From NCBI GenBank assembly GCA_964407105.1, contig CAYOUG010000003.1, positions 8,393 to 72,392 of the forward strand: 64,000 nucleotides of DNA, written 5' to 3'. Numbering within the stretch: the stretch's first letter is position 1; every line of letters begins with the position of its first letter. Below the pieces are notes generated by a model that made no database searches, had not been told where the DNA came from, and worked only from the letters and a program-made list of their open reading frames with translations. Source of the DNA: an uncultured Candidatus Saccharibacteria bacterium (lineage in GTDB: Bacteria > Patescibacteriota > Minisyncoccia > Phycocordibacterales > CALRHW01). The position numbers and the translations under genes were made by a program. Below, in pieces: positions 1 to 64,000 of this stretch.

Positions 1-15
1 TCTTAAAATTTAATT

Positions 16-1275
16 TTATTTCATTGTTCCCAAAATACGCTCCAAAGCAACAATATAAGCCGCATTTCTAAATGATGTGTTGTACTTGTTTTTTGTATTT
101 TTCAAATCATTAAACGCCGAAACCATAAGTGTATCAAGTTTTTTTAAAACATCCTCTTTTGTCCATTTTTCATTGTGCATATTTTGATACCACTCAAAAT
201 AACTTGTTGCTACTCCGCCGCTGTTTGCAAGAATGTCTGGTATTACAATCACCCCATTTTTTTCAAATATTTGATCTGCGACATCTGTTGTGGGTCCGTT
301 TGCCATTTCAATAATAAGTTTTGTTTTTATTTTTTGAGCATTTGCCTCTGTAAGTACATTTTCAAGGGCTGAGGGAACAAGAATATCAACATCGAGAGTA
401 AGAAGTTCTTCATTGGTAATATTTTTTGTACCAGTTAGCCCAGAAAGTGAACCTGTGGCTTTTTTGTGATTTTCCGCAACAACAACATCAATACCCGCTT
501 CATTATAAACACCACCCTTGCTGTCTGAAAGAGCTACCACCCTAAAGCCCTGTTTCATTACACTTTGAGCAAAATATGTTGCAACATTTCCAAAACCTTG
601 TATCGCAACAGTTTTTCTTGGAAAAGCAACCACTCCTCCGTTTAAAAGTTCTCGAACAATAAAACCACCACCAAAACCAGTAGCCTCTGTGCGACCCTCA
701 CTTCCACCATTTTTTATTGTTTTTCCAGTAAAAGTAGCGGGGGCTTTTTTGCCAATAATTTTCTCATATTCATCAAGCATGTATCCCATAATTACTCCAT
801 TTGTATTCACGTCTGGGGCGGGTACATCAAATTCTGGCCCTAAAATTTTATACATTTTTTGTACATATCCACGAGAAAGTCTTTCGATTTCACTCTCGCT
901 GAGTTTTTTTGGATCAACAATGATCCCACCTTTTCCGCCACCAAAAGGAACGTTCACCACCGCACATTTAAATGTCATCCAAAAACTTAATGCGCAAACC
1001 TCATTTAAATCTACTTGGGGATGAAAACGAATTCCACCTTTATATGGTCCACGAGCATTGTTGTGTTGGCTTCTAAAACCTTGAAAAATATGTTCACTTC
1101 CGTCATCCATTTTTATAGGAATGCTAACCTCAATATATCTATCCGTGTGTTTTAAACGCTCAATAAAATTTTGATTAAATTTTACAAGTTTTGTAGATTT
1201 TTCAAGTTGCATCAAAGCGTTTTCAAAAGGATTCAAATTTGTAGACATTATTTTTTTATTAAGATAGCTATACAA
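16..1275 (-). CDS. gdhA: NAD(P)-dependent glutamate dehydrogenase. The likely true start is the ATG at 1248 (MSTNLNPF...).
   Basis: The 419-aa ORF carries the GDH signature QHNNARGPYKGGIRFHP and the glycine-rich dinucleotide loop VPFGGGKGG. Confidence 0.9.
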   Translation of the reverse strand: MYSYLNKKIMSTNLNPFENALMQLEKSTKLVKFNQNFIERLKHTDRYIEVSIPIKMDDGSEHIFQGFRSQHNNARGPYKGGIRFHPQVDLNEVCALSFWMTFKCAVVNVPFGGGKGGIIVDPKKLSESEIERLSRGYVQKMYKILGPEFDVPAPDVNTNGVIMGYMLDEYEKIIGKKAPATFTGKTIKNGGSEGRTEATGFGGGFIVRELLNGGVVAFPRKTVAIQGFGNVATYFAQSVMKQGFRVVALSDSKGGVYNEAGIDVVVAENHKKATGSLSGLTGTKNITNEELLTLDVDILVPSALENVLTEANAQKIKTKLIIEMANGPTTDVADQIFEKNGVIVIPDILANSGGVATSYFEWYQNMHNEKWTKEDVLKKLDTLMVSAFNDLKNTKNKYNTSFRNAAYIVALERILGTMK

Positions 1276-1416
1276 TTATATATCACAAGCACTAGACTAT
1301 CCACACAAGATGTTTTATTCAGATTTAATTATTGTATAATTATTATTGTGTTGAGTTGAGATCTTAAACGGGTCGATCTCGATGTTATTAAGTTAAAAAA
1401 TAATTAAAATTATTGT

Positions 1417-1809
1417 ATGGCAAAGAAACTTGGTTTGGTATTAGGAATTGTGTTTGTTCTTATAGGCCTTCTTGGGTTTTTGAAAATGTCACTTGTTGGT
1501 CCAGAGGGTCTTTTTATGACAAACACGCTTCATGATTTGGTACATCTCATCACTGGTCTTATTTTCATTTTTGTAGCCATGAAATCTGTGGACAGTTTAG
1601 GTATTGTTTTCAAGGTTTTCGGTATTATCTACTTAGTGGTTGCGATACTTGGATTTATGGTTGGCGAAGGCATGGTTTTGGGTATTCTTAACGTAAACGG
1701 TGCAGACAACGTTCTCCATCTCATTCTTGGTGTTGTTATTCTTTTCTTTGGATTCAAATTTGGAAAGAAAGAAATGTCTTCAATGCCTCCTATGGGCGGA
1801 ATGCAATAA
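1417..1809 (+). CDS. Small polytopic membrane protein with four predicted transmembrane segments, function unknown.
   Basis: A 130-aa ORF that is hydrophobic throughout (LVLGIVFVLIGLLGFL..., VVILFFGF). Two hairpin terminators follow it. Confidence 0.55.
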   Translation: MAKKLGLVLGIVFVLIGLLGFLKMSLVGPEGLFMTNTLHDLVHLITGLIFIFVAMKSVDSLGIVFKVFGIIYLVVAILGFMVGEGMVLGILNVNGADNVLHLILGVVILFFGFKFGKKEMSSMPPMGGMQ

Positions 1810-1834
1810 ATTTAAATATTAAAAATATTTATTT

Positions 1835-1860
1835 AAAACCCCCCATTTGGGGGGTTTTAA
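1835..1860 (+). terminator. Intrinsic terminator hairpin (AAAACCCCCC-ATTT-GGGGGGTTTT).
   Basis: A perfect C6/G6 stem flanked by A and T runs, 26 nt downstream of the 1417..1809 stop. Confidence 0.5.
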
Positions 1861-1888
1861 ATTGTCTAAAACTAAATTAATAAAAAAT

Positions 1889-1937
1889 GCGGCGAGATCT
1901 CACCCTGAGACCTCGCCGCGTTGTTTTTTGTGGTTTT
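1889..1937. terminator. Bidirectional intrinsic terminator (GCGGCGAG...CTCGCCGC stem).
   Basis: A roughly 10-bp G+C-rich stem. On the + strand it is followed by GTTGTTTTTTGTGGTTTT. On the - strand it is followed by ATTTTTTATTAATTT. Confidence 0.5.
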
Positions 1938-1939
1938 CA

Positions 1940-2215
1940 CCACCCGTGTCAACAACTACCTACCGTTTTTGCCGGCGTGTCGTCGTTGACAACTTTTCTT
2001 TGTAAGGTTTACCCCCTGCTGACTATCCGGCACAACGCCAGACGTGTGCACTCCCTGGAACACTGATCCGTTCAGTGTACTCAACACAGAACGATGGTTC
2101 CTTCGAGAAGTGCGCGATCGATCCCCGCCACGGCTTGGGTTGAGATGCATAAAGCTCCCACAAACCAATTTGCGACTGGATACTCACAGTCAGGACATTC
2201 CCAACTGGTTCCAAT
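1940..2215 (-). ncRNA. Candidate structured ncRNA of unknown class in a G+C-rich block with no credible ORF. Its 3' end would be the terminator at 1889..1937.
   Basis: The block 1940-2260 is much more G+C-rich than its flanks. Only short overlapping ORFs with TTG/GTG starts are present. A promoter-like TTGACC-N16-TAGCAT lies on the minus strand at 2221-2248. Internal helices include GACTG...CAGTC and GGAACCAGUUGGG/CAAAUUGGUUU. Confidence 0.3.
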
Positions 2216-2285
2216 ATGAAATGCTAACACCGTCACCAAAAACGGTCAATTAAAAACTGTTTATAAACTACTTAAATATCAGAAG

Positions 2286-3545
2286 TTATCTGCTACGAAC
2301 TGTTGTAGATTTTATGGGTGTAGGAGGTAAAAGTACATGTTCAGCTTTTACTGCAGTATCAAGACCGTTTCTAAAAAGCAAGAAGGCATCGCCATATGAT
2401 TGGGCATTAAATTTTGTATCACCATCAGCAACAAATTTTACAGCAGTATCAAGTGTAGTAGATGCAACAGTAATATCTTCAGCTTTTACTGATAGTGTGG
2501 TGGTGGCAAGAAGAGACGAAACCTTTTCGATTTGATCTGTAGCGTCTTTTCTTTTATCCTCAGCTGCTGTTTTTCTTGTGTTTGTATCAGTTAGGGTGGG
2601 TATTTTTGATTCTACTTCCTCTCGTACTTGTGCAGATACTTCAATATTTGCTTGAACAGTATTTACAATTTGTATAAGTTCATCTGTCGAATCGTTGTTG
2701 ATGATATTTTTTTCTGAATTATTTATATCATTTGATATTTCTGAAATTTCTTTTTTGTTTTCTATAACAGCACTATTTTTTGTTGACATCTCTTCTGATG
2801 TTTTTGTTGTTGTAGATAAAAAAGTCTCGTTGTCAGCAATATCAATATCGCTTGAATCAACCGGATCATTTGTCGTATTTATCTCTGTGTTTTTATTGGT
2901 TTCTTTTTGAGAGATATTATTTTTTAAGCTTTCGGCGTTGATAAGCTTTTCTTGTTCCTGATCTTGTACAATTTGTACAAGTGTTTTGCTGTGTTCTTTT
3001 AAAGATTTTTCAAAATTTTCACCTATATCAATAGCAGTTTTAAGATCATTTGCTGCTTCTACTGTAGCGATTTGTTCTTGAACTTTGTGAGCGTGTTTTT
3101 CAAAATTTTTCTTAATTATATCTTTTGATTCGGTATCAAGCTCTCCCATTACCGCAAGAGTTTTTGCTTCCTCAAGGCGATCACCTGCGCGCTTTATTTC
3201 AAAATATGCACGAGATTCTGCGCCAAAAGAAAACCAAGACTGAACTTCTTCGTTCACATTAACCTTTATAGTATAAAGTGCGTTGTTTGGAAGAGCACTT
3301 TGAGCTGCAAGAGATGTGGTTCCACCCACAACAAACACAATAGCAATAGAAAGTATCGCTAAACGTTGTGTGTGAATAAAATACGGAGACATTATGTGCA
3401 ACCAACCACGAGAAATGACTGGTTTTCTTTCTGGATTGTTATAAACATAAGCATCAACAACACTCCATAAGCTTTGCTTTTCGTCTTTCGACAAAACAAC
3501 TTCTTGTTTAAAGTCTTGTATTATTTTGTTAAATTTTTTCGTCAT
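2286..3545 (-). CDS. Membrane-anchored putative anti-sigma factor of the DUF5667-like family, with a coiled-coil, low-complexity extracytoplasmic region.
   Basis: The 419-aa ORF overlaps the 3' end of the upstream ECF sigma gene by 17 nt. It has one transmembrane segment (LAILSIAIVFVVGG) and then a segment YTIKVNVNEEVQSWFSFGAESRAYFEIKRAGDRLEEAK that resembles DUF5667 proteins found next to sigma factors. Confidence 0.55.
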   Translation of the reverse strand: MTKKFNKIIQDFKQEVVLSKDEKQSLWSVVDAYVYNNPERKPVISRGWLHIMSPYFIHTQRLAILSIAIVFVVGGTTSLAAQSALPNNALYTIKVNVNEEVQSWFSFGAESRAYFEIKRAGDRLEEAKTLAVMGELDTESKDIIKKNFEKHAHKVQEQIATVEAANDLKTAIDIGENFEKSLKEHSKTLVQIVQDQEQEKLINAESLKNNISQKETNKNTEINTTNDPVDSSDIDIADNETFLSTTTKTSEEMSTKNSAVIENKKEISEISNDINNSEKNIINNDSTDELIQIVNTVQANIEVSAQVREEVESKIPTLTDTNTRKTAAEDKRKDATDQIEKVSSLLATTTLSVKAEDITVASTTLDTAVKFVADGDTKFNAQSYGDAFLLFRNGLDTAVKAEHVLLPPTPIKSTTVRSR

Positions 3546-4047
3546 TCTTGTTGTATATTTTTTTTATTTTTTCCAAACCACGGTGAATTTTTACGGAAAC
3601 ATTGTTTGGTGATTCACCGAGTATCTCTGAAATTTCTTTTACACTTAATCCATCTACATATTGCATAAACAAAATATCACGATATGTTTCCGGAATATTG
3701 TTAAGTAATTTTAAAGCTTCGGCACCATCAATTTTGTTGTGTAAATCTTGCACTGTTTCCATTCCAATATCTGTATCAAAACCCTTTTCAAACATAATAT
3801 CGAGTGAAGTGGGTTTCTTTTTTCGATAATGATCTACTACAAGATTGTGTGCTGTGCGATATAAAAAAGCTCGCATATTGTTTATTTCTCCACCCCCCTT
3901 AATGTATTCCCATGTCTTGATGAATGTCTCTTGCACTATATCTGTAGATTCTTCTCGGTTGAGGGTTTTGAAATAGCAATACCTAAATAGGGCGTCGGTA
4001 TAGTCCTTGTATGAATTCAAAAATTGTGCTTCTTTATGTGAATCCAT
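3529..4047 (-). CDS. ECF-type RNA polymerase sigma factor of the sigma-70 family.
   Basis: A 172-aa ORF with region 2 (ESTDIVQETFIKTWEYI...YRTAHNLVVDHYRKKK) and region 4 (GLSVKEISEILGESPNNVSVKIHRGLEKIKK). Confidence 0.85.
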   Translation of the reverse strand: MDSHKEAQFLNSYKDYTDALFRYCYFKTLNREESTDIVQETFIKTWEYIKGGGEINNMRAFLYRTAHNLVVDHYRKKKPTSLDIMFEKGFDTDIGMETVQDLHNKIDGAEALKLLNNIPETYRDILFMQYVDGLSVKEISEILGESPNNVSVKIHRGLEKIKKIYNKNDEKI

Positions 4048-4137
4048 ATATATGACGCAGACAAGCTACGTTTATTACAAGCATTATACATCATTTTAGC
4101 CCTTTAGATAAGGTTAATTTTGTAGTACACTACTATC

Positions 4138-5148
4138 ATGCAAAACCTTGGTAATGAAATTTTAAAATATAGCCTCGCGATTATTCTAAGCATTATTGGT
4201 ACCTTATTTGTAATACAAGGAGGATTATCTCCAAAAGATCCTAGTTTTTCTTTAATCAAAATCGTATTTCAATCAAAAGAGATGTGTTTTTCTGTTATAG
4301 GAATATTTCTTTGTTTTTTACTTATAGGAATATTAATTACATACGCAAGCTCCATCAAAGCAAAACTTAATGAGATGCGCAGAATAAATCGCGTACTCAA
4401 AAAAAAGGATGAGATAAAAACAAGATTTTTGGCTTTTGCGGCACACAATCTAAGAACTCCAGCCACCGCTTTACGTTGGAGTTTGAATGATTTTTTAAAA
4501 AATGAATACGGTCATTTAACAAAAGAACAACAAACATCAATACAAGAGTTGTATTCTGTGTCTTTAAATATGCTCAATATTATCGAAGATTTTTTGGATA
4601 TTAGTAAACTTGAATTACAAAAATTTGAAATTGGATTAAAACCCGTTTCTTTAAAAGACTTTAAAAAAGAGATATTGGAAGTAATAGAAGAATTTAGACC
4701 GCTGGCAAAAGAACACGATGTTGCTATAAGTAACTTATTTGATATCAACGAAGATGCGCGTATCCACATTGACCTTTCTCAAATAGTGCGCGTTATAGAG
4801 AATTTAATTGAGAATGCAATCAACTACACCCTTTCAAAAGGCACTATTTTAATAGATATTTCAAACAATAAAGAAAATATATCGTTTAGCATAAAGGACA
4901 CTGGTATTGGTATTCCAAAAGCAGAGCATCCAATGATTTTTGGTGAATTTTTTAGATCATCAAACGCCAAAAGACACAAAAGTACAGGAAGTGGTATCGG
5001 TCTATACTTGGCTAGAAAAATTATTGAGGCACACGGTGGTAAAATTAAATTTATATCAGAAGAAAACGTTGGTTCAACATTTTCCTTTACTCTACCAATG
5101 ATAAAAGAAAGTGAGCGTGAGGTAACAAACGTATTTAAAAAACTATAA
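4138..5148 (+). CDS. Sensor histidine kinase with two N-terminal transmembrane segments, a HisKA domain and a HATPase_c domain.
   Basis: The H-box FLAFAAHNLRTPATAL, the N-box ENAINYT, and the G-boxes DTGIGIP and GSGIGLYLARKIIEAHGGKI are all present. It is transcribed divergently from the sigma operon. Confidence 0.85.
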   Translation: MQNLGNEILKYSLAIILSIIGTLFVIQGGLSPKDPSFSLIKIVFQSKEMCFSVIGIFLCFLLIGILITYASSIKAKLNEMRRINRVLKKKDEIKTRFLAFAAHNLRTPATALRWSLNDFLKNEYGHLTKEQQTSIQELYSVSLNMLNIIEDFLDISKLELQKFEIGLKPVSLKDFKKEILEVIEEFRPLAKEHDVAISNLFDINEDARIHIDLSQIVRVIENLIENAINYTLSKGTILIDISNNKENISFSIKDTGIGIPKAEHPMIFGEFFRSSNAKRHKSTGSGIGLYLARKIIEAHGGKIKFISEENVGSTFSFTLPMIKESEREVTNVFKKL

Positions 5149-5170
5149 GATATAGTTTTTTAAATTATAT

Positions 5171-5836
5171 CTATACTGTATTTTTAGCAAAACGACGAGC
5201 AACCAAAACTGCTAACACCAGTGTGATTGGTGTTAAAACCATAAAAAGCTTCGCAAGTGCCGTCATTCCTATTGTAATAACAATAAGATGAGTAAGAAGA
5301 CAGCAAAAAACAATACTACATCCACCACCAATACATTTTATTTTTGAAGCTGAATCATTTATCCGAAAACCCTGAAAAATCATATAAAAACCAGATAACG
5401 TTCCAGAAACAATAATCATATATATAGATGCAATATCCATCACCATCATTGGTTCGTAAGAATTTAAAAGCATAAAAGCAATCATTGCCCAACCAACCAA
5501 AAGTGCAACATAAAAAAGTGCTTTTCGCGTACCGTCATTTAAAATAGCACTAAGTGGAAATTTGAACACAAAAGCAGAACCGGTGACCGCTCCAAAAGAC
5601 CCCAAGTACATAAGTAATGGTAAATCCCAATACATGCTTGCGCCACCAAGAAGATGGAAAATAGACATACCCCCCAAAAATCCTAAAAATGCATTCATGA
5701 GTTCACTTCGGTCGTGTCGAAATGGACCGGTTAAAAGTACAACAGCCATAATAAAAAACACTATGCCAGAAAGCCACAACCAAAATATTGGCTCTGGTAA
5801 ATTTGTCATCTGCACCAAATCATTTCCGTAATTCAT
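5171..5836 (-). CDS. Polytopic membrane protein, function unknown.
   Basis: The 221-aa ORF is hydrophobic throughout, with roughly 6-7 transmembrane segments. Confidence 0.5.
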   Translation of the reverse strand: MNYGNDLVQMTNLPEPIFWLWLSGIVFFIMAVVLLTGPFRHDRSELMNAFLGFLGGMSIFHLLGGASMYWDLPLLMYLGSFGAVTGSAFVFKFPLSAILNDGTRKALFYVALLVGWAMIAFMLLNSYEPMMVMDIASIYMIIVSGTLSGFYMIFQGFRINDSASKIKCIGGGCSIVFCCLLTHLIVITIGMTALAKLFMVLTPITLVLAVLVARRFAKNTV

Positions 5837-5893
5837 AAGAATAAATTTATAACTATAATGATTTATTATAACAAAGAAATTTAATATAAAAAA

Positions 5894-6460
5894 CTATCTT
5901 GTCTCATTATTTTTAAACAATTCGCGTCGATCTTCTTCTTCAAACTTATCGTAATGCTTTTTTTCAATATTCTTATTTAAAAAAACATCCTCTTGAGATT
6001 TTTCATGATTTTCAACCAAATCACCGTTTCCATTAAACCACTCACGAATTGCACTTATACTAAAATAAAATGATAATAAAAACATGACCGACAACACAAG
6101 ATTAATAGCAAAAAATATAAGACCATAGTCGGTAAAAACATCCACAGACTGAAAACTAGAAATTAATAAACCAAACATAGATACAATTGCATCAAGAACA
6201 ATTGTCCATTTGTATTTTTTGTTTGTAAACGCAGCAAGAAACACGAGGAGTACCACACTAAAAATAGATAGCGGTCGTAAAATTGATGAAATTTCGTTTC
6301 TAAAAAATGGCAACGTAACCACAATAAGTAAAGAAACAATAAGAAAAGTTCTTGAAACATTTTCACTTAAATAACCAATAACTCCGCGTATCTTTTTTAC
6401 TCGGGCAAGAGCTCGAAGTGGATAAAAACTAGGTGGATCATAGTCATCCCTTTCTGACAT
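5894..6460 (-). CDS. Membrane protein, function unknown.
   Basis: A 188-aa ORF with 3-4 transmembrane segments and a charged C-terminal tail. Confidence 0.5.
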   Translation of the reverse strand: MSERDDYDPPSFYPLRALARVKKIRGVIGYLSENVSRTFLIVSLLIVVTLPFFRNEISSILRPLSIFSVVLLVFLAAFTNKKYKWTIVLDAIVSMFGLLISSFQSVDVFTDYGLIFFAINLVLSVMFLLSFYFSISAIREWFNGNGDLVENHEKSQEDVFLNKNIEKKHYDKFEEEDRRELFKNNETR

Positions 6461-6496
6461 AATCTCAGTATATACCTAAAAAATAATTTGTGTACA

Positions 6497-6534
6497 AAAT
6501 AAAAACGCCCCATCACTGAGGCGTTTTTATTTTA
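6497..6534. terminator. Intrinsic terminator (AACGCC...GGCGTT) flanked by T runs on both strands.
   Basis: The hairpin lies between the stop of 6548..7234 (-) and the start of 5894..6460 (-). On the - strand it is followed by TTTTTATTT. Confidence 0.5.
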
Positions 6535-6547
6535 CTTAGAGTAGCGA

Positions 6548-7234
6548 TTATTTATTAAGAGCTGCTCGAGTAATATTTCCTACAAAACCAGTGTTCCAGA
6601 TACCGTGAGCTGCCTGATATGCTTGCACTGCTGCAAACGTAATAGGACCAAAGTATCCAGTGTTTGTTGGGAATGTAAAATATCCTTCTGCACGAAGTCG
6701 CGCCTGAAGTTCTTTTACATCATCACTCTTCAAACCTTTCCAAAGGTTACTTACAAATTTATGTGTTTCAACACCAAGTACAAGTCCTGAAACATTTTTT
6801 GCTTTTCCACCTTGTTTAGAACCACCGTTTGAACCGTTGTTTCCATTATCAACAACTTCTTCATTCACATCAGTTGATACTGTTGTGTTTGTGTCAGTTA
6901 TTGAAACACCCTCATCACCACCATTTGAAACAATGACAGTTGTGTTTGTTTTTGGAATAGAATCTACAACACCCCCAGAAACAGAAGTATCTTCTGAATT
7001 TGTATTTATAACAACACCACCAATAGGAGCGTCGACTACAATTACATCTTCAGAGACAGAAACGTCTCCTGGATTTGTGTTTGTAATAATAGAAACACCA
7101 ACAGTAACATCAGCCACAGTTGTTGGTTGTGTATCTTCTGTTGTTTGAGCGAACGCTGGAACTGCAAAGAGTCCAAACGCAAGCACAGTAATAATTGCTT
7201 TCATATATTTTATATATTGGCCTTGTAGAGCCAT
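6548..7234 (-). CDS. Secreted Thr/Val-rich repeat protein with a C-terminal peptidoglycan-binding (PG_binding_1-like) domain.
   Basis: There is a signal peptide (MKAIITVLAFGLFAVPAFAQT), a low-complexity T/V/S/D-rich middle section, and a C-terminal ...LQARLRAEGYF...GYFGPITFAAVQAYQAAHGI segment typical of PG-binding domains. Confidence 0.6.
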   Translation of the reverse strand: MALQGQYIKYMKAIITVLAFGLFAVPAFAQTTEDTQPTTVADVTVGVSIITNTNPGDVSVSEDVIVVDAPIGGVVINTNSEDTSVSGGVVDSIPKTNTTVIVSNGGDEGVSITDTNTTVSTDVNEEVVDNGNNGSNGGSKQGGKAKNVSGLVLGVETHKFVSNLWKGLKSDDVKELQARLRAEGYFTFPTNTGYFGPITFAAVQAYQAAHGIWNTGFVGNITRAALNK

Positions 7235-7331
7235 ATTTACTATTAAACTACAAAGCTGGGAGATTTAATAACCTCCAAACATTGTTCGAGCACCATAACA
7301 TATTTTCATTAAAAATGCAAGGGGTTTGTTG

Positions 7332-7404
7332 TGGACCCTATCGGATTCGAACCGATGACCTCCTCATTGCAAATGAGGCGCTCTACCAACTAAGCTAAGG
7401 GCCC
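7332..7404 (-). tRNA. tRNA-Ala (anticodon UGC). CCA is not encoded.
   Basis: The reverse-complement folds as a cloverleaf: GGGCCCT-TA-GCTT-AGTTGGTA-GAGC-G-CCTCA-TTTGCAA-TGAGG-AGGTC-ATCGG-TTCGAAT-CCGAT-AGGGTCC-A. The G3:U70 alanine identity pair is present. Confidence 0.9.
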
Positions 7405-7498
7405 GCACGCGCACATATTCAACGAAAATCAATTATAGGCAAAATAGCATATAAAATCAAGGAAAAAGTCTAACAAAAAATCAGATTAATTCCCCATT

Positions 7499-8479
7499 TT
7501 AAAAACCACGCATCGCAAGCAAAATCACATGATCAAGAAAATCTGAAAAACTACAATCAGCCACAGCAAGTGCCTTTGGTAAAAGTGAATCATTGGTAAG
7601 GCCAGGTAAAGAATTTGTTTCAAGAATATACACACCCTCCGGTGTTACAATAAAATCTGAACGAGAATAATGACGCAAACCAAGCACCTTGTGAGCCTGC
7701 ACAGCTATTTTCTGAATCATTGCTGTTTCTTCTTTACTAAAATTTCCAGGACATATTTCTTGAGACACACCACTATATTTTGCACCATAATCAAAAAAAG
7801 CACTTTTTTCTGGGGCAATTATTTCTATAGGAGAAAGAGCGTAAACCTCACCCCTATTTTGTGCGCTATCTAGCACGGCACACGTAGCTTCTTTTCCTTC
7901 AACATACTCTTCAACAAGCACTATATCTGAAAATTGAAACGCCAAAGATATCGCCTCACTAAACTCGGCCCAATCTGTCACAATCGAAACACCGATAGAC
8001 GATCCTGCAGTAGCAGGCTTTACTACGAGTGGTTTTTTGAGGTTTGCATAAATACCAAAAAGTCGAGATTGCGAAGCGTTATCTCGACGGATAATTTCAT
8101 GATAGGGAGTTTTCACATCATTATCTTTGTAGATTTTTTTTGAGAGATGTTTATTCATACCCACCGCTGACGCGTAAGCTCTTGAGCCAGTATACGGCAC
8201 ACCAAAAGTATCAAGTGTTTTTTGCACGGTACCATCCTCGCCGTATGCACCATGAAGTGCATTGAAAATGACATCTACGTGTTTTAAAACTCTGTGGGGG
8301 TCGCGCGGAAGTCCATCAACATGCCACGTACCAGAATTATCAATAAAAATATCTTTACCAAAATATTTTTCAGGTAAATTTTTAAGTACGTTAGCACCCG
8401 TTTTTAAAGAAACTTCATATTCGGGAGATGGTCCTCCACGAAGTACGCCCACTGTCACTTTTCCATTAAGCAAACTCAT
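7499..8479 (-). CDS. ddl: D-alanine--D-alanine ligase. The start was chosen at MSLLNGKVTV; the six-frame ORF extends to 8584.
   Basis: ATP-grasp Ddl motifs are present: GKVTVGVLRGGPSPEYEVSL, KPATAGSSIGVSIV, NSLPGLT. An extended -10 (TGCTATAAT) lies 6 nt upstream of this ATG. Confidence 0.85.
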   Translation of the reverse strand: MSLLNGKVTVGVLRGGPSPEYEVSLKTGANVLKNLPEKYFGKDIFIDNSGTWHVDGLPRDPHRVLKHVDVIFNALHGAYGEDGTVQKTLDTFGVPYTGSRAYASAVGMNKHLSKKIYKDNDVKTPYHEIIRRDNASQSRLFGIYANLKKPLVVKPATAGSSIGVSIVTDWAEFSEAISLAFQFSDIVLVEEYVEGKEATCAVLDSAQNRGEVYALSPIEIIAPEKSAFFDYGAKYSGVSQEICPGNFSKEETAMIQKIAVQAHKVLGLRHYSRSDFIVTPEGVYILETNSLPGLTNDSLLPKALAVADCSFSDFLDHVILLAMRGF

Positions 8480-8485
8480 AAAAAT

Positions 8486-8494
8486 ATTATAGCA
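8486..8494 (-). promoter_or_regulatory. Extended -10 element (TGnTATAAT) immediately upstream of the ddl start. This implies a leaderless ddl mRNA.
   Basis: The minus strand reads TGC-TATAAT-ATTTTT-ATG, with no Shine-Dalgarno sequence. Confidence 0.35.
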
Positions 8495-9776
8495 TGGTGC
8501 GTCGACGAAGTGTGCGGTGAAATGATATTGCAAAACGATGAGCTTCATTGTTGACAAGTAACGCTTCTGGCTGATGTTTTTCAATAATTTCTCTATCCCC
8601 CATTAAATCTCTAGGTTTGTGTTTTTCGTCTTTTACTACAGAAATTACATCTATATTTAAACCATGTTTTTGTAACACCACTTGAGCGGCGTTTATTTGC
8701 GCCCGCCCTCCGTCTACTACTATAAGTTGTGGGAATGGCCATTCTGTGTGTTTTAGCCGACGATCTATGATTTCTTTGAGAGCAGAAATGTCGTTTATGC
8801 CGGGGTTTATTTTTATTTTAAATTTTCTATATTCTTGCTTTATCATTTCTCCATCTTCCATCACCGTCATAACACCCACCACATTTGTACCCGCAAGATG
8901 AGCTACGTCATAAGCTTCAATACGAAACATTTTTTTATTTTCTTTGTTATTTACATTTCGCAACATTTCTCCACCCACAGATTCACCCATTTCTATTCCC
9001 CGCTTTAACAACGCAATATCTTGAATATGGTTGAGTGCAAAAATTGTTTTTTTTATTTCTGAAGCCTTTTCAAATTCGTGTTTTTTTGCACTTAAATTCA
9101 TTTGAATTTTAAGATTTTTTAGTACTTCTTTTTTCTTTCCTTCAAAAAAAAGTTTCAAGTTTTTTATAGTCTCTGCATATTCATTTTTGTCTATCTCACC
9201 GGTACAGACTCCCGGACACAAACCAATCTGTCTGTTGAAACACGGTTTTGGTGTTTTGCCTTTTTTAATTTGTTCAGAAGACGGCACACATTTTTTATCA
9301 GAAAAAGGAAAAATTTTACGAATAATCACCACAGCTTCTTTGAGTTGCGTGCCGTGTGGGAAAGGTCCAAAAATATATTTAATATTGTCTTTTGGAAAGG
9401 TTGCGTACATTGTTCTACCACGCATTACAAGTATTTTTGGAAAAAAATCGTTCGTAAAAATAACGTAATTGTAACTTTTATTATCTTTTTCTTTTGAATT
9501 GTATATTGGTTGGTGTTTTTTAATGAGATTTGCTTCAAGTATAAGTGCCTCAAGTACAGAATCTGTTGCTATAAAATCTACCTTTGTATATTCTGTGAGC
9601 ATTTTATAAATAAGTGGCCCACGAGTTTGCATAATGTCATTTGAAAAATAACTACGCACCCTGTCGCGAAGTGATGTGGCTTTTCCTACATACAAAATAT
9701 CTCCCGCTTTATTTTTAAAAAAATAAACGCCGGGTGTTGTAGGAAGTTTTGAAATAATATTTTTTGTATTATTCAT
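8487..9776 (-). CDS. uvrC: Excinuclease ABC subunit C in a short form: it has the GIY-YIG, UvrBC-interaction and RNaseH-like endonuclease domains but no C-terminal HhH domain.
   Basis: The N-terminal GIY-YIG motif (GVYFFKNKAGDILYVGKATSLRDRVRSYF) and a Cys-rich region (CFNRQIGLCPGVC) are present. At 429 aa it is about 170 aa shorter than canonical UvrC. Confidence 0.8.
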   Translation of the reverse strand: MNNTKNIISKLPTTPGVYFFKNKAGDILYVGKATSLRDRVRSYFSNDIMQTRGPLIYKMLTEYTKVDFIATDSVLEALILEANLIKKHQPIYNSKEKDNKSYNYVIFTNDFFPKILVMRGRTMYATFPKDNIKYIFGPFPHGTQLKEAVVIIRKIFPFSDKKCVPSSEQIKKGKTPKPCFNRQIGLCPGVCTGEIDKNEYAETIKNLKLFFEGKKKEVLKNLKIQMNLSAKKHEFEKASEIKKTIFALNHIQDIALLKRGIEMGESVGGEMLRNVNNKENKKMFRIEAYDVAHLAGTNVVGVMTVMEDGEMIKQEYRKFKIKINPGINDISALKEIIDRRLKHTEWPFPQLIVVDGGRAQINAAQVVLQKHGLNIDVISVVKDEKHKPRDLMGDREIIEKHQPEALLVNNEAHRFAISFHRTLRRRTML

Positions 9777-9807
9777 TTAATTTAATCGCACAATATGGAT
9801 GCTTTTT

Positions 9808-12420
9808 TTAACCCCTTTTTAGAGATTTTTTTAAGTATGCGCCAGTATATGATTTTGGATTGTTTGCTACCTCTTCCGGAGTTCCTTTTGCCACTATTTT
9901 TCCACCACCCTCTCCACCTTCTGGTCCAATATCAATAACAAAATCTGTGCTTTTTATAATATCTATGTTGTGCTCAATCACCATTACAGTGTTGCCTTTA
10001 TCCACAAGTTTTTGCAAAATTTCAATAAGTTTTTTTACGTCTTCATAATGAAGACCAATAGTGGGTTCATCAAGTAAATAAATTGTTTTTTGCACGTGTG
10101 GTCTGTAAAGTTCTGAAGAAATTTTTACACGTTGGGCTTCTCCGCCAGAAAGTGTTGTAGCTGATTGACCAAGCTCAAGATACCCAAGCCCCACCTCGTC
10201 CATTGTTTTTAATCGATCATAAATTGCTGGAATATCTTCAAAAAAAGAAAGTGCTTCTTCAACTGTCATTTTTAACACATCATAAATACTTTTCTTTTTA
10301 TATTTAACTTCAAGGGTTTCTTTCATAAAACGTTTACCATTACATACATCACACGGTACATATACAGTAGGCAAAAAATGCATTTCAACCTCAATCATTC
10401 CATTACCCTGACACGTCTCACAACGTCCACCTTTTACATTAAATGAAAAACGATTTGCTCTCCAACCACGCGCACGAGCTTCGGCAGACTCTGCAAATAA
10501 ATCACGAATAAATGTAAAAGCACCTGTATATGTGGCTGGGTTTGATCGTGGTGTGCGACCGATTGGCGATTGATCTATTAAAATTGCACGCCCAAGATAT
10601 TCGGTGCCAGTAAATGAACCGCAATTAAAAATTTCAGCTGAACGATAGCGTCGATCAAAACGCGCTTGAAGATTTTTATGTATGATCTCGTACATAAAAG
10701 TTGATTTTCCAGAACCCGAAACACCTGTGATGCCTATAAAACGACCAAGCGGAATATCAATGTTTAGATTTTTTATATTAAAAATATTTCCACCACGAAT
10801 CTGTAGTTCTCCCTTTGGTGATTCTCGACGCTCATCTGGTGTAGCGATAATTTTGTCACCACGTAAATAATCCAACGTCACCGAGCCACTATCATTTTTC
10901 TTTGCAGTAAGAAGTTTTTCAAGATATCCAGAAACCACCACATTTCCACCATGCACACCAGCTCCAGGGCCAATATCAACGATATAATCAGAAGAATAGA
11001 TAGTGTCCTCGTCATGTTCAACCACGATTATTGTATTTCCTAAATCACGAAGATTTAGCAAAGTTTTAATTAATCTATCATTGTCTCTAGAATGTAGACC
11101 AATGGTGGGCTCATCAAGCACATACAGAGCGCCCACAAGACCCGAGCCGAGCTGAGACGCAAGACGGATACGTTGCGCTTCTCCGCCAGAAAGCGTATGT
11201 GCACGTCGACTCAAACTCAAATATTCTATTCCCACATTAATCATAAACTGTAAACGAGATTCAATTTCTTTTATTACAACCTTTGAAATACTTTTTTCTC
11301 TGTTGGTGAGTTTTAATTTTTTTATAAAAGCATCAGCATCATTAATTGAAAGTGATGTCAGATCAACAATATTTTTACCACCAATAAGTACGTGTAGTGC
11401 TTCCTCACGAAGACGAGCACCATTACATTTTGGACACGCCTCACTACCAAAAAAATGTCTCGTACCAAGACCATTACATTCAGTACATGCGCCATATGGA
11501 GAATTAAAAGAAAAAAGACGTGGCTCTATTTCTGGATAAGAATATCCATCGCGTGGACAAGAAAATTTTGATGACATCACAAATTCTTCACGAACAGAAG
11601 AGTCTTCTGTTTTTGACATATCGTGAAAAATAATTTTTACAAGACCGTCAGATTCTTCTAATGCTTTTTCAAGACTTTCACTTAAACGCTCGTTTGCATC
11701 TTTTGTGTTATTTTTAAAATCTGCAACATTGATCTGATCCACCATTACATCAATGTTGTGTTTTTTGTTTTTTGAAAGCACAATTTGTTCACGAAGTTTT
11801 TTTCTTTCTCCATCAACAAGCACTTCAGCGTATCCTTTTCCCAAAAGATCATATAAAAGCTGATAGTATTCACCTTTTCTACCACGCACAAGTGGAGAAA
11901 AAATTTCTGCGTATACTGGAAGGCCAAGTTTTTTACCAACAAGCTCTTTTTGTTTTATATCAATACGCTCAAGAATAAAATTTTTTATTTCCTCATTTGA
12001 AAGACGTTGAATTTCATTACCACACACAAGACAGTGTGGATGACCAATACGTGAATACAAAATACGCAAATAATCATAAATTTCGGTAATTGTCGCCACT
12101 GTTGAACGTGGGTTTGATGATCGAGATTTTTGATCAATAGAAATTGCTGGTGAAAGACCCACGATTTCATCTACATCAGGTTTTTGCATTTGTCGCAAAA
12201 ACTGTCTTGCATACGAAGAAAGAGACTCTACATAGCGTCTTTGTCCTTCTGCAAAAATAGTGTCGAAAGCAAGAGAAGATTTACCAGAACCAGACAAGCC
12301 TGTAAAAACCGTCATTGTATTACGGGGAATTTCAACAGTAATATCTTTGAGGTTGTGAGTACGAGCACCACGCACAATGATACTACCGTTTGTATTTTTT
12401 TGTTCTTTTTCTGATGCCAT
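9808..12420 (-). CDS. uvrA: Excinuclease ABC subunit A.
   Basis: An 870-aa ORF with duplicated ABC ATPase modules (GLSGSGKSSLAFDTIFAEGQRRY; GVSGSGKSTF) and zinc-finger cysteine clusters. Confidence 0.95.
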   Translation of the reverse strand: MASEKEQKNTNGSIIVRGARTHNLKDITVEIPRNTMTVFTGLSGSGKSSLAFDTIFAEGQRRYVESLSSYARQFLRQMQKPDVDEIVGLSPAISIDQKSRSSNPRSTVATITEIYDYLRILYSRIGHPHCLVCGNEIQRLSNEEIKNFILERIDIKQKELVGKKLGLPVYAEIFSPLVRGRKGEYYQLLYDLLGKGYAEVLVDGERKKLREQIVLSKNKKHNIDVMVDQINVADFKNNTKDANERLSESLEKALEESDGLVKIIFHDMSKTEDSSVREEFVMSSKFSCPRDGYSYPEIEPRLFSFNSPYGACTECNGLGTRHFFGSEACPKCNGARLREEALHVLIGGKNIVDLTSLSINDADAFIKKLKLTNREKSISKVVIKEIESRLQFMINVGIEYLSLSRRAHTLSGGEAQRIRLASQLGSGLVGALYVLDEPTIGLHSRDNDRLIKTLLNLRDLGNTIIVVEHDEDTIYSSDYIVDIGPGAGVHGGNVVVSGYLEKLLTAKKNDSGSVTLDYLRGDKIIATPDERRESPKGELQIRGGNIFNIKNLNIDIPLGRFIGITGVSGSGKSTFMYEIIHKNLQARFDRRYRSAEIFNCGSFTGTEYLGRAILIDQSPIGRTPRSNPATYTGAFTFIRDLFAESAEARARGWRANRFSFNVKGGRCETCQGNGMIEVEMHFLPTVYVPCDVCNGKRFMKETLEVKYKKKSIYDVLKMTVEEALSFFEDIPAIYDRLKTMDEVGLGYLELGQSATTLSGGEAQRVKISSELYRPHVQKTIYLLDEPTIGLHYEDVKKLIEILQKLVDKGNTVMVIEHNIDIIKSTDFVIDIGPEGGEGGGKIVAKGTPEEVANNPKSYTGAYLKKSLKRG

Positions 12421-12539
12421 ATATGCGCGACAGCCCTCAAGCGCGGGCTTAAGGGTTATATAAAGACACGATGAACTATATCAGGTTGTAGACTATGACA
12501 CAAGAAAACATTTCAAAAAGTTTCTTTGCCAACTTTTTA

Positions 12540-12944
12540 CTAGCTATGAGCTTTTAATACAGATTCTATTTCATCTACCATTGTACTGAGATTCATTTCA
12601 GTTTTCACATAATAACGTTCTGCGCCAAGCGCCTTACCTTTATCTATATAACTTTTCTCATCCATATTTGAAAATATAATCACTGGAATATGCCGAAGAG
12701 ACTCTATTGCTTTTATTTTTTCCAATACAGAAAAACCGTCCATACCAGGCAAAAGTACGTCAAGAATAAGCATATCTGGCATTTCTTTTTCAATAATTCT
12801 GACAGCTTCTTCACCGGTAGGAATATAAACTAAGGTACAACCGCGTTCTGAAAGTTTTTTAACAATTAAACTACCGAAAAATTCATCGTCTTCCACCCAC
12901 ATGATTTTCTTTCCGACAAAATATTTACTGTGTAAGTTGTGCAT
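12540..12944 (-). CDS. Single-domain response regulator with a CheY-like receiver domain.
   Basis: The REC motifs are KIMWVEDDEFF...DMLILDVLLPGMDG...PVIIFS...KALGAERYYVK. The likely start is MWVEDD. Confidence 0.8.
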   Translation of the reverse strand: MHNLHSKYFVGKKIMWVEDDEFFGSLIVKKLSERGCTLVYIPTGEEAVRIIEKEMPDMLILDVLLPGMDGFSVLEKIKAIESLRHIPVIIFSNMDEKSYIDKGKALGAERYYVKTEMNLSTMVDEIESVLKAHS

Positions 12945-12956
12945 ACCGATAATGAA

Positions 12957-13739
12957 TTATTTCTTTGCCGTCTCTTCCAACACCTTGCTAATTTCTTTTA
13001 TTAAATCATCAAGCACAATTGTAGCTTTTACGAGAAAACGAGCGGCACCTAGCTGTTTACCGCGATCTATCTGACTCTGTTGTGAAAAATTGGAAAGTAT
13101 AATTACTGGAATATTTTTAAGACGATCAACCGTTTTCATATGATCGTAAACATCAAAACCATTGATACCTGGAAGAAGAATGTCCAAAAGAATTATATCT
13201 GGAGTTTCTGTTTCAAGTATTCTAAGCGCGTCTTCACCGGTGCCAGCAAACATGAGTTTACATCCTTGTTTTGAAAGTTTTCTAGAAATAAGGTCACTTA
13301 AAAATTGATCGTCTTCAATCCACATCACCTTTTTACCTTCAAGTGCACCACCATTTTGTGAAGAAATGTTGTTTTTTGACAAATGTGCGTTTATTTTTAT
13401 CATTAAATCTTCAAGATTGAGTTGAGCTTTTACTAAATAATCTTTTACACCAAGATCTACTGCTCGTCTTATTTGATTTAAATCACCCGAAGGAGAAATG
13501 ATAATAAGTGGAATAGAAGCTATCGCGGGTATATCACCCTTATCATCTAAAATTTTATAAGGATCAGCACTTACAAGATCCATATCAAGTAAAACAAGGT
13601 CTGGCTTATAGAGTTTCATTTGCTCCGTAGCAACAGCCCCGTTATTTATCATAAGGGTTTGATGATTATCCTTTTTTATTCTTTGATTGATTAGATCTCC
13701 CAAAAAAACGTCTTGTTCGATAATGAGAATTTTAGCCAT
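12957..13739 (-). CDS. Response regulator made of two tandem receiver domains with no output domain.
   Basis: REC1 is MAKILIIEQD...LVLLDMDL. REC2 is KKVMWIEDDQFL...DIILLDILLPGINGFDV...PVIILS...KQLGAARFLVKA. Confidence 0.8.
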   Translation of the reverse strand: MAKILIIEQDVFLGDLINQRIKKDNHQTLMINNGAVATEQMKLYKPDLVLLDMDLVSADPYKILDDKGDIPAIASIPLIIISPSGDLNQIRRAVDLGVKDYLVKAQLNLEDLMIKINAHLSKNNISSQNGGALEGKKVMWIEDDQFLSDLISRKLSKQGCKLMFAGTGEDALRILETETPDIILLDILLPGINGFDVYDHMKTVDRLKNIPVIILSNFSQQSQIDRGKQLGAARFLVKATIVLDDLIKEISKVLEETAKK

Positions 13740-13769
13740 AGTATATGTTTACATTTTATAATAATCAGA

Positions 13770-15197
13770 CTAGTGATGCAATGGAACTGTAAACGTGAAC
13801 GTTGCACCTTTATTATCTCCACTCTTAAATTCAATCTCACCACCGTGACGTTGAATAATTGAACGAACAATAAAGAGACCGAGTCCCGAACCGTCTGGAT
13901 CTCGCTTCATCGCATTTTCAGCTCGGAAAAAACGCTTAAAAATATCTTGGTGTTGTGCATCAGGAATACCAATACCATTGTCTGAAATCACCACCTTTAT
14001 ATTTTCCCCTTCTTTTTTCAAACTTATATTAATTTCATCGGTCGTATATTTTACAGCGTTTTCAATAAGATTTTGAAAAACGGCGCGCATTTTTTGTGGA
14101 TCCACAGATACTTTTGGTATATCTGGTTCCACATTTAAATCAATACGTATGTGCCGACGTTCAATTTGAGATTGAAATTCGGCCACAATGTTATTAACCA
14201 AATCAGAAATACTAATTTCAAAAAACGATAAACCTGTGCCAGACTCAAGTCTGTCGACACCAAGCATATCACGAATAAGATTGATAATGCGTTCGTTACT
14301 TTCATAAGCTTTCATAACCAAAGCTTTTTGTTCGCTATTTAAAGAACCAGCATCTTCTTTGAGTAAAATATCAAGTGTCCATTTTATAGCAGAAAGAGGT
14401 GTACGAAGTTGGTGAGCCACAGTAGACACGAACTCTGATTTTTCTTTATCGAGAGCAGTGATTTTTTGATTTTCTTTACGAAGTTCAAGGTCACGACGTA
14501 CAAGCATGCGTGCATAACCACTGTATTCATTATTGAGTAAACGCAAACGTTCAGCTTGAAATTGCGCGCGATGTTTACCCTCAACAAGCTGACCTTCTCT
14601 ACGTTTGATTACAGAAGTAAGATAACCAGCCAGTGAACCCACAATAAAATACACTGAGGTATATGTCACCGTAGACATAAGACGCAAAATAAATTCGTCG
14701 TAACTTACAAATCCATTACCCGTATAGCCGAAAACGTGTTTTAGATATCCAGCGTAATCCAAAAGAAGTATTCCGTTTACAAACACAGCAGACACAAGGG
14801 CAACAGAAAGTGATCCAAGAACATCAAAAAGTACAATAGAAGTAACAATTGGAATAAAAAAGAAAACCGGAGAAACACTTTGATCACCTCCAGAAAAATG
14901 CAAAATAATTAAAAAGAACAGAAGTTCTGAAAATACTTGCCCAATAGCAATTTTATTGATCAAACGATCATCATTTTTTAACTCGATTCTACGAACCATC
15001 ACCCAAAACCATAAATTTACAAGAACAAAAGAGAAAAACAAAAACATCATCAACGGCACTGGGAAAAAGTTGTTCCCCAACGGATCAAGCTTTAAAACAA
15101 GCCCAATAAAAAATATTGCTGGAGCATAAAACCATCTAGCAGTAACTAGCCACTTGTTTGCCTCAAATTTATTATTATGTGTGAGACGTATAAGCAC
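13770..15197 (-). CDS. Sensor histidine kinase with a polytopic N-terminal membrane domain, HisKA and HATPase_c.
   Basis: There are about six N-terminal transmembrane segments. The H-box is VSTVAHQLRTPLSAIKW, the N-box is ENAVKYT, and the G-boxes are DNGIGIP and GSGLGLFIVRSIIQRHGGEI. Confidence 0.85.
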   Translation of the reverse strand: MLIRLTHNNKFEANKWLVTARWFYAPAIFFIGLVLKLDPLGNNFFPVPLMMFLFFSFVLVNLWFWVMVRRIELKNDDRLINKIAIGQVFSELLFFLIILHFSGGDQSVSPVFFFIPIVTSIVLFDVLGSLSVALVSAVFVNGILLLDYAGYLKHVFGYTGNGFVSYDEFILRLMSTVTYTSVYFIVGSLAGYLTSVIKRREGQLVEGKHRAQFQAERLRLLNNEYSGYARMLVRRDLELRKENQKITALDKEKSEFVSTVAHQLRTPLSAIKWTLDILLKEDAGSLNSEQKALVMKAYESNERIINLIRDMLGVDRLESGTGLSFFEISISDLVNNIVAEFQSQIERRHIRIDLNVEPDIPKVSVDPQKMRAVFQNLIENAVKYTTDEINISLKKEGENIKVVISDNGIGIPDAQHQDIFKRFFRAENAMKRDPDGSGLGLFIVRSIIQRHGGEIEFKSGDNKGATFTFTVPLHH

Positions 15198-15278
15198 AGT
15201 ACAAAAAATCTATTATTTATATAGGAAATTGTACCATGCGACATCACAACGAAGTGAAAAAATTTGTGGATAAGAAGA

Positions 15279-17366
15279 CTATACTTTTTTATTTAATTGT
15301 TTTTCAAGTTTTATTTGAAGTTCACGAATTTCATCACGTAAAATAGCCGCTGTTTCAAAATCAAGAATTTTTACAGCACCCTCCATTTGTTTTTCTTTTT
15401 GTGAAATTAATTTTTTAGGATTTTTTTCAAAAAGTTGTTTATCTACTTCTAAAAGTGCGCTCACTGTTTTTTGATGCTCACTGCGTAAATGTTCTGTAAT
15501 ATCTTGAATTTTTTTAACAATTGTTTTTGGTGTAATATTGTATTTTTTATTATATGCAATCTGAATTGCGCGACGACGGGCGGTTTCACTTATGGCGTAT
15601 TGCATTGCTGGTGTAACACTGTCGGCATAAAGTATTACGCGACCATTTATATTACGTGCCGCGCGTCCAATAATTTGCACAAGTGATGTTTCAGAACGCA
15701 AAAATCCTGCTTTATCAGAATCCAAAATACCAATAAAAGATAATTCTGGTAGATCAAGCCCTTCTCGAAGTAAATTTACACCAACAAGCACATCAAATGT
15801 GCCCTTACGAAATTCAGTTAAAATTTCAATACGTTCAAGTGTTTTTATATCACTATGTAAATATGTTGACTTGATACCTCGTCCCTTTAAATATTCACTT
15901 AAATCTTCCGCCATTTTTTTGGTAAGAGTTGTGGCTATAGCACGCTCACCATTTTTAATAACTTTTTCTGCTTCAGAAATAAAGTCAAAAATCTGCCCCT
16001 TATAATTACCTTTTTCTATTACAGGTCGCACCAAAACCTCTGGGTCAATGAGGCCTGTAGGACGTATCACTTGTTCTACCACTTTTTTACTATTTTCTTT
16101 TTCATAAACACCCGGTGTTGCTGATGTATAAATTACTTGTCCAACACGCTTTGTAAATTCATCAAATGTTAAGGGTCGATTATCCTTTGCTGAAGGCAAA
16201 CGAAAACCATAATCCACAAGCATTTCTTTTCGGGATCGATCACCAGCATACATTCCACGTATCTGTGGCACAGTCACGTGTGATTCATCAATAATTGTTA
16301 AAAAATCTGGTGTTCCGTCAGTTTTGTGAGGAAAATATGAAAGAAGAGATTCTGGCGGTTCACCCTCGTTTTTCCCCGCAAAATGACGAGAATAATTTTC
16401 AATACCATTGCAATAACCTATCTCGCGAATAAGTGCAAGATCATATGAGGTACGACGCTTTAAACGTTCCGCTTCAAGATTTTTTCCTTGTTTTTTTAAT
16501 TCTTCAAGACGCACATCAAGCTCTTTTTTAATTAATTTAAATGCACGTTTTACTTGATCATCTTCTGTAATAAAATGCTTTGCGGGAAACAAAAAGAATA
16601 CTTCAACGTCTTCCACAATACGTCGTGTGGTAGCATCAATTTTTTGAATCTTTGAAACCTCTCCACCCTCAATATCTACTTTAAAAATAATTTTTTCTGA
16701 AACTGGCATTATTTCAAGAGAATTACCAAGTGCACGAAATTGACCTGGAGAAAGATCGGCTGGTGTACGCTCAAAATGCAAATCTATAAGTTTGCGTATA
16801 ATTTCAGTACGAGATATTTTAATTCCCTTTCCGATACGCATATTTACCTTTTCATATTCCACAGGACTACCAAGATTGTAAATACAAGAAACAGAAGCAA
16901 CAATAATTACATCATCACGCGTCAAAAGCGCTTGTGTAGAAGCATGGCGCAAACGATCAATTTCTTCATTGATCTGTGCTTCTTTCTCTATATATGTATC
17001 AGTCACGGGCATGTACGCTTCTGGCTGATAATAATCGTAATAAGAAACAAAATAGTGTACAGCGTTATTTGGAAAAAACTCTCGATATTCTTGAGCAAGT
17101 TGTGCGGCAAGTGTTTTGTTGTGCGCAATCACAAGAGTTGGTTTGCCTATTTGCGCAATAACATTTGCCATAGTAAATGTTTTTCCAGAACCAGTAACGC
17201 CCAAAAGAGTTTGGTGGTCCAAACCTTTTTTCACACCAGAAACAAGCTCTTCAATAGCTTTTGGCTGATCGCCCGCCGGTTTGAATTCGTTATTGATTTG
17301 AAATAGTGGTTTCGCCATAATGGTACGCACGTAAAAATGCATTTTTAAAATCTTCAAACTGATCAT
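15279..17366 (-). CDS. uvrB: Excinuclease ABC subunit B. The start may be at 17318 (MAKPLFQ).
   Basis: The helicase motifs GVTGSGKTFTMANVI and DESHVT are present, along with the C-terminal UVR domain (ILRDEIRELQIKL). Confidence 0.95.
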   Translation of the reverse strand: MISLKILKMHFYVRTIMAKPLFQINNEFKPAGDQPKAIEELVSGVKKGLDHQTLLGVTGSGKTFTMANVIAQIGKPTLVIAHNKTLAAQLAQEYREFFPNNAVHYFVSYYDYYQPEAYMPVTDTYIEKEAQINEEIDRLRHASTQALLTRDDVIIVASVSCIYNLGSPVEYEKVNMRIGKGIKISRTEIIRKLIDLHFERTPADLSPGQFRALGNSLEIMPVSEKIIFKVDIEGGEVSKIQKIDATTRRIVEDVEVFFLFPAKHFITEDDQVKRAFKLIKKELDVRLEELKKQGKNLEAERLKRRTSYDLALIREIGYCNGIENYSRHFAGKNEGEPPESLLSYFPHKTDGTPDFLTIIDESHVTVPQIRGMYAGDRSRKEMLVDYGFRLPSAKDNRPLTFDEFTKRVGQVIYTSATPGVYEKENSKKVVEQVIRPTGLIDPEVLVRPVIEKGNYKGQIFDFISEAEKVIKNGERAIATTLTKKMAEDLSEYLKGRGIKSTYLHSDIKTLERIEILTEFRKGTFDVLVGVNLLREGLDLPELSFIGILDSDKAGFLRSETSLVQIIGRAARNINGRVILYADSVTPAMQYAISETARRRAIQIAYNKKYNITPKTIVKKIQDITEHLRSEHQKTVSALLEVDKQLFEKNPKKLISQKEKQMEGAVKILDFETAAILRDEIRELQIKLEKQLNKKV

Positions 17367-18543
17367 TTAAAATCGCCACACGCATACTGTGAACAAGATT
17401 TATTATAAAATATAAATTATGAATTGAAGCGAGCACTCCCGCAAGCATTTCTTTTGATCGGAAAAGATGTGAAATGTATGCGCATGAATAGTTGGTGCAA
17501 GTATAACATCCACAACCCTCGTCGATTGGAGAAAATTTTTCTATAAACTCTGAATTTGTAAGATGAACCTTTCCTCTTTTTGTATAAACGGTTCCGTTGC
17601 GTCCGTTTCGCGTTGGTGCAACACAATCAAAAAGATCAACACCATTTTCCACCCCCATAAATAGATCTTCGGGCTCACCGATACCAAGCAGGTGACGTGG
17701 TTTTTTTTCTGGTAAAATTTCGTTGACCCACTGCACCGCGGTCGTCATATCTTCTTTTGCAAATGACCCACCAATACCAAAACCATCAAAATCCATCGCT
17801 TTAATAATCTCAGCACTTTCTTTTCTAAGCGTTTCAGAACGACCGCCCTGCACAATACCAAAAAGCGCCTGACGTTCGCTGTTTTCTTTTGATTTATGAT
17901 AATCAACACAGCGCTTGGCCCAACGGTGTGTACGATCTAATGCTTCACGCTGATAATGGTCTGATTCAAGTGGTGATGTGCATTCATCGAACGCAAAAAT
18001 AATATCAGCACCAAGATTGTGTTGAATTTCAATTGATTTTTCTGGGGTGATGTAATGCATTGCTCCATCAAGATGAGATTTAAATGTCACACCGTCGTGA
18101 TCAATGGTCGCAATTTTTGGTTTGTCTGGATCAGGAACAGCTTCAGCAATAAGAAGTTGTGGATCGATTATTTTTGTTACCTTACTAATTCCTTTTCCAT
18201 AAGCTGCGCCAAGAGAAAATACCTGAAAACCCCCAGAATCGGTCATGGTGGGTCCTTGCCAATTCATAAAACCTTGTAATCCTCCAGCTTTTTTTACGAT
18301 GTCATCTCCTGGTTGTAGATACAAATGATATGTGTTTGCAAGCACAACCTGAGCTCCAGCATCACGTACAGAATCTGGTGTAAGCCCTTTTACCGTACCT
18401 TTTGTACCCACAGTAACAAAAGCTGGCGTTTCTATAACGCCATGTGGGGTGGTAAGTAAACCAGCCCTACCAAGCTTTCCTTCAAGCTTTTTCTGAATTT
18501 TGAAATTAATCGGCGAAGCCATAATAGGGAGACATAATACCAC
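17290..18543 (-). CDS. tgt: Queuine tRNA-ribosyltransferase. The start is probably MASPINFK at 18522.
   Basis: TGT motifs are present: LLTTPHGVIETPAFVTVGT and the zinc site CGCYTC...H. Confidence 0.9.
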   Translation of the reverse strand: MVLCLPIMASPINFKIQKKLEGKLGRAGLLTTPHGVIETPAFVTVGTKGTVKGLTPDSVRDAGAQVVLANTYHLYLQPGDDIVKKAGGLQGFMNWQGPTMTDSGGFQVFSLGAAYGKGISKVTKIIDPQLLIAEAVPDPDKPKIATIDHDGVTFKSHLDGAMHYITPEKSIEIQHNLGADIIFAFDECTSPLESDHYQREALDRTHRWAKRCVDYHKSKENSERQALFGIVQGGRSETLRKESAEIIKAMDFDGFGIGGSFAKEDMTTAVQWVNEILPEKKPRHLLGIGEPEDLFMGVENGVDLFDCVAPTRNGRNGTVYTKRGKVHLTNSEFIEKFSPIDEGCGCYTCTNYSCAYISHLFRSKEMLAGVLASIHNLYFIINLVHSMRVAILNDQFEDFKNAFLRAYHYGETTISNQ

Positions 18544-18644
18544 AAAAACATTAACGTGTCATTGCTCGAATAAACAAAATAAAAACAGCCCTGATAAATG
18601 AAAGCGTTTTGCTAACTCATTTACGAGCTGTTTTTATTTTATTT

Positions 18645-19145
18645 TTATTTCACTTCCAACAATTCTACCTCAAACACAAGTGTTGAATTTCCTGGTATTA
18701 CAACATTACCAGCACCATCTTTCATGTCTACAGTTCCATAACCCAATTCAGGAGAAATCGTAAGTCGTCGTTTACCACCCACTCTCATTCCTTCAATTCC
18801 CTTTTCCCAACCCTGAATCACCAAACCTTGTCCAAGAGGAAATGTGAATGGTTGTCGTCCTATAGACGTATCAAACACTCGTCCATCTTGAAGCATCCCC
18901 TTATAGTGTGTGGTTACCAATTTTCCTGCCACCGCCACATCTCCCGTACCCACAACAATATCTTCTATTACTAATCCGGGCACAGATACATTAGCTTGAT
19001 TTCCAATTATACTATTATTTGTCATTGCAACGTTTTCTCCACCACTAAACAAAGATGTAATGGTGTCGCCTAGTGTTAAAAACAAAACCACCACAACAAG
19101 CGACACCACAACTGCTATCCATTGTTTTGAAGAGAGTTTTTTCAT
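18645..19145 (-). CDS. FKBP-type peptidyl-prolyl cis-trans isomerase, membrane-anchored.
   Basis: An N-terminal transmembrane segment is followed by an FKBP domain (VTTHYKGMLQDGRVFDTS...FPLGQGLVIQGWEKGIEGMRVGGKRRL...LVFEVELLEV). Confidence 0.85.
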   Translation of the reverse strand: MKKLSSKQWIAVVVSLVVVVLFLTLGDTITSLFSGGENVAMTNNSIIGNQANVSVPGLVIEDIVVGTGDVAVAGKLVTTHYKGMLQDGRVFDTSIGRQPFTFPLGQGLVIQGWEKGIEGMRVGGKRRLTISPELGYGTVDMKDGAGNVVIPGNSTLVFEVELLEVK

Positions 19146-19158
19146 TATGTTATACTAA

Positions 19159-19926
19159 ATGTTAATATCATTAAGTATAATATGTAGCATAATACATGTA
19201 AACATGAACGATCATTCACAAACAAAAAAACTTCCCACAAAACCACTTACACTTCATGAGCTTCATCAGTCTACAATCGACCGCGTTTCTCATATTCGCG
19301 AAGAATTTGAAAAAGGTTTTGAATTTCTTACTCACTTTCCAAAATCTGTCACCGTTTTTGGTTCAGCGCGTTTTCAAGATGGTCATCCGTATTACGAAAA
19401 AGCCCATGATATTTGCAATAAAATAGCAAAAGAACTCGGGTATTCTATTCTTTCAGGTGGTGGTCCGGGCATTATGGAAGCAGCAAACAAGGGCGCACAT
19501 GAGGGCGGTGTACCCTCGATAGGAATAACCATTCAACTACCACACGAACAAAGAACAAATCCCTATCTATCAAATCATCTAGATCTTTATTATTTCTTTG
19601 TTCGAAAGGTGTGTTTATCTTTTTCTGCAGAAGCATATCTATTTTTCCCTGGTGGTTTTGGTACACTGGATGAATTTTTTGAAATACTAACACTTGTTCA
19701 AACAAAAAAAATAAATAAAGTTCCGCTCATTTTGGTGGGTATGGAATTTTGGAAATCACTTGAAGATTTTATTGTAAGAAACCTTATTGATCTTGGTACG
19801 ATAGAAAGATCTGATTTAAATTTATACACAATCACCGATGATGAAAATGAAATAATTGAAATCATTCGAAACGCACCTATTCGAAATGGCATAAAACACA
19901 ACCACAATGGAAGCGAATCTGAATAA
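19159..19926 (+). CDS. LOG-family protein (cytokinin riboside 5'-monophosphate phosphoribohydrolase-like, TIGR00730). The start may be MNDHSQ at 19204.
   Basis: LOG motifs are present: VFGSARF...SGGGPGIMEAANKGA...PGGFGTLDEFFE. Confidence 0.85.
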   Translation: MLISLSIICSIIHVNMNDHSQTKKLPTKPLTLHELHQSTIDRVSHIREEFEKGFEFLTHFPKSVTVFGSARFQDGHPYYEKAHDICNKIAKELGYSILSGGGPGIMEAANKGAHEGGVPSIGITIQLPHEQRTNPYLSNHLDLYYFFVRKVCLSFSAEAYLFFPGGFGTLDEFFEILTLVQTKKINKVPLILVGMEFWKSLEDFIVRNLIDLGTIERSDLNLYTITDDENEIIEIIRNAPIRNGIKHNHNGSESE

Positions 19927-20278
19927 TGACACACAAAAAAGTTCAAATAATTTAGTTCACAAAGAATGCTCACCGTGTGAGAAAAAGAGTGGAAAAATGC
20001 TCCCTGATATCGTTCAAAATTTTAAAGAAAAAATTGACGAATGGAGTATTATAGAAGATAAACGTATTGAAAAAACACTAAAATTTGCAGATTTTAAAAG
20101 TGTGCTTGATTTTGTAAATAAAGTTGGAAAAATAGCTGAACAAGAAAAACATCATCCAAATATTTTTATTCATGATTGGAACAAGGTTACTTTTACACTT
20201 TTTACTCACTCTATAAACGGTCTATCTGAAAATGATTTTATATTAGCTTCTAAAATTGACGAAATCTCACGAATATAA
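19907..20278 (+). CDS. Pterin-4a-carbinolamine dehydratase (PCD/DCoH family).
   Basis: The 123-aa ORF has the conserved EQEKHHPNIFIHDWNKVTFTLFTH segment. It overlaps the upstream gene by 20 nt. Confidence 0.8.
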   Translation: MEANLNNDTQKSSNNLVHKECSPCEKKSGKMLPDIVQNFKEKIDEWSIIEDKRIEKTLKFADFKSVLDFVNKVGKIAEQEKHHPNIFIHDWNKVTFTLFTHSINGLSENDFILASKIDEISRI

Positions 20279-20284
20279 AAAGAA

Positions 20285-20322
20285 ACCCGAGGGGTGCTAA
20301 AAGCGCCCCCCGGGTATTGTTT
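20285..20322. terminator. G+C-rich hairpin terminator (ACCCGAGGGGTGC...GCGCCCCCCGGGT) shared by two convergent genes.
   Basis: An imperfect stem of about 11 bp. It is followed by TATTGTTT on the + strand and sits 20 nt beyond the stop of the minus-strand islet ORF. Confidence 0.45.
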
Positions 20323-20340
20323 ACAAAATCACCCACGATC

Positions 20341-20898
20341 TCAAGCCACTGTCACCGCCACCGTCTTTGCACTCGACCGTTTGGTCAAGTTTAAAGAAAT
20401 TGGATCTGGTTGCCACTGATCCGGCAAGTTTCTTGCTTTTCTCGCCAGAGCGTCATCCTTACCAAGAAGGTGTCGAATAACAGCGACCATTGGTGGATCA
20501 CCGGTCTTCCAACTATTAACATCGCCGTTGACAACGATGTCGACGCGCTGATTCTTGTACATCTCCCCAGCTTCGGTTGGTGCACCGTTCGCGCTCTGGC
20601 GAAAAGCGAATCGGCCACACACCGATACCCAAGCTTCTTCCTGAGCAATTCGACGGTCCCGAGGTTTGTCCACCAAACCAAACACCGACGAATTCAGATT
20701 TGCGGGCCTAACCTCCACTCCGTGAAAAACAGTAGGACGAGGCACCTCAACTTCCTCCACTGGGAGTTCGGCGTTCTTTTTGCCAGACTTCTTTCTGTGG
20801 TACTCCGCTCGTGCACGAGCCCCCATTACTGCTCTCTCGTACTCGGTCTGCGCAAACTGTTGTGCAAAAGACAAACCGGATAAATTACGACTGGTCAC
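20341..20898 (-). CDS. Orphan hypothetical protein on a G+C-rich islet, with a GTG start. An alternative ATG start lies at 20826 (MGARARAEY).
   Basis: A 185-aa open frame spans a roughly 0.65-kb block that is far more G+C-rich than its flanks. I see no recognisable domain. A candidate SD (GGTGGTG) lies 6 nt before the GTG. A promoter-like TTGCGT-N17-TACATT lies upstream. Confidence 0.5.
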   Translation of the reverse strand: MTSRNLSGLSFAQQFAQTEYERAVMGARARAEYHRKKSGKKNAELPVEEVEVPRPTVFHGVEVRPANLNSSVFGLVDKPRDRRIAQEEAWVSVCGRFAFRQSANGAPTEAGEMYKNQRVDIVVNGDVNSWKTGDPPMVAVIRHLLGKDDALARKARNLPDQWQPDPISLNLTKRSSAKTVAVTVA

Positions 20899-21113
20899 TA
20901 TACACCACCCCTTGAAAAACCACCCGTTTACTGTCGGGAATCAGTCACCCTCATTGGGTAAAAAGGTGTTTCTACCAAAGAAACCTTCCACAAAAAATGT
21001 ACCATAAAAAAGAGATACACGCAACATTTTTACACAACAACCCACTAATCTTCATTTATTGAATAAAAAATGGTAGTATAAAATCTCCTTGGTCTTTATA
21101 GAGACTGATAAAA

Positions 21114-22637
21114 ATGGCTAAAAAACTACATATTGTACACATTGCATCTGAGGTTGAACCTTTTTCTAAAAGTGGCGGTCTAGCAAATGTTACCAGCTCA
21201 TTACCTCGTGCGCACAGAGAACTTGGGCACAACGTCATTGTTATCACCCCATATTATGAAGAACTCACAAAAAGTGACGGTCACACACTTGAAATAATTG
21301 CTGAAAACGAACAAATAAAAATAAGTGAAGGTAAATTTTTTAATGCTACCTTTTTAAAAAGCACTCTTCCTTATAGTGATGTGGTGGTATATTTTATAGC
21401 AAGCAAAGATTTTTTTGGTCCACGAGAAAAACTCTACGGTGCAACAAATGAAAATGCTCGTTTTTTCTTTTTTGATGTCGCCGCACTTACATTGCTCAAA
21501 AAAATAGAATGGAAACCCGACCTAATACATTGTCACGATTGGCACTCTGGTCTTATTCCTTATTTTTTAAAAAATAGATATAAAAAAGATGAATTTTGGA
21601 AAAATACCGCAACCCTATTTACAATTCATAATCTTGCATTTCAATTAGGTCATGATTGGTGGAATATTAAAGAAGAAGATCGCGATGATGGACGCTCAAA
21701 ACTTCCACATTTTGATGATGTAAACGGAGTTGAAAAAATAAATTTTGCAAAAAGGGCGATTTTGCATGCCGATGCCATAAACGCTGTTTCTGAAACATAC
21801 CGTGAAGAAATCATGACGGCTGATTTTGGACAAGAGTTACACCGTATATTAAAAAATCGAGAAAATATTTTTTTTGGTATCGTCAACGGAATAAACTATG
21901 ACGACTACAATCCCCTTACCGACCCCGGTCTTCAAAAACACTATAGCGACAAATCTGCACATCTCAAAAAAAATAATAAAAAATATCTTCAAAAATATTG
22001 TGAATTAGAACAAAATGACGATGTTCCTCTTTTGTGTATGACTTCACGTATTACCGAACAAAAAGGGTTTAAATTGCTAATTCAAATTTCGCGCACACTT
22101 TTACGTCTTGATATGCAAATAATTATTATGGGTGATGGTGAGTCCGCCCTACAAGAATCTCTTATTAAAATACAGAAGGAATTTCCAAAACGTTTTGTGC
22201 TCATAACACCCATGGACCATAAAATAGAAACTTCTCTTTATGCTGGATCAGATGTTTTTTTATTACCATCACGTTTTGAACCTTGTGGTCTAAATCAAAT
22301 GATAGCTTTGCGTTATGGTTGTATTCCTGTGGTACATCATATCGGCGGACTAGCAGATACAATTGTTGATTTTGATATAAGTACACAAGAAGGAAATGGT
22401 TTTACATTTACTCGTTATGACGCGGATCATTTTTTTGTAGCTATTATTCGTGCTATAGAAATCTATAAACATAAAGAATTATGGCACAACCTTGTGGTGA
22501 AAAGTCTCCAACAAGCAAACTCTTGGATTATTCCAGCAAAAAAATATGTGGATCTTTATAAAAAAACAATGCTTCTTAAAAAACGCTACGACCGTATAAA
22601 CAAAAACGGTAATGGCAACGGTAACAATCATTCATAA
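21114..22637 (+). CDS. glgA: Glycogen/starch synthase (GT5).
   Basis: The N-terminal motif EVEPFSKSGGLANV is present. The length (507 aa) and overall architecture fit GlgA. The protein ends in a low-complexity NGNGNGNN tail. Confidence 0.9.
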   Translation: MAKKLHIVHIASEVEPFSKSGGLANVTSSLPRAHRELGHNVIVITPYYEELTKSDGHTLEIIAENEQIKISEGKFFNATFLKSTLPYSDVVVYFIASKDFFGPREKLYGATNENARFFFFDVAALTLLKKIEWKPDLIHCHDWHSGLIPYFLKNRYKKDEFWKNTATLFTIHNLAFQLGHDWWNIKEEDRDDGRSKLPHFDDVNGVEKINFAKRAILHADAINAVSETYREEIMTADFGQELHRILKNRENIFFGIVNGINYDDYNPLTDPGLQKHYSDKSAHLKKNNKKYLQKYCELEQNDDVPLLCMTSRITEQKGFKLLIQISRTLLRLDMQIIIMGDGESALQESLIKIQKEFPKRFVLITPMDHKIETSLYAGSDVFLLPSRFEPCGLNQMIALRYGCIPVVHHIGGLADTIVDFDISTQEGNGFTFTRYDADHFFVAIIRAIEIYKHKELWHNLVVKSLQQANSWIIPAKKYVDLYKKTMLLKKRYDRINKNGNGNGNNHS

Positions 22638-22644
22638 AACTTTT

Positions 22645-23817
22645 ATGCTTAAATGGATTAATGTTCTTCATATATATCAACCCCCAACTCAAACAAAAGA
22701 TATAATAGATACTGTGGTACATCAAAGTTATTCACGTATTATTTCTCTTCTCGAAACATATCCCAAACTTAAACTTACACTAAATATTCCCGGATCACTT
22801 TTAGAACTTCTTGATCGCAACGGGCACAAAAAAATAATTGATGATATCGGCCGATTTGCAAAAGATGGTCGCATAGAGCTGTTGGGCACAGCAATGTATC
22901 ATCCCATTTTACCACTCATTCCTCCACAAGAAGTAGTGAGACAAATTGAACTTCACACAAATACCAGTAAAAAATATTTTTCTGACGTATACAATCCGCG
23001 AGGTTTTTATCTTCCCGAGATGGCTTATAGCAACGAAGTTGGTTTAATAATAAAAAAAGCTGGTTTTGATTGGGTATTACTTGATGAAATTCATGCTAAT
23101 GGAGAAAAAATTGATACTCTTACAAAAAATATAAGCGAAGAAACTGGTCTAATAGCAGTATTTAGAAATAGAGCCATGTCACAAACATTTCCTCCGGAAC
23201 AAATTTTTATAGTGTGGGACAACATTAAAAATAACACCCTAATTACTGTCCATGATGGTGAAATGTATGGCCATAGACACGAAGATGATCATGGTTTTTA
23301 TAAAAAAGCTTTTGAAAATCCAGAAATTCAGATGCAAACCGTATCAGAATATCTTTCAACACTCACAAACACACAAAAAATATCTTTGATAAACGCAAGC
23401 TGGGAAAGTACAACAGAAGAACTTTTACAAAACATACCTTTTGCGGTGTGGGATTCACCAGATAATAAAATTCACAAACAATTGTGGCATCTAGCAAACA
23501 CAGTGCTACAACTAGTTCCAAAACATTCTAAAGATCCACATTTCAAAGAGGCACAAACAAATTTAGACAAAGGTATCGCCAGCTGTTATTGGTGGTGGGC
23601 CAGCGAACGTAAACTCGGCGTTTTTTCTCCTACATCTTGGAATCCTAGTGAAATAGAAAAGGGTGCAACATTTCTTCTTGATGCTAGTAGAGCACTTTCC
23701 AAACTACCAAAAGAAAAACACGAAGAAATAGAAAAAATTTTTTCAGAACTTCGTGATGCGGTATGGAAAAGACATTGGGAAATAATGGGCAGTGATAACA
23801 CCCAACATTTAAATTAA
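22645..23817 (+). CDS. Glycoside hydrolase family 57 protein (alpha-glucan branching or amylase-like). The six-frame ORF starts at 22612.
   Basis: GH57-type N-terminus INVLHIYQPP plus the conserved ...GTAMYHPILPL segment. Confidence 0.65.
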   Translation: MLKWINVLHIYQPPTQTKDIIDTVVHQSYSRIISLLETYPKLKLTLNIPGSLLELLDRNGHKKIIDDIGRFAKDGRIELLGTAMYHPILPLIPPQEVVRQIELHTNTSKKYFSDVYNPRGFYLPEMAYSNEVGLIIKKAGFDWVLLDEIHANGEKIDTLTKNISEETGLIAVFRNRAMSQTFPPEQIFIVWDNIKNNTLITVHDGEMYGHRHEDDHGFYKKAFENPEIQMQTVSEYLSTLTNTQKISLINASWESTTEELLQNIPFAVWDSPDNKIHKQLWHLANTVLQLVPKHSKDPHFKEAQTNLDKGIASCYWWWASERKLGVFSPTSWNPSEIEKGATFLLDASRALSKLPKEKHEEIEKIFSELRDAVWKRHWEIMGSDNTQHLN

Positions 23818-23822
23818 ATTAT

Positions 23823-24893
23823 ATGCGCATTGCTCAAGTCGTTTCTCTCTGTGAAAGTATTCCTCCACATTCTCGTAACGGACTTGAATTTGTGGTGTCT
23901 TGGCTTACCGAAGAACTTGTAAAAAGAGGTCATGAAGTAACACTTTTCACCACAGCAGATTCTAAAACTTCTGCGCGCAAAGTATCTTTACTACCAAAAA
24001 GTATTAATGATTTTCACCAAATCCATTGGGAACAACCATTTTTTAGCATATGGAATACAATAATCGCCGGCACGAAAGCACACGATTTTGATATTATTCA
24101 CTGCCACAACGACAACGGCTCACTTATTGCGCCGTTTGTTGATATTCCAATTATTGAAACAATACATCATCCATACAATGATGATTTACGTTTAAAATAT
24201 TTAACCAATAGCGAATATCGCAAGTGTATTAAACCAATTATGGAAGAATATAAAAAAGTACACTATGTAACCGTGAGCGAAAAACAAAGAAAATTTTTCA
24301 AAATATGTGAACCGTATTATTTTAAAAAACACAGCACAATACACAACGGCATTCCTGTAAAAAAGTTTTCATTTAATCCAAAACCAAAAGATTACTTGCT
24401 TTTTATTGGTTATATAAATGAAGAAAAGGGTGCGGATATTGCTATACAAGTAGCGCGTAAAGCTGGTAAAAAATTAATCATCGCTGGACACAACAGAGGA
24501 ACAGAACTTTTTTTTAAAGAAAAAATTAAGCCGTTTTTAAACGATGATATAAAATATATTGGCCCTGTAGATTTTGCACAAAAAAATGAACTTTACAGAA
24601 ATGCACTCGCCACCCTTGCGCCACTGCGTTGGCACGAACCCTTTGGACTTACACTAATAGAATCGCAAGCTTGTGGAACACCGGTTATTGCCTTTGATCG
24701 TGGGGCTACACGCGAAGTTATTAATCACAAAAAAACTGGTTTTATTGTGAAAAATGAGAAAGAGATGGTCGCCGCTATCAAACTTATTCACAAAATAAAC
24801 AGAAAAGATTGTAGAGATTGGGTTGAAAAAAATTTTAGTGTAGAAAAAATGACAGATGAATACGAAAAACTTTATAGTACAATAAAGAGGTAA
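23823..24893 (+). CDS. Glycosyltransferase family 4 (GT-B, retaining), likely an alpha-glucan or trehalose-type synthase.
   Basis: The C-terminal GT4 signature EPFGLTLIESQACGTPVIAFDRGATREVI (E-x7-E) is present. Confidence 0.8.
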   Translation: MRIAQVVSLCESIPPHSRNGLEFVVSWLTEELVKRGHEVTLFTTADSKTSARKVSLLPKSINDFHQIHWEQPFFSIWNTIIAGTKAHDFDIIHCHNDNGSLIAPFVDIPIIETIHHPYNDDLRLKYLTNSEYRKCIKPIMEEYKKVHYVTVSEKQRKFFKICEPYYFKKHSTIHNGIPVKKFSFNPKPKDYLLFIGYINEEKGADIAIQVARKAGKKLIIAGHNRGTELFFKEKIKPFLNDDIKYIGPVDFAQKNELYRNALATLAPLRWHEPFGLTLIESQACGTPVIAFDRGATREVINHKKTGFIVKNEKEMVAAIKLIHKINRKDCRDWVEKNFSVEKMTDEYEKLYSTIKR

Positions 24894-26527
24894 TGTTTTT
24901 ATCTTTATTTAAAAAACAATCCAACACCTCCGATATACCATCTTCTGCGTGGTATCGCAATGCAGTGGTATATCAAATATATCCAAGAAGTTTTCAAGAC
25001 TCAAACGGCGACGGTGTGGGTGATCTGCGCGGTATTATAAAACGTCTTCCCTATCTTGAATCTTTGGGTATTGGCGCTGTGTGGATTTCACCTATTTACA
25101 CATCACCGATGAAAGATTTCGGTTATGATATTTCTAACTTTTATAATATCGATCCACTTTTTGGAACACTTGCAGATTTTGATGAACTTGTTGTAGAAAT
25201 GCACAAACGTGGCATAAAAATAATTATGGATTTAGTGATCAATCACACCTCCTCAGAACATCCATGGTTTAAAGAGTCGTGTTCGTCTCTAGAAAACCCA
25301 AAACGTGATTGGTATATATGGCAAGATCCACAAAAAGACGGATCACCACCAAATAATTGGTTAAGTGTTTCTGGCGGCTCGGCATGGACATTTGATGAAA
25401 AAACCAATCAATACTATCTTCATCACTTTCTAAAAGAACAACCCGATCTAAACTGGCGCAACACAGATGTAAAAGATGAAATAAGACGTATTGCTGAGTT
25501 TTGGATTGCACGCGGTGTAGATGGTTTTCGTGTTGATGCAATGAGTCATCTTGTGGAAGATGGACTTTTTAGAGATGATCCAAAAAATACTGAATTTATT
25601 TTAAATAAAAATAATCAGTACAACAAATACATACACACGTTTAGCACCAATCGTCCCCAACTTGAAAATGTGATTAAATTTCTCTGTGAAAGTATAAATT
25701 CATATCCAAACAAATTTATAGTTTTTGAAACATATCTTCCTCTTACTGATACTCTTGCCATATACAACATGCATCCAGATGAGCATCACGCTCCGTTTAA
25801 TTTTAATTTTTTCAATCTTGAGTGGGGTGCAAAAACCTATAAAGATTTTGTTGATAATTTTAATAATGCCCTATCCTTAAAACAAATACCGACTTATGTT
25901 TTTGGCAATCACGATCAACCACGACTTGTTTCTAGGTTTGGTGAGGGACAAGCCAGACTATGCGCAATGCTTTTACTTACATTACGCGGTTTACCATTTA
26001 TATATTATGGTGAAGAAATCGGTATGAAAAATGTAGATATTCCAAAAGAAAAAATAAAAGATGGGTTTGCACACGATTCTGTGAATATTGGTTTGAGTCG
26101 TGATCCAGCACGTACACCAATGCAGTGGGATAATTCGTCTTACGCTGGTTTTTCTACAAACGAACCGTGGCTTCCTATATCACCTGAATACGAAAAAATA
26201 AATGTGTCAGCAGAAACATCCGACCCAAAATCTATATTTAATTTATATTGCTCACTTATCGGTTATCGAAATAAATCAGATATTTTAAAACATGGATCTT
26301 ATAAATCAATAAATACTAATAATAACGATGTTTTTGGTTATATCCGCTCATACAAGAAAAAAGAAATCCTTATATTGCTTAATTTTTCAAATACTTCACA
26401 AATAATTTCTATAAAAGAAAGTGGTATTGTGATATTTTCAACACACCTCGACACACCACCAAACACACCAGTCGCCAACACAATAGAGATGCGACCGTTT
26501 GAGGGTTATGTTATTGAATTACAGTAA
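24893..26527 (+). CDS. GH13 alpha-amylase-family enzyme, resembling oligo-1,6-glucosidase or trehalose synthase.
   Basis: GH13 regions are present: YQIYPRSFQDSNGDGVGDLRG, DLVINHTS, GVDGFRVDA, YYGEEIGM, FGNHDQPR. Its ATG overlaps the upstream stop (TAATG). Confidence 0.9.
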   Translation: MFLSLFKKQSNTSDIPSSAWYRNAVVYQIYPRSFQDSNGDGVGDLRGIIKRLPYLESLGIGAVWISPIYTSPMKDFGYDISNFYNIDPLFGTLADFDELVVEMHKRGIKIIMDLVINHTSSEHPWFKESCSSLENPKRDWYIWQDPQKDGSPPNNWLSVSGGSAWTFDEKTNQYYLHHFLKEQPDLNWRNTDVKDEIRRIAEFWIARGVDGFRVDAMSHLVEDGLFRDDPKNTEFILNKNNQYNKYIHTFSTNRPQLENVIKFLCESINSYPNKFIVFETYLPLTDTLAIYNMHPDEHHAPFNFNFFNLEWGAKTYKDFVDNFNNALSLKQIPTYVFGNHDQPRLVSRFGEGQARLCAMLLLTLRGLPFIYYGEEIGMKNVDIPKEKIKDGFAHDSVNIGLSRDPARTPMQWDNSSYAGFSTNEPWLPISPEYEKINVSAETSDPKSIFNLYCSLIGYRNKSDILKHGSYKSINTNNNDVFGYIRSYKKKEILILLNFSNTSQIISIKESGIVIFSTHLDTPPNTPVANTIEMRPFEGYVIELQ

Positions 26528-26533
26528 ATAATT

Positions 26534-26983
26534 ATGAAAAACATAGATTATATTGATCGCGCCATTATTCATTTCGCAAAAATCGTTCAGCCAACATTTG
26601 GTAGGATCGCACTTTTTATTGTGTTTTTTTGGTTTGGTTTCTTGAAAATCATAGGAATGAGTCCTGCAAGCGGACTTGTAAAACAACTCTTTGAACAAAC
26701 CGTGCCGTTTATGACCTTTGACACTTTTATTGTTTTATTTGGTGTCTTTGAGTGTGTTATTGGTATTTTATTTCTCATACCAAAGACGACACGGTTGGTA
26801 ATTTTATTTTTATGTATACACATGATCACCACACTTGGTCCTCTTGTTTTACTGCCGCAAGAAACATGGCAATCTTTTTTAGTACCAACACTCGAAGGTC
26901 AATATATTATTAAAAATTTGGTAATTATCGCTTTGGCACTTGGCATTACTGCACACCTAGCACCAATGAGACATCGAAAATAA
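26534..26983 (+). CDS. Small polytopic membrane protein, function unknown.
   Basis: A 149-aa ORF with four hydrophobic segments, followed by a strong terminator. Confidence 0.5.
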   Translation: MKNIDYIDRAIIHFAKIVQPTFGRIALFIVFFWFGFLKIIGMSPASGLVKQLFEQTVPFMTFDTFIVLFGVFECVIGILFLIPKTTRLVILFLCIHMITTLGPLVLLPQETWQSFLVPTLEGQYIIKNLVIIALALGITAHLAPMRHRK

Positions 26984-26995
26984 TTATAAACAAAA

Positions 26996-27040
26996 ACAGC
27001 TCTCGAGCAGTTTAGCAAGAGAGCTGTTTTTTATTTTTTA
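26996..27040. terminator. Bidirectional intrinsic terminator (ACAGCTCTC...GAGAGCTGT followed by TTTTTTATTTTTT).
   Basis: A perfect 9-bp stem with a 14-nt loop, between convergent genes 26534..26983 (+) and rplU (-). Confidence 0.6.
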
Positions 27041-27355
27041 TTTAATAGACTCAATCTTTATCTTAAAGAAAGGTTGTCGGTGCCCGTTTTTCTTGAAATA
27101 TCGGCTTTTCTGTTTGTATTTAATCACATTAATTTTTGGAGCGCGACCAGCATTTTCAAAACTAGCAACAACCTTTGCTCCATCAATAAAAGGAGTTCCA
27201 ATGGTTGTGTCTTTGCCGTTATCTACAAGCAAAACCTTATCAAAAGTGATTTTGTCACCAGTTTTAAAATCGCCAGGAAGCTTCTCAATATTGAGAGTAT
27301 CCCCCGCTTTTACTTGATATTGCTTTCCACCTGTTTGTATAACCGCAAATTCCAT
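27038..27355 (-). CDS. rplU: 50S ribosomal protein L21.
   Basis: MEFAVIQTGGKQYQVKAGDTLNIEKL... is a typical L21 sequence, at 105 aa. Confidence 0.9.
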   Translation of the reverse strand: MEFAVIQTGGKQYQVKAGDTLNIEKLPGDFKTGDKITFDKVLLVDNGKDTTIGTPFIDGAKVVASFENAGRAPKINVIKYKQKSRYFKKNGHRQPFFKIKIESIK

Positions 27356-27401
27356 AATTGATATATTCTACATAAACCCCTCAAAAATGCAAGAAACGCC
27401 T

Positions 27402-28472
27402 CTATTCATTTCCCTCTGGTTTTTCTATGAGTTCCATCTCCACCCCCACCGCCTGCCCTGTAATACGAAGCACATCTTTGTCTAGTTTTTTAAATTCTTT
27501 AGAGCTTGAATTGAAATGATTTACAACGGTACCAATCGCATTCCCCATTTTTCCATGATAATCCTCATAACTTTTTAAATGCTTACCAAGCTCATCTACA
27601 CGCTTTATGATGTCTTTTGCGGTTTCTTCTATTTGCATAGCTTTTAGTCCTTGAAGTACCGTTTGTAAATATGCCAAAAATGACGTGGGAGATACAATAA
27701 TAACTTTGTATTTTCCAGCCGCACGTTGAATGAGATTTTCAGTATCATCTGTCACTGCGCCAATTTTGTTGATAAGTAAATCATAATATATTGCTTCATG
27801 CGGAATAAACATAAAAGCAAAATCCATAGTATTTTCGTTTGGACGAATATATTTAGCTGTTTCTTGAATACGAAGTTTTAAATCATTAACAAACACTTTT
27901 TCGAGTCGATCGCGTTCGGCTGGATTTTTTTCATCAATAATTCTGTTGTAGTTTTCAAGTGAAAACTTTGAATCTACAGGAATTATTTTATCTTTCACAA
28001 ACACAGCACAATCTACAATATCACCATCAGCAAAAGCATATTGCATTTGATACGAACCCGGCGGAAGTACATTTTTAAGAAGTGTTTCAAGATAATATTC
28101 TCCCAAAATACCGCGTTGTTTTGGATTTTTTAAAATATCTTGCAAAGATTGAAGCTGATCAGTAAAAGACATCACTTGTTTATTTTGCTCCTCAAGCCGC
28201 ACAAGTTTTTCTGTAAGATCACGGTGAATTTTAAAAGACTCGCCCGCCTGATACTTCATCGAATCAAACATGTTTTTTGATGTCTCACCCATTTTTGAAT
28301 CAACGGTGCGCGTAAGCTCATTCATTTGTTGAAGGAGAAGATTAAAACCAGTATCGTTTTTTTGTTCAGATTCACCCACCGGCATCTTAAGCCGTTTAAA
28401 CATAAGCCAAAAAAAGATACTGTTTCCCACAACAAGCACTGCGATAATAATAATTAAAAACTGTATAGACAT
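27402..28472 (-). CDS. rmuC: DNA recombination protein RmuC.
   Basis: An N-terminal transmembrane segment, a long coiled coil and the C-terminal RmuC core (...DFAFMFIPHEAIYYDLL...). Confidence 0.75.
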   Translation of the reverse strand: MSIQFLIIIIAVLVVGNSIFFWLMFKRLKMPVGESEQKNDTGFNLLLQQMNELTRTVDSKMGETSKNMFDSMKYQAGESFKIHRDLTEKLVRLEEQNKQVMSFTDQLQSLQDILKNPKQRGILGEYYLETLLKNVLPPGSYQMQYAFADGDIVDCAVFVKDKIIPVDSKFSLENYNRIIDEKNPAERDRLEKVFVNDLKLRIQETAKYIRPNENTMDFAFMFIPHEAIYYDLLINKIGAVTDDTENLIQRAAGKYKVIIVSPTSFLAYLQTVLQGLKAMQIEETAKDIIKRVDELGKHLKSYEDYHGKMGNAIGTVVNHFNSSSKEFKKLDKDVLRITGQAVGVEMELIEKPEGNE

Positions 28473-28523
28473 AGAAAAAGTATACCAAATTGCTATACTG
28501 TTCGTATACCTAACAAAATCAAT

Positions 28524-28979
28524 ATGACATTACATCAAACAATCAAAGAAGGCATCAAAGAGGCAATGAAATCAAAAGATGCTATTCGCCTTAGTGTGCT
28601 TCGTGGTCTACTTTCAGCATTCACAAACGAACTTGTGGCAAAAGGTCAAAAACCGCAAGAAGAGCTCGGTGATGAAGGCGCCATTGCAGTAATAAAACGT
28701 GCGATCAAACAACGAAAAGATTCTATCGAACAATTTACTGCTGGAGGAAGAAAGGATTTGGCGGACTCAGAAGAAAGTGAACTTGTTATTTTACAAACAT
28801 TTGTGCCAGTCACAATGAGCAAAGAAGAAATTCTAAAAATAGCCATAGCAAAAAAAGAAGAAATGGGTTTCACTGACAAATCTAAGCTTGGTGTGTTTGT
28901 GGGAGTTGTTATGAAAGAACTAAAAGGAAAAGCTGATGGTGCTGATGTAAAAGAGGTGGTGGATGGTTTGTTTGTATAA
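28524..28979 (+). CDS. GatB/YqeY domain protein.
   Basis: The 151-aa ORF has the YqeY-type N-terminus (IKEAMKSKDAIRLSVLRGLLSAF). Confidence 0.8.
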   Translation: MTLHQTIKEGIKEAMKSKDAIRLSVLRGLLSAFTNELVAKGQKPQEELGDEGAIAVIKRAIKQRKDSIEQFTAGGRKDLADSEESELVILQTFVPVTMSKEEILKIAIAKKEEMGFTDKSKLGVFVGVVMKELKGKADGADVKEVVDGLFV

Positions 28980-29100
28980 AAAATGTACTAAAAATATTTT
29001 TGCTTTTTCTACTGCTTTGTGGTCAAATGGAAGCAAATAGTTCTTCGTGTATCTTGTGATCCACGAACATCTCCACCAACGCCCACAAAAGGAGGACAGT

Positions 29101-29457
29101 ATGCGAAGCGTTGAAGCAGGGGAAATCGAAACCATTAGGGGGCAAATTATTTTCTGTTATCACACCCAAAGAGAACGTGGTGTTCGTGTAAATATGCCGA
29201 GTATTATTCGGCAAACACTTAGAGAACACGGTCTTAGTGATGATCAAGACCTATATCACCAGCTTTGTGCTGCGATGGGAAAACTAAGTCACCTGAAGAC
29301 TGGGAGTGGTAAAACAAAAAAAATCCCCAACGGAACTAGGTCAATAGTTTCGATATCGAGTCGAGGTATTGTCATAACCCCCCACCCCGTGACACCCTCC
29401 ACAAAAGACGATTTTCTCTTCCCAGAAATGGGAAGGCCCCAAACTGGACACCGCTGA
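29101..29457 (+). CDS. Orphan hypothetical protein on a G+C-rich islet. The six-frame ORF begins at 29047.
   Basis: A strong SD, AAAGGAGGA, lies 8 nt upstream of the ATG at 29101. The ORF is 118 aa, has no recognisable domain, and its stop codon sits in the loop of a strong terminator. Confidence 0.5.
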   Translation: MRSVEAGEIETIRGQIIFCYHTQRERGVRVNMPSIIRQTLREHGLSDDQDLYHQLCAAMGKLSHLKTGSGKTKKIPNGTRSIVSISSRGIVITPHPVTPSTKDDFLFPEMGRPQTGHR

Positions 29458-29486
29458 AAAAGCGGGTCCGGTTTTTTCTTTTTTTA
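29446..29486 (+). terminator. Intrinsic terminator (GGACACCGC-TGAAAAA-GCGGGTCC followed by GGTTTTTTCTTTTTTT).
   Basis: An 8/9-bp G+C stem followed by a long T tract. Confidence 0.65.
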
Positions 29487-29536
29487 GATAAAAAAATACC
29501 CCCCAGAGCAAGCGCCTAAGCACATACTTGGGGGGC
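29487..29536 (-). terminator. Minus-strand intrinsic terminator (CCCCCC...GGGGGG stem followed by TATTTTTTTATCT). It sits about 240 nt downstream of the pyrD stop.
   Basis: A C6/G6 stem with a roughly 24-nt loop and a T-rich tail on the minus strand. The 240 nt between it and the pyrD stop are G+C-rich and contain only a Cys-rich 87-aa ORF of doubtful validity. Confidence 0.35.
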
Positions 29537-29777
29537 ACGGCGAACCGAGAAAGGTGGTCATCCCATCACAAACCGGAGACGCGCAGCAAGACACGTAACA
29601 AGAAGCAACAGACACCTTCGACGGCACACAACGATTGCCTAAACTCATTTTGTGTGTTTTCGCCAATGAATTTAGTTCAGCCTTCCAATTCTTCCATTCC
29701 AAGAGCCTTGCAGCCATGATCGACTGATGAATCATCTGCACCAACATACTAGCGCAAAGATGTTATGGAAGTCAACA

Positions 29778-30860
29778 CTAATACATATCCACACCCACCG
29801 CTTCTTTTATATTATTAAAACCATCTCTTTTTAAAAATTTAACCAGATCTTTATTTATTTGCCCAATCACTTGAGGTCCTTCAAAAATCATTCCGGTAAT
29901 CATTTGTATGAGTGAGGCGCCGAGTCTGATTTTTTTATAAGCATCTTCGGCATTAAACACACCGCCACAACCAACAAGAATAAATCTATTTTTTTCTTTT
30001 TTAAAAATGTATGAAAGTAAATTATCTGAAATATTCTGAACCGGCTTACCACTAATTCCACCTTTTTTAGAAACATTGTCGTCAACAATTTTATCGTTTT
30101 GACGATTTTTTGTAAGATTTGAACACACAATACCGTGTATACGATGTCGTCGTACCACATCAAGAATATCGTCAATTTGTTTTTGACTCATGTCTGGGGA
30201 AAGTTTTATAAAAATCGGTTTATCAGTATGAATACGGTCAAGCGATTGAAATAGTAAATCAAGATTAATCGGGTCCATAAAGGGTTGCCCACCATCTGTA
30301 TTTGGACAACTAATATTCACCGTAAAAAAACTTCCTATATTTGTAAATGTTTTAAATCCTTCACCGTAATCATCAATTGCATTTTGAATATCAAGATTTT
30401 TTTTACAATTTGTCATGGCGATACTAGTAGAAACAGGAATTTCAAAATATTTTTCTTTTAAGCGTTCGAAAATATTTTTTGCTCCATCGTTTGCAAGACC
30501 ATAATTTACCACGGTGCCTTTTGATTTTTTTAATCGCCAAAGTCGTGGTTTTGGATTGCCTTCGCAAGGCAAATTTGTGATCGAACCAATTTCCATGTGT
30601 CCAAAACCGACAGATGGAATAATATCTGTTAATTGGGCATTTTTATCAAATCCAGCCGCAAGACCTATGGGATTTTTAAAATTAATTCCTAAAATATTTT
30701 GTTCAAGGGTTTTGTTTTCGTAATTAAAAAGAAATGATGTAATTTTTTTTGTTATAAAAAATTTGCCCAAAAAATTGCCTGAAAAAATAGCAAAATCATG
30801 CACATGTTCTGGATCTATCTTAAAAAGTATTGGTTTTATAAACAGGGTGTAAACGTTCAT
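29778..30860 (-). CDS. pyrD: Dihydroorotate dehydrogenase, quinone-dependent class 2.
   Basis: Aligns along its length with class-2 PyrD (GLAAGFDKN..., NISCPNT, GGISGKP, GCGGV...GASLIQMITGMIF). Confidence 0.85.
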   Translation of the reverse strand: MNVYTLFIKPILFKIDPEHVHDFAIFSGNFLGKFFITKKITSFLFNYENKTLEQNILGINFKNPIGLAAGFDKNAQLTDIIPSVGFGHMEIGSITNLPCEGNPKPRLWRLKKSKGTVVNYGLANDGAKNIFERLKEKYFEIPVSTSIAMTNCKKNLDIQNAIDDYGEGFKTFTNIGSFFTVNISCPNTDGGQPFMDPINLDLLFQSLDRIHTDKPIFIKLSPDMSQKQIDDILDVVRRHRIHGIVCSNLTKNRQNDKIVDDNVSKKGGISGKPVQNISDNLLSYIFKKEKNRFILVGCGGVFNAEDAYKKIRLGASLIQMITGMIFEGPQVIGQINKDLVKFLKRDGFNNIKEAVGVDMY

Positions 30861-30867
30861 AATTTGT

Positions 30868-30939
30868 GACCTTACGGGGAATCGAACCCCGATTCCGAGC
30901 TTGAGAAGCTCGTGTCCTAACCGTTAGACGATAAGGCCA
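30868..30939 (-). tRNA. tRNA-Glu (anticodon CUC). CCA is not encoded.
   Basis: The reverse-complement folds as GGCCTTA-TC-GTC-TAACGGTT-AGGAC-ACGAGC-TTCTCAA-GCTCG-GAAT-CGGGG-TTCGATT-CCCCG-TAAGGTC-A. The D-loop is of the Glu type. Confidence 0.85.
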
Positions 30940-31017
30940 TTTATTTGACAATGATGCACTCACAGCGCAATTATACGCATTTTAGAGCCAAAATCCAGCC
31001 GTACCAAAAAATTAATG

Positions 31018-32388
31018 CTATCTTTTAAGCCAATCCTCCTCTTGACGCACCAAAAATTCATGTGCTTTATTGGGCTCAGCCATCATCATTTTTACTGCTC
31101 GTTCCATGCGCATAGATTGTGATCCTTTCACAAGAATAATATCTCCTCTTTTAATAATTTTTGAAAGATAATCTCCGGCTTTAATAGAATCTTCGAAACG
31201 CACAATTTTCTTTTCTTTCATTCCAGCTTCTAGAGCACCCTCAGCGATAAAGCGCGCGCGTATACCCACAGTCACGAGTAAGTCTGCGTGCTCGGCCACG
31301 CGCGCGCCAGCCTTTTTGTGCTCTTCTGTAGAATATTTTCCAAGTTCAAGCATGTCACCGAGCACAGCAATCTTTCTTTTGCCTTGCACAAAACCAAGCG
31401 TTTCAAGGGCAAGTGAAAGTGCTATTGGAGATGAGTTGTAAGTGTCATCAATAATTGTTGTATGCTTAAGACCATCAATAAGCTTCATACGACCCGGAGG
31501 TGTATCGTATTGAGAAAGTGCCTCAACAAGTTTATTCAGATCTAAATTTTGTGAAAGACCCACAGAGAGCGCAGCAAGACATGTTTGAATATGTTGATAA
31601 CCAAGTGAGTTTTTTATATTAATATGTAAACTTTGACCACTATGATCCAAACGAAATCTGATACCTGTTGGTCTTTCGTTATTTGTAGAACTTGAAGTAG
31701 CTACTTCACCCTCGTATATTACAGAATATTCCGAAGCCACAAGATCTGCATGACCTTGTGTAGAAAAAAGTATTGTATTTGCTGAAGTGATATTTTTGTA
31801 AGCCAAAACGTCTTCATCGTCAGCATTCAAAATTACCACACCGTTTGGCTTTACCGCTTTTACAAGTTTACCCTTTTCTTCAAATACAGATTGTACAGAT
31901 GGAAAAAATTCCACATGAACGGGTATTTTACTCAAACGTGTCACCACTACCACATCAGACTTAAGCCAAGAAGTAATAAAATCCATATCGCCGGGTTTAT
32001 CTACGCCCACCTCCAAAACAAGCCACTCTGGATATTTGTTTGGTAAAATAATAAGTGCCAAACCTTCAAAAATATTTTTCAACCATTTTGATGGACTACT
32101 CCAAGCGTTTGCACAGCCAAGTATTGTGAGGGGTACACCTATTTCACTATTAAAACTCTTACTACTTTTTCTAATAAAATAAAATTTTGATAACACAGTA
32201 TAAATTGCGTCTTTTGTAGATGTTTTGCCAACACTACCCGTCACAGCCACAATTTTGGGCTTATATTTTTTAAGCACAAGTCGTGCCTCTAAAAGAATTA
32301 TCGCTGTTATTATTTTTTTTATAATTTTTTTAAACATGAATTTATCTGTCGGGCGGAATTTCGTAATAATTGATAAGGTATTTTGCAA
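31018..32388 (-). CDS. murF: UDP-N-acetylmuramoyl-tripeptide--D-alanyl-D-alanine ligase (Mur ligase family). Assigning it as MurF rather than MurE is tentative.
   Basis: Mur ligase motifs are present: VAVTGSVGKTSTKDAIYTVLS and SFNSEIGVPLTILG (MurF-like NNxIGVPLTLL). It occupies the dcw cluster position downstream of ftsI. Confidence 0.65.
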   Translation of the reverse strand: MQNTLSIITKFRPTDKFMFKKIIKKIITAIILLEARLVLKKYKPKIVAVTGSVGKTSTKDAIYTVLSKFYFIRKSSKSFNSEIGVPLTILGCANAWSSPSKWLKNIFEGLALIILPNKYPEWLVLEVGVDKPGDMDFITSWLKSDVVVVTRLSKIPVHVEFFPSVQSVFEEKGKLVKAVKPNGVVILNADDEDVLAYKNITSANTILFSTQGHADLVASEYSVIYEGEVATSSSTNNERPTGIRFRLDHSGQSLHINIKNSLGYQHIQTCLAALSVGLSQNLDLNKLVEALSQYDTPPGRMKLIDGLKHTTIIDDTYNSSPIALSLALETLGFVQGKRKIAVLGDMLELGKYSTEEHKKAGARVAEHADLLVTVGIRARFIAEGALEAGMKEKKIVRFEDSIKAGDYLSKIIKRGDIILVKGSQSMRMERAVKMMMAEPNKAHEFLVRQEEDWLKR

Positions 32389-34051
32389 TATTCATAAATG
32401 GTATCGGCAACGTTTCGGAAGAAAAACGAATGTTTTTTGGATAATACATAAACAAAAAAACCAAAAAACGTGGATTATATGCAGGAAAATACCCAAAAAA
32501 TGAATGCAAAAACCTATCTTCATAATATCCGCCACCGTTTGGATTTGCAATCTGAGCAGTTCCAGTCTTTGCGGCCACACTATAATTTGGAATTTTTATT
32601 TTTCCTTCGATAATAGATGCATCTACCGTTTGCACCAACATTTTAGAAATCGTTTCCGATGTTTTTTCACTAATCACCCGCCTACCATCATCAAAAGAAA
32701 TGGTTTTTGATGTGCCAGAATTAAAATATATTTTTTTTACTAAATGTGGTGTGACAAGTGTACCACCATTTGCAAGAGAAGAAAGTGCACGGACCATAGC
32801 TATGGGGGTTACAGCAATACCCTGACCAAAAGAAGCTGTGGCGTGTTCAATGTCTCGCGAACTTTTTAAATTTTGTACCAGCGGAGCAGCTTCGTTTGGT
32901 AAATCAACACCTGTCTTTTCACCCAAACCAAAATTAATCATGTATTGAGAAAATTTATCTTTACCTAATTGTTGCATAACAAATGTGGCGCCAGTATTTA
33001 ATGATTGATTAAGCACTTCTTGCATAGATATCACGCCACGACCTTTACCGTCATAGTTTGAAATCGTTTTACCGTTCAGGGTCACAGAACCCGTGTCATT
33101 GTAAGTGGTTTGTGGAGTTATAACCCCAGCATCAAGACCAGAGGCCACAGTAAGTGGTTTTACAATTGATCCCATTTCATAAACATTTTCCACCAATGGA
33201 TTTGAAAAAATAGCGGGATTTTTTTCTTCTTGAAATGAGTTTGGATTAAATGATGGATACATCGCCATCGCCACAATCTCCCCCGTTTTTGGATCTATCA
33301 CAATGCCACCCGTATAATCTGCAGACCATTTTTTATTTACTTGTGTAATCTCACGTTCCAAAAATGCCTGAACTGATGGTTCTATTGTTGTTACAATATC
33401 TCCGTGAGATTTTGAATGATTTGAAACTGAATCTTTAATATTCAAAAAAACATCTACGAAAAAGTTTGCATAAGAAGCTGAATTATCTTTTTTGAGTAAC
33501 TCATCATATGAACGTTCAAGTCCATAACGTCCACCAAAATCATTACCTTTATACGCCATAATACCAAGCACATGTGCAGCCATTTCTTCTCCTGGATAAA
33601 ATCTCCATTTCTCTTTAAAAATATTAAGACCAGTGATACCAAGTGCTTCTATTTTTTCACCAATTTCTGTATTTACGTGTTTCAACACCTCTTCATATGG
33701 ATCAGTTATTTTGTTTGCACGCGCAAAAAAAGTATCTCGATCAAGAGTCGACACAAGAGCTACAAGCTTTGTAAAAACTTCTTCTGGATTTTTTAAAACC
33801 TGTGGGTTTATTGCAACAATATAACCAGATTGTAGTGTGGCAGCAGATACCTGACCACCATCTTTTTTTTGAAAAAAAATCGTACCACGATTGAACACGT
33901 TAGAACCCGGTCTTTTGTGTTGCTGATCAGCGATATCTGAATATTTTTCTGCATTCACCACCTGTATACTGTACAAACGAAAAATAAGCACACAGGCACA
34001 CAACACTATACAAGAGAAAATAAACCTAATTCTTGAAATGTTGGGTCTCAT
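32342..34051 (-). CDS. ftsI: Penicillin-binding protein 3 / FtsI transpeptidase.
   Basis: An N-terminal transmembrane segment and the transpeptidase motifs SxxK (GSIVKP), SxN and KTG (AAKTGTAQ), in dcw cluster context. Confidence 0.85.
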   Translation of the reverse strand: MRPNISRIRFIFSCIVLCACVLIFRLYSIQVVNAEKYSDIADQQHKRPGSNVFNRGTIFFQKKDGGQVSAATLQSGYIVAINPQVLKNPEEVFTKLVALVSTLDRDTFFARANKITDPYEEVLKHVNTEIGEKIEALGITGLNIFKEKWRFYPGEEMAAHVLGIMAYKGNDFGGRYGLERSYDELLKKDNSASYANFFVDVFLNIKDSVSNHSKSHGDIVTTIEPSVQAFLEREITQVNKKWSADYTGGIVIDPKTGEIVAMAMYPSFNPNSFQEEKNPAIFSNPLVENVYEMGSIVKPLTVASGLDAGVITPQTTYNDTGSVTLNGKTISNYDGKGRGVISMQEVLNQSLNTGATFVMQQLGKDKFSQYMINFGLGEKTGVDLPNEAAPLVQNLKSSRDIEHATASFGQGIAVTPIAMVRALSSLANGGTLVTPHLVKKIYFNSGTSKTISFDDGRRVISEKTSETISKMLVQTVDASIIEGKIKIPNYSVAAKTGTAQIANPNGGGYYEDRFLHSFFGYFPAYNPRFLVFLFMYYPKNIRFSSETLPIPFMNIAKYLINYYEIPPDR

Positions 34052-34072
34052 ACACTATGACTATAACAGGTA

Positions 34073-34390
34073 TTACTGAATAGTATTAAATGAAACGAGC
34101 GCCGTAACAGGAGTTTTTGAAATATATTTTGGAGATTGTATGTCTTGATAACCAAGAGAATACGCAAGATCAATATCTATGTCGTTGCGCAATGATATAT
34201 ATTTAAATTCAAGATCACTTATTTCTGATACATGCACAGCAATTTCTTGTTCAAGAACTGCTCTTTTTGCTACATTAAACACCGTTTCATTCATAAAAAA
34301 GATGTAGAGAACACACAACGCAACACACATCCAACCAAAAACCCACACAAGTGTCCTTTCGTCTTTTAATACTGCAATTTTTGATGTCAT
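34073..34390 (-). CDS. ftsL: Small bitopic cell-division protein, FtsL-like.
   Basis: A 105-aa ORF with a single transmembrane segment, located between rsmH and ftsI. Confidence 0.45.
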   Translation of the reverse strand: MTSKIAVLKDERTLVWVFGWMCVALCVLYIFFMNETVFNVAKRAVLEQEIAVHVSEISDLEFKYISLRNDIDIDLAYSLGYQDIQSPKYISKTPVTALVSFNTIQ

Positions 34391-34414
34391 GTTTATTTGT
34401 ACTATGTTCTACTA

Positions 34415-35347
34415 CTAAATTTTTGAAATTATTCTGAGTTTTGCACTTCGTGATCGAGGATTTTTTTCTACTTCGTCATCAGTGGGTGTTATTGGTTTTT
34501 TTGTAATTTTTTGTGCTTTACCGTCGACTATTAATTGTTTAAAAAAAAGTTTTACGATTCGATCTTCTATGCTATGAAAAGAAATAACTGCGATACGCCC
34601 AGATGCTGTGAGGTGATCAAATGCTTTCTGTAAACCGTCTTTAAGTGCTCCCACCTCATCATTAACCGTCATACGCAAAGCTTGAAATGTGCGAGTGGCT
34701 GGATGAAGTTTCATGCGATGATACGAGCTGGGCGTCGCATTTTTAATTATCTCGACAAGATCAAATGTGGTTTCGATTGGTTTTTGTTTGCGCTCTTGAG
34801 CAATTTTTTTTGCAATGCGCCACGCATACCTTTCTTCACCATAATTTTTAATGATCGTCGCGATATTTTCTTCATCCCACATATTCACAATCTCTCGCGC
34901 AGTAAGTGTTTCTTCGGTAATTTCGCTTGCAAATGTCATGAGTAGTGGTTCATTTCTTTTAAATGAAAAACCTCTTCCCGACTCTTCTATTTCTTGCGAG
35001 CTAAGTCCGAGATCAAACATCACCTTGTTCACCTGCTCTATGCCGATTTTCTTGAGCACCACATCTATATATCTAAAATTTGATTGCTCAAGAATAATTT
35101 TTGCTCCAGTTTTTTCTTTCACTTTTGCAAGACGTTCTGCTGATCGCTCTAAAGCTTTTGCGTCTGCATCAAGTGCAATTACTGTGCCGTGCACACCCAC
35201 AAGCTCAGCTATTGCTTGCGTATGTCCACCACCACCGAGCGTGGCATCGAGCACGATTTCACCTTCGTGAATATCTAGCCCTTCTATGACTTCTTGTAAA
35301 AGAACACTCACATGAACAACGGAAGACTGTAAAGCGGTATTTGTCAT
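34415..35347 (-). CDS. rsmH: 16S rRNA (cytosine1402-N4)-methyltransferase RsmH/MraW.
   Basis: VLLQEVIEGLDIHEGEIVLDATLGGGGHT... is the characteristic N-terminus, in dcw context. Confidence 0.9.
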   Translation of the reverse strand: MTNTALQSSVVHVSVLLQEVIEGLDIHEGEIVLDATLGGGGHTQAIAELVGVHGTVIALDADAKALERSAERLAKVKEKTGAKIILEQSNFRYIDVVLKKIGIEQVNKVMFDLGLSSQEIEESGRGFSFKRNEPLLMTFASEITEETLTAREIVNMWDEENIATIIKNYGEERYAWRIAKKIAQERKQKPIETTFDLVEIIKNATPSSYHRMKLHPATRTFQALRMTVNDEVGALKDGLQKAFDHLTASGRIAVISFHSIEDRIVKLFFKQLIVDGKAQKITKKPITPTDDEVEKNPRSRSAKLRIISKI

Positions 35348-35353
35348 GTGGGT

Positions 35354-35809
35354 TTAAAATACTCCTATCTCACCGAGCTTTTCTGCCATGGTGTCAGCTT
35401 GCTTCTCAATTTTTCTCTTGTACTCTTTCCAAGCTTTTTCATTCCAGATCTCCACTCTGTTATGAACGCCAGTAAAAACTACACGATTTTTGAGCTCTGC
35501 AAACTCACGATGGAAGTCAGCTATGAGGATTCGGCCGATTGCATCGACATCCGTTTCCACTGCTCCTGCGAGCATAAAACGATTGAATCCTCGAGTGTCT
35601 GCTTGTCCCATACCAAGCTCGGCGAGTTTTGCGGAAATTTTTTCCCACTCAGCGAGCGGATATAAAAACAAACAGTTGTCTAAACCGTGGGTGATCACAA
35701 CTTTCTTTCCAACTTCTTTTCGAAACTTTGATGGCAAAGAGATTCTGTTTTTTTCATCTACTGTATGTGTGTATTCTCCGAGAAGCATTGTGATTGGTGA
35801 AATTACCAC
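35354..35809 (-). CDS. mraZ: Transcriptional regulator MraZ.
   Basis: MLLGEYTHTVDEKNRISLPSKFR and duplicated MraZ half-domains are present. It is the first gene of the dcw cluster. Confidence 0.9.
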   Translation of the reverse strand: MVISPITMLLGEYTHTVDEKNRISLPSKFRKEVGKKVVITHGLDNCLFLYPLAEWEKISAKLAELGMGQADTRGFNRFMLAGAVETDVDAIGRILIADFHREFAELKNRVVFTGVHNRVEIWNEKAWKEYKRKIEKQADTMAEKLGEIGVF

Positions 35810-35895
35810 TTTCTCCCACTTGGTTAATAGTATATAACACTCTATCCCACAGTACTACATTGTTATCCACATTTTTGCACGGCAAAAAAGAAGAA

Positions 35896-35969
35896 AAAAC
35901 GAGAGAAACCTACTCTTTCACTAAAGCGCTTCGCTAACCCGTTCAAGAGTAGGTTTCTCTCGTTTTTTT
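35896..35969. terminator. Strong bidirectional terminator-like hairpin with a perfect 18-bp stem (CGAGAGAAACCTACTCTT / AAGAGTAGGTTTCTCTCG) and a 27-nt loop, flanked by A and T runs.
   Basis: On the minus strand it is followed by TTTTTTCTTCTTTTTT and on the plus strand by TTTTTTT. It lies between the G+C-rich islet at 36.0-36.85 kb and the mraZ promoter region. Confidence 0.5.
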
Positions 35970-36058
35970 AACTTGACTTTGTGTATAAAATATGCTAGTA
36001 TTACAAGCAGATTGGGAGTAACGTATTCCCTTCGCACACTGTCAGTAGAGGAGCACAC

Positions 36059-36262
36059 ATGATACAGGTAAAGCCCCTTGGGTGGATCGCCAAAATTGGT
36101 GATCTTCTCATGCTTCCGGTGATGTGGCTACTCACCGGTATCGGAGAGTCTCCACAAAAAACTCACCGATGGAACAACACGAAGCTGTCTTACGGAGACG
36201 TCGTATTGATGCGACACGACCAAATGGTAGAGTGTGAAGGAATCAAAGGAGAAAAAAGCTGA
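36059..36262 (+). CDS. Small ORF (67 aa) of unknown function on a G+C-rich islet. Coding status is uncertain because a 147-aa ORF runs antisense to it.
   Basis: An SD, AGGAG, lies 5 nt upstream of the ATG. A promoter-like TTGACT-N17-TAGTAT lies at about 35975-36003. Confidence 0.3.
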   Translation: MIQVKPLGWIAKIGDLLMLPVMWLLTGIGESPQKTHRWNNTKLSYGDVVLMRHDQMVECEGIKGEKS

Positions 36263-36571
36263 TGGTTTGGCTTTCTCCCGATTTTCCACATTCCGTTGTT
36301 GGGTTGGCGTCACTATGTGGTGATTAAACCACCATCGTGGAGTGGAGAGTGGCACATCGGTTGGATCAGCGAGGACGTCATTGGCGTAAGTCAAATCAAA
36401 CTTCGTGGTCCAGTTCCGCGTCCTTGTTGGTCCAACAAATGTGAAGTTTTTTGGCATCATCGCTGGTAGCACCACGCAAACACTCCTGAACAAAGAAGGT
36501 TTTGGAAAACTTGGCGATGGAGGGCCATTTACAAGAGTGCCGCTACTTTGAGGGGGGATGCAAAAAAACAA
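36128..36571 (-). CDS. Alternative 147-aa ORF on the same G+C-rich islet. It has a TTG start and no clear SD.
   Basis: This is the longest open frame across the islet and is followed on the minus strand by the 18-bp hairpin terminator. It overlaps the plus-strand small ORF by about 135 nt, so at most one of the two is likely real. Confidence 0.3.
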   Translation of the reverse strand: MFFCIPPQSSGTLVNGPPSPSFPKPSLFRSVCVVLPAMMPKNFTFVGPTRTRNWTTKFDLTYANDVLADPTDVPLSTPRWWFNHHIVTPTQQRNVENREKAKPSAFFSFDSFTLYHLVVSHQYDVSVRQLRVVPSVSFLWRLSDTGE

Positions 36572-36619
36572 ACCAACCCGCGGCAGTCTTTTTCATTCAT
36601 TCACAATTGGAGACAAAAC

Positions 36620-36814
36620 ATGCCTAGCACTTCTCGCACAGTGATCATTGTGAGAGGAATCGGGAGTATGATGTTCCTTCTCGGTTTCTTTGTTCTTCTG
36701 TCCGTCTTCTTGTTTCCACACCGCCATGTCTATGCAATAGGAGGTTTACTTTTGTTGTTTGGTGGTATGTTAGCATCAATGGATGCTCCACCACAAACAA
36801 GTTGCCGATGTTAG
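36620..36814 (+). CDS. Small hydrophobic protein of 64 aa with two predicted transmembrane segments.
   Basis: An SD, TGGAGA, lies 6 nt upstream of the ATG. The product is MPSTSRTVIIVRGIGSMMFLLGFFVLLSVFLFPHRHVYAIGGLLLLFGGMLASM..., and it is followed by a terminator. Confidence 0.35.
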   Translation: MPSTSRTVIIVRGIGSMMFLLGFFVLLSVFLFPHRHVYAIGGLLLLFGGMLASMDAPPQTSCRC

Positions 36815-36828
36815 ACAAAAAGCTAACC

Positions 36829-36877
36829 CGACCACCAACCCGCGCAGTCTTTACTGACTGAGGCGGGTTTTTTTAAT
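36829..36877 (+). terminator. Intrinsic terminator (CCCGC-G-CAGTC...GACTG-AG-GCGGG followed by TTTTTTT).
   Basis: A two-part G+C stem followed by seven T residues, directly after the 36620..36814 ORF. Confidence 0.5.
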
Positions 36878-36891
36878 ACTCTAAAGATAAA

Positions 36892-37003
36892 CAAAACAAA
36901 AACAATACTTTTTCCGGGTACGGAATTTTTGAAGCTTAAAAATTCCTGAAACTCTCGCGCCGTCGCGCTCGAGACCTCCTCCAAAAGTATTGTTTTTGTT
37001 TTG
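36892..37003. repeat. Perfect 21-bp inverted repeat (CAAAACAAAAACAATACTTTT / AAAAGTATTGTTTTTGTTTTG) enclosing a 70-nt G+C-rich spacer that has its own internal hairpins.
   Basis: The arms are at 36892-36912 and 36983-37003. The spacer contains GGAATTTTT-GAAGCTT-AAAAATTCC. The right arm begins 13 nt beyond the lysS stop codon. Confidence 0.6.
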
Positions 37004-37015
37004 CTGCTCTTTCAC

Positions 37016-38482
37016 CTACTTATGCCTCATCGTCGGAAACAAAATCACTTCTTTAATATTTTTTGTGTTGGTGAGCACCATAATGAGTCGGTCGATACCA
37101 ATTCCCACACCTCCTGCTGGTGGCATACCATATTCCATTGCTTCGATAAAATCCTCGTCAGTACTTTGAGCTTCTGTGTCCCCCTTTTGTTTATTTTCTT
37201 CTTGTTTTGCAAAACGTTCTCGTTGATCAAGCGGATCATTAAGTTCTGAAAATGCTTTTACAAGTTCTACCCCACCTATCACAAGCTGAAATACATCTAC
37301 AAGAGCATTATTATTTTCTTTCTTTTTAGCGAGCGGAAGATAGTCGGCAGGATAATCTACAATAAAAGTGGGTTGAATAAGTTTTGGTCGACAGGTTTTT
37401 TTATAAATATTATCGATAATTTTTTGCACAGGATCACTTGGATCTACTTTTACACCAAGTTGTTGTGCTTTATTGCGCGCCTCATCGAGCGTCATTGATT
37501 CGGGATTTGAAATGAGTGCGTAACGTTTTAGTAAATCGAGATACGAAATAACTGAAAACTTTTTTGAAAAATCGATTACGTTTCCATCAAATTCTATCTC
37601 CGTTTTCTTAAAAATTTTCTTTACAATAGTCTTGATCATTTTTTCAACGAGTTTCATTTGGCCACTTTTATCACTGTAGCTTTCGTAAAACTCAAGCATC
37701 GTAAACTCAGGATTGTGAGTCATATCGATACCTTCATTACGGAAATTACGATTGATTTCATACACTTTTGGAAAACCGCCGATAAGTAGCTTTTTTAAAT
37801 AAAGCTCTGGAGCAACACGCAAAAAGAGATCCATATCGAGCGCATTGTGATGTGTTTTAAAAGGCTCAGCACTTGCTCCCCCAGGAAGAGGCTGAAGCAT
37901 TGGTGTTTCTACTTCGAGAAAATCTGCTTTATCTAAAAACGTTCGAAGTTCGCGCACAAGATTTGAACGTAGTACAAAACGTTCTTTTACCTCCGGAGAC
38001 ATGAGGGTATCTAGATATCGACGACGAAAACGTTCGTCGGGATCTTGCAAACCACTCCATTTTTCTGGAAGCGGTCGAAGTCCTTTTGAAAGCATGGTCC
38101 AACCAAAAACTTGTAATGTTTTTTCTCCGCGCGCCGTAGTGAAAAGCGGACCATTCATTTGTACAAAATCTCCCACATCTGTAGTGTTTATAAAAAGATC
38201 AAATTGATCGTCTGGAAGCTCGCCCTTTTTAATGAGACCTTGAAAACGACCAGTACCATCGTCAAGTGTAAAAAAAGCAAGCGCCCCCTGAAGTCGCAAA
38301 GACATTATGCGTCCACACAAAGCAATGTTTTTTTTATTTCTTGCTAACGTTTCAAACTTTTTTGAAACATCTGCGAGAGAATAATCGTACTGTGAATTTA
38401 TTGGATATGGATTAACACCGGCTTTTTTTAAAGCATCTAATTTTCCTATTCTTATGTTTCGTATCTCTTCAAATGAAGACAT
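37016..38482 (-). CDS. lysS: Lysyl-tRNA synthetase, class II.
   Basis: A 488-aa ORF with an N-terminal anticodon-binding OB fold and class II motifs (…FLEVETPMLQ…, …GGVGIGIDRLIMVL…). Confidence 0.95.
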   Translation of the reverse strand: MSSFEEIRNIRIGKLDALKKAGVNPYPINSQYDYSLADVSKKFETLARNKKNIALCGRIMSLRLQGALAFFTLDDGTGRFQGLIKKGELPDDQFDLFINTTDVGDFVQMNGPLFTTARGEKTLQVFGWTMLSKGLRPLPEKWSGLQDPDERFRRRYLDTLMSPEVKERFVLRSNLVRELRTFLDKADFLEVETPMLQPLPGGASAEPFKTHHNALDMDLFLRVAPELYLKKLLIGGFPKVYEINRNFRNEGIDMTHNPEFTMLEFYESYSDKSGQMKLVEKMIKTIVKKIFKKTEIEFDGNVIDFSKKFSVISYLDLLKRYALISNPESMTLDEARNKAQQLGVKVDPSDPVQKIIDNIYKKTCRPKLIQPTFIVDYPADYLPLAKKKENNNALVDVFQLVIGGVELVKAFSELNDPLDQRERFAKQEENKQKGDTEAQSTDEDFIEAMEYGMPPAGGVGIGIDRLIMVLTNTKNIKEVILFPTMRHK

Positions 38483-38503
38483 TTGGAGAATTGATTAGTG
38501 AGT

Positions 38504-38971
38504 TTATTTAATCTCGACTACCTTATACTTTATCACACCTCCGGGAGTAGAGACAGAAAAGATTTCGTCTTTTTTGCGACCAATAAGCGCAGCGCCTAGT
38601 GGAGATGTCATGGATATTTTTTTTAAAGACATATCTGCTTCTTCAGAACCGACGATAGTATAAACCTGAGACTCTTTTTCTTTATCTTTTTGTATCACAA
38701 CAACCGAACCAACATCAACAGAACTTGTATCGTGAGTTTTTACAATTACCGATGTCTTTAAAATTGCTTCGAGTTTTGAAATACGATCTTCAATATTTGC
38801 TTGCATGTCTCGCGCTTCGTGATATTCGGCATTTTCAGAAAGATCACCGAGAGATTTTGCGTACTCAAGACTCTCGGCGACTTCTTTACGACGCGTAGTT
38901 TTGAGTTCTACAAGTTCATCTTTGAACTGTTCGAATTTCTCTTGTGTTAAATAATGTTTCTCGTCTTTCAT
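38504..38971 (-). CDS. greA: Transcription elongation factor GreA.
   Basis: A 155-aa ORF with an N-terminal coiled coil and a C-terminal FKBP-like domain (...PLGAALIGRKKDEIFSVSTPGG...). Confidence 0.9.
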   Translation of the reverse strand: MKDEKHYLTQEKFEQFKDELVELKTTRRKEVAESLEYAKSLGDLSENAEYHEARDMQANIEDRISKLEAILKTSVIVKTHDTSSVDVGSVVVIQKDKEKESQVYTIVGSEEADMSLKKISMTSPLGAALIGRKKDEIFSVSTPGGVIKYKVVEIK

Positions 38972-39059
38972 AGCTGTGTGTTCGTACTTAATGCAAAGTA
39001 TTGTATAGGGTTAGAGCACCAAAGTCAATTATCTTGTCACTCTCTGTGTTGTATAGTTT

Positions 39060-40781
39060 TTAATTTGATATACCGAGATATTCTGGCGAATTTATTTTCA
39101 TCCAATCAAGGAGTTGACGCATCACATAAGTGGCACCGAGCTGATTTGTACGAGCACCTTTTTCAAGAATAATAGCGAAAGAATATTTAGGATTATCATA
39201 AGGAAAAAAACCGGTTACCCAAGAATTAACGAGAAGTTTTGAAACACCGAGCTCAGCAGTACCAGTCTTTGCCGCCACCGCCACATAAGGCAAATTAAGT
39301 GCTCCTGCGGTCACAGTAAAAACCGCTTCACGCATTCCCTCTTGTACTATTTTAAAATACCCATCATCTATCGTAACCTCTCTTACTGAGGTTTTTGTGG
39401 GATGTGTTTTTTTGTCTAAAATTGTTGGTGTGAGCAATGTTCCTTTATTTGCAATCGCCGCAACACTGCGCGCCTCCTGAATGGGTGTGAGTTGAAAACC
39501 ATATTGACCGATAGATGTGTGGTATGTATCTCCAAGTCTCCAATCATCACCGTCAAACACTTTTTTCTTCCACTCTGGATTTGGAATAATTCCTTCTATT
39601 TCATTTGGCACATCGATACCAGTTTTTTCACCCAAGCCCATCATTCGTACATATTTTTCAATGTTTGTAATACCAAGACCTTTTTGATTTTCAAAACCCC
39701 CTCCGATAGTGTAAAAATATACGTCTGAAGAAAGTGCGAGCGCCTCCCGCATATCCACCCAACCGTGTGCCTTCCAATCTTTAAAAACAGTCTTTTGTGT
39801 TGGGTCATACGGATTAACAAGCTCGAGTGCACCAGTACTTAAAATCTTTTTTTGTGGGTCAATAATTTTTTCAACCAATGCGCCAAGCGCTATAAATGGT
39901 TTAACAATAGAACCGGGTGTATACAAACCAGAAACCGCTCGGTTTAAAAATGGATTATTTGTATCTTTTTGGTATCCCGCAATAATCGCCGAATCTTTTC
40001 CTTGTGTCATAACATTAGAGCTGTATTCTGGAAAACTTGTAAGCGCAAGAATTTCACCTGTGTGTACATCCATTATTACTCCAGCACCACCACGAAAACC
40101 ATATTCTTCAGATGCGTGTTGTATAGCACGATAAAGTTCTTGTTGCACATTAGAATCGATAGACAGCGTAACATTTTTTCCATCAACGGGCGGCTCCACA
40201 ACATTTTGAGATTTTAATTCTCCAAGAGCATTTGTTTCAACTATTCTCACACCATTTTTACCAGAAAGAATATCGTTAAATGTTTTTTCTGCTCCATCTT
40301 TTCCAACATATTCTGTACGATAATAAAAACCAGAATTATCTTTGTCCGGATATTTTAAATAACCAACTATATGTGAGATACCTTGTATTGAAGCAAAAGA
40401 ACGTAATGCAAAATCAGGTTCATCTGGGTTAATAGTATTAAAAGCGAGCTCTACACCATTTCTATCATAAATAATTCCTCGATTTGAAAAAATTGATGTG
40501 TGTTGAAGACGATTATTTTCACTTTGTTCAGCAAAAGCTTCACCACGATGAACCTGAAGAACCCAAATACGCGATAAAAATAAAATGGCAACCAGCATAA
40601 AACATGATCCCAACAACACCATAGTTTTTTTTGATATGGGTTTTTCAAGACGACCCTCAAATTGATAAACATCAAACTGCGGTAAATTACGTGCATCAAT
40701 AAAGATCTCATCTGGGTATATTTCAGAATCAGAGTAAGAACGTCTATGCCTAAATAATTTTATAAATTTTCTCCAAGACAT
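39060..40781 (-). CDS. mrdA: Penicillin-binding protein 2, the elongasome transpeptidase.
   Basis: An N-terminal transmembrane segment and the motifs SxxK (GSIVKPF) and KTG (AAKTGTAE). It lies immediately downstream of mreBCD. Confidence 0.85.
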   Translation of the reverse strand: MSWRKFIKLFRHRRSYSDSEIYPDEIFIDARNLPQFDVYQFEGRLEKPISKKTMVLLGSCFMLVAILFLSRIWVLQVHRGEAFAEQSENNRLQHTSIFSNRGIIYDRNGVELAFNTINPDEPDFALRSFASIQGISHIVGYLKYPDKDNSGFYYRTEYVGKDGAEKTFNDILSGKNGVRIVETNALGELKSQNVVEPPVDGKNVTLSIDSNVQQELYRAIQHASEEYGFRGGAGVIMDVHTGEILALTSFPEYSSNVMTQGKDSAIIAGYQKDTNNPFLNRAVSGLYTPGSIVKPFIALGALVEKIIDPQKKILSTGALELVNPYDPTQKTVFKDWKAHGWVDMREALALSSDVYFYTIGGGFENQKGLGITNIEKYVRMMGLGEKTGIDVPNEIEGIIPNPEWKKKVFDGDDWRLGDTYHTSIGQYGFQLTPIQEARSVAAIANKGTLLTPTILDKKTHPTKTSVREVTIDDGYFKIVQEGMREAVFTVTAGALNLPYVAVAAKTGTAELGVSKLLVNSWVTGFFPYDNPKYSFAIILEKGARTNQLGATYVMRQLLDWMKINSPEYLGISN

Positions 40782-40784
40782 ATT

Positions 40785-41042
40785 TTAAGAATAAAAAGAA
40801 AGTCTTTTTTTCAAATACAATGATACCAAAAAAACAAGTGACGCATATAAAAGAAAAGGAATTCCCCACCAATGATCGGCAACACCATATAATGCATCAA
40901 AAATGACAGCAAAAAACAATATTTCATAATATGAAGCAAAATAAAAAACAAGAATCGGTACAAGAATACAAAACAACCACCATGGCGCAAAAAAAACAGC
41001 AACACACATGCACAAATCTATAAATATGCGCAATAAACTCAT
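40785..41042 (-). CDS. mreD: Small hydrophobic protein in the position of MreD.
   Basis: An 85-aa ORF with 2-3 transmembrane segments, located between mreC and the PBP2 gene. Confidence 0.45.
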   Translation of the reverse strand: MSLLRIFIDLCMCVAVFFAPWWLFCILVPILVFYFASYYEILFFAVIFDALYGVADHWWGIPFLLYASLVFLVSLYLKKRLSFYS

Positions 41043-41046
41043 TTTA

Positions 41047-41844
41047 TTATTTTAAAATTGAAACCAAACGAAGTTCGCCTATGTGTACGGGTGTTTTACA
41101 AAATATTCTTTTAAAAGAATCCGTAGGTACTGATTCGATCGCTTCTACTATAGCCAAAATGTGTGGTACAATGCCCGGCAATATAATTTTATCTCCCTCT
41201 ATAACATCAACATCTTGAGGTACACGTATTTCAAAATTTCCACCCCCAGTACCAACAAGTTCAACCGACAAACTATTTCTATCAACAAGTGCGTCTGTGT
41301 GAGTATCAACGCTTGAAAAAAGCTTAGCTCTAGATGTTTTTTCAAACACCTGATCAATTACACCCAAAACAACTGTATCACTTGCAAACACCATATTACC
41401 AATCGTAACAGCCGAATCCAACCCCACATCAAGTATAAATGTGTCATACGCTGAGTGTGGTGGGCGCACAAGTACGGCAGAAAGTATTGCGGAAATATTT
41501 GTATTACGACCCCAAGATTGTTTAAATTCTTTATTTTCTTGCTCAACCACCGACTGTGCCAATAATTTAATACGAATATCCACCAATTCTTGTTCAAGTG
41601 CCTTATTTTTTTCAACAAGTTTTATGCGCGATAAAAAAAATCCACGAATTGCGCTTGTGTGCTCCATAATAAAATTACCAGAAACCCACAGCGGTCTTCC
41701 TATACCCTGAGACATTTTTGGAAAAAATAATGGCGAAAAAACAGTAAAACATACCACAACAAAAATAACCACACCGATTACTAAAAACGGCATCAAATGT
41801 TTTTTACCTTTTCTATTATTTTGAAGTGGGAAGTTCATCTTCAT
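41047..41844 (-). CDS. mreC: Rod shape-determining protein MreC.
   Basis: An N-terminal transmembrane segment, a coiled coil (LEQELVDIRIKLLAQ) and the beta-rich MreC core, in operon context. Confidence 0.8.
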   Translation of the reverse strand: MKMNFPLQNNRKGKKHLMPFLVIGVVIFVVVCFTVFSPLFFPKMSQGIGRPLWVSGNFIMEHTSAIRGFFLSRIKLVEKNKALEQELVDIRIKLLAQSVVEQENKEFKQSWGRNTNISAILSAVLVRPPHSAYDTFILDVGLDSAVTIGNMVFASDTVVLGVIDQVFEKTSRAKLFSSVDTHTDALVDRNSLSVELVGTGGGNFEIRVPQDVDVIEGDKIILPGIVPHILAIVEAIESVPTDSFKRIFCKTPVHIGELRLVSILK

Positions 41845-42892
41845 GAATAATAAGTACCTCTTTAAAACCCTCCAAGTCTTCTAAAATCATACCTGTACCA
41901 CGAGCTACAGCAGTAAGAGGATCTTCCGCAATATATACAGGAATTTTAATATATTCATGAAGCAAAGCATCAAGACCCTTTATAAGTGCACCTCCACCGG
42001 TCAAATAAAGACCTCGATGCATTACGTCAGCAAGAATTTCTGGAGGGGTCGTTTCAAGAACTTCGCGCACCGATTCTACAAGTGTGTCTATAGACTGTGA
42101 AATAGCTTCGCGAATATCTGCATCAGTAATTACAACCTCTTTTGGAAGACCAGTAATAAGATCTCGTCCTTTAATAATTGCCTCCATAGGTACATCCCCA
42201 GGAATTACCGAACCAATCGCGATTTTTACACTCTCTGCGGTTTTTTCACCAATTAAAATTTTAAATTCACTACGAATATAAGAAATTATATCGCTATTAA
42301 GTTTGTCTCCTGCGATTCGCAAATTTTTTGAACACACCACACCCCCAAGAGAAATGACAGCGATGTCTGAGGTGCCTCCACCGATATCTAAAACCATACT
42401 TCCCACCGGATCCATCACCGGCAAACGAATACCAATAGCCGCCGCCACTGGCTCCTCTACAATATGCACCTCGCGAGCGCCAGCATTTTTTGTAGCATCA
42501 CGCACTGCACGTATTTCAACACTTGTAATACCAGACGGCACTCCCACCACAACGCGAGGACCAAAAAAAGTTCGGGTGTCTTTTTGCGCTTGATTTAATA
42601 AATACGCGATCATTTCTTCGGTTATTTCAAAATCAGAAATAACACCGTCAACTAAGGGACGCACCGCTACAATATGTCCAGGCGTACGACCAAGCATTTG
42701 TTTTGCTTGATTGCCTATCGCCACAACACGCCCAGTTTTTTGATTAACCGCAACCACAGATGGTTCATTGAGCACGACACCTCTACCCTTCATATAAACA
42801 AGAGTATTTGCCGTACCCAAATCAATTCCAATATCGTTGGAAAAGAGTGTATAGAATCTTTCTATCTTTTTTTTCAGTCGTGACAGCCACAT
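41816..42892 (-). CDS. mreB: Rod shape-determining protein MreB (actin-like ATPase).
   Basis: The phosphate-1 motif GIDLGTANTLVY and other actin-fold motifs are present. Confidence 0.9.
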   Translation of the reverse strand: MWLSRLKKKIERFYTLFSNDIGIDLGTANTLVYMKGRGVVLNEPSVVAVNQKTGRVVAIGNQAKQMLGRTPGHIVAVRPLVDGVISDFEITEEMIAYLLNQAQKDTRTFFGPRVVVGVPSGITSVEIRAVRDATKNAGAREVHIVEEPVAAAIGIRLPVMDPVGSMVLDIGGGTSDIAVISLGGVVCSKNLRIAGDKLNSDIISYIRSEFKILIGEKTAESVKIAIGSVIPGDVPMEAIIKGRDLITGLPKEVVITDADIREAISQSIDTLVESVREVLETTPPEILADVMHRGLYLTGGGALIKGLDALLHEYIKIPVYIAEDPLTAVARGTGMILEDLEGFKEVLIIHEDELPTSK

Positions 42893-42898
42893 ATATGT

Positions 42899-44164
42899 TT
42901 AGAATTTCTGCAATACCGCACGTGCATTACTCTCCTCAATATCTTTAAGAGCACACATTTCTGTTTTATTTGTTTTTCGTATTTTTACTTCAACAGAATT
43001 TTTTTCAAGAGTTTTTTCACTAATCACAAGACGAAATGGTATACCGATTAAATCCGAATCAGCAAATTTTTCTCCAGCACGCACATTGCGATCATCAAAA
43101 AGAACTTCAACGCCTTGGGTTTGAAGTGTATTGTAAAGAGAAAGTGCTTTTTCTTTAACTTCTTCGCTTTCACCCACCGCCACAAGATGCACCAAAAATG
43201 GCGCAACACATTCTGGCCAAATAATACCCGCTTCATCTCCAAGCACTTCTGCGATAGTGCCCATAAGACGACCGATACCTATACCATAGCTTCCCATAAC
43301 AACCGGCTGTGGTTTGCCCTGTTCATCTAAGTAAGTAAGTTCAAACGCATCGGAAAAACGCGTACCCAAATTAAAAATATTTCCGACTTCAATGGCTGTT
43401 TTTTCTTCAAGTTTTGAATTACCACATTCTGGACACACAGAGTGTTCTTGAATAATTTCCTTATTTACTGCCACCCTACACTTTTCACAGACAAAAATAG
43501 TATCTTCGCCAGATTGAGTTATTGTTTGAAACTCATGAGAATATTTACTAAAACTACCACCAGAAGCAAAAGTTAGATATGTAAAATCACCAAGACCAAC
43601 TGTGTTAAAAATATTTTTATATACCTCTTTCATTTTTTCATAAAACACCAATCGATCATCTTCATTTTTTGAAAATGAATAAAGATCTTTCATTAAAAAT
43701 TCTCGCCCACGAAGCATGCCACTCTTAGAACGTGCTTCATTTCTAAATTTTGTTTGAAATTGATAAGGGTAACATGGCAAATCACGATATGAATGAATGT
43801 AGTTTTTCATAAGTGCAGTAAGTGGTTCTTCGTGTGTTGTGGCGAGTCCAATCTCGCTACCATTTTTAAGTTGTGTTTTAAACCACACATCAAGCACCTC
43901 ATCATTCCATCGGCCACTTTTTTGCCACACCTCTTTGTCTTGTAGTGCTGTTAAAAATATTTCTTGCCCACCAACCTTATTCATTTCATCACGCACCACC
44001 TGCGTAATTTTTTGCATCACACGCACACCGAGCGGAAGAAGAGAATACACTCCTGCCATTTCTTTATGAATAAATCCTGCACGAATGAGAAGTTCTGCGT
44101 TTTTTGACACCTCATCTTTTGGCGCTTCTTTTCGTGTTTTTGTAAAAAGTAAAGACTGTAACAT
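42899..44164 (-). CDS. proS: Prolyl-tRNA synthetase, a short bacterial form without the editing insertion.
   Basis: Aligns with ProRS (TRKEAPKDEV...LIRAGFI...GVYSLLPLGVRV...WQKSGRW; class II motifs). At 421 aa it is consistent with loss of the INS domain. Confidence 0.85.
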   Translation of the reverse strand: MLQSLLFTKTRKEAPKDEVSKNAELLIRAGFIHKEMAGVYSLLPLGVRVMQKITQVVRDEMNKVGGQEIFLTALQDKEVWQKSGRWNDEVLDVWFKTQLKNGSEIGLATTHEEPLTALMKNYIHSYRDLPCYPYQFQTKFRNEARSKSGMLRGREFLMKDLYSFSKNEDDRLVFYEKMKEVYKNIFNTVGLGDFTYLTFASGGSFSKYSHEFQTITQSGEDTIFVCEKCRVAVNKEIIQEHSVCPECGNSKLEEKTAIEVGNIFNLGTRFSDAFELTYLDEQGKPQPVVMGSYGIGIGRLMGTIAEVLGDEAGIIWPECVAPFLVHLVAVGESEEVKEKALSLYNTLQTQGVEVLFDDRNVRAGEKFADSDLIGIPFRLVISEKTLEKNSVEVKIRKTNKTEMCALKDIEESNARAVLQKF

Positions 44165-44170
44165 GCATAG

Positions 44171-44200
44171 ATAGTATCACTAAAGGAGGTGGTGGGTCAA
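44171..44200 (-). promoter_or_regulatory. Sigma-70-like promoter TTGACC-N18-TACTAT placed 6 nt upstream of the proS ATG, implying a leaderless mRNA.
   Basis: The minus strand reads TTGACC-caccacctcctttagtga-TACTAT-ctatgc-ATG. No Shine-Dalgarno sequence is present. Confidence 0.4.
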
Positions 44201-44215
44201 AAAAAGATTTTTATT

Positions 44216-45577
44216 TTATTTCTCTGGCACATCAAAAATAGAGGGGTGCAAATCATTACCAGCCACTAGATTAGCGATACGCCGACCACCATATATAGAG
44301 GGCAAAATACCAATACCATTGCAACCGAGGTTATACATCAACACTGGATTTTTTGGCTCTACACCAATCAGTCGAACATAGTTTTTGGTATAACCCATGA
44401 GTCCGTGCCACGTAAACTCATACTCAACTTTTTTGTTTGGATCAGTATCGTAAACACGTTTTACAAATTCGTCTATTTTTTCTGCCATTTCGTCTGGAAA
44501 ATTTGTATCAAATGAATAAAGATTACTGTCGTCTAAATCAAGTTCTGGACCACCTATTGAAATAATATTGTGATGATTGTTTGCCTCCATCTCGTACGCT
44601 CGACGTGTAAGATAAAAATACGGATCAGTGGGTGTTTGATCTGAATTAAAATAACTAATAGCAATTGGTGATTTGTTCATTTTCTCCAAATACCCAGACA
44701 TGTATCCCACCGTACCACTCACGAGATGATGAAATTTTGTATCAATATCAAGGCCAGATTCATTTAAAATAGTGATACTTTCAAAACCGTTGGTACAAAA
44801 AACTACACGGTGTGTGGTAATAGTACATATACCAGCGTCTAAAATAGCTTCGTCTTTTTTTAATACCACCTTATTTATCGTTGTGTGCTCGTATAATGAA
44901 AAACGATCTGGAAATTTTTGAAGTAAATAAAGCACAACCTCTTCACAAAACAAAGCGCTGTTTACACAGCCTTTTTGATCAGACAAAACCGCAATAAAAT
45001 CTGTGGATTCTGTTTCGAGTTTAGAAAGAATTTCTTTTTTGGGTACGGTTGTATATAAACCATCGTATTCATCAGAAATATTGTGCAAAAAATCAGCATC
45101 ATCCGCAATCAATATTTGTTCAGCATAAAGCCCGGCTTCTCTACGATAATAATTATTTTTTAAATTAAATATAACTTGATCACTTGTGGAAAGACCCGCA
45201 TGACCCAAAAAACGAGAAAATGGAATATTTAAATGTGCATCCGTATACATTTCATCAATAAGTTCCCATGCACTTTCTACAGCACGTTGACCATCTCTAG
45301 CAAGTTCAAGACCAAACTCTTCTACCAAACTCGCAAAACCTCGTTCAAAATAACTCACAACCTGTCCAGCGTTGTGTCCCGTGGCACCGTGGGCGAGTTT
45401 AAAACGATCTACCATCGTTACTTTTTTATCTGTGTATTTAAGAATAAAAAAAGCGGTTGATACACCAGCGATGCCAGCACCTATCACTGCAACATCTGTT
45501 TCAATATCAGCGTGAAGTGTCGTGCTTTGTCTATCTTTTCGAAGTTGATGGATCCACGGCGATCGATTTTTTTTCAT
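44216..45577 (-). CDS. FAD-dependent oxidoreductase of the DAO (glycine/D-amino-acid oxidase-like) family.
   Basis: The N-terminal Rossmann motif DVAVIGAGIAGVSTAF is present, in a 453-aa ORF. Confidence 0.65.
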   Translation of the reverse strand: MKKNRSPWIHQLRKDRQSTTLHADIETDVAVIGAGIAGVSTAFFILKYTDKKVTMVDRFKLAHGATGHNAGQVVSYFERGFASLVEEFGLELARDGQRAVESAWELIDEMYTDAHLNIPFSRFLGHAGLSTSDQVIFNLKNNYYRREAGLYAEQILIADDADFLHNISDEYDGLYTTVPKKEILSKLETESTDFIAVLSDQKGCVNSALFCEEVVLYLLQKFPDRFSLYEHTTINKVVLKKDEAILDAGICTITTHRVVFCTNGFESITILNESGLDIDTKFHHLVSGTVGYMSGYLEKMNKSPIAISYFNSDQTPTDPYFYLTRRAYEMEANNHHNIISIGGPELDLDDSNLYSFDTNFPDEMAEKIDEFVKRVYDTDPNKKVEYEFTWHGLMGYTKNYVRLIGVEPKNPVLMYNLGCNGIGILPSIYGGRRIANLVAGNDLHPSIFDVPEK

Positions 45578-45604
45578 GAAATACTTCTTAAAAACTTTTA
45601 AAAA

Positions 45605-46699
45605 TTAAAATAATTTAATAATGTCGTGAAGAGTTACTACCGCCATAAGAATAAGTAGAAGTAAAAAACCAATACCGTTTGCAGTATTAAGTATTTTAGC
45701 ACTGATTGGTTTTCCTTTTATTTTTTCAACAAGTACAAAAAGGAGTCGTCCACCATCTAGTGCTGGAAAAGGAAGAAGATTAATAACAGCAAGATTGATT
45801 GAAATAAATGCTGTAAAAGAAAGAAGTGTAATAAAACCAAGCGCTGACGCATCACCCACCATTCCTACAATTCCCACAGGACCGGTCACTTGAGAAAAAT
45901 CTCCTCTTCCTGTAACGGCGTCATACAAAAATGAAGCCAAACCAACCGTAATAGCTTTTGTAAGATTTGTTGTGCTTTTGGCACCTTCCCAAAGTGCAAG
46001 ATGTATAGGCAAACGCAACGTACCAATCATATCCATGGACACACCTATAGCTTTTCTGTCTTGCACAATTCCATCCGCAGGAGTCACCGCAGACTCAAAT
46101 TTTTCTTCACCACGCAAATGATCAATGGTTATTTTTTCATTTTCATGATTTTTAATAAATTCAGAAACAGTATCCGGAGTAATATTTGAAAGTTCAAGTG
46201 TACCAGCACTCACCGCCACAATAGCGTCACCTGTTTTTATATTTGACTGAGATGCAGGAGAATTTTCCGCAACACTCGTTATCACCACCCGAGCATTTTC
46301 TACCGTTCCCACGCTAGTAGATCCTACCGGTGTCGGCAAACCAGACATAAAACCAATCGAGATAAGAAGCCAAGCAAAAATAACATTAAAAGAAACACCC
46401 GCCACAAGCACAAGCGCTTGTATCCATTTTGGTTTATTTACAAAACTTCTTTTACTTTCTGGGCCTTGTGTCGATTCTTCATCTGGATTTTCCCCAAAAA
46501 TTTTAACGAAACCACCAAAAGGAATTGCGTTCAATGTAAAATCAGTTTCTTTCCAGCGAAAAAGTGTGGCAATTTTTGGAGGAAAACCGATACCAAACTC
46601 AGTTACTTTTATCCCCGATTTTACCGCCACAATAAAATGACCAAATTCATGCACCAAAATAAGAAGGGCTAAAATAACAATAAAAATAATGACAGACAT
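45605..46699 (-). CDS. rseP: Regulated intramembrane proteolysis (site-2) zinc metalloprotease RseP, M50 family.
   Basis: There is an N-terminal HEFGHF zinc motif, a central PDZ domain and multiple transmembrane segments. Confidence 0.85.
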   Translation of the reverse strand: MSVIIFIVILALLILVHEFGHFIVAVKSGIKVTEFGIGFPPKIATLFRWKETDFTLNAIPFGGFVKIFGENPDEESTQGPESKRSFVNKPKWIQALVLVAGVSFNVIFAWLLISIGFMSGLPTPVGSTSVGTVENARVVITSVAENSPASQSNIKTGDAIVAVSAGTLELSNITPDTVSEFIKNHENEKITIDHLRGEEKFESAVTPADGIVQDRKAIGVSMDMIGTLRLPIHLALWEGAKSTTNLTKAITVGLASFLYDAVTGRGDFSQVTGPVGIVGMVGDASALGFITLLSFTAFISINLAVINLLPFPALDGGRLLFVLVEKIKGKPISAKILNTANGIGFLLLLILMAVVTLHDIIKLF

Positions 46700-46730
46700 A
46701 TATTGGTGTACAAATTAGCCCGTGAGGGCT

Positions 46731-47282
46731 TTAGCTCATAATTTCTTTTTCTTTTGCTTCTGCAAACTCTTCAAGTTTTTTGTTGGCATCGTCAACAATT
46801 TTTTGCATTTCATTTTTTAAACGAAATTTTTCATCCTCACCCATTCCGCCAGCTTTTTCGGCGTTTTGAATATCTGCCCACACCTTTTCTCGTTCGGTAC
46901 GCAATGTGACACGTGCTTCTTCAAGTTTTTGTTTTGCCATTTTTACAAAAGCATTACGACTTTCGGTGGTAAGCTCTGGAAAAGTTACGCGTAAACCCTT
47001 GTCGTCTACCGCCACAGACAAACCAAGATTTGATGTGATAATCGCCTTTTCAACCGCTTTTGCTTGTGACATATCCCATGGAGTAATACGCAAACTACGT
47101 GCGCCCTCAATAGAAACACTCCCCACCTGACTAATAGGACTTCTTGCGCCATATACTTCTACAAAAACACCATCAAGAATGTTTGGAGTGGCTCTTCCTG
47201 TGCGTATCGAAGAAAACTCTTTTTTAAGCCACTCTTCGAGATCTTTTATACCCTGTTTAAATGATGCAAAGTTGTATGCCAT
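46731..47282 (-). CDS. frr: Ribosome recycling factor.
   Basis: A typical 183-aa RRF sequence (…RTGRATPNILDGVFVEVYG…). Confidence 0.9.
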   Translation of the reverse strand: MAYNFASFKQGIKDLEEWLKKEFSSIRTGRATPNILDGVFVEVYGARSPISQVGSVSIEGARSLRITPWDMSQAKAVEKAIITSNLGLSVAVDDKGLRVTFPELTTESRNAFVKMAKQKLEEARVTLRTEREKVWADIQNAEKAGGMGEDEKFRLKNEMQKIVDDANKKLEEFAEAKEKEIMS

Positions 47283-47319
47283 ATGGTTTTAAAGATGTTT
47301 TTCTAGTAATACAAAGATT

Positions 47320-48030
47320 TTAACAGATTGGGGTGATAAGCGCTATATGTTCCATAAGCATTTTTACCGATGGAGCTCTATCATAAAGATACTCTCTGAT
47401 CTGAGCAACTTGTTTTAATGCAAAAATTTTTTCTTTATCTAAATTTTTATTCCATTTTGTGTATAAAACAAATTCAAGATTATTTAAAAAATTAATCGCA
47501 CCAATTTTGTCTTTTTCTTCAATAATTTTTTCAAACATAGAAAGTCTAGACGCTTTGGATGCCGAAATAAATTTGGTTACAAGTGTTTTTTGTGTGTCGT
47601 TTTTAGAAAATGAATCGTTGTTTTTAGATAAATGAGAAATCACCATTACGCGAGATAAAACGGTGGGCAATAAAATATCAACAGATGGTACAATAATAAA
47701 AAAGTGTGTATTTTTCGTAGGCTCTTCAAGTATTTTTAAAAGAGAGTTTTGAGCTTCGTGAGTAATAAAATTAAGTGAAATAACAAATATTTTTCGACCG
47801 TTTTCTTCAAAAGATTTACGCGACTGCATATCTTTTAATAAACGTCCATCGTCAATTCCAAAAGACTCATAAGAAATGTGAACAAAATCGGGGTTGCTTT
47901 GGGTTTTATATTGAACATTAGAATTCAAAAAAACAACAAGAGCTTTGTGCACTTCCCCACTTTCACCTTCCAAAACATATGCATGATGAAGATTTTTGGT
48001 TCGCGTGTACACGTCTATCAGATTTTCCAT
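47320..48030 (-). CDS. DNA polymerase III delta-prime-like (clamp-loader AAA+) protein with a degenerate P-loop. The six-frame ORF extends into the G+C-rich block up to 48138.
   Basis: NLHHAYVLEGESGEVHKAL resembles the HolB N-terminal motif (HAYLF-G-GxGK) but lacks the conserved lysine. TATACT lies 7 nt upstream of the ATG at 48030. Confidence 0.45.
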   Translation of the reverse strand: MENLIDVYTRTKNLHHAYVLEGESGEVHKALVVFLNSNVQYKTQSNPDFVHISYESFGIDDGRLLKDMQSRKSFEENGRKIFVISLNFITHEAQNSLLKILEEPTKNTHFFIIVPSVDILLPTVLSRVMVISHLSKNNDSFSKNDTQKTLVTKFISASKASRLSMFEKIIEEKDKIGAINFLNNLEFVLYTKWNKNLDKEKIFALKQVAQIREYLYDRAPSVKMLMEHIALITPIC

Positions 48031-48044
48031 AAACATCAGTATAC

Positions 48045-48372
48045 ACCAAAGAAAAACCCCCACCTTTTCGTCCATACTACTCGGACAAGAAAGGAGGGGG
48101 CTGGGCAAGGTCTTTTCGATGTGTGTGTTCTCTCTCAATCAACATGGACCCGACATAGATGGAGAGGCACCAACGGTCTGCGCCGTCGATGACTTACGAC
48201 CAAGAAATGTTTCAATAAGGTGGCACAACCATCAGAAAGATTCCCCAAACTCGGAGGCACACCAGAATCAACGAGATCTTGGATAACACCAACGCTCAGA
48301 GGGACCCCGACAAAGAAGTTCCGAGCATTGTCACACCAAAAAGAACTGCTTAATATCAAGATATCACCCCCA
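48045..48372 (-). ncRNA. Candidate structured ncRNA of unknown class on the minus strand, ending in an intrinsic terminator at 48045..48100.
   Basis: The block between the second mreB paralogue and the delta-prime-like gene is G+C-rich and has no credible ORF; the 96-aa ORF at 48135..48425 overlaps the mreB paralogue. At the 3' end on the minus strand, the hairpin CCCCCUCCUUU...AAAGGUGGGGG is followed by UUUUUCUUU. Confidence 0.3.
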
Positions 48373-49386
48373 TTACCTTTTTGCAATAATAGTCTTTTTG
48401 TAAACGTCCAAATGTTCAAGAGCAATTCCAGTACCTTTTGCTACACAAAAAAGAGCGTCATCGGCAAGTTTTGCCTTCACACCCGTGCGACGATAAATAA
48501 GGTCTGGTAAATTGCGAAGCTGAGAAGATCCACCCGTCATAATAATGCCGTTGTCGATAATATCTGAGGCAAGCTCTGGTGGAGTATCCTGAAACACATC
48601 TTTAATTGCTTTTACAATTTCCCGAAGCTCTTTGTTTATTGCTTTTACAATTTCGTTTGTTTTAATTTCAATAGAACGAGGAAGGCCGGTGACGAAGTCA
48701 CGACCCTTAATAGTAACTGAGAGTTCCTCATCAAGCGGAATCGCTGAACCCACTTTTATTTTTATATCCTCAGCGGTTTTATCTCCAATACCAAGATTAA
48801 ATTGTTTTTTAATATAATCAGTAATCGCATAATCAATTTTATTGCCAGCGCATTTTACAGAAGTAGCTGCCACAATTCCGCCAAGAGAAATTACTGCCAC
48901 GTCTGTAGTACCACCACCAATATCTACAACCATATGCCCGAGTGCTTCTTGAATAGAAATGCCAGCACCAATAGCTGCGAGAATTGGTTCTTTCACCACG
49001 TACGCATTTTTTGCACCAGCACGTATCGCGGCCTCCACCACCGCACGACGCTCAGTAGATGTCACACCAGCAGGTACAGACACAAGCACTTCGGGTTTAA
49101 TAAGATTCCACTTTCCAAGCGCTTTGTTTATATAGTATCGAAGCATCGCTTCGGTTACGCGATAATCTGCAATCACCCCGTCTTTCATAGGACGATATGC
49201 AATGATGTTGTCTGGAGTGCGACCGATCATTGCTTTTGCTTCCAAACCAATCGCCATAATTTTATTGTCTTCCTCAGACACCGCCACCACAGACGGCTCG
49301 TTTAGCACAATTCCCTTACCCGGCACAAATACGAGCGTGCTTGTGGTGCCCAAATCAATTCCAAGTTTTTTTGAAAAAAATGCCAT
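48373..49386 (-). CDS. Second MreB/Mbl-family actin-like protein, a stand-alone paralogue.
   Basis: GIDLGTTSTLVFV and a full actin-fold motif set are present, in a 337-aa ORF. It is not linked to mreC or mreD. Confidence 0.85.
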   Translation of the reverse strand: MAFFSKKLGIDLGTTSTLVFVPGKGIVLNEPSVVAVSEEDNKIMAIGLEAKAMIGRTPDNIIAYRPMKDGVIADYRVTEAMLRYYINKALGKWNLIKPEVLVSVPAGVTSTERRAVVEAAIRAGAKNAYVVKEPILAAIGAGISIQEALGHMVVDIGGGTTDVAVISLGGIVAATSVKCAGNKIDYAITDYIKKQFNLGIGDKTAEDIKIKVGSAIPLDEELSVTIKGRDFVTGLPRSIEIKTNEIVKAINKELREIVKAIKDVFQDTPPELASDIIDNGIIMTGGSSQLRNLPDLIYRRTGVKAKLADDALFCVAKGTGIALEHLDVYKKTIIAKR

Positions 49387-49434
49387 AGTGATGGCACTAT
49401 CATAAGGGTTTTAATGGAGTTTTACAAATATATA

Positions 49435-49468
49435 GAAAAGAAAAAGCCGCACCTTTTTAAAGCGCGGC
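49435..49468 (-). terminator. Intrinsic terminator for the G+C-rich islet gene (GCCGCGC...GTGCGGC followed by TTTTTCTTTTC on the minus strand).
   Basis: A 6/7-bp G+C stem with a T-rich tail on the minus strand, 30 nt after the stop at 49498. Confidence 0.5.
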
Positions 49469-49497
49469 AAAATGAGTACGGAAACCAGTGTCAGTAG

Positions 49498-50022
49498 TCA
49501 GAGTAAACGACGGTTTGAGAAGTCTGTTCCTTCGTAACGCTCGAGAGAAACTTCTTCGGCATCATGAAGCCTTCTCCTGGACACATCGATATATCTCAAG
49601 GGCCCATCGACCAAATAAGTCCACATGGCAAGATAGCCACATCTCTCAATCACGAAGGTGCTCAGAGGAGAGCCATCAGTGGGAAACCAAACATTGCCTT
49701 GAGGCAAACTGTTTTGGATTTGTCGACAAAGAACTTTTCCAGAGAATGGTGCGACAATCCCATGCCTGTTGCCATCAAGCACATACTGACCGTGAATATC
49801 AGTCCAAACCTCTTTCACAAAACAACCACCAATTTCCCAGAAGAAACTCCTCGCCTTACGATCAGACTTAACAGTAAGATCTATGAAATCGATTCGTTTT
49901 CCAAGAACAATCTCGATAACTCGACGAGACGCCTCAATAGCAGCAGTTGCAGACGACACAATTTCAACTTTCGGCATTTCTATCTCCTGTCTCAGGAAAT
50001 CATGAGGAACAATTTCACTCAT
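49498..50022 (-). CDS. Orphan hypothetical protein on a G+C-rich islet. The start was chosen at MSEIVPHD; the six-frame ORF extends to 50079 and is partly G+C-poor.
   Basis: It is G+C-rich, starting at about 174 aa and open for 193 codons. A consensus promoter (TTGACA-N17-TATTAT) places the transcription start near 50044, and a GGTGG lies just upstream of the ATG at 50022. I see no recognisable domain. Confidence 0.5.
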   Translation of the reverse strand: MSEIVPHDFLRQEIEMPKVEIVSSATAAIEASRRVIEIVLGKRIDFIDLTVKSDRKARSFFWEIGGCFVKEVWTDIHGQYVLDGNRHGIVAPFSGKVLCRQIQNSLPQGNVWFPTDGSPLSTFVIERCGYLAMWTYLVDGPLRYIDVSRRRLHDAEEVSLERYEGTDFSNRRLL

Positions 50023-50050
50023 GGCCACCGTCACAGTGGCATTAAAAATA

Positions 50051-50079
50051 ATAATACAGTATAAAATTATATTTGTCAA
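50051..50079 (-). promoter_or_regulatory. Near-consensus sigma-70 promoter on the minus strand, TTGACA-N17-TATTAT with TG adjacent.
   Basis: The minus strand reads TTGACAaatataattttatacTGTATTAT. It drives the islet ORF 49498..50022. Confidence 0.5.
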
Positions 50080-50087
50080 AATTAGAA

Positions 50088-50196
50088 AATCTCAAAACCA
50101 TGTTGAGAAAAGCATCGCGCAGGGGCGACGGCCCCGAGCGTAGCAGCAATCGCAACAGCGATTGACGCGTGGTTTTCGAAACACGGTTTTGAGATT
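50088..50196. repeat. A 15-bp imperfect inverted repeat (AATCTCAAAACCATG / CACGGTTTTGAGATT, one mismatch) bracketing a 79-nt G+C-rich segment between two divergent promoters.
   Basis: The arms are at 50088-50102 and 50182-50196. The interior contains GGGGC-GACG-GCCCC and ATCGC-AACA-GCGAT hairpins. It could be a MITE-like element or an operator for the adjacent XRE-HTH protein. Confidence 0.45.
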
Positions 50197-50203
50197 GACA
50201 ACA

Positions 50204-50231
50204 TTGAACAACATAGCACATATGCTATACT
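50204..50231 (+). promoter_or_regulatory. Promoter TTGAAC-N16-TATACT placed 6 nt upstream of the HTH-murA ATG, implying a leaderless mRNA.
   Basis: The plus strand reads TTGAAC-aacatagcacatatgc-TATACT-ttcctc-ATG. An additional TTGACA lies at 50195-50200. Confidence 0.4.
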
Positions 50232-50237
50232 TTCCTC

Positions 50238-51749
50238 ATGTCTACATCATCAAACCCACTCGCCAAACTTATTGCCAATCTTCGTGAGGAAAGAGGAATT
50301 ACTCAAGAACAATTTGCCAAAAAACTTGGCACCACACAAAGCGCCATTGCTCGCATTGAAAAAGGAGAGCAAAACCTTACCACCGAAATGATCGCAAAGA
50401 TTAGTGAAGCGCTCAATCATGATATTGTTCAACTTTCTACTGGAGCTATAAACATAGAAATAGAGGGTGGCAAAAAACTATCTGGAGAAATTATTACAAA
50501 AACTTCAAAAAATGGCGCAATGGGAATTCTTTGTGCTTCCCTTCTAAATAAAAACACCACCCTCATAAAAAATGTTCCAAAAATAGAAGAGGTGCATCGT
50601 ATGATAGAAGTACTACAAAGTATTGGTGTACATGTATTATGGCGAGGTAATGATTTAGAAATCGCACCCCCAGAAAAACTTTCACTTGAAAAAATCGACA
50701 TTGCTGCTGCAGAAAAAACCCGAAGCATTATCATGCTTATTGGGCCACTCATTCACCTCCTCTCTTCATTTTCACTACCCCAGCCGGGTGGATGCAAACT
50801 CGGCTCACGCACAGTACGCCCACATTTTTTTGCCCTTGAAAAACTTGGTGTAAAAATAAAAACAACATCAGAACACTACGAAGTAAAAGTACCAAAACTT
50901 AAAGCAAACGAAATTGTACTTTACGAAAGTGGAGACACGGTAACAGAAAACGTACTTATGGCAGCGGCGCGCATAGACGGTGTGACCACCATTAAATTTG
51001 CTTCAGCCAATTACATGGGGCAAGAGCTTTGTTTTTTTCTTGAAAAACTTGGCGTAAAAGTAGAAGGTATAGGCACCACAACACTTGTCGTGCATGGAAA
51101 AAAAGATATCGATGTGCCGGTTACATATTATTTAAGTGAAGATCCTATCGAATCAATGTTTTTCATTACGGTAGCTATTGTTACCAATTCTTCTATTACC
51201 ATCAAACGTTGCCCTATCGACTTTTTAGAAATCGAACTTTTGAAGCTTGAAAAAATGGGATTTAAATATAAAATTTTAAAAAAATACAAAGCAGAAAATG
51301 GTCATACAAATCTTGTAGATATAAAAACAGCGCCTTCAAAACTCACAGCACTCGAAGAAAAAATAGAATGCCGACCATACCCCGGTCTAAATATAGACAA
51401 CCTTCCTTTTTTTGCAGTTATTGCAACCCAAACAAAAGGTACCACATTTATTCATGATTGGGTTTATGAAAAACGTGCGGTGCACTACAAAGAACTCGAC
51501 AAACTTGGAGCTGATACACTTCTTGCCGATCCACACCGCATGTATATCACCGGTCCCACCAAACTTAAGCCAGCAGAAGTGATATGTCCACCCGCCCTTC
51601 GTCCTGCCGCAATCATTCTTATAGGCATGCTTGGTGCTCAAGGTCGTTCGGTTTTACGCAATATTTACAGTATTAATCGAGGTTATGAAGATATTATTGT
51701 GCGTCTAAATAGTATTGGTGCAAAAATAAAAATATTGCGAGAGTTGTAA
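50238..51749 (+). CDS. murA: Fusion protein made of an N-terminal XRE-family helix-turn-helix domain joined to UDP-N-acetylglucosamine 1-carboxyvinyltransferase (MurA).
   Basis: Residues about 1-70 are LIANLREERGITQEQFAKKLGTTQSAIARIEKGEQNLTTEMIAKISEALN (HTH_XRE). Residues about 75-503 are a full-length EPSP-synthase-fold MurA (…KLSGEIITKTSKNGAMGILCASLL…GGCKLGSRTVRPHFFALEKLGVK…). Confidence 0.8.
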   Translation: MSTSSNPLAKLIANLREERGITQEQFAKKLGTTQSAIARIEKGEQNLTTEMIAKISEALNHDIVQLSTGAINIEIEGGKKLSGEIITKTSKNGAMGILCASLLNKNTTLIKNVPKIEEVHRMIEVLQSIGVHVLWRGNDLEIAPPEKLSLEKIDIAAAEKTRSIIMLIGPLIHLLSSFSLPQPGGCKLGSRTVRPHFFALEKLGVKIKTTSEHYEVKVPKLKANEIVLYESGDTVTENVLMAAARIDGVTTIKFASANYMGQELCFFLEKLGVKVEGIGTTTLVVHGKKDIDVPVTYYLSEDPIESMFFITVAIVTNSSITIKRCPIDFLEIELLKLEKMGFKYKILKKYKAENGHTNLVDIKTAPSKLTALEEKIECRPYPGLNIDNLPFFAVIATQTKGTTFIHDWVYEKRAVHYKELDKLGADTLLADPHRMYITGPTKLKPAEVICPPALRPAAIILIGMLGAQGRSVLRNIYSINRGYEDIIVRLNSIGAKIKILREL

Positions 51750-51762
51750 GTAACCATTAGTA

Positions 51763-53700
51763 TTGAGGATAATGAAAGTCGTCCATGTAATTCCAATTTC
51801 CAAAGGCATTCTCTCAGAACGTTTGTCATATTTTACTTCTCAAGACGTACCGCTTGGAAGTACGGTTTCTGTTCCTTTGCGCAAAAAAATTGTGCACGCA
51901 ATAGTTGTTGAAAAAGAAGATGTGAGTGATATAAAATCAAACTTAAAATCTTCGACTTTCGCCTTACGAAAAATGGAGAATGTAGAAAGTCATGAACTTT
52001 TAAGTGAAGAGTTTATTGAGAGCGTAAAAGAAACCGCTGATTATTACGCTTCTTCCACGGGTAGTTTGCTTCACACACTTGTTCCAAAAATTCTTCTTTC
52101 AAATTTAAATAGTATTAAAAATTTAAGTAACGATAAGAAAGAAAATATAGAAAAAGGGGGCGCGAGCGAAGCGAGCGCCGAACAACTCGTATTACAAGCA
52201 GACGATGAAGAACGTTTTGCAAATTACAAAAGTCTAATTCGAGAAGAATTTGCTCAACACACATCTGTGTTTGTTTGTGTACCCACAATAGAAGATGTAA
52301 AAAAAGCACAAACTGCACTTGAAAAAGGTATCGAAAAATACACCTATACATTTCACAGCGGTCTCACAAAAAAAGAGTTTATTGAATCTTGGAACAAACT
52401 TTTCGAAGAAACACACCCCGTACTTATTGTTGCCACAGGACAATATATTTGCATACCACGTAAAGATGTAAAAACAATTATTGTTGAGCGTGAAGGTTCG
52501 CGCGCATACAAAACACCCGCTAAACCATTTATAGATATTCGTACATTTGTTGGTATTTATGCAAAAAAAACACATGCCAAGCTTTTACTTGGCGACATGC
52601 TTTTACGTGCCGAAACAATTTGGAAACTAAAAAACGATGAGTTTGTAGAATTTTCACCACTTAAATTTAGATCGGTTACAAGCGCTGAGCAAATAATTGT
52701 CGATACAAGAAAAAGTGACAAAGAAGACGATCAAAAAAACAAATCATTCACAGTATTATCTGAAGAAATAAAAAAACTTATAGAGTGGAACAAAGAACGC
52801 AGTGAAAATTTATTTATTTTTTGTGTACGCAAAGGACTTGCACCACTCACAATATGTGGTGATTGTGGAATGGTCGCTACGTGTAGTGTGTGTAGTGCTC
52901 CTGTGGTACTACATGGTGGTGCAAACGCTGAGGAGGAGAGATATTTTGAATGTCATACGTGTGGCAAAAGACGAAGCACAAAGGAACTCTGTAAAAATTG
53001 TCAGAGCTGGAAACTCACCACACTTGGTGTTGGTATTGAACTTATTGAACATGAAATAAAAGCTCTTTTTCCTGGGGTTAAAGTATTTCGTCTCGACACA
53101 CAAATAGCAACCACGCATAAAAAAGCAACCGACATTGTAAATAAATTTTATAATACACCCGGAAGTGTTTTACTTGGCACCGAAATGGCCCTTTTGTATT
53201 TAAATAAATCAATTGAAAACACGGCGGTAGCCTCAATCGATTCCCTATTTTCTCTTCCAGACTTTCGTGTTGGAGAAAAAATTCTTTCAATCTTATTAAA
53301 AATCCGTTCCATTGCAAAAGAAAATTTTGTACTTCAAACACGCAATCCTGAAGAAAAAATTTTTGATTATGCAATAAAAGGCAACCTCGCTGATTTTTAT
53401 CGCGATGAAATAGAGGAAAGAAAAGCGTTTGGTTATCCCCCATTTTCAGTGTTTATAAAAATCACCCTACAAGGAGAAGAAAAAACCGTCGAAACAGAAA
53501 TGAAAAGAGTGGCAGCTCTTTGTGCACCATACGAAACAGATATTTTTACGGCACTTACATCACGTATAAAAAATAAACATGTCATGCACGCTCTAATAAA
53601 AATACCACGCGAAGATTGGGTAGATCAAAAACTTTTAGCAACACTTCGCAAATTACCACCACAATATATGATAAAGGTTGATCCAGAGAGTATTTTGTAG
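51763..53700 (+). CDS. priA: Primosomal protein N' (PriA)-like, with an intact Cys-rich zinc-binding region but degenerate Walker A and B motifs.
   Basis: There is an N-terminal 3'-DNA-binding-like region. The CxxC clusters are CGDCGMVATCSVCSAPV...CHTCGKRRSTKELCKNCQ. Where DEEH is expected the sequence reads IIVEREGSRAYK, and no GxGKT P-loop is evident. The gene is followed by def-fmt as in canonical priA operons. Confidence 0.7.
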   Translation: MRIMKVVHVIPISKGILSERLSYFTSQDVPLGSTVSVPLRKKIVHAIVVEKEDVSDIKSNLKSSTFALRKMENVESHELLSEEFIESVKETADYYASSTGSLLHTLVPKILLSNLNSIKNLSNDKKENIEKGGASEASAEQLVLQADDEERFANYKSLIREEFAQHTSVFVCVPTIEDVKKAQTALEKGIEKYTYTFHSGLTKKEFIESWNKLFEETHPVLIVATGQYICIPRKDVKTIIVEREGSRAYKTPAKPFIDIRTFVGIYAKKTHAKLLLGDMLLRAETIWKLKNDEFVEFSPLKFRSVTSAEQIIVDTRKSDKEDDQKNKSFTVLSEEIKKLIEWNKERSENLFIFCVRKGLAPLTICGDCGMVATCSVCSAPVVLHGGANAEEERYFECHTCGKRRSTKELCKNCQSWKLTTLGVGIELIEHEIKALFPGVKVFRLDTQIATTHKKATDIVNKFYNTPGSVLLGTEMALLYLNKSIENTAVASIDSLFSLPDFRVGEKILSILLKIRSIAKENFVLQTRNPEEKIFDYAIKGNLADFYRDEIEERKAFGYPPFSVFIKITLQGEEKTVETEMKRVAALCAPYETDIFTALTSRIKNKHVMHALIKIPREDWVDQKLLATLRKLPPQYMIKVDPESIL

Positions 53701-53707
53701 TATATAA

Positions 53708-54232
53708 TTGAACAACATGAATATAATTGTCCAAAAAAATGATCCCGTATTGCGAGCAAAGGTGTCTCTTGTGCCAACAAAAGACATTACTTCAGATCGT
53801 ATTAAAAGTGTGATTGCTCAAATGAAAGAGGCCCTTTTGTCTCAAGATGATGGTGTAGCTATAGCCGCACCACAAATTGGCGAGTCTCTAGCAATATTTG
53901 TCGTATCCCATAAAGTTTTTGCTATGGAAAAAGATGATGAGAAAAACCTAAACAAATACAGTGATATGATTTTTATAAATCCAGAAATAAAAAAACTTTC
54001 AAAAACCACAAAAATGCTCGAAGAAGGTTGTTTGAGTGTTAGATATCTATATGGAAAAGTAAGACGTTCAACAAAAGCAATGATAGAGGCCTACGACGAA
54101 AATGGAAAAAAATTTACAAAGGGCGCAAGCGGGATTCTTGCACAAATATTTCAACACGAAACAGATCATTTAAATGGGGTGCTTTTTACCGATAAAGCTG
54201 TTGCACTTGAAGAAATTCCACCAAAAAATTAA
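53708..54232 (+). CDS. def: Peptide deformylase.
   Basis: All three motifs are present: GVAIAAPQIG, EGCLS, QHETDHLNG. Confidence 0.9.
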   Translation: MNNMNIIVQKNDPVLRAKVSLVPTKDITSDRIKSVIAQMKEALLSQDDGVAIAAPQIGESLAIFVVSHKVFAMEKDDEKNLNKYSDMIFINPEIKKLSKTTKMLEEGCLSVRYLYGKVRRSTKAMIEAYDENGKKFTKGASGILAQIFQHETDHLNGVLFTDKAVALEEIPPKN

Positions 54233-54268
54233 TACTGGTTTGATTTTTATACACCTTTTTATAAACCA

Positions 54269-55165
54269 ATGAATAATCCAAAAAAAAATATAGATATTAA
54301 ATTTACATTTTTTGGAACATCTAATTTTTCCGTATATGTTCTTGATGCTCTTAAAGAAAAAGGATTAATACCATCAAACATAGTAACCACACCAGACAAA
54401 CCACAAGGTCGCAATTTAATACTTACACCATCACCAGTAAAAGTATGGGCAATGGAACACAACATTCCTTTTATTCAACCAGAAAAACTTCGCGAAAAAC
54501 CACAAAATACAATCCCAAAAGAATTATTTGAAACATTACAAAGTTATAAAAGCGATGTTTTTATCGTAGCTTCATATGGAAATATTATTCCACAAGAAAT
54601 ACTTGATATTCCCTCACACAAAACACTCAATGTTCATCCATCTTTATTGCCAAAACTTCGTGGAGCATCACCCTTGCAAAGTGCAATTTTACACGAAGAA
54701 AAAACAGGTGTCACCATTATGCGTTTAGACGACAAAATGGATCATGGGCCTATAGTGGCACAAGAAAATGTAGAGGTGTCACCGTGGCCACCACACTACG
54801 GAACACTTGAAAAGCTTCTTGGCGTGAGTGGTGGCCACCTTCTTGCTAACACACTTCCAGCATGGATTGCCGGAGAGGTTGTTGAACAAGAACAAAATCA
54901 TAACATTGCCACTTACACCAAAAAAATTGAAAAAATCGATGGAGAGATAAATCTTGCCGACGATCCACAAACAAATCTTCGAAAAATCTATGCTTTTGAA
55001 CAGTGGCCTAATACATATTTTTTTGTAGAAAAACAAAACAACACAAAGGTCCGCGTCATCATTAAAGACGCTCGTATCAACGAAAAAGGAGAACTAGAAA
55101 TCACACGGATTATACCTGAGGGGAAAAAAGAAATGAATTATCGAGATTTTCTAAAAGGATTATAA
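54269..55165 (+). CDS. fmt: Methionyl-tRNA formyltransferase.
   Basis: FFGTSNFSV... is the N-terminal start of the formyltransferase domain, and HPSLLPKLRGASPLQ is the catalytic loop. The gene lies downstream of def. Confidence 0.9.
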   Translation: MNNPKKNIDIKFTFFGTSNFSVYVLDALKEKGLIPSNIVTTPDKPQGRNLILTPSPVKVWAMEHNIPFIQPEKLREKPQNTIPKELFETLQSYKSDVFIVASYGNIIPQEILDIPSHKTLNVHPSLLPKLRGASPLQSAILHEEKTGVTIMRLDDKMDHGPIVAQENVEVSPWPPHYGTLEKLLGVSGGHLLANTLPAWIAGEVVEQEQNHNIATYTKKIEKIDGEINLADDPQTNLRKIYAFEQWPNTYFFVEKQNNTKVRVIIKDARINEKGELEITRIIPEGKKEMNYRDFLKGL

Positions 55166-55515
55166 AAACCCTTAATAATATTTTTTATTGTTGCACCGCC
55201 GCGACGCAAAAGTGTTTGGCGTTTTGTTTTATGAGATTTCATAGCTGCCATTATTTCATCTTTCACCTCATCAATAGAAGCGTGCAATGAATTGGTTTCT
55301 GAAACAGCGCGAAAATCTTTACCCTTTGTATTACAATTTATTTCTGCACGAAAAATATCTCCGCCGGTGTGATGATTGGTTGTACGTCCAAGTTCTATTT
55401 CACAAAACATCTGATCATCGTTTACAATTTTTTCAAGAGCTACAAGTTTTTTGTCCAAATAATCTGATGTCTCTGGCGCAATAACGATATTTGTTGCTTT
55501 GATATTTGTTTTCAT
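55138..55515 (-). CDS. hpf: Ribosome hibernation promoting factor (RaiA/HPF, S30EA family).
   Basis: A 125-aa ORF with a typical HPF fold sequence (MKTNIKATNIVIAPETSDYLDKKL...). Confidence 0.8.
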   Translation of the reverse strand: MKTNIKATNIVIAPETSDYLDKKLVALEKIVNDDQMFCEIELGRTTNHHTGGDIFRAEINCNTKGKDFRAVSETNSLHASIDEVKDEIMAAMKSHKTKRQTLLRRGGATIKNIIKGFYNPFRKSR

Positions 55516-55537
55516 ACTTCAAGTATAACAACAAGGA

Positions 55538-55762
55538 TTAGTCTAAATCAACTGACACAATTTTACTTGGTGAATGGTGGCCAGAAATAATGCGTATTTT
55601 GCCTATGGGTAAAGAAAAGTGGTTTGCTACAAGCTCACGAATACGCACATTAGCCATATTTTGCTTTGCTTTTTCTCTTACTGAAATTTTAAAATGATCG
55701 GTAGATATTTTTTCTAATAATTCTTTTTTCGCACCAGCTAAGGCACGTATTTTTACATACAT
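55538..55762 (-). CDS. DUF167/YggU-family small protein.
   Basis: A 74-aa ORF (MYVKIRALAGAKKELLEKI...VRIRELVANHFSLPIGKIRIISGHHSPSKIVSV) matching the UPF0235 pattern. Confidence 0.55.
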   Translation of the reverse strand: MYVKIRALAGAKKELLEKISTDHFKISVREKAKQNMANVRIRELVANHFSLPIGKIRIISGHHSPSKIVSVDLD

Positions 55763-55765
55763 ACT

Positions 55766-56662
55766 TTAATCAAAAATACTTACAAGATATTTGTCGATAT
55801 CTCGCTGATCCATATCATAGAAAAACATATCTTTTTTATGCAAATAACGTGCTAAATCTTCGCCAACAAAACGCCAATGCCAAGGTTCAAATTGATAATA
55901 TGCATTATTTTTTGGATATGAAAGTACAAAACCATATTTATAAGCATTTTTAGTCAGCCACTTATACTCAGCCGTGACATCAAAACCAACAAAGGGCGTA
56001 CCTGTGGCAGAAACAAAATCAACGGTTGTACCGAGCTGATGTTCAGAATATCCCTGATCTGCTGAAAATTGATTTGCTGTACCAACACCATAAATAACTT
56101 TGTAATTTGTTTTCAAATTCACCTGATCACCAAAAGAACGATACGCCGAAGCAATTTTAAGATTAACATTGTCTTCGATTGAAGTTTCCAACAAATCTTC
56201 TAGATGTGGCAATACTTCTGTGTGAATTTGTTCTGGCTTTTTTTTATCATACAAATATTTCTCATCTATATCTTCTGGATTTTTAGGAGCGTAATGTTCA
56301 TTTAGAAAAAAGACTTTAGAATATTTCTTCAAAAGTTCTGGATCTAATTTACTTAGTTTTTCAAGTGTACCAACAGTTTTTGAGATGTCTTCAATTTCTT
56401 GACCAAAATCGCCGATTTTTGCTTTTTCGGCTGCAAGCGCATCAGAAAGTTCTGAATTGTCATGTTGTGCTTGAGAAAGTAAACCTTCAAGTTCTATGGT
56501 TTTTATTTGAGCCATTTCGGTTGTGCTTGCAAGTTTTGTTTGTGTTTCTTTCAAAAGAGACACATTTTCTATAAATTTCCAACCACCAAAAGCACCCAGA
56601 ACAACAAACAAAATAATAACAATGTATGGTATATAGTTTTTTGTATTATTTATATTTTGCAT
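55766..56662 (-). CDS. D-alanyl-D-alanine carboxypeptidase of the VanY/M15B family, membrane-anchored.
   Basis: An N-terminal transmembrane segment and coiled coil are followed by the M15 zinc motifs SEHQLGTTVD and EPWHW. Confidence 0.75.
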   Translation of the reverse strand: MQNINNTKNYIPYIVIILFVVLGAFGGWKFIENVSLLKETQTKLASTTEMAQIKTIELEGLLSQAQHDNSELSDALAAEKAKIGDFGQEIEDISKTVGTLEKLSKLDPELLKKYSKVFFLNEHYAPKNPEDIDEKYLYDKKKPEQIHTEVLPHLEDLLETSIEDNVNLKIASAYRSFGDQVNLKTNYKVIYGVGTANQFSADQGYSEHQLGTTVDFVSATGTPFVGFDVTAEYKWLTKNAYKYGFVLSYPKNNAYYQFEPWHWRFVGEDLARYLHKKDMFFYDMDQRDIDKYLVSIFD

Positions 56663-56671
56663 TTTTATATA

Positions 56672-57262
56672 TTATAGTTCTTCACCCACATCAACCGCAT
56701 TTGTCAAAACTCTTTTTATAAATCTAGAAATAACATTTATCAGTATAATAACAGCAACTATACACACTGCCAAAAGAAGTTCATAACGCCTAAAACGACC
56801 GAGCATTGATTCTAATACACCACCAACAAAATAACCAGCAGTACCAAAAATACTTACCCACACAAGGGCGCCCAAAGAATTCCAAAAAAAGAATATTTTT
56901 GCGGAAGTTTTAGACATTCCAAGACTAAAAGGAATAATATGCCTAAAACCATACATAAATCTCATCAAAAAAGAGAGGGTGGCTGGTTTTTTGGCCACAA
57001 TGGCTATAGGTTTACCAAGAAATTTTTTCAACCACCCAACGTGTCCAAAAATAAATTCCCCCCGATATCGCCCAATCAAAAACCATCCCCAATCATTACA
57101 AAGAGTGGCAAGCAGTGCATAAAAAATAATCCATGGAAAAGATAAGTAATCTTGATTAGACAAAAAACCAGAAAGCAAAACCACCGTCTCACCCTCAACA
57201 ATAGAGCCCAAGAAAATAGCTAAATACCCATAAGTATCAACAAATACAGAAAGACTGTGCAT
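56672..57262 (-). CDS. DedA/SNARE-associated family membrane protein.
   Basis: GYLAIFLGSIVEGETVVLLSGFL is the DedA signature. The protein is polytopic. Confidence 0.8.
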   Translation of the reverse strand: MHSLSVFVDTYGYLAIFLGSIVEGETVVLLSGFLSNQDYLSFPWIIFYALLATLCNDWGWFLIGRYRGEFIFGHVGWLKKFLGKPIAIVAKKPATLSFLMRFMYGFRHIIPFSLGMSKTSAKIFFFWNSLGALVWVSIFGTAGYFVGGVLESMLGRFRRYELLLAVCIVAVIILINVISRFIKRVLTNAVDVGEEL

Positions 57263-57290
57263 TGCGATATTGTATCAAATAAAACCATTC

Positions 57291-57321
57291 TAAACAAAAA
57301 CAGCCCCATGGGCTGTTTTTT
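57291..57321. terminator. Bidirectional intrinsic terminator (ACAGCCC-CAT-GGGCTGT flanked by T runs).
   Basis: A 7-bp stem. On the minus strand it is followed by TTTTTGTTT, downstream of 57343..58281. Confidence 0.55.
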
Positions 57322-57342
57322 AGCTAAACACTTAAGATTTTA

Positions 57343-58281
57343 TTAGTTTCCACCACCATTATCATCTTCACCATCATCATTGTCATCTTCATTATCACCC
57401 TGAGAATCGTCAGAGCTATTGTCTGTACTTAAATTTTCATCAGATTCAAATTTTGTCACAGCTCTTATCGCATCCTTAGAAAGACCTAGTTTTTCACTAA
57501 GTTTTGCAATAATCATTTCTTTACTCGTAACACTAAATAAGAATTTTTGTGATTTTCCAGCATTTTCCACCTCAACCTTTGAAATGCTTGATTTTATTTC
57601 AACTTTAATTTTAAGGCCATCTTTTGAGTCATCATTTTTACACATATTTCCGGTGCCACTCTTATCACATTCAACACGAATCATTCGTTCAAGTTTTCCG
57701 TTATTATTTTTCCACTCAATTTTTATGCGATCTCGCAGACCCGGTTTCATTAAAAACATTGACGGCACATCACCTGTCGCATTTTCTGATTCAAGAATTT
57801 TATTTATAAGATCACGAGTTTCCTCATTCATTGTGCCGGTTACCTCAAGACCAAATTTTGTCTGAAAACGAGAAAGTGCTTTGCTTGTAAGATCACCGAA
57901 AAAGCCGGTTGCTTTACCTTCTGGATATATGGTTTTATCAGAAGCAAGAATGCGTTGAAGTATTTTTATTTCTTCGCCCTCACCGCCCTTTTTTAATTCC
58001 CCTTTTATTTCAATTCTTCTCGCTACAGTTGGAGCAAATGAAGATGTACCCAACATAGTATTTTTTCCATCACTTGTCTTTTTCTCTGCAAGCATCGCTT
58101 GAAGCTTTGCCACCAGCTCTTGAAGCTGTGTGATTGTCATATTACTTGTGTTAGAGACACTACTAGATGTCTGCGCAGAAGTCATTTCTGTTTCCGATAC
58201 TTCAGTAGCAGAAACAAAAAAGGTTGTTCCAAAAAACATAGCAAACGCCACAAAACCCGCAATTATTATTTTTGTTTTCAT
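57343..58281 (-). CDS. Secreted protein with a peptidoglycan-binding domain and an acidic C-terminal tail.
   Basis: There is a signal peptide, a PG_binding_1-like segment (ILQRILASDKTIYPEGKATGFFGDLTSKALSRFQTKFGL) and a tail of DDSQGDNEDDNDDGEDDNGGGN. Confidence 0.6.
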   Translation of the reverse strand: MKTKIIIAGFVAFAMFFGTTFFVSATEVSETEMTSAQTSSSVSNTSNMTITQLQELVAKLQAMLAEKKTSDGKNTMLGTSSFAPTVARRIEIKGELKKGGEGEEIKILQRILASDKTIYPEGKATGFFGDLTSKALSRFQTKFGLEVTGTMNEETRDLINKILESENATGDVPSMFLMKPGLRDRIKIEWKNNNGKLERMIRVECDKSGTGNMCKNDDSKDGLKIKVEIKSSISKVEVENAGKSQKFLFSVTSKEMIIAKLSEKLGLSKDAIRAVTKFESDENLSTDNSSDDSQGDNEDDNDDGEDDNGGGN

Positions 58282-58425
58282 TTATTTAATTAATACTTTC
58301 AATATGATGTAGTTTCGACCTACACCAAATATTGTACACTAAAAAAATTCTACTAGCTATAATAATCTTGCACAATACTTCGTCCAAAACATTTGCCAAA
58401 ATAAAATTGCAAATATTTTAAAAAA

Positions 58426-58848
58426 CTATTGGTTTTCTGCTTTTGAAGCAACAAGAGCTAACACTAAAATATAAACAAGATGATCATCAATAATCGGATT
58501 ATTTTCTGGTAAAAGTACTGCCAAATACATGAGTAAAAGCATTACGCTTCCAGCTAAACATCCCCACCTTACAAATCTATTAAACAAGAGTGTGGCACCA
58601 ACAAAAAGAAGACCTAGCATAAAAAGCCAATCAACTAAAGCAACACCAGCCATACTGTGAAAAATATCTACAAAAGGACCCTTTGTAGCAAAACTCAAAA
58701 AACCAAGAGTTGGTGATCCCCCATTAATCCACGCCTTTTCCGCTGTTGTAGCAAAACCAAAACCAAAAAGTTTATCAAAAAACGCCCAAATAAAAATAAA
58801 ACCCAAAAACAAACGAAGCCAAGTAACAATAATTTTTTCTTTTATCAT
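58426..58848 (-). CDS. DoxX-family membrane protein.
   Basis: A 140-aa ORF with four transmembrane segments and a DoxX-like N-terminus (VTWLRLFLGFIFIWAFFDKLFGFGFATT). Confidence 0.65.
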   Translation of the reverse strand: MIKEKIIVTWLRLFLGFIFIWAFFDKLFGFGFATTAEKAWINGGSPTLGFLSFATKGPFVDIFHSMAGVALVDWLFMLGLLFVGATLLFNRFVRWGCLAGSVMLLLMYLAVLLPENNPIIDDHLVYILVLALVASKAENQ

Positions 58849-59034
58849 TTTTATTTTCTACTAAATTTATTTAGTTCCTAATGTTTAAATTATACAACAA
58901 AAAATATAATGAGTAATACACACATGCGACAAATTTTAAAAATATCTCGTGTGCATTATTAATACATTGGTGCTATTGTAAAAAAAGAATTCGTCTTGAA
59001 TCGAATCAAAAATCTTCAGCACAAGGAGCTCTCC

Positions 59035-60432
59035 ATGGAAACTAAATGGTCACCCGAAATTATTCAGGGTGGTATGGGAATGTTTGTCTCTGGCCCACGT
59101 TTGGCCAGAGCCGTATCGATGTGTGGTCAACAAGGCACGTTGTCTGGTGTTTGTTTAGAAAGGGCGATGACTCACATTCTTCAGTTGGGAGATCAGGGTG
59201 GACACTTAAGGCGTGCTCTTTCACATTTTCCATTCCCCGATGATGCACAGAAGGTCTTAAAACTTTTCTTTGTGCAGGGTGGAATTCCAAAAGGCAAGGC
59301 GTTTAGAGATGCGCCGATTTTCAATGTAAATCCATCCAAACTTCTAATCACCCTCACGGTTTGTGCCAATTTTGCGTTTGTTTGGCTTGCAAAAGAAGGT
59401 CATAGTGGTCGCATAAGCATCAATTATCTGGAAAAGATAGCGATGCCACATGTGTACAGTATCACGGGCGCAATCCTTGCCGGCGTAGACTTCATCACAA
59501 TGGGAGCGGGAATCCCCCTTCAAATTCCATCAGTAATTGATGCAATCGTAGAAGGAAAAACAGCAACTTATCGCATACCCGTTGAGGGCACCGATCTCAC
59601 GAGTCATACGATGAGTTTCAATCCGGAGCAATTTTTTGGGGGCAAATTACCCTCAATGAAAAAACCCGGATTCATTCCCATAATTGCGTCAAACCTTCTG
59701 GCTCGTGTTTTTGTAGACAAACTGCCTGCAAACCAACAGGTTTCTGGGTTCGTGGTGGAAGAGCCAACCGCAGGCGGACACAATGCTCCACCCAGAAGAC
59801 CACCGGATTATGGACCAAAAGACATGGTGGATTATTCCAAACTCGTTGAGCTTGGAATACCGTTTTGGATAGGTGGTTCTTACGCTTCTCCAGAAAAACT
59901 TGCCTTCGCAAAATCTGTGGGCGCACAAGGTGTGCAGGTTGGTTCTATTTTTGCACTCTGCGAAGAGTCAGAACTAGATCCAAACATCAAAACAGAAATT
60001 AGAAGACAGGGGTTTTTGGGTGAGTTGCAAATCAAAACCGACACGAGAATATCCCCAACAGGATTTCCGTTTAAGGTGGTGGTGTTGCCTGGAACAATTT
60101 CTGAAAGAAGTGTTCTAGACGCCAGACCACGTGTCTGTGACAAGGGCGCGCTCGTTGTTCTCTATGAAAGGCCAGACGGATCGGTGGGATATAAATGTCC
60201 TAGTGAGCCGACAGAAAAATATCTGGCTAAGGGTGGAAAGGTTGAGGACACAGAACACAGGGGGTGCATTTGCAACGGACTGCTTTGCGCTGTTGGATTA
60301 AACTACAGTCGCGAACCAGCCGTTGTTACACTTGGAGATGATGTGGGTTTTCTTCATCACTTGATGCGAAACGAGGGTGACTCATACACCGCAGCCAAGG
60401 CGGTAGCCTACATGTTGGGTCCTCAAAAATAG
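59035..60432 (+). CDS. Nitronate monooxygenase / 2-nitropropane dioxygenase (NMO) family flavoenzyme on a G+C-rich islet. The start was chosen at METKW with an SD; the six-frame ORF begins at 58996.
   Basis: The NMO N-terminal motif IIQGGMGMFVSGPRLARAVSMCGQQGTLSG is present, along with ...VVEEPTAGGHN. An SD, AAGGAG, lies 6 nt upstream. G+C content is visibly elevated, and a perfect 10-bp terminator follows. Confidence 0.75.
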   Translation: METKWSPEIIQGGMGMFVSGPRLARAVSMCGQQGTLSGVCLERAMTHILQLGDQGGHLRRALSHFPFPDDAQKVLKLFFVQGGIPKGKAFRDAPIFNVNPSKLLITLTVCANFAFVWLAKEGHSGRISINYLEKIAMPHVYSITGAILAGVDFITMGAGIPLQIPSVIDAIVEGKTATYRIPVEGTDLTSHTMSFNPEQFFGGKLPSMKKPGFIPIIASNLLARVFVDKLPANQQVSGFVVEEPTAGGHNAPPRRPPDYGPKDMVDYSKLVELGIPFWIGGSYASPEKLAFAKSVGAQGVQVGSIFALCEESELDPNIKTEIRRQGFLGELQIKTDTRISPTGFPFKVVVLPGTISERSVLDARPRVCDKGALVVLYERPDGSVGYKCPSEPTEKYLAKGGKVEDTEHRGCICNGLLCAVGLNYSREPAVVTLGDDVGFLHHLMRNEGDSYTAAKAVAYMLGPQK

Positions 60433-60452
60433 GAGAAAAAACTTTGGTCTAT

Positions 60453-60484
60453 CCCCGCGACATGCTGTCGCGGGGATTTTTTTC
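60453..60484 (+). terminator. Intrinsic terminator with a perfect 10-bp stem (CCCCGCGACA-TGC-TGTCGCGGGG followed by ATTTTTTT).
   Basis: Seen directly, 20 nt after the NMO stop. Confidence 0.7.
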
Positions 60485-60539
60485 TACCCCGTTTTCTTGT
60501 CTGAACAAATTTAGAACTCTTAATTTTAATAAAATAAGG

Positions 60540-60917
60540 TTAAGATTTTTTTGTAGCGGCTTTCTTTTTAAGAGAAGTTTTTGATTTTACTGCTTTATTA
60601 AGATTTTTCCATTGCTTTTTTAAGTCATCTACAATTTCGGCCATATCTCCTTGGCTATTTTTTATTTTTTTCTTGTAGTCTGCGGCAACTGTGTCTATGA
60701 TGGCATGATAAATTGGTTCTGTAACTTCCTTTGCTGATTCTAATTTTTCGACAATATCACCCTTCATTTTAATTACCCAAGCTTTGGCGTGCTTTTGGTG
60801 TTTTTTACCTTTTGGTCCAAAGAAAAAATAAGCTCCAGCAGCAAGACTAGCCAAACTTACTCCAATTGTCGTATATTTTAATATATTTGATGTTTCTTTT
60901 GTTTTTTGATTTACCAT
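60540..60917 (-). CDS. Small protein with one N-terminal transmembrane segment and a Lys-rich tail, function unknown.
   Basis: A 125-aa ORF with a hydrophobic segment TIGVSLASLAAGAYFFF. Confidence 0.45.
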   Translation of the reverse strand: MVNQKTKETSNILKYTTIGVSLASLAAGAYFFFGPKGKKHQKHAKAWVIKMKGDIVEKLESAKEVTEPIYHAIIDTVAADYKKKIKNSQGDMAEIVDDLKKQWKNLNKAVKSKTSLKKKAATKKS

Positions 60918-60957
60918 ATTGTTTTATTTTAATTTAGTATAAATTAGTAAATATTTT

Positions 60958-61239
60958 TTAATCTATATCTTTTACAGAACCCTTTTTCATTAACTTTTTC
61001 TTTTTACGTATTGGAGGAAAAAAGAATCGAAAGACAAAATTATTTTCGAGTCGTTCTTTTAAATCCTCAATAAATTCTTCTGATTCCTTAAACTCACTTT
61101 TCAAAGCTTCGGATAATTTATATAAATTTTTTCCAGCTTTTATTAAATAAAACAAAAGAAAAGAAATTAGTGTTGTTAACACTACGGTTGCAATACAAGC
61201 AATAAAGAAAAAAATGTCTGCTTTTACTAGTGTTTCCAC
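60958..61239 (-). CDS. Small membrane protein, function unknown.
   Basis: A 93-aa ORF with one or two transmembrane segments. Confidence 0.4.
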   Translation of the reverse strand: METLVKADIFFFIACIATVVLTTLISFLLFYLIKAGKNLYKLSEALKSEFKESEEFIEDLKERLENNFVFRFFFPPIRKKKKLMKKGSVKDID

Positions 61240-61414
61240 ATTCAGATTATAACACTTTCATAGAAAAAATTCAAACTAAAAATCACCTCGTATAATTCTT
61301 GAGATTGATTGATTTTACGCACTTTTTCAGTTAAGGTTTTATCGGAATCAGCTCATCGAACAAAATAGTACCGTCCTTAATCACAGCTCAAATTTAGAAA
61401 GGATATCAATGCAA

Positions 61415-61455
61415 GAAAAAACAGCCCCGTATTTCATCAATACGCGGGTTGTTTT
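61415..61455 (-). terminator. Intrinsic terminator downstream of 61467..61871 (CCCGCGTATT-GATGA-AATACGGGG followed by CTGTTTTTTCTT on the minus strand).
   Basis: An imperfect stem of about 9 bp with a T tract on the minus strand. Confidence 0.45.
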
Positions 61456-61466
61456 TTTAGATTAAT

Positions 61467-61871
61467 TTACACGGTACTTTTCTGCACAAGCTCTCGATAC
61501 TGTGCACGATTTCGCCACAAGAAATATATATTGAGTAGGAAAAGAATGTTTGCCATAATCGCGCCGGTTGTAAATATTCCCCCATCTAAAAACATATGGA
61601 ATGAAAAGATATTGATAGTAATCGGAGCAAGAAGCACTGCCGCAAATGCCATGCGGTTTGTAATAATAAGAAAAAGGCACACCACAAATACAATCGTCAT
61701 GATGTAAGTGATGTATCCTGCCGCCGTCATGAGTACTGTAATAAATGCAAACGCTTCCAAAGTATTGTACATATCTGCAGTGGGTGCTGGGAAAATTCCA
61801 AATGATCCTAAAATAGGAGCGACTAAAAGCAAACCCAGAACGACGCGAAAAATAATATTAAGTACTTTCAT
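61467..61871 (-). CDS. Polytopic membrane protein, function unknown.
   Basis: A 134-aa ORF with four hydrophobic segments. Confidence 0.5.
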   Translation of the reverse strand: MKVLNIIFRVVLGLLLVAPILGSFGIFPAPTADMYNTLEAFAFITVLMTAAGYITYIMTIVFVVCLFLIITNRMAFAAVLLAPITINIFSFHMFLDGGIFTTGAIMANILFLLNIYFLWRNRAQYRELVQKSTV

Positions 61872-61957
61872 GAGATTAAAATATTACGAACAAATTAATA
61901 AACGACATATTTAGTGTATCACAGCAAAAAATGTATATAAAAGAAATTTACATCTAT

Positions 61958-62467
61958 TTATTTTAAATAACTATCAAAATAAATAGCGTGGCAAGTATAT
62001 CCGCCAGGATTCTTTTGCAAATAATCCTGATGATAATCTTCAGCTAAATAAAATTTTTCCAAAGGTTCAAGCGTTGTGACCACTGGATCTTTCCAGCGTC
62101 CCGATTCATTGACGATTTTTATAAAATTTTCAGCTTCTTTTTTCTCTTCCTCATTTCCATAAAAAATTGCCGAGCGATACGAAGTACCACGGTCATTGCC
62201 CTGTTGATTTAGAGTAGTTGGATTATGGATTTGAAAGAAAAAATCTAATAGTTTTTTATAAGAAGTTTTATTTTCATCATATTCAATTTCTACCGCTTCG
62301 GCATGACCTTCGTGATTTTCATAAGTTGGATTTGTAACCTTACCCCCAGTATATCCAACCTCCGTATTTATCACGCCGGGCTGTTGTCTAATCAAATCTT
62401 CAAGCCCCCAAAAACAACCCCCCGCTAATATTATTTTTTTAATCATAAAATTATTTTTCCGAAACAC
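61958..62467 (-). CDS. msrA: Peptide methionine sulfoxide reductase A.
   Basis: The GCFWG active-site motif is present ([20 protein letters not shown]). Confidence 0.9.
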
Positions 62468-62485
62468 CAGTCGGTAAAGCTAAGC

Positions 62486-62848
62486 TCACTTGCCCGGCAG
62501 GAATTTCATTGAAATTGAATTGACGCAATAGCGTTGATTCTTCTCAGTTAATTTTTCACCAGTAAATAGATGCCCTAAATGCCCGCCACATTTCGCGCAA
62601 GTTATTTCGGTACGCCGACCGTCTTTATCCAGACTTTTATAAATCGCCCCCGATATTTCATCATCAAAACTCGGCCAACCACAATCAGACTCAAATTTAT
62701 CTTTTGAATTATAAAGAGGTGCTTCGCATTGTCGGCAGACATAAACACCTGTTTCTTTATTGTTCACATATTCCCCAGTAAACGGCGCTTCCGTGCCCTT
62801 ATCAATTATCACTCGCCCCTCTTCTTCTGTTAGTTTATTTAAATTCAT
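62486..62848 (-). CDS. msrB: Peptide methionine sulfoxide reductase B.
   Basis: Zinc-binding CxxC pairs (CRQCEAPL...[12 protein letters not shown]) and RYCVNS are present. Confidence 0.9.
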
Positions 62849-62906
62849 AATTCCATTTTATCATTTTTTCTAAAAATTTCCTTTTGGTTTTTTCATAAAG
62901 TTCATT

Positions 62907-62933
62907 TTAATTTTTACGCATCATTTTTACGCA
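62907..62933. repeat. Tandem direct repeat of 12 bp (ATTTTTACGCAT, two copies) in the msrB upstream region.
   Basis: The sequence reads aATTTTTACGCATcATTTTTACGCATgg. It could be a regulator-binding site. Confidence 0.3.
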
Positions 62934-63123
62934 TGGAAATAAAATGCCAGACATAAATATATACTTGCTTTTCGTGTTTACGTATTCAAACAAAAATCTA
63001 TTTTTTGCTTTTGATTGGGTGGCGAGGGTGGTTTAGTTTTTTGAAAAAAGAAAGAGCCCTGAGCGAAATAAGTTTCGCAAAGGGCCCTGATGCTGGACTT
63101 TCCAGTCTCGCTTAGGTCTCGCT

Positions 63124-63738
63124 TTAGGCGGCGACCAGTGCACAGCCGAACTTCGGCGCGCTCAGCATCTCGCAGAGCTCCGGCGGAAATTCATACGACC
63201 CGCTGCTCGTCATGCCGATCGAGGTCGAAACACCATCAATGGCCATCGGACCTCTGCCACGAAGCATCTCGCCCCGCATACCATTGTTGCTGTCGCGAGT
63301 CTGCGGATTGTCGTAGAAGCTGAGCACGAACTCCACAATAACCGAGAAGAAGAACTTGTACTCCTCATTCGTGAGCTCGACAATCGTGTTGCCACGCTTC
63401 ACCGTGATCTGAAAGAGGCGCTGGACCTCGCTATCGTCCTTGGTCAGCGGTAAGCTGTCAAGTTGGTTGATCGGAAATCCAAACACCAACTCATAGTCGA
63501 AACTGGTGCCGGCGACCTTGACATGGCCCTTGTAGCGGACACCGTCTTGAACCTGCTCGACGTACTGTTCAATCGAGATTTTTCTCGTTTTGATCTTGGG
63601 CTTCTTCTTGGTCTTCTTCTTGGGCTTCTCGACGGTCTCCATGTCACGGTTGTAATTCGCCAACATGTCATCCGTCGACTGCCCCCGATCATCGGGGGTA
63701 CAATCGCACATCACTCGACCACAGATTGGGCAAGGCAT
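63124..63738 (-). CDS. Orphan hypothetical protein with an N-terminal zinc-ribbon-like CxxC...CxC motif, on a G+C-rich islet next to tRNA-Asn. The start was chosen at MPCPICG; the six-frame ORF extends to a GTG at 63792.
   Basis: An SD, AAGGAGA, lies 6 nt upstream of the ATG at 63738. The product is MPCPICGRVMCDC followed by a Lys-rich linker (KKKTKKKPKIKTRK) and a roughly 150-aa domain I do not recognise. A sampled 60 nt is about 68% G+C. Confidence 0.55.
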   Translation of the reverse strand: MPCPICGRVMCDCTPDDRGQSTDDMLANYNRDMETVEKPKKKTKKKPKIKTRKISIEQYVEQVQDGVRYKGHVKVAGTSFDYELVFGFPINQLDSLPLTKDDSEVQRLFQITVKRGNTIVELTNEEYKFFFSVIVEFVLSFYDNPQTRDSNNGMRGEMLRGRGPMAIDGVSTSIGMTSSGSYEFPPELCEMLSAPKFGCALVAA

Positions 63739-63811
63739 TTTCGTCTCCTTCTGAAAGCCGTTTATTCGTCTTTGAGGGCAGTAACACACCACCCTTAACG
63801 ATCCACTTTAA

Positions 63812-63840
63812 ATTATACACCTAAATGATATAATTGTCAA
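63812..63840 (-). promoter_or_regulatory. Perfect-consensus sigma-70 promoter TTGACA-N17-TATAAT on the minus strand.
   Basis: The minus strand reads TTGACAattatatcatttaggtgTATAAT. It sits about 65 nt upstream of the islet ORF start. Confidence 0.6.
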
Positions 63841-63869
63841 GTATTACCTCGAACCTCAAAAACATCAAG

Positions 63870-63903
63870 CAATAAAAGACAAAACCCCACAAATTGTGAG
63901 GTT
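63870..63903 (-). terminator. Intrinsic terminator just downstream of tRNA-Asn (AAACCUCACA-AUU-UGUGGGGUUU followed by UGUCUUUUAUU).
   Basis: A 10-bp stem with one G:U pair and a T-rich tail on the minus strand. Confidence 0.45.
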
Positions 63904-63915
63904 TCGTCACTAGGG

Positions 63916-63988
63916 CTCCGCGGCTAGGGATCGAACCTAGGACCTAGCGATTAACAGTCGCTTGCTCTACCAGCTGAGCTACCGCGGA
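63916..63988 (-). tRNA. tRNA-Asn (anticodon GUU). Only CC of the CCA end is encoded.
   Basis: The reverse-complement folds as TCCGCGG-TA-GCTC-AGCTGGTAGA-GC-A-AGCGA-CTGTTAA-TCGCT-AGGTC-CTAGG-TTCGATC-CCTAG-CCGCGGA-G. U1:A72 is present, as in E. coli tRNA-Asn. Confidence 0.85.
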
Positions 63989-64000
63989 ATGAATTTCTTT

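Follow-up and report, generated by a model that had tools for sequence, protein, structure and literature searches.

The gap between the terminator of a tRNA-Asn gene and msrB, in the 64-kb stretch of DNA analysed here (the window), is occupied by a single autonomous minus-strand transcription unit, ∼63037–63845, which consists of a consensus promoter, a strong ribosome-binding site, a 204-residue ORF, and a conserved long-stem terminator. As judged from the compared loci, the gene travels in other genomes with its own promoter and terminator, and it lies directly behind tRNA genes, of many identities, more often than chance predicts. The best explanation, in which we place somewhat better than even confidence, is that this A+T-rich Patescibacteria (candidate phyla radiation, CPR) genome acquired an autonomous cassette horizontally from a G+C-richer donor and that host recombination inserted it passively; the donor was probably another CPR lineage. 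The features of the locus, all on the minus strand, are as follows.

63913–63989: tRNA-Asn gene (anticodon GTT), found by ARAGORN and by the Rfam tRNA model (69.3 bits, 63916–63988).
63868–63908: terminator-like hairpin of the tRNA gene with a 14-pair stem and a T-rich tail (hairpin 63878–63908), from a terminator scan and the sequence.
63812–63840: sigma-70 promoter TTGACA-N17-TATAAT (−35 at 63840–63835, −10 at 63817–63812), matching at 12 of 12 positions.
63739–63811: copy-specific 5′ leader of 44% G+C, from the sequence and its G+C.
63124–63738: protein-coding gene, 204 residues plus stop, from the ORF list, the translation and 50 homologues.
63595–63738: N-terminal extension (residues 1–48), unique to the window copy in two alignments.
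63587–63634: 12-nt tandem repeat GGGCTTCTTCTT (as read on the plus strand), three copies, from a repeat search.
63127–63594: core family domain (residues 49–204), from a profile search, an AlphaFold model and conserved columns.
63037–63597: block that aligns at the nucleotide level with the loci of other family members, from blastn against all fetched loci.
63089–63109: small 3′ hairpin right after the stop codon, from folding.
63043–63088: family-conserved long-stem intrinsic terminator (hairpin 63053–63088, T-run 63043–63052), from folding and covariation.

The cassette follows the tRNA-Asn gene on the same strand, and the 3′ end of that gene lies 175 nt before the ATG. The textbook promoter, AAGGAGA ribosome-binding site, and terminator that an earlier note had read from this DNA are all present. 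The perfect promoter at 63840–63812 is the sole instance of TTGACA-N17-TATAAT in the 64-kb window, where 0.02 would be expected by chance, and a near-consensus cTTGACA promoter occupies the matching relative position in most family loci, some of which also carry a terminator-like hairpin right before it. The Shine-Dalgarno sequence (63744–63750, minus strand) is 5 nt upstream of the ATG at 63738. Given this promoter and ribosome-binding site, the product is probably highly expressed. An alignment of leaders showed that the 5′ leader is conserved among the other family loci; the window leader has no nucleotide homology to it, the blastn match beginning at ∼63597.

At the 3′ end, the small hairpin following the stop codon is preceded in the window copy by a 12-nt duplication of GCGAGAC, and its helix reaches just 63% pairing in the family alignment. 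The terminator stem, GGGCCC-UU-GCGAAA / UUUCGC-UC-GGGCUC, folds with −29.2 kcal/mol (z = −3.0) and leads into the T-run. Over 20 loci this helix is 95% paired with compensatory changes in 12 of its 13 pairs, covariation values that were reached in 0 of 500 shuffles. The block homologous to other family loci, which comprises the core coding sequence and the 3′ hairpins and is 66–80% identical where the match covers most of it, stops at the terminator in blastn, and the imported unit has its right-hand limit where this block ends, at 63037.

Adjacency to the 3′ end of a tRNA gene and atypical composition are both found at the islet (54% versus 37% G+C). The 60–68% G+C claimed earlier is never attained: the region 63040–63990 has 51.0%, the ORF 54.3%, and the richest 200 nt (63100–63299) 60%, although the contrast with the host remains large (36.7% over the whole window). 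Nor does the G+C-rich block abut the tRNA terminator, from which it is separated by an A+T-rich, promoter-bearing spacer of ∼75 nt. The GC3 of the ORF is 0.725, about 5 sd above the mean of the 48 window ORFs (0.277, sd 0.087); the runners-up among the other 47 reach 0.50 and 0.41. G+C at the three codon positions is 0.51/0.38/0.74, and since the second position is ordinary and the third high, the G+C excess is synonymous. The dN/dS of the window gene against its relatives is 0.30–0.57, with a dS of 0.36 at 71% amino-acid identity, a synonymous divergence below what that amino-acid divergence would lead one to expect. By these values the protein appears to be fast-evolving and, since truncated copies exist (L019 and L056), dispensable.

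The 205-residue ORF proposed earlier is indeed a single ORF, with 204 residues plus the stop codon. Its core belongs to an unnamed family of ∼150-residue proteins that forms 353 clusters at 50% identity (E ≤ 1e-3) in a profile search of 1.84 billion representatives; what had been called an unknown domain is thus a recognisable, though unnamed, protein family. Fifty homologues of the window protein were collected at 43–71% identity, and 49 of them, at 49–71% identity, align end to end with residues 49–204. The family signatures IEQVxDGxxYKG, ELTxEEYxFF, PQTR, and the C-terminal LSAPKFGC with its near-invariant cysteine are all present in the window copy. The family is nearly confined to Patescibacteria/CPR metagenomes, its matches often lying on contigs shorter than 5 kb. 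Twelve loci, one per genome and nearly all labelled Patescibacteria, were found among 185,579 species genomes (GTDB, one genome per species), and no relative was found in IMG/VR. Searches of Pfam, PHROGs, NCBIfam, PADLOC, and PDB profiles with the window protein, distant members, and two family profiles gave nothing above noise, and no description of the family or of its tRNA-adjacent pattern was found in the published literature.

The family proteins are predicted to be cytoplasmic alpha+beta proteins. An AlphaFold model of the core (m9898e32cc293; pLDDT 90.6, pTM 0.83) contains a beta meander, then helices, and lastly a strand and a helix that close with the C-terminal LSAPKFGC motif. Foldseek searches with two AlphaFold models, twice against PDB and once against BFVD, returned no match (best E 0.017–0.26, TM ≤ 0.36).

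The window copy is a derived variant of this family that has lost the canonical start and gained a Lys-rich linker as well as a CxxC-x4-CxC cluster. The family start-codon position reads ATC here and translation begins 48 codons upstream, whereas N-terminal extensions elsewhere in the family resemble mis-called starts. The extension contains the cysteine cluster CPICGRVMCDC (nt 63700–63732), an acidic stretch, and the Lys-rich linker, and has a GC3 of 0.75, equal to that of the core. The earlier note had recognised a Lys-rich linker; it reads KKKTKKKPK and is encoded by the tandem repeat GGGCTTCTTCTT, and part of it arose by this 12-nt tandem duplication. A classical zinc ribbon consists of two cysteine knuckles (CxxC ... 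CxxC) on a beta-ribbon that jointly bind one zinc. The putative zinc ribbon of the earlier note has four cysteines (C3, C6, C11, and C13) within 11 residues, closer together than a classical ribbon would have them. The extension is modelled with a pLDDT below 56 (45–55 for the cysteine-cluster segment), and the sole sequence match, of residues 3–62 to positions 438–491 of a Rad50 model, scores 13 bits. The cysteine cluster and the poly-Lys add-on suggest that the window copy may be nucleic-acid-associated.

The same lone gene with its own promoter and terminator recurs in ∼28 distinct genomic contexts. All-against-all BLASTP and Pfam analyses of 101 flanking ORFs from 33 loci revealed housekeeping genes that are not conserved from locus to locus; msrBA adjoins the gene twice, in the window and in L036, no more than chance would allow among ∼120 neighbours. 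L026 and L027 share an 820-bp unit that is 88% identical, while their flanks are otherwise unalignable; the flanks have a G+C of 0.43 and 0.40, and the genes 0.61 and 0.60. Of 29 contexts, 25 have a gene with more G+C than the flanking DNA (median difference +8.4 points, p = 2.6e-5). Hosts of matching G+C (0.50–0.56) exist and could be donors, and some copies have a GC3 of 0.82–0.88, above what any sampled host would give. A diverged tandem pair occurs in L016/L047, where copies have host-like G+C; the upstream L016 paralog is 43% identical to the L023 gene. A same-strand tRNA gene ends within 600 nt upstream in 11 of the 28 contexts (binomial P 5e-8 at a 5% background). The identified adjacent tRNAs are those for Asn, Ser, Thr, Arg, Tyr, and Ala and three Leu isoacceptors; one further tRNA, at L027, is cut off by the contig end. 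No tRNA adjoins the gene in the other 17 contexts or in two distant members.

No scar of site-specific integration was detected, as the earlier note had stated: no gene lying up to 10 kb from the window copy has an integrase domain, and the partial tRNA-Asn 3′ repeat that it proposed to look for occurs nowhere in the window, the last 16–25 nt of the tRNA having no further match in the 64 kb at up to 4 mismatches in 25 nt. A repeat search of 62800–64000 found nothing flanking the gene. The 25 commonest Pfam families of the 101 neighbouring ORFs include no integrase or transposase. Of the 11 other loci next to a tRNA, 10 have no exact repeat of ≥10 nt within 2.5 kb past the tRNA; the exception, L023, carries a partial tRNA-Ala duplicate between the intact tRNA and the gene, downstream of the former and upstream of the latter, so that the gene is not flanked by it. 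The boundaries of the L026/L027 unit show just scattered short motifs and no terminal repeats, and neither target-site duplications nor terminal inverted repeats were found around the cassette. An empty tRNA-Asn/msrB junction was found neither on MsrB-homologue contigs nor among the members of the 90% MsrB cluster, and we therefore infer the insertion rather than observe it. MsrB relatives share only an msrBA block of ∼890 bp (72–81% nucleotide identity), and the flanks differ on both sides, so the contigs compared offer no equivalent of this junction. The adjoining 5 kb, with msrBA, three small ORFs, and a G+C-richer NMO-like gene, appears variable between relatives.

The foreign origin advanced in the earlier note is supported by the outlier composition, the sporadic homologues, the unconserved neighbours, and the 88%-identical unit in unrelated flanks. 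Its two options for how the gene arrived fare differently. An old, eroded island is not supported: what recurs over ∼28 contexts is a single gene with its own promoter and terminator, flanked by neither an integrase remnant nor a partial tRNA repeat in the window or the 11 loci. A putative non-canonical insertion mechanism is the better option, given tRNA adjacency in 11 of 28 contexts. We infer passive insertion from the lack of a recombinase, an att duplication, a target-site duplication, and terminal inverted repeats, and from the single copy per genome. Donor DNA would be taken up by natural transformation and then enter the host chromosome by illegitimate or microhomology-anchored recombination; copies would preferentially survive in gaps between a terminator and the next promoter, for instance after a tRNA gene, since no operon is disrupted there. 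Natural competence has been demonstrated in Saccharibacteria (PMC10633639).

Among the known systems compared, the cassette resembles the 'morons' of phages, reportedly described by Hendrix, Juhala and colleagues as autonomous promoter-gene-terminator units of deviant composition between prophage genes. Both are lone genes of deviant G+C with their own sigma-70 promoter and intrinsic terminator, placed scarlessly between unrelated genes. Unlike morons, the cassette resides among CPR chromosomal housekeeping genes and prefers sites downstream of tRNAs; it was not found in a prophage or phage genome, its neighbours being housekeeping genes and IMG/VR and PHROGs yielding no relative and no significant match, respectively. 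Integron cassettes, promoterless ORFs each followed by an attC site and arrayed beside intI, are likewise single-ORF mobile units with a structured imperfect palindrome at the 3′ end. The unit described here differs from them in having its own strong promoter and a T-run terminator without attC R and L boxes, and in occurring singly with no IntI nearby.

Alternatively, though we consider this unlikely, the gene could be a native CPR gene, vertically inherited and patchy because streamlined genomes often lose and rearrange genes. The family-wide G+C excess, present in 25 of 29 contexts, could then be intrinsic, reflecting codon choice for very high expression or mRNA structure and stability, and not repeated recent transfer. 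The earlier note had held that a homologue in a native CPR family would speak against foreignness; the family is CPR-associated, being found mainly in Patescibacteria-labelled genomes, but it is patchy and compositionally deviant in most hosts. A consensus promoter and a strong Shine-Dalgarno sequence suggest very high expression, the low dS is compatible with synonymous-site constraint, and the L016/L047 copies have host-like G+C. Vertical inheritance is harder to reconcile with carriage by just 12 of 185,579 species genomes, the absence of synteny over ∼28 contexts, and the 88%-identical unit in unrelated flanks; moreover, none of the other 47 window ORFs approaches the GC3 of this gene, and the truncated copies mark it as dispensable.

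Passive insertion into safe harbours predicts enrichment at all transcription-unit boundaries, and it is doubtful that it explains why 39% of the contexts lie beside tRNAs specifically; this doubt leaves room for an active, tRNA-directed mechanism. The ∼150-residue protein might itself be a DNA enzyme (a homing-like nuclease, recombinase, or transposase) that recognises tRNA genes or their terminators and copies its own promoter-gene-terminator unit downstream of them, leaving no repeats. Such a selfish minimal element, to which we assign a slim probability, would account for three features: the DNA-binding-type add-on of the window copy, a G+C mismatch that persists, and the spread over CPR lineages. 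The tRNA adjacency is strong and varied (11 of 28 contexts, at least nine tRNA species), and the unit has a single gene with conserved 3′ hairpins, in some loci a terminator-like hairpin before the promoter, and no accessory recombinase nearby. The protein evolves rapidly, the window copy seems to have gained a cysteine cluster and poly-Lys module of the type used for DNA binding, and a predicted fold with no solved relative may leave room for a novel activity. Against self-copying, however, each of the 12 species genomes has a single copy, the L016/L047 tandem pair being the exception, and 17 of the 28 contexts and the two distant members have no neighbouring tRNA. Terminal repeats and target duplications are absent, Pfam, NCBIfam, and PDB profiles reveal no GIY-YIG, HNH, LAGLIDADG, PD-(D/E)xK, HUH, or recombinase signature, and Foldseek returns no nuclease or transposase match.

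IS200/IS605-type elements are ∼0.7 kb long, encode one TnpA of ∼150 residues, lack inverted repeats and target duplications, and have hairpins at their ends. The cassette is similar in its ∼0.8-kb length, ∼150-residue ORF, lack of repeats, and hairpins near the ends, but no Y1 HUH TnpA was identified by Pfam, NCBIfam, PDB profiles, or Foldseek against TnpA structures. It is also single-copy (one copy in the 64-kb window, no near-identical copies within a genome), and its copies differ by 12–50%. Free-standing homing endonuclease genes include seg and mob of phage T4, with SegB in the T4 tRNA region. They share with the cassette a stand-alone, selfish-looking gene with its own expression signals, an association with tRNA regions, and a sporadic distribution, and the putative zinc-binding-type module and basic linker of the window copy are reminiscent of modular DNA-binding add-ons. 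Intron-less homing needs homologous flanks between carriers, whereas the flanks of the carriers here are non-homologous, and no GIY-YIG, HNH, LAGLIDADG, PD-(D/E)xK, or EDxHD motif or fold is evident.

We attach still less weight to the possibility that the gene is the remnant of an island or prophage, namely a tyrosine-integrase element inserted in the tRNA-Asn 3′ end that lost all but its cargo gene. The position directly 3′ of a tRNA and the atypical composition fit, the adjoining 5 kb also looks variable between relatives, and the tRNA-Ala duplicate of L023 indicates that tRNA integration does happen in CPR, but this duplicate is upstream of the gene and not flanking it. No partial tRNA-Asn copy exists in the 64 kb, the gene has no flanking tRNA repeat in the 11 further loci beside tRNAs, integrase and phage genes are lacking near every copy, and repeated independent erosion to one same gene beside at least nine tRNAs is implausible. 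P4-type tyrosine-integrase islands likewise lie 3′ of tRNAs, with non-host composition and a patchy distribution; the cassette departs from them in its 0.8-kb, one-gene size and its lack of an integrase and attL/attR repeats. Integrases of tRNA-linked islands are specific for one tRNA, and the cassette recurs by at least nine tRNA species. A viral origin was rejected, IMG/VR holding no relative.

It is very improbable that the islet is a structured non-coding RNA or a chimera of the assembly: in A+T-rich genomes a G+C-rich patch often proves to be a structural RNA, and the 14.9-kb Logan contig breaks at the tRNA, but Rfam finds the tRNA alone in the islet, the codon-position statistics are of coding type, protein-level conservation extends over 353 clusters with dN/dS below 1 and a confident fold prediction, and two assemblies agree, the protein being present on an 87.6-kb NCBI contig and on the Logan contig, where the islet-msrB junction is directly visible.

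CPR/Patescibacteria genomes are tiny, and how they gain genes is poorly understood. Here a complete, ready-to-express gene appears to move between lineages with a preference for sites behind tRNAs, without the usual integrase machinery or scars. If insertion is passive, as we favour, such sites would offer competent ultrasmall bacteria natural 'safe harbours' in which to gain genes, an asset now that transformation allows Saccharibacteria to be engineered; active insertion would make the cassette a minimal mobile element of a new type, encoding a protein of new fold. Either way, it defines an uncharacterised family, probably highly expressed and fast-evolving, with an invariant C-terminal PKFGC, conserved 5′ and 3′ RNA elements, and no solved structural relative, and offers structural and functional studies of CPR accessory biology a concrete subject.

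We take the product to be an accessory protein whose C-terminal cysteine, C199, is the likely functional centre, in redox, metal, or covalent chemistry. The possibility that it is a RiPP precursor, with a long leader and a cysteine-containing C-terminal core, was considered and set aside: there is no NHLP/Nif11 match and no recurrent neighbour, and the model places the C-terminal segment inside the folded domain (pLDDT ∼96). The sole fold resemblance of the model is a superficial one, to the sheet-plus-helices platform of MHC/EPCR-like proteins.

The islet and its two neighbouring genes lie on the minus strand, with the following features.

63989-63913 (-): tRNA-Asn(GTT), from the tRNA gene call and an Rfam match
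63908-63868 (-): 14-pair hairpin with a T-rich tail, 3' of tRNA-Asn, from the terminator scan
63840-63812 (-): sigma-70 promoter TTGACA-N17-TATAAT, 12/12 positions, from the promoter scan
(-): islet leader of 73 nt whose 3' end reads AAGGAGA-N5-ATG, from the sequence
63738-63124 (-): islet ORF of 204 aa, from the ORF list and translation
63088-63053 (-): second of two hairpins 3' of the stop codon, a long stem with a T-run
62848 (-): start of msrB, 188 nt beyond the islet

The perfect promoter occurs once in the 64-kb window, against a chance expectation of 0.02, and the 91-nt 3' segment containing the stop codon, both hairpins and the T-run folds at -29.2 kcal/mol (z = -3.0). The consensus promoter, AAGGAGA site and terminator described in an earlier note are all present; the single ORF it reported is also there, at 204 rather than 205 aa. 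The promoter and expression signals suggest that the protein would be made at a high level. Among the neighbouring genes no integrase was found within 10 kb of the islet, and repeat and fuzzy-match searches recovered no partial copy of tRNA-Asn anywhere in the window, in agreement with the note's remark on the lack of an integrase or direct-repeat scar. The A+T-rich spacer that separates msrB from the islet terminator contains an exact 12-nt direct repeat, ATTTTTACGCAT, in two copies 13 nt apart (62910-62934), which could be an operator or a piece of the msrB promoter region.

The G+C content is 51.0% over 63040-63990 and 54.3% in the ORF, with a maximum of 60% in any 200-nt window, so that the 60-68% claimed earlier was too high; the islet still differs strongly from its host (36.7% for the whole window). 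The ORF has a GC3 of 0.725 compared with a mean of 0.277 (sd 0.087) over 48 ORFs. Since its GC2 (0.38) is ordinary, the excess is synonymous and does not reflect amino-acid composition. The codon-position G+C (0.51/0.38/0.74), a dN/dS of 0.30–0.57 against relatives, and an Rfam search of the islet that returned the tRNA and no other family together mark the ORF, as judged from sequence, as a real protein gene.

A word-indexed search retrieved 50 proteins of ∼155 aa with 43–71% identity, all matching only residues 49–204, the core domain. A HMMER profile search of 1.84 billion representatives extended these to 353 clusters at E <= 1e-3 (239 at E <= 1e-10), nearly all of them stand-alone proteins of 135–165 aa. 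The domain left as unknown by the earlier note therefore belongs to a recognisable family; sequence profiles of Pfam, PHROGs, NCBIfam, PADLOC and the PDB gave no match to it above noise, and it is absent from IMG/VR. The family is an orphan associated with the CPR, and carriers in the GTDB one-genome-per-species set (12 loci) have one copy per genome. Its signatures are IEQVxDGxxYKG, FDYELxF, ELTxEEYxFF, FYxxPQTR and a C-terminal ExCxMLSxPKFGC. In an alignment of 101 members the Phe of PKFGC never varies, and its Lys and final Cys are at least 90% conserved; this near-invariant end points to a putative Cys-based chemistry. The core domain was modeled from a 101-sequence alignment with high confidence (pLDDT 90.6, pTM 0.83). 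The predicted fold consists of a three-strand meander, two short helices, a β-hairpin, a long helix bundle and a variable loop, followed by a C-terminal strand and helix that would dock back onto the domain. Foldseek returned no significant match for it in the PDB (best E 0.26, TM <= 0.36), nor for the first full-length model in BFVD.

The window copy is a derived variant of the family. Nucleotide homology to all other loci is confined to 63037-63597, comprising the core coding sequence and the 3' hairpins. The family start position reads ATC, with no alternative start nearby, and the ATG served by the strong Shine-Dalgarno sequence lies 48 codons further upstream. The N-terminal extension is coding and of the same compositional background as the core because their GC3 values are equal (0.75 and 0.73), and it was probably already fused to the core in the donor. 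Besides a Cys cluster (C3, C6, C11 and C13) it contains an acidic stretch and a linker rich in Lys; the linker sequence comes from a 12-nt repeat present three times in tandem (63587-63634). Calling the cluster a zinc ribbon exceeds the evidence: AlphaFold confidence is low there, and the single sequence match there is one of 13 bits between residues 3–62 and positions 438–491 of a Rad50 model. The Cys cluster and poly-Lys add-on hint at a possible association with nucleic acid. Where other database members have N-terminal extensions, their starts seem to be mis-called.

Family loci were collected from 12 GTDB genomes (one per species), 37 JGI metagenome loci and exact-match contigs, giving ∼28 distinct contexts after deduplication. 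The neighbours are unrelated between contexts and belong to ordinary housekeeping functions, for example ABC transporters, aminoacyl-tRNA synthetases, ribosomal protein L2, MraZ and NusB; the 25 commonest neighbour families contain no integrase or transposase. Most loci have a near-consensus promoter, cTTGACA-N17-TAnnnT, and 20 share a terminator helix that is 95% paired, with compensatory changes in 12 of 13 pairs; none of 500 shuffles reached these values and slid controls fell far lower. Two of the loci, L026 and L027, share an 820-bp unit of 88% identity, reaching from ∼200 nt before the ATG to ∼150 nt after the stop, within unalignable flanks of 0.43 and 0.40 G+C (0.61 and 0.60 for the genes). 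Across contexts the gene exceeds its flanks in G+C in 25 of 29, by a median of 8.4 points (Wilcoxon p = 2.6e-5). The cassette is an autonomous promoter-gene-terminator unit, compositionally foreign to the window genome and mobile on evolutionary time scales, and it shows none of the hallmark features of movement by an integrase, insertion sequence or integron.

The family gene evolves fast and is sometimes lost. One fragment (L019:4923-5174) retains the C-terminal ∼60 codons and the conserved terminator, at 49% G+C (52% over a 171-nt matched segment) against a flank of 31%; another (L056:22-153) retains ∼44 codons. These are decaying copies, and the gene is therefore dispensable. Two tandem paralogs of 154 aa each occur at L016:4286-4750 and 5001-5465, and likewise in L047; both pairs have drifted to host-like G+C, with 0.32 vs 0.34 for the downstream one in L016, unlike nearly all other copies. 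The MAGs containing L016 and L047 were deposited under the label Gammaproteobacteria, which is a label only.

Many loci also have a conserved 5' leader of ∼100 nt that is absent from the window copy (L024:256-360, L025:292-396, L027:272-376, L014:4911-5015, L011:2882-2986, L016:4896-5000, L047:2908-3012 and L020:570-674). Two hairpins are followed by ...CCACG-N7-CGTGG-TAACCC-AGTACATTGACAGGAGG-N9-ATG; in L020 the second stem is swapped for GCGTCG/CGGCGU with pairing kept. It has no Rfam match and is a candidate for a cis-regulatory leader not described before.

Of 28 contexts, 11 have a tRNA on the gene's own strand whose end lies no more than 600 nt upstream of the start codon: the window has Asn(GTT), and the others have Ser(GGA), Leu(CAA), Thr(TGT), Arg(TCG), Tyr(GTA), Ala(TGC) twice, Leu(TAG), Leu(GAG) and one tRNA truncated by a contig end. 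At most ∼5% of window genes have such a neighbour (binomial P = 5e-8, or 4e-5 at a 10% background). Enrichment behind tRNA genes is a family trait. One further context has a convergent tRNA-Gly 124 nt downstream of the gene, and neither of two distant members adjoins a tRNA. In the tRNA-adjacent loci checked, the gene is nowhere flanked by a repeat of the tRNA 3' end. In L023:547-856 an intact tRNA-Ala(TGC) is followed after ∼125 nt by a partial second copy, from anticodon arm to 3' end, split by 55 inserted nt; this duplicate is located upstream of the gene and not around it, and looks like the scar of an integrase-type event at that tRNA.

The reading that we judge probable is that the cassette was gained horizontally from a G+C-richer CPR donor, would have been integrated by host recombination rather than by an element-encoded enzyme, and would be kept where it interrupts no operon, for instance in tRNA-terminator gaps. 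A few hosts, at 0.50–0.56 G+C, match the gene's composition, and these could be the donor pool. Saccharibacteria have been shown to be naturally competent (PMC10633639). The mechanism is the weakest part. Vertical inheritance with an intrinsic G+C bias is unlikely: the GC3 outlier, the unrelated neighbours and the 820-bp unit in unalignable flanks support the foreign-gene reading first made from the window alone. The most interesting alternative is an active, tRNA-directed insertion mechanism, because passive 'safe-harbour' survival may not explain a tRNA adjacency of 39%; we consider it distinctly unlikely. The non-canonical insertion envisaged by the earlier note is plausible, and the pattern seen across the family strengthens it. 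Its eroded island finds no support, as the hallmarks of integrase mobility are absent, and an eroded integrase island is very unlikely.

Known systems were compared on general knowledge of each. The closest in working is the phage 'moron', from which the cassette differs in being chromosomal and in its tRNA preference. It resembles tRNA-linked islets in position only, and IS200 in size and repeat absence but not in protein or copy number. It fails the tests that define integrase islands, IS200/IS605 elements, integron cassettes and the known homing endonuclease families. What is new is a recombinase-free, tRNA-proximal single-gene islet with an orphan family that has no solved structural relative.

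Several contigs have unusual contexts or ends. In L068:2622-5558 a distant member, P0292, adjoins an AAA_25 ATPase gene, with a GIY-YIG (LEM-3-like) gene ∼2.3 kb downstream, and this context looks more mobile-element-like than the others. The ends of contig Ga0209727_1000127 (92,783 bp; L031/L034) are identical inverted copies of at least 6,053 bp, each with a family gene (86731-92783 and 1-6053 reversed), which points to a fold-back artefact of assembly or else to a replicon whose termini are long inverted repeats. The contig end L024:1-98 is the reverse complement of sequence directly downstream of the cassette in L026 (3207-3307), probably a k-mer-length fold-back and not a genuine inverted repeat.

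Within the window, a second outlier is a 185-aa ORF at 20341-20898 (-), away from any tRNA (52% G+C, GC3 0.50, no Pfam match), which may be a second foreign gene. A 478-aa NMO-like gene (nitronate monooxygenase, PF03060; 58996-60432 (+), 47% G+C) ranks third in GC3 (0.41), at a distance of 2.7 kb from the islet. This gene, msrBA and three small ORFs at 60540-61871 that have no significant Pfam match may form a variable region of 5 kb beside tRNA-Asn. The msrB-msrA block (61958-62848 (-)) is the sole one common with the nearest relatives (L057-L067; 72–81% nucleotide identity), and it sits in shifting contexts because its surroundings on either side are different in each relative compared. It also adjoins the family gene in one other locus, L036, probably by chance.
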